Positions 1 through 13,066 of a DNA stretch of 13,066 nucleotides are shown one piece after another. Source of the DNA: a virus (Duplodnaviria; Heunggongvirae; Uroviricota; Caudoviricetes); the IMG/VR virus record IMGVR_UViG_2698536339_000001. One strand, 5' to 3'. A program made the position numbers and the translations under genes. The notes beneath the pieces were generated by a model. The model searched no databases. It worked only from the letters and a program-made list of their open reading frames with translations, and was not told the origin of the DNA. How positions within the stretch are numbered: position 1 is the stretch's first letter; the number at the start of each line of letters is the position of its first letter.

Positions 1-162
1 AAACGCGGTGACGACTATCAGGAAATTTTTGCCCAGCAGGTCCGTGAAACGATGGAGCGCCGTGCAGCCGGTCTTAAACCGCCCGCCTGGGCGGCTGCGG
101 CATTTGAATCCGGACTGCGACAATCAACAGAGGAGGAGAAGAGTGACAGCAGAGCTGCGTAA
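1..162 (+). CDS. B: Portal protein, C-terminal end (5'-partial at window edge)
   Basis: Frame 1 is open from position 1 and ends at TAA 160-162 (...KRGDDYQEIFAQQVRETMERRAAGLKPPAWAAAFESGLRQSTEEEKSDSRAA*). It overlaps the GTG start of the next gene by 20 nt, as in lambda B/C. Recognised from memory as the lambda gpB C-terminus. Confidence 0.7.
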   Translation, partial: KRGDDYQEIFAQQVRETMERRAAGLKPPAWAAAAFESGLRQSTEEEKSDSRAA

Positions 163-1462
163 TCTCCCGCATATTGCCAGCATGGCTTTTAATGAGCCGC
201 TGATGCTTGAACCCGCCTATGCGCGGGTTTTCTTTTGTGCGCTTGCAGGCCAGCTTGGGATCAGTCGCCTGACGGATGCAGTATCCGGCGACAGCCTGAC
301 TGCCGGAGAGGCACCCGCGGCGCTGGCGTTATCCGGTGATGATGACGGACCACGACAGGCCCGCAGTTATCAGGTCATGAACGGCATCGCCGTGCTGCCG
401 GTGTCCGGTACGCTGGTCAGCCGGACGCGGGCGCTGCAGCCGTATTCGGGAATGACCGGTTACAACGGCATTATCGCCCGTCTGCAACAGGCTGCCAGCG
501 ATCCGATGGTGGACGGCATTCTGCTCGATATGGACACACCGGGCGGGATGGTGGCGGGAGCATTTGACTGTGCTGACATCATCGCCCGTGTGCGTGACAT
601 AAAGCCGGTATGGGCGCTGGCCAACGACATGAACTGCAGTGCAGGTCAGCTGCTTGCCAGCGCCGCCTCCCGGCGTCTGGTCACGCAGACCGCCCGGACA
701 GGCTCCATCGGCGTCATGATGGCTCACAGTAATTACGGCGCTGCGCTGGAGAAACAGGGCGTGGAAATCACGCTGATTTACAGCGGCAGCCATAAGGTGG
801 ATGGCAACCCCTACAGCCATCTACCGGGTGATGTCCGGGAGACACTGCAGTCCCGGATGGATGCAACCCGCCGGATGTTTGCGCAGAAGGTGTCGGCATA
901 TACCGGCCTGTCCGTGCAGGCTGTGCTGGATACCGAGGCTGCAGTGTACAGCGGTCAGGAGGCCATTGATGCCGGACTGGCTGATGAACTTGTCAACAGC
1001 ACCGATGCGATCACCGTTATGCGTGATGCACTGGATGCACGTAAATCCCGTCTCTCAGGAGGGCGAATGACCAAAGAGACTCAATCAACAACTGTTTCAG
1101 CCACTGCTTCGCAGGCTGACGTTACTGACGTGGTGCAAGCGACGGAGGGCGAAAACGCCAGCGCGGCGCAGCCGGACGTGAACGCGCAGATCACCGCTGC
1201 GGTTGCGGCAGAAAACAGCCGCATTATGGGGATCCTCAACTGTGAGGAAGCTCACGGACGCGAAGAACAGGCACGTGTGCTGGCCGAAACCCCCGGTATG
1301 ACCGTGGAAACGGCCCGCCGCATTCTGGCCGCAGCACCACAGAGTGCACAGGCGCGCAGTGACACTGCGCTGGATCGTCTGATGCAGGGGGCACCGGCAC
1401 CACTGGCTGCAGGTAACCCGGCATCTGATGCCGTTAACGATTTGCTGAACACACCAGTGTAA
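143..1462 (+). CDS. C: Head maturation protease / scaffold, lambda gpC-like (peptidase S49 family)
   Basis: GTG start at 143 preceded by AGGAGGAG (131-138); 439 codons ending TAA at 1462. The protein (VTAELRNLPHIASMAFNEPLML...NDLLNTPV) is recognised as lambda gpC. The in-frame extension back to position 8 in the ORF track is the overlapping 3' end of B read in another frame. Confidence 0.85.
   Translation: MTAELRNLPHIASMAFNEPLMLEPAYARVFFCALAGQLGISRLTDAVSGDSLTAGEAPAALALSGDDDGPRQARSYQVMNGIAVLPVSGTLVSRTRALQPYSGMTGYNGIIARLQQAASDPMVDGILLDMDTPGGMVAGAFDCADIIARVRDIKPVWALANDMNCSAGQLLASAASRRLVTQTARTGSIGVMMAHSNYGAALEKQGVEITLIYSGSHKVDGNPYSHLPGDVRETLQSRMDATRRMFAQKVSAYTGLSVQAVLDTEAAVYSGQEAIDAGLADELVNSTDAITVMRDALDARKSRLSGGRMTKETQSTTVSATASQADVTDVVQATEGENASAAQPDVNAQITAAVAAENSRIMGILNCEEAHGREEQARVLAETPGMTVETARRILAAAPQSAQARSDTALDRLMQGAPAPLAAGNPASDAVNDLLNTPV
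857..1462 (+). CDS. nu3: Capsid scaffolding protein Nu3, in-frame internal start nested in C
   Basis: In-frame ATG at 857 (MDATRRMFAQKVS...) gives a 606-nt ORF sharing the C stop, matching the known nested C/Nu3 arrangement of lambda. The start is placed by homology only. Confidence 0.6.
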   Translation: MDATRRMFAQKVSAYTGLSVQAVLDTEAAVYSGQEAIDAGLADELVNSTDAITVMRDALDARKSRLSGGRMTKETQSTTVSATASQADVTDVVQATEGENASAAQPDVNAQITAAVAAENSRIMGILNCEEAHGREEQARVLAETPGMTVETARRILAAAPQSAQARSDTALDRLMQGAPAPLAAGNPASDAVNDLLNTPV

Positions 1463-1471
1463 GGGATGTTT

Positions 1472-1804
1472 ATGACGAGCAAAGAAACCTTTACCCATTA
1501 CCAGCCGCTGGGCAACAGTGACCCGGCACATACGGCAACCGCGCCCGGCGGATTGAGTGCGAAAGCGCCTGCAATGACCCCGCTGATGCTGGACACCTCC
1601 ACCCGTAAGCTGGTTGCGTGGGATGGCACCACCGACGGTACTGCCGTTGGCATTCTGGCGGTTGATGCTGACCAGACCAGCACCACGCTGACGTTCTACA
1701 AGTCCGGCACGTTCCGTTATGAGGATGTGCTCTGGCCGGAGGCTGCCAGCGACGAGACGAAAAAACGGACCGCGTTTGCCGGAACGGCAATCAGCATCGT
1801 TTAA
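1472..1804 (+). CDS. D: Head decoration protein gpD
   Basis: ATG at 1472 preceded by AAGGGA; 110 aa ([27 protein letters not shown]...GTAISIV), stop TAA 1802-1804. Recognised as lambda gpD. The ORF-track start at 1466 is two codons upstream of the likely start. Confidence 0.9.
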
Positions 1805-1824
1805 CCTTACCCTTCATCACTAAA

Positions 1825-1846
1825 GGCCGCCTGTGCGGCTTTTTTT
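1825..1846 (+). terminator. GC-rich hairpin plus T7 tract in the D-E intergenic region (terminator-like or RNA-stability element)
   Basis: GGCCGC (1825-1830), loop CTGT, GCGGC (1835-1839), then TTTTTTT (1840-1846). The stem is only 5-6 bp, so this is a weak intrinsic terminator at best. Confidence 0.4.
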
Positions 1847-2856
1847 ACGGGATTTTTTTATGTCGATGTACACAACCGCCCAGCTGCTGGCGGCAAATGA
1901 GCAGAAATTTAAGTTTGATCCGCTGTTTCTGCGTCTCTTTTTCCGTGAGAGCTATCCCTTCACCACGGAGAAAGTCTATCTCTCACAAATTCCGGGACTG
2001 GTAAACATGGCGCTGTACGTTTCGCCGATTGTTTCCGGTGAGGTTATCCGTTCCCGTGGCGGCTCCACCTCTGAATTTACGCCGGGATATGTCAAACCCA
2101 AGCATGAGGTGAATCCGCAGATGACCCTGCGTCGCCTGCCGGATGAAGATCCGCAGAATCTGGCGGACCCGGCTTACCGCCGCCGTCGCATCATCATGCA
2201 GAACATGCGTGACGAAGAGCTGGCCATTGCTCAGGTCGAAGAGATGCAGGCAGTTTCTGCCGTGCTCAAGGGCAAATACACCATGACCGGTGAAGCCTTC
2301 GATCCGGTTGAGGTGGATATGGGCCGCAGTGCGGCGAACAACATCACATTTTTTACGGGATTTTTTTATGTCGATGTACACAACCGCCCAGCTGCTGGCG
2401 GCAAATGAGCAGAAATTTAAGTTTGATCCGCTGTTTCTGCGTCTCTTTTTCCGTGAGAGCTATCCCTTCACCACGGAGAAAGTCTATCTCTCACAAATTC
2501 CGGGACTGGTAAACATGGCGCTGTACGTTTCGCCGATTGTTTCCGGTGAGGTTATCCGTTCCCGTGGCGGCTCCACCTCTGAATTTACGCCGGGATATGT
2601 CAAACCCAAGCATGAAGTGAATCCGCAGATGACCCTGCGTCGCCTGCCGGATGAAGATCCGCAGAATCTGGCGGACCCGGCTTACCGCCGCCGTCGCATC
2701 ATCATGCAGAACATGCGAGACGAAGAGCTGGCCATTGCTCAGGTCGAAGAGATGCAGGCAGTTTCTGCTGTGCTTAAGGGCAAATACACCATGACCGGTG
2801 AAGCCTTCGATCCGGTTGAGGTGGATATGGGCCGCAGTGCGGCGAACAACATCACA
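1841..2856 (+). repeat. Direct tandem duplication, 2 x 508 bp (copy 1 1841-2348, copy 2 2349-2856), of the E leader and E codons 1-163
   Basis: Seen directly: the sequence from TTTTTTACGGGATTTTTTTATGTCGATGTACACAACC to GGCGAACAACATCACA occurs twice head-to-tail at an offset of 508 nt. The copies are 504/508 identical, differing at 2108/2616 (G/A), 2210/2718 (T/A), 2261/2769 (C/T) and 2267/2775 (C/T). The novel junction is ...AACATCACA|TTTTTTACGGG... at 2348|2349. Confidence 0.9.
1860..2408 (+). pseudogene. Truncated duplicate of major capsid gene E (E'): E residues 1-163 fused to a 19-codon out-of-frame tail
   Basis: ATG at 1860 with the same leader as E. Translation is identical to the full-length E N-terminus (MSMYTTAQLLAANEQKFKFDPLFLRLFFRESYPF...VDMGRSAANNIT), then crosses the duplication junction in the +1 frame (FFTGFFYVDVHNRPAAGGK) and stops at TAA 2406-2408. 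Because 508 is not a multiple of 3, the duplication necessarily frameshifts. Confidence 0.8.
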
Positions 2857-3393
2857 CAGTCCGGTGGTACGGAGTGGAGCAAGCGTGACAAGTCCACGTA
2901 TGACCCGACCGACGATATCGAAGCCTATGCGCTGAACGCCAGCGGCGTGGTGAATATCATCGTGTTTGATCCGAAAGGCTGGGCGCTGTTCCGTTCCTTC
3001 AAAGCCGTCAAGGAGAAGCTGGATACCCGTCGCGGCTCTCATTCCGAGCTGGAGACAGCGGTAAAAGACCTGGGCGAAGCGGTGTCCTATAAGGGGATGT
3101 ATGGCGATACGGCGATCGTCGTGTATTCCGGACAGTACGTGGAAAACGGCGTCAAAAAGAACTTCCTGCCGGACAACACGATGGTGCTGGGTAACACTCA
3201 TGCACGCGGTCTGCGCACCTATGGCTGTATTCAGGATGCGGATGCATTGAGTGAGGGTATTAATGCGTCTCCCCGTTATCCGAAAAACTGGAAGACATCC
3301 GGCGATCCGGCGCGAGAGTTCACCATGATTCAGTCAGCACCGCTGATGCTGCTGGCTGATCCTGATGCGTTCGTGTCCGTACAACTGGCGTAA
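2368..3393 (+). CDS. E: Major capsid protein gpE (HK97-fold), intact copy
   Basis: ATG at 2368; 341 aa (MSMYTTAQLL...DAFVSVQLA), stop TAA 3391-3393. Length and sequence are as recalled for lambda gpE. The ORF-track extension back to 2290 is an artefact of the duplication, being copy-1 E sequence read in another frame. Confidence 0.9.
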   Translation: MSMYTTAQLLAANEQKFKFDPLFLRLFFRESYPFTTEKVYLSQIPGLVNMALYVSPIVSGEVIRSRGGSTSEFTPGYVKPKHEVNPQMTLRRLPDEDPQNLADPAYRRRRIIMQNMRDEELAIAQVEEMQAVSAVLKGKYTMTGEAFDPVEVDMGRSAANNITQSGGTEWSKRDKSTYDPTDDIEAYALNASGVVNIIVFDPKGWALFRSFKAVKEKLDTRRGSHSELETAVKDLGEAVSYKGMYGDTAIVVYSGQYVENGVKKNFLPDNTMVLGNTHARGLRTYGCIQDADALSEGINASPRYPKNWKTSGDPAREFTMIQSAPLMLLADPDAFVSVQLA

Positions 3394-3434
3394 TCATGGC
3401 CCTTCGGGGCCATTTTCTCTCTGTGGAGGAGTCC

Positions 3435-3830
3435 ATGACGAAAGATGAACTGATTGCCCGTCTTCAGGTGCTGGGTGAGCAACTGAACCGTGATGTCAGC
3501 CTGATGGGGACGAAAGAAGAACTGGTGCTCCGTGTGGCAGAGCTGGAAGAGGAGCTTGATGACACGGATGACGCTGCCGGTCAGGACACATCTGTCAGCC
3601 CGGAAAATGCGCTGACCGGACATGAAAATGAGGTGGTATCAGCGCAGCCGGATACCGTGACTGATACGGCTACTCTGGTCACGGTTGTGGCACTGGTGAC
3701 GCTGCATACCGATGCACTTCACGCCACGCGGGATGAACCTGTGGCATTTGTGCTGCCGGGAACGGCGTTTCGTGTCTCTGCCGGTGTGGCAGCCGAAATG
3801 ACAGAGCGCGGCCTGGCCAGAATGCAATAA
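3435..3830 (+). CDS. FI: DNA-packaging / head completion protein gpFI
   Basis: GGAGGA (3425-3430) then ATG at 3435 after a 4-nt spacer. The protein (MTKDELIARLQVLGEQLNRDVSL...ERGLARMQ) is recognised as lambda gpFI. The upstream in-frame ATG at 3396 has no ribosome-binding site and is rejected. Confidence 0.85.
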   Translation: MTKDELIARLQVLGEQLNRDVSLMGTKEELVLRVAELEEELDDTDDAAGQDTSVSPENALTGHENEVVSAQPDTVTDTATLVTVVALVTLHTDALHATRDEPVAFVLPGTAFRVSAGVAAEMTERGLARMQ

Positions 3831-3841
3831 CGGGAGGCGCT

Positions 3842-4195
3842 GTGGCTGATTTCGATAACCTGTTCGATGCTGCCATTGTCCGCGCCGATGAAACGATACG
3901 CGGGTACATGGGAACGTCAGCCACCATGACATCCGGTGAGCAGTCCGGCGCAGTAATACGTGGTGTTTTTGATGACCCTGAAAATATCAGCTATGCCGGA
4001 CAGGGCGTGCGCGTTGAAGGCTCCAGCCCGTCCCTGTTTGTCCGGACTGATGATGTGCGGCAGCTGCGGCGTGGAGACAGGCTGACCATCGGTGAGGAAA
4101 ACTTCTGGATAGACCGGGTTTCGCCGGATGATGGTGGAAGCTGTCATCTCTGGCTTGGGCGGGGCGTACCGCCTGCCGTTAACCGTCGCCGCTGA
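3842..4195 (+). CDS. FII: Head-tail joining protein gpFII
   Basis: GTG start at 3842 preceded by GGGAGG; 117 aa (ADFDNLFDAAIVRADETIRGYMG...), stop TGA 4193-4195. Same length as lambda gpFII. Confidence 0.85.
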   Translation: MADFDNLFDAAIVRADETIRGYMGTSATMTSGEQSGAVIRGVFDDPENISYAGQGVRVEGSSPSLFVRTDDVRQLRRGDRLTIGEENFWIDRVSPDDGGSCHLWLGRGVPPAVNRRR

Positions 4196-4207
4196 AAGGG
4201 GGGATGT

Positions 4208-4786
4208 ATGGCCATAAAAGGTCTTGAGCAGGCCATTGAAAACCTCAGCCGTATCAGCAAAACGGCGGTGCCTGGTGCCGCCGCAATGGCCATTAACCGC
4301 GTTGCGTCATCCGCGATATCGCAGTCGGCGTCACAGGTTGCCCGTGAGACAAAGGTACGCCGGAAACTGGTAAAGGAAAGGGCCAGGCTGAAAAGGGCCA
4401 CGGTCAAAAATCCGCAGGCCAGAATCAAAGTTAACCGGGGGGATTTGCCCGTAATCAAGCTGGGTAATGCGCGGGTTGTCCTTTCGCGCCGCAGGCGTCG
4501 TAAAAAGGGGCAGCGTTCATCCCTGAAAGGTGGCGGCAGCGTGCTTGTGGTGGGTAACCGTCGTATTCCCGGCGCGTTTATTCAGCAACTGAAAAATGGC
4601 CGGTGGCATGTCATGCAGCGTGTGGCCGGGAAAAACCGTTACCCCATTGATGTGGTGAAAATCCCGATGGCGGTGCCGCTGACCACGGCGTTTAAACAAA
4701 ATATTGAGCGGATACGGCGTGAACGTCTTCCGAAAGAGCTGGGCTATGCGCTGCAGCATCAACTGAGAATGGTAATAAAGCGATGA
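4208..4786 (+). CDS. Z: Tail completion protein gpZ
   Basis: AAGGGGGG (4196-4203) then ATG at 4208; 192 aa basic protein (MAIKGLEQAIENLSRISK...). The stop overlaps the U start (ATGA at 4783-4786). Confidence 0.85.
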   Translation: MAIKGLEQAIENLSRISKTAVPGAAAMAINRVASSAISQSASQVARETKVRRKLVKERARLKRATVKNPQARIKVNRGDLPVIKLGNARVVLSRRRRRKKGQRSSLKGGGSVLVVGNRRIPGAFIQQLKNGRWHVMQRVAGKNRYPIDVVKIPMAVPLTTAFKQNIERIRRERLPKELGYALQHQLRMVIKR

Positions 4787-5178
4787 AACATACTGAACTC
4801 CGTGCAGCCGTACTGGATGCACTGGAGAAGCATGACACCGGGGCGACGCTTTTTGATGGTCGCCCCGCTGTTTTTGATGAGGCGGATTTTCCGGCAGTTG
4901 CCGTTTATCTCACCGGCGCTGAATACACGGGCGAAGAGCTGGACAGTGATACCTGGCAGGCGGAGCTGCATATTGAAGTTTTCCTGCCTGCTCAGGTGCC
5001 GGATTCAGAGCTGGATTCGTGGATGGAGTCCCGGATTTATCCGGTGATGAGCGATATCCCGGCACTGTCAGATTTGATCACCAGTATGGTGGCCAGCGGC
5101 TATGACTACCGGCGCGACGATGATGCGGGCCTGTGGAGTTCAGCCGATCTGACTTATGTCATTACCTATGAAATGTGA
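4783..5178 (+). CDS. U: Tail terminator protein gpU
   Basis: ATG at 4783 overlapping the Z stop; 131 aa ([20 protein letters not shown]...ITYEM). Same length as lambda gpU. Confidence 0.85.
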
Positions 5179-5185
5179 GGACGCT

Positions 5186-5926
5186 ATGCCTGTACCAAAT
5201 CCTACAATGCCGGTGAAAGGTGCCGGGACCACCCTGTGGGTTTATAAGGGGAGCGGTGACCCTTATGCGAATCCGCTTTCAGACGTTGACTGGTCGCGTC
5301 TGGCAAAAGTTAAAGACCTGACGCCCGGCGAACTGACCGCTGAGTCCTATGACGACAGCTATCTCGATGATGAAGATGCAGACTGGAATGCGACCGGGCA
5401 GGGGCAGAAATCTGCCGGAGATACCAGCTTCACGCTGGCGTGGATGCCCGGAGAGCAGGGGCAGCAGGCGCTGCTGGCGTGGTTTAATGAAGGCGATACC
5501 CGTGCCTATAAAATCCGCTTCCCGAACGGCACGGTCGATGTGTTCCGTGGCTGGGTCAGCAGTATCGGTAAGGCGGTGACGGCGAAGGAAGTGATCACCC
5601 GCACGGTGAAAGTCACCAATGTGGGACGTCCGTCGATGGCAGAAGATCGCAGCATGGTAACAGCGGCAACCGGCATGACCGTGACGCCTGCCAGCACCTC
5701 GGTGGTGAAAGGGCAGAGCACCACGCTGACCGTGGCCTTCCAGCCGGAGGGCGTAACCGACAAGAGCTTTCGTGCGGTGTCTGCGGATAAAACAAAAGCC
5801 ACCGTGTCGGTCAGTGGTATGACCATCACCGTGAACGGCGTTGCTGCAGGCAAGGTCAACATTCCGGTTGTATCCGGTAATGGTGAGTTTGCTGCGGTTG
5901 CAGAAATTACCGTCACCGCCAGTTAA
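5186..5926 (+). CDS. V: Major tail tube protein gpV, with C-terminal Ig-like (Big_2-type) domain
   Basis: GAGGA (5177-5181) then ATG at 5186 after a 4-nt spacer; 246 aa ([22 protein letters not shown]...EITVTAS). The ORF-track start at 5156 lies inside U and is rejected. The Ig-like C-terminal domain assignment is from established knowledge of gpV. Confidence 0.9.
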
Positions 5927-5941
5927 TCCGGGGAGTCAGCG

Positions 5942-6364
5942 ATGTTCCTGAAAACCGAATCATTTGAACATAACGGTGTGACCGTCACGCTTTCTGAACT
6001 GTCAGCCCTGCAGCGCATTGAGCATCTCGCCCTGATGAAACGGCAGGCAGAACAGGCGGAGTCAGACAGCAACCGGAAGTTTACTGTGGAAGACGCCATC
6101 AGAACCGGCGCGTTTCTGGTGGCGATGTCCCTGTGGCATAACCATCCGCAGAAGACGCAGATGCCGTCCATGAATGAAGCCGTTAAACAGATTGAGCAGG
6201 AAGTGCTTACCACCTGGCCCACGGAGGCAATTTCTCATGCTGAAAACGTGGTGTACCGGCTGTCTGGTATGTATGAGTTTGTGGTGAATAATGCCCCTGA
6301 ACAGACAGAGGACGCCGGGCCCGCAGAGCCTGTTTCTGCGGGAAAGTGTTCGACGGTGAGCTGA
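5942..6364 (+). CDS. G: Tail assembly chaperone gpG
   Basis: ATG at 5942; 140 aa (MFLKTESFEHNGVTVTLSEL...SAGKCSTVS), stop TGA 6362-6364. Contains the slippery heptamer near its 3' end. Confidence 0.85.
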   Translation: MFLKTESFEHNGVTVTLSELSALQRIEHLALMKRQAEQAESDSNRKFTVEDAIRTGAFLVAMSLWHNHPQKTQMPSMNEAVKQIEQEVLTTWPTEAISHAENVVYRLSGMYEFVVNNAPEQTEDAGPAEPVSAGKCSTVS

Positions 6365-6780
6365 GTTTTGCCCTGAAACTGGCGCGTGAGATGGGGCGAC
6401 CCGACTGGCGTGCCATGCTTGCCGGGATGTCATCCACGGAGTATGCCGACTGGCACCGCTTTTACAGTACCCATTATTTTCATGATGTTCTGCTGGATAT
6501 GCACTTTTCCGGGCTGACGTACACCGTGCTCAGCCTGTTTTTCAGCGATCCGGATATGCATCCGCTGGATTTCAGTCTGCTGAACCGGCGCGAGGCTGAC
6601 GAAGAGCCTGAAGATGATGTGCTGATGCAGAAAGCGGCAGGGCTTGCCGGAGGTGTCCGCTTTGGCCCGGACGGGAATGAAGTTATCCCCGCTTCCCCGG
6701 ATGTGGCGGACATGACGGAGGATGACGTAATGCTGATGACAGTATCAGAAGGGATCGCAGGAGGAGTCCGGTATGGCTGA
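5942..6780 (+). CDS. T: Tail assembly chaperone gpGT, the -1 frameshift fusion product (G frame 5942-6346, T frame 6346-6780)
   Basis: After the slip, reading continues VFDGELSFALKLAREMGRPDWRAMLAGMSS...GIAGGVRYG, stopping at TGA 6778-6780, which overlaps the H start. No independent start or ribosome-binding site exists for the T frame. Confidence 0.8.
6340..6346 (+). promoter_or_regulatory. Programmed -1 ribosomal frameshift slippery heptamer G GGA AAG (G to GT)
   Basis: GGGAAAG at 6340-6346 sits in the G zero frame as G|GGA|AAG, 6 codons before the G stop. The -1 frame is open from 6346 to 6780. This is the classic lambda G/GT arrangement (established knowledge). Confidence 0.85.
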
Positions 6781-9334
6781 ACCGGTAGGCGATCTGGTCG
6801 TTGATTTAAGTCTGGATGCGGCCAGATTTGACGAGCAGATGGCCAGAGTCAGGCGTCATTTTTCCGGTACGGAAAGTGATGCGAAAAAAACAGCGGCAGT
6901 CGTTGAACAGTCGCTGAGCCGACAGGCGCTGGCTGCACAGAAAGCGGGGATTTCCGTCGGGCAGTATAAAGCCGCCATGCGTATGCTGCCTGCACAGTTC
7001 ACCGACGTGGCCACGCAGCTTGCAGGCGGGCAAAGTCCGTGGCTGATCCTGCTGCAACAGGGGGGGCAGGTGAAGGACTCCTTCGGCGGGATGATCCCCA
7101 TGTTCAGGGGGCTTGCCGGTGCGATCACCCTGCCGATGGTGGGGGCCACCTCGCTGGCGGTGGCGACCGGTGCGCTGGCGTATGCCTGGTATCAGGGCAA
7201 CTCAACCCTGTCCGATTTCAACAAAACGCTGGTCCTTTCCGGCAATCAGGCGGGACTGACGGCAGATCGTATGCTGGTCCTGTCCAGAGCCGGGCAGGCG
7301 GCAGGGCTGACGTTTAACCAGACCAGCGAGTCACTCAGCGCACTGGTTAAGGCGGGGGTAAGCGGTGAGGCTCAGATTGCGTCCATCAGCCAGAGTGTGG
7401 CGCGTTTCTCCTCTGCATCCGGCGTGGAGGTGGACAAGGTCGCTGAAGCCTTCGGGAAGCTGACCACAGACCCGACGTCGGGGCTGACGGCGATGGCACG
7501 CCAGTTCCATAACGTGACGGCGGAGCAGATTGCGTATGTTGCTCAGTTGCAGCGTTCCGGCGATGAAGCCGGGGCATTGCAGGCGGCGAACGAGGCCGCA
7601 ACGAAAGGGTTTGATGACCAGACCCGCCGCCTGAAAGAGAACATGGGCACGCTGGAGACCTGGGCAGACAGGACTGCGCGGGCCTTCAAATCCATGTGGG
7701 ATGCGGTGCTGGATATTGGTCGTCCTGATACCGCGCAGGAGATGCTGATTAAGGCAGAGGCTGCGTTTAAGAAAGCAGACGACATCTGGAATCTGCGCAA
7801 GGATGATTATTTTGTTAACGATGAAGCGCGGGCGCGTTACTGGGATGATCGTGAAAAGGCCCGTCTTGCGCTTGAAGCCGCCCGAAAGAAGGCTGAGCAG
7901 CAGAGTCAACAGGACAAAAATGCGCAGCAGCAGAGCGATACCGAAGCGTCACGGCTGAAATATACCGAAGAGGCGCAGAAGGCTTACGAACGGCTGCAGA
8001 CGCCGCTGGAGAAATATACCGCCCGTCAGGAAGAACTGAACAAGGCACTGAAAGACGGGAAAATCCTGCAGGCGGATTACAACACGCTGATGGCGGCGGC
8101 GAAAAAGGATTATGAAGCGACGCTGAAAAAGCCGAAACAGTCCGGCGTGAAGGTGTCTGCGGGCGATCGTCAGGAAGACAGTGCTCATGCTGCCCTGCTG
8201 ACGCTTCAGGCAGAACTCCGGACGCTGGAGAAGCATGCCGGAGCAAATGAGAAAATCAGCCAGCAGCGCCGGGATTTGTGGAAGGCGGAGAGTCAGTTCG
8301 CGGTACTGGAGGAGGCGGCGCAACGTCGCCAGCTGTCTGCACAGGAGAAATCCCTGCTGGCGCATAAAGATGAGACGCTGGAGTACAAACGCCAGCTGGC
8401 TGCACTTGGCGACAAGGTTACGTATCAGGAGCGCCTGAACGCGCTGGCGCAGCAGGCGGATAAATTCGCACAGCAGCAACGGGCAAAACGGGCCGCCATT
8501 GATGCGAAAAGCCGGGGGCTGACTGACCGGCAGGCAGAACGGGAAGCCACGGAACAGCGCCTGAAGGAACAGTATGGCGATAATCCGCTGGCGCTGAATA
8601 ACATCATGTCAGAGCAGAAAAAGACCTGGGCGGCTGAAGACCAGCTTCGCGGGAACTGGATGGCAGGCCTGAAGTCCGGCTGGAGTGAGTGGGAAGAGAG
8701 CGCCACGGACAGTATGTCGCAGGTAAAAAGTGCAGCCACGCAGACCTTTGATGGTATTGCACAGAATATGGCGGCGATGCTGACCGGCAGTGAGCAGAAC
8801 TGGCGCAGCTTCACCCGTTCCGTGCTGTCCATGATGACAGAAATTCTGCTTAAGCAGGCAATGGTGGGGATTGTCGGGAGTATCGGCAGCGCCATTGGCG
8901 GTGCTGCCAGTGGCGGCGCATCCGCGTCAGGCGGTACAGCCATTCAGGCCGCTGCGGCGAAATTCCATTTTGCAACCGGAGGATTTACGGGAACCGGCGG
9001 CAAATATGAGCCAGCGGGGATTGTTCACCGTGGTGAATTTGTCTTCACGAAGGAGGCAACCAGCCGGATTGGCGTGGGGAATCTTTACCGGCTGATGCGC
9101 GGCTATGCCACCGGCGGTTATGTCGGTACACCGGGCAGCATGGCGGACAGTCGGTCGCAGGCGTCCGGGACGTTTGAGCAGAATAACCATGTGGTGATTA
9201 ACAACGACGGCACGAACGGTCAGATAGGTCCGGCTGCTCTGAAGGCGGTGTATGACATGGCCCGCAAGGGTGCCCGTGATGAAATTCAGACACAGATGCG
9301 TGATGGTGGCCTGTTCTCCGGAGGTGGACGATGA
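6773..9334 (+). CDS. H: Tail tape measure protein gpH
   Basis: GGAGGA upstream then ATG at 6773; 853 aa, largely alpha-helical and charged (long Q/A/K/E-rich stretches) with a Gly/Ala/Ser-rich C-terminal segment. Same length as lambda gpH; the stop overlaps the M start (ATGA). Confidence 0.9.
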   Translation: MAEPVGDLVVDLSLDAARFDEQMARVRRHFSGTESDAKKTAAVVEQSLSRQALAAQKAGISVGQYKAAMRMLPAQFTDVATQLAGGQSPWLILLQQGGQVKDSFGGMIPMFRGLAGAITLPMVGATSLAVATGALAYAWYQGNSTLSDFNKTLVLSGNQAGLTADRMLVLSRAGQAAGLTFNQTSESLSALVKAGVSGEAQIASISQSVARFSSASGVEVDKVAEAFGKLTTDPTSGLTAMARQFHNVTAEQIAYVAQLQRSGDEAGALQAANEAATKGFDDQTRRLKENMGTLETWADRTARAFKSMWDAVLDIGRPDTAQEMLIKAEAAFKKADDIWNLRKDDYFVNDEARARYWDDREKARLALEAARKKAEQQSQQDKNAQQQSDTEASRLKYTEEAQKAYERLQTPLEKYTARQEELNKALKDGKILQADYNTLMAAAKKDYEATLKKPKQSGVKVSAGDRQEDSAHAALLTLQAELRTLEKHAGANEKISQQRRDLWKAESQFAVLEEAAQRRQLSAQEKSLLAHKDETLEYKRQLAALGDKVTYQERLNALAQQADKFAQQQRAKRAAIDAKSRGLTDRQAEREATEQRLKEQYGDNPLALNNIMSEQKKTWAAEDQLRGNWMAGLKSGWSEWEESATDSMSQVKSAATQTFDGIAQNMAAMLTGSEQNWRSFTRSVLSMMTEILLKQAMVGIVGSIGSAIGGAASGGASASGGTAIQAAAAKFHFATGGFTGTGGKYEPAGIVHRGEFVFTKEATSRIGVGNLYRLMRGYATGGYVGTPGSMADSRSQASGTFEQNNHVVINNDGTNGQIGPAALKAVYDMARKGARDEIQTQMRDGGLFSGGGR

Positions 9335-9660
9335 AGACCTTCCGCTGGAAAGTGAAACCCGGTATGGATGTGGCTTCGGTCCCTTCTGTAAGAAAGGTGC
9401 GCTTTGGTGATGGCTATTCTCAGCGAGCGCCTGCCGGGCTGAATGCCGACCTGAAAACGTACAGCGTGACGCTTTCTGTCCCCCGTGAGGAGGCCACGGT
9501 ACTGGAGTCGTTTCTGGAAGAGCACGGGGGCTGGAAATCCTTTCTGTGGACGCCGCCTTATGAGTGGCGGCAGATAAAGGTGACCTGCGCAAAATGGTCG
9601 TCGCGGGTCAGTATGTTGCGTGTTGAGTTCAGCGCAGAGTTTGAACAGGTGGTGAACTGA
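9331..9660 (+). CDS. M: Tail tip assembly protein gpM
   Basis: ATG at 9331 overlapping the H stop; 109 aa (MKTFRWKVKPGMDVASVPSVRKVRFGDGYSQ...). Confidence 0.85.
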   Translation: MKTFRWKVKPGMDVASVPSVRKVRFGDGYSQRAPAGLNADLKTYSVTLSVPREEATVLESFLEEHGGWKSFLWTPPYEWRQIKVTCAKWSSRVSMLRVEFSAEFEQVVN

Positions 9661-10358
9661 TGCAGGATATCCGGCAGGAAACACTGAATGAATGCACCCG
9701 TGCGGAGCAGTCGGCCAGCGTGGTGCTCTGGGAAATCGACCTGACAGAGGTCGGTGGAGAACGTTATTTTTTCTGTAATGAGCAGAACGAAAAAGGTGAG
9801 CCGGTCACCTGGCAGGGGCGACAGTATCAGCCGTATCCCATTCAGGGGAGCGGTTTTGAACTGAATGGCAAAGGCACCAGTACGCGCCCCACGCTGACGG
9901 TTTCTAACCTGTACGGTATGGTCACCGGGATGGCGGAAGATATGCAGAGTCTGGTCGGCGGAACGGTGGTCCGGCGTAAGGTTTACGCCCGTTTTCTGGA
10001 TGCGGTGAACTTCGTCAACGGAAACAGTTACGCCGATCCGGAGCAGGAGGTGATCAGCCGCTGGCGCATTGAGCAGTGCAGCGAACTGAGCGCGGTGAGT
10101 GCCTCCTTTGTACTGTCCACGCCGACGGAAACGGATGGCGCTGTTTTTCCGGGACGTATCATGCTGGCCAACACCTGCACCTGGACCTATCGCGGTGACG
10201 AGTGCGGTTATAGCGGTCCGGCTGTCGCGGATGAATATGACCAGCCGACGTCCGATATCACGAAGGATAAATGCAGCAAATGCCTGAGCGGTTGTAAGTT
10301 CCGCAATAACGTCGGCAACTTTGGCGGCTTCCTTTCCATTAACAAACTTTCGCAGTAA
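9660..10358 (+). CDS. L: Tail tip protein gpL (Cys-rich C-terminus, Fe-S cluster-binding family)
   Basis: ATG at 9660 overlapping the M stop by 1 nt (TGATG); 232 aa. Cys residues are clustered at the C-terminus (NTCTWTYRGDECGYSG...DKCSKCLSGCKF). gpL-family proteins are reported to coordinate an iron-sulfur cluster (established knowledge). Confidence 0.85.
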   Translation: MQDIRQETLNECTRAEQSASVVLWEIDLTEVGGERYFFCNEQNEKGEPVTWQGRQYQPYPIQGSGFELNGKGTSTRPTLTVSNLYGMVTGMAEDMQSLVGGTVVRRKVYARFLDAVNFVNGNSYADPEQEVISRWRIEQCSELSAVSASFVLSTPTETDGAVFPGRIMLANTCTWTYRGDECGYSGPAVADEYDQPTSDITKDKCSKCLSGCKFRNNVGNFGGFLSINKLSQ

Positions 10359-10363
10359 ATCCC

Positions 10364-11107
10364 ATGACACAGACAGAATCAGCGATTCTGGCGCACGCCC
10401 GGCGATGTGCGCCAGCGGAGTCGTGCGGCTTCGTGGTAAGCACGCCGGAGGGGGAAAGATATTTTCCCTGCGTGAATATCTCCGGTGAGCCGGAGGCGTA
10501 TTTCCGTATGTCGCCGGAAGACTGGCTGCAGGCAGAAATGCAGGGTGAGATTGTGGCGCTGGTCCACAGCCACCCCGGTGGTCTGCCCTGGCTGAGTGAG
10601 GCCGACCGGCGGCTGCAGGTGCAGAGTGATTTGCCGTGGTGGCTGGTCTGCCGGGGGACGATTCATAAGTTCCGCTGTGTGCCGCATCTCACCGGGCGGC
10701 GCTTTGAGCACGGTGTGACGGACTGTTACACACTGTTCCGGGATGCTTATCATCTGGCGGGGATTGAGATGCCGGACTTTTATCGTGAGGATGACTGGTG
10801 GCGTCACGGTCAGAATCTCTATCTGGATAATCTGGAGGCGACGGGGCTGTATCAGGTGCCGTTGTCAGCGGCACAGCCGGGCGATGTGCTGCTGTGCTGT
10901 TTTGGTTCATCGGTGCCGAATCACGCCGCAATTTACTGCGGCGACGGCGAGCTGCTGCACCATATTCCTGAACAACTGAGCAAACGAGAGAGGTACACCG
11001 ACAAATGGCAGCGACGCACACACTCCCTCTGGCGTCACCGGGCATGGCGCGCATCTGCCTTTACGGGGATTTACAACGATTTGGTCGCCGCATCGACCTT
11101 CGTGTGA
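10364..11107 (+). CDS. K: Tail tip assembly protein gpK, with MPN/JAMM-like and NlpC/P60-like domains
   Basis: Longest ORF starts at ATG 10364 (247 aa); the classical lambda annotation corresponds to the internal ATG at 10508 (MSPEDWLQAEMQ..., 199 aa). A JAMM-type motif (EIVALVHSHPGGLPWLSEAD) and NlpC/P60-like Cys/His candidates (GVTDCYTLF ... NHAAIYCGDGELLHHIP) are visible. The choice of start is uncertain. Confidence 0.75.
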   Translation: MTQTESAILAHARRCAPAESCGFVVSTPEGERYFPCVNISGEPEAYFRMSPEDWLQAEMQGEIVALVHSHPGGLPWLSEADRRLQVQSDLPWWLVCRGTIHKFRCVPHLTGRRFEHGVTDCYTLFRDAYHLAGIEMPDFYREDDWWRHGQNLYLDNLEATGLYQVPLSAAQPGDVLLCCFGSSVPNHAAIYCGDGELLHHIPEQLSKRERYTDKWQRRTHSLWRHRAWRASAFTGIYNDLVAASTFV

Positions 11108-11676
11108 AAACGGGGGCTGAAGCCATCCGGGCACTGGCCACACAGCTCCCGGCGTTTCGTCAGAAACTGAGCGACGGCTGGTATCAGGTACGGATTGCCG
11201 GGCGGGACGTCAGCACGTCCGGGTTAACGGCTCAGTTACATGAGACTCTGCCTGATGGCGCTGTGATTCATATTGTTCCCAGAGTCGCCGGGGCCAAGTC
11301 AGGTGGCGTATTCCAGATTGTCCTGGGGGCTGCCGCCATTGCCGGATCATTCTTTACCGCCGGAGCCACCCTTGCAGCATGGGGGGCAGCCATTGGGGCC
11401 GGTGGTATGACCGGCATCCTGTTTTCTCTCGGTGCCAGTATGGTGCTCGGTGGTGTGGCGCAGATGCTGGCACCGAAAGCCAGAACTCCCCGTACACAGA
11501 CAACGGATAACGGTAAGCAGAACACCTATTTCTCCTCACTGGATAACATGGTTGCCCAGGGCAATGTTCTGCCTGTTCTGTACGGGGAAATGCGCGTGGG
11601 GTCACGCGTGGTTTCTCAGGAGATCAGCACGGCAGACGAAGGGGATGGTGGTCAGGTTGTGGTGATTGGTCGCTGA
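11005..11676 (+). CDS. I: Tail tip assembly protein gpI (C-terminal hydrophobic Gly/Ala-rich segment)
   Basis: ATG at 11005, overlapping the 3' end of K by 103 nt in another frame; 223 aa (MAATHTLPLASPGMARICLYGDLQRFG...VVVIGR). The segment GVFQIVLGAAAIAGSFFTAGATLAAWGAAIGAGGMTGILFSLGASMVLGGV looks membrane-like. Same length as lambda gpI. Confidence 0.85.
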   Translation: MAATHTLPLASPGMARICLYGDLQRFGRRIDLRVKTGAEAIRALATQLPAFRQKLSDGWYQVRIAGRDVSTSGLTAQLHETLPDGAVIHIVPRVAGAKSGGVFQIVLGAAAIAGSFFTAGATLAAWGAAIGAGGMTGILFSLGASMVLGGVAQMLAPKARTPRTQTTDNGKQNTYFSSLDNMVAQGNVLPVLYGEMRVGSRVVSQEISTADEGDGGQVVVIGR

Positions 11677-11694
11677 TGAAAAACGTTTATGTGA

Positions 11695-11716
11695 AACCGC
11701 CTCCGGGCGGTTTTGT
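11695..11716 (+). terminator. Hairpin plus short T tract in the I-J intergenic region (possible attenuator or RNA structure)
   Basis: AACCGCC (11695-11701), loop TCCG, GGCGGTT (11706-11712), followed by TTGTCGTTT. The 7-bp stem has 5 GC pairs; the T tract is interrupted, so termination efficiency is doubtful. Confidence 0.35.
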
Positions 11717-11735
11717 CGTTTATGGAGCGTGAGGA

Positions 11736-13066
11736 ATGGGTAAAGGCAGCAGTAAGGGGCATACTCCGCGCGAAGCGAAGGACAACCTGAAGTCCACGCA
11801 GTTGCTGAGTGTGATCGATGCCATCAGCGAAGGGCCGATTGAAGGTCCGGTGGATGGATTAAAAAGCGTGCTGCTGAACAGTACGCCAGTGCTGGACAGT
11901 GAGGGGAATACCAACATCTCCGGCGTCACGGTGGTGTTCCGGGCCGGTGAGCAGGAGCAGACACCGCCGGAGGGATTTGAATCCTCCGGCTCCGAGACGG
12001 TGCTGGGTACGGAAGTGAAATACGACACGCCGATCACCCGGACCATCACGTCGGCAAACATTGACCGACTGCGCTTTACCTTCGGCGTGCAGGCACTGGT
12101 GGAAACCACCTCAAAGGGGGACAGGAATCCGTCGGAAGTCCGCCTGCTGGTTCAGATACAGCGTAATGGTGGCTGGGTGACGGAAAAAGACATCACCATT
12201 AAGGGCAAAACCACCTCGCAGTATCTGGCCTCGGTGGTGGTGGGTAACCTGCCGCCGCGCCCGTTCAGTATACGGATGCGCAGGATGACGCCGGACAGCA
12301 CCACAGACCAGCTGCAGAACAAAACGCTCTGGTCGTCATACACCGAAATCATCGATGTGAAACAGTGCTACCCGAACACGGCACTGGTCGGTGTGCAGGT
12401 GGACTCGGAGCAGTTCGGCAGCCAGCAGGTGAGCCGTAATTATCATCTGCGCGGGCGTATTCTGCAGGTGCCGTCGAACTATAACCCGCAGACGCGGCAA
12501 TACAGCGGTATCTGGGACGGAACGTTTAAACCGGCATACAGCAACAACATGGCCTGGTGTCTGTGGGATATGCTGACCCATCCGCGCTACGGCATGGGGA
12601 AACGTCTTGGTGCGGCGGATGTGGATAAATGGGCGCTGTATGTCATCGGCCAGAATTGCGACCAGTCGGTGCCGGACGGCTTTGGCGGCACGGAGCCGCG
12701 CATCACCTGTAATGCCTGGCTGACCACACAGCGCAAGGCGTGGGATGTGCTCAGTGATTTCTGCTCGGCGATGCGCTGTATGCCGATATGGAACGGGCAG
12801 ACGCTGACGTTCGTGCAGGACCGACCATCAGATAAGGTGTGGACCTATAACCGCAGTAATGTGGTGATGCCGGATGATGGCGCGCCGTTCCGCTACAGCT
12901 TCAGCGCCCTGAAGGACCGCCATAATGCCGTTGAGGTGAACTGGATTGACCCGGATAACGGCTGGGAGACGGCGACAGAGCTTGTGGAGGACACGCAGGC
13001 CATTGCCCGTTACGGTCGTAACGTCACGAAGATGGATGCCTTTGGCTGTACCAGCCGGGGGCAGGC
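11736..13066 (+). CDS. J: Central tail fibre / host-specificity protein gpJ, N-terminal part (3'-partial at window edge)
   Basis: ATG at 11736 preceded by GAGGA; the ORF is open to the end of the window (MGKGSSKGHTPREAKDNLKSTQLLSVIDAISEGPIEGPVDGLKS...). Recognised as the lambda gpJ N-terminus. Confidence 0.9.
   Translation, partial: MGKGSSKGHTPREAKDNLKSTQLLSVIDAISEGPIEGPVDGLKSVLLNSTPVLDSEGNTNISGVTVVFRAGEQEQTPPEGFESSGSETVLGTEVKYDTPITRTITSANIDRLRFTFGVQALVETTSKGDRNPSEVRLLVQIQRNGGWVTEKDITIKGKTTSQYLASVVVGNLPPRPFSIRMRRMTPDSTTDQLQNKTLWSSYTEIIDVKQCYPNTALVGVQVDSEQFGSQQVSRNYHLRGRILQVPSNYNPQTRQYSGIWDGTFKPAYSNNMAWCLWDMLTHPRYGMGKRLGAADVDKWALYVIGQNCDQSVPDGFGGTEPRITCNAWLTTQRKAWDVLSDFCSAMRCMPIWNGQTLTFVQDRPSDKVWTYNRSNVVMPDDGAPFRYSFSALKDRHNAVEVNWIDPDNGWETATELVEDTQAIARYGRNVTKMDAFGCTSRGQ

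Follow-up and report, generated by a model that had tools for sequence, protein, structure and literature searches.

The 508-nt tandem repeat that truncates and restarts the major capsid protein gene in this prophage contig is very probably an assembly artefact built from two near-identical prophages in one E. coli genome, and not a biological duplication. From the sequences compared, we place the probability of this reading at about 0.88. The two prophages are hereafter named R, which is the prophage represented by the contig, and Q, a second lambdoid prophage. Three independent sets of positions are predicted by the map of variant sites between R and Q: the four differences between the two copies of the repeat, both boundaries of the repeat, and the last base of the contig.

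A tandem repeat in the capsid gene of a draft contig

The window, that is, the whole stretch of 13,066 nt that was analysed, is the entire contig CYEZ01000049.1 of the draft E. coli assembly GCA_001285445.1, which is unfinished and was built automatically. Both ends of the window fall inside prophage genes. Over its full length, it is 98.2% identical to phage lambda and contains a lambda-type morphogenesis module in the order C/Nu3-D-E-FI-FII-Z-U-V-G-T-H-M-L-K-I-start of J (Table 1). The downstream E ORF is full-length, belongs to the capsid family PF03864 and has D (PF02924) and FI (PF14000) as neighbours; the E gene is 97-99% identical to the E genes of 80 viral contigs. The terminator-like hairpin in the D-E spacer has a folding energy of -12.4 kcal/mol (z = -2.3). 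Further downstream, on the + strand, the heptamer GGGAAAG at 6340-6346 lies where gene G (5942-6364) is about to end and the T frame (6346-6780) starts, and it corresponds to the canonical lambda G/GT -1 frameshift site. Another GGGAAAG, at 10452, is no more than expected by chance.

Table 1 Features of the 13,066-nt window around the repeat and downstream of it. A slash marks the join; R and Q are the two prophages defined in the text.
Feature	Position	Strand	Description
Head decoration protein gene D	1472..1804	+	PF02924; directly upstream; R-type throughout
Terminator-like hairpin and T-run, D-E spacer	1822..1846	+	AAAGGCCGC-CTGT-GCGGCTTT
Copy 1 of the 508-nt repeat	1841..2348	+	Last 19 nt of the D-E spacer and E codons 1-163
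Truncated E' ORF	1860..2408	+	163 E residues and a 19-aa out-of-frame tail; CTZ26132.1
Join between the copies	2348..2349	.	...AACATCACA / TTTTTTACGGG; preceding bases also given as ...CATCACA / TTTTTTACGGG
Sequence across the join			...GCGAACAACATCACATTTTTTACGGGATTT...
Copy 2 of the 508-nt repeat	2349..2856	+	Starts with the six T's common to the T7 (R) and T6 (Q) spacers
Intact major capsid protein gene E	2368..3393	+	341 aa, Pfam PF03864 Phage_cap_E
Tail module, end of FI to start of J	3649..13066	+	R and Q identical base for base in E. coli ESBL 15

When the window was compared with a copy of itself shifted by 508 nt, the two copies of the repeat were seen to lie head to tail and to mismatch at only four positions: 2108/2616, 2210/2718, 2261/2769 and 2267/2775. 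Similarity ends at the repeat edges, with 1840 differing from 2348 and 2349 differing from 2857. In the frame set by the ATG at 1860 (copy 1) or 2368 (copy 2), the four differences are all silent and all at third codon positions (copy 1/copy 2: GAG/GAA for Glu83, CGT/CGA for Arg117, GCC/GCT for Ala134 and CTC/CTT for Leu136), and the 163 duplicated codons have the same translation in both copies. Silent changes make up 23.5% of the possible single-base changes in the duplicated codons, and four silent changes out of four are expected by chance with P = 0.003. Therefore, the pattern is not that of random decay.

A sequence-only reading of this DNA had listed the same four positions, had described all of them as silent in the correct frame and had argued that random decay of a dead fragment was unlikely. 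All three statements hold, and random decay is eliminated, given the P value above and the finding, described below, that every one of the four is a known allele. Replication slippage is also eliminated, the copies being non-identical and the join having no microhomology between 2348 and 2349. The contig record contains no N at this point, which counts against a join made by assembly. Because 508 is not a multiple of 3, copy 1 runs out of frame past the join: its ORF gains 19 out-of-frame residues and stops at 2408, for a total of 182 aa. The intact E gene starts in copy 2, not in copy 1.

In the related sequences, the interval is present once. For positions 1700-3000 (1301 nt), the phage and E. 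coli matches listed span 793 nt, which is 1301 minus 508. Similarly, among the matches listed, finished genomes at 99.8-100% identity match the whole window over 12,558 nt, again 508 fewer. When a single-copy version of the window is compared with NZ_CP148746.1, one SNP is found; with NZ_CP041678.1 (strain ESBL 15), there are two. All lie outside the repeat. At position 13055, located 11 nt from the contig end, the window has a C, and both R and Q of the relatives have a T; apart from the repeat, nothing else separates the window from the closest finished genome. A strain SNP, an error near the contig end or the allele of a third prophage could each account for the C.

The join was searched for directly. 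A 30-mer spanning it has no exact match in 185,579 species-representative genomes, none in the IMG/VR viral contigs and none in the JGI metagenome contigs. With a 120-nt junction query against finished E. coli genomes, only split matches in two pieces were obtained among the matches listed. The read-through protein CTZ26132.1, annotated as 'phage major head protein', is recorded on one contig only. No other protein among 5.8 billion covers its out-of-frame tail peptide, a weak indication, as short contigs are rarely annotated there. The contig record gives two samples for CYEZ01000049.1, and the second may be the same assembly under another source.

Alleles and variant sites of two prophages that co-reside in finished relatives

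Six finished genomes carry R at at least 99.8% identity to the window. A search with a Q-type region showed that five of the six (ESBL 15, 19AR0254, MB06102, 22-250 and 22-245) carry a Q-like prophage elsewhere on the chromosome, and the Q region was read in four of these five. In ESBL 15, where R and Q are ~1.8 Mb apart, they differ at 61 sites, all of which are in the head region (265-3140 in single-copy coordinates, about 2.9 kb). The three other genomes read have the same pattern of R/Q variants, and the divergence between R and Q in the head genes is about 2%. Near the repeat, the ESBL 15 variants are located at 1806, 1840 (T7/T6), 1964, 2108, 2210, 2261, 2267, 2348, 2357 and 2360. From single-copy position 3141 to 12,558, corresponding to 3649-13066 in the window, R and Q of ESBL 15 are identical, and the first difference is found at 12,559. 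This 9,418-bp tail module shows zero differences between the two loci of the strain (L082 6141-15558 versus L084).

Position 1964 deserves separate mention. The Q prophages of the four genomes read have a T there, and neither copy in the window does; the natural alleles L001 and L006 are also without this variant. Four silent sites separate R from Q in the interval bounded by the 1840 indel and the 2348 SNP, or five if Q has the 1964 variant. If the Q of the source strain lacks it, the longest exact match between R and Q in the head region is 267 nt (1841-2107); with the variant, as in the Q alleles of the finished genomes, this match splits into 123 and 143 nt.

To place the two copies among natural sequences, 82 E alleles were tabulated, from 80 viral contigs and from the R prophages of the two closest finished genomes. 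The four sites at which the copies differ are common polymorphisms in this set. At 2108, 2210, 2261 and 2267, the R allele, that of the closest single-copy relative, reads G,A,T,T, and the Q allele, represented for instance by L001, reads A,T,C,C. Within the repeated interval, L001 differs from R at exactly these four sites. At the edges of the interval, Q has T6 and not T7 in the D-E spacer, and G and not A at 2348. In the T-run at 1840-1846, T6 is present in 7 of the 82 natural alleles, and T7 in most.

The haplotype of copy 1 is G,T,C,C (R,Q,Q,Q); that of copy 2, A,A,T,T (Q,R,R,R), is absent from the 82 alleles tabulated. At each of the four sites, one copy carries the R base and the other the Q base; the copies are reciprocal mosaics of R and Q. 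Each of them is R-type at the sites nearest to its own unique flank (2108 for copy 1, 2718-2775 for copy 2) and Q-type further in. Outside the repeat, all of the ~56 R/Q sites in the contig are R-type. On this sequence evidence, the four differences did not arise as new mutations in the repeat; they are silent polymorphisms that already exist between two lambdoid E alleles found in nature. The proposal of the earlier reading that two slightly diverged E alleles are involved is thereby confirmed, all four being R/Q differences found among natural E genes.

The boundaries of the repeat follow the same map. On the left, the boundary is the T7/T6 indel at 1840: the repeat edge is the first base common to R and Q after this indel, and copy 2 opens with exactly the shared T's. 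On the right, the boundary is the A/G SNP at 2348. For a random duplication in the head region, the probability that both ends fall on variant sites is about 0.0016. The contig itself ends with ...GGGGGCAGGC, in gene J; immediately beyond it, R continues with G and Q with A, so that the contig stops at an exact R/Q branch point. Breakpoints of a duplication have no biological reason to track the polymorphisms of another locus; the ends of assembly-graph paths do.

In ESBL 15, the corresponding branch position is 15558/15559 in L082 and about 24198 in L084. Position 1 of the contig coincides with no R/Q variant site of ESBL 15, which counts against the assembly reading; it falls inside a 639-nt stretch over which R and Q are the same in this strain. 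The left end may have been set by a third lambdoid prophage. The E region has matches at three places in ESBL 15.

A probable false join and its alternatives

A scheme with two assembly paths would account for the repeat. Path 1 would have been extended rightward from R-specific sequence through the segment shared with Q and would have halted where R and Q re-diverge, at 2347/2348. Path 2 would have been extended leftward from R-specific sequence and would have halted at the T-run indel, at 1841. Each path would stay in the R phase near its anchor and slip onto Q variants further in, a loss of phase with distance that would be expected for extension from a unique anchor into a two-copy segment. 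Read pairs would then have ordered path 1 before path 2, the 508-nt overlap with its four mismatches would have been left unmerged, and the pieces would have been concatenated or a minimal gap 'closed'. A weak point of this scheme is that copy 1 has the R base at 2348 as its last base; path 1 would have had to be extended by one more base, or a gap of one base filled. As for 1964, either the Q prophage of the source strain would be without the T, like L001 and L006, or both paths would have taken the R base. A strict model, in which each arm of a bubble is used once, was set aside as not required; the Q prophages of the relatives have the 1964 variant that is missing from both copies.

Such a scheme would fit the tools of the time. 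Velvet followed by SSPACE and GapFiller was in use in bacterial Illumina pipelines of the period, and those who used them describe these steps as greedy and prone to false joins (PMC5320598). GapFiller adds single bases and breaks off where the overhang becomes ambiguous ('allelic') (PMC3446322); R/Q variant sites are exactly where such a stop would fall. In other assemblies, it is well documented that two divergent alleles can be falsely duplicated and linked by gaps or by incorrect gap filling (PMC9516828). For the exact software step that would have made the join, we infer an SSPACE/GapFiller scenario from the published descriptions of these tools. The presence of Q in the source strain is suggested by the finished relatives and by the end of the contig.

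This part of E appears to break in other assemblies too. Clustering at 90% identity places the read-through protein in a group of 382 members, of which those listed are mostly 'partial' N-terminal E fragments of 164-186 aa. These fragments come from the ends of contigs in other drafts of E. coli and Shigella, a 166-aa form being found on 174 contigs. The frequency of such fragments at contig ends therefore identifies this part of E as a recurrent breakpoint of short-read assembly. The breakpoint, at nt ~490-555 of E, is probably a common mosaic boundary between co-resident prophages.

The rival that deserves most discussion is a genuine 508-bp tandem duplication in R, by illegitimate recombination or template switching at the hairpin and T-run, followed by two conversion tracts from Q (2210-2267 in copy 1; 2616 in copy 2). 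The sequence is contiguous in the deposited contig, and the left breakpoint adjoins a stable hairpin and T-run, where replication could stall. Moreover, co-resident lambdoid prophages do exchange sequence, as the identity of the R and Q tails over 9.4 kb in ESBL 15 indicates, and the prophage could stay viable with its downstream E intact. However, this history needs three independent rare events, two of them at complementary sites, and it leaves the position of both breakpoints on R/Q variant sites unexplained. The junction is without microhomology, and conversion to Q is seen nowhere else in the 13 kb, where all other R/Q sites are R-type. The join has no second occurrence in any collection searched, being absent from the related finished genomes listed, from the viral contigs and from the metagenome contigs, and the differences are not random but all match alleles of another prophage. 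We regard a genuine duplication as improbable. If it were real, a 182-aa N-terminal capsid fragment would be expressed beside intact gpE, and the contig would be a snapshot of a duplication and of conversion between prophages, possibly with a fragment that interferes with capsid assembly.

Two other origins involve a second allele from outside R. In a mixed sample, through contamination or mixed culture, two strains with one allele each could have been stitched together by the assembler, and the graph topology would be the same as for two prophages in one genome. This seems very improbable and is unnecessary, given that R and Q occur on one chromosome in 5 of the 6 closest finished genomes, with matching variant sites; a mixed sample, too, would make the duplication an artefact. 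A single unequal, non-homologous crossover between two lambdoid genomes, with one copy from each parent, had been the first suggestion of the sequence-only reading. It would explain why the four differences are natural silent allele differences, and both alleles do co-occur in related genomes. However, such an event predicts copies that are whole alleles, with one flank left Q-type. Neither copy has a parental haplotype, A,A,T,T being found in none of the 82 alleles, and both flanks are R-type at the ~56 sites. The crossover is contradicted by the mosaic haplotypes and by the R-type flanks, and we give it next to no credence.

The alternative offered in the same reading, in which reads from two related prophages were merged during assembly, is the one that the data support. 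The window is a whole draft contig, the join was found nowhere else in the collections searched, the copies differ at R/Q sites only, and the boundaries of the repeat coincide with branch points between R and Q.

Comparison with known duplications and meaning for the prophage

The repeat resembles the false 'heterotype' duplications described by Ko et al. 2022 (PMC9516828), in which two divergent versions of a locus are retained and placed next to each other. As in these, all differences between the copies fall on allelic sites that existed beforehand, the annotation gains a spurious gene fragment, and the join is an assembly gap or a wrongly filled gap. Unlike these, the two versions here are paralogous prophages in a haploid bacterium, the copies are phase-switched mosaics, and no gap was left. 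The repeat is also similar to the collapsed or misresolved prophage repeats of short-read E. coli drafts in that the break, here at the contig end, occurs where co-resident lambdoid prophages converge or diverge. Contig breaks inside E close to codons 164-186 are found in hundreds of other drafts. The usual outcome there is a contig break or a collapsed consensus, whereas the shared segment is written here twice in tandem.

Genuine partial tandem gene duplications in phages share the head-to-tail arrangement and the combination of one truncated and one intact gene. However, fresh duplications have identical copies and breakpoints unrelated to another locus; here, Q alleles are present and the breakpoints fall on Q variant sites. 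With respect to the gpE/gpD module of phage lambda, the gene order, the length of E (341 aa) and the family (PF03864) are the same, and once the repeat is removed there is no biological difference.

Overall, the duplication is in all likelihood not a real feature of the genome. Both the deposited protein CTZ26132.1, corresponding to the truncated E', and the apparent duplication of the capsid gene are most likely products of assembly and should be treated with caution. Differences that are 'only synonymous' can mimic selection on two functional copies; in the present case, they are better read as paralogous alleles stitched together. The boundaries of a repeat and the differences between its copies can be checked, with no need for reads, against the sites at which a co-resident paralogue differs in finished relatives, and other doubtful duplications in draft assemblies could be examined in the same way. 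The actual biology of the region is nothing unusual for E. coli: co-resident lambdoid prophages with identical 9.4-kb tails and heads that diverge by ~2%. Identical tail modules together with divergent heads suggest a recent module exchange or gene conversion between the co-resident prophages.
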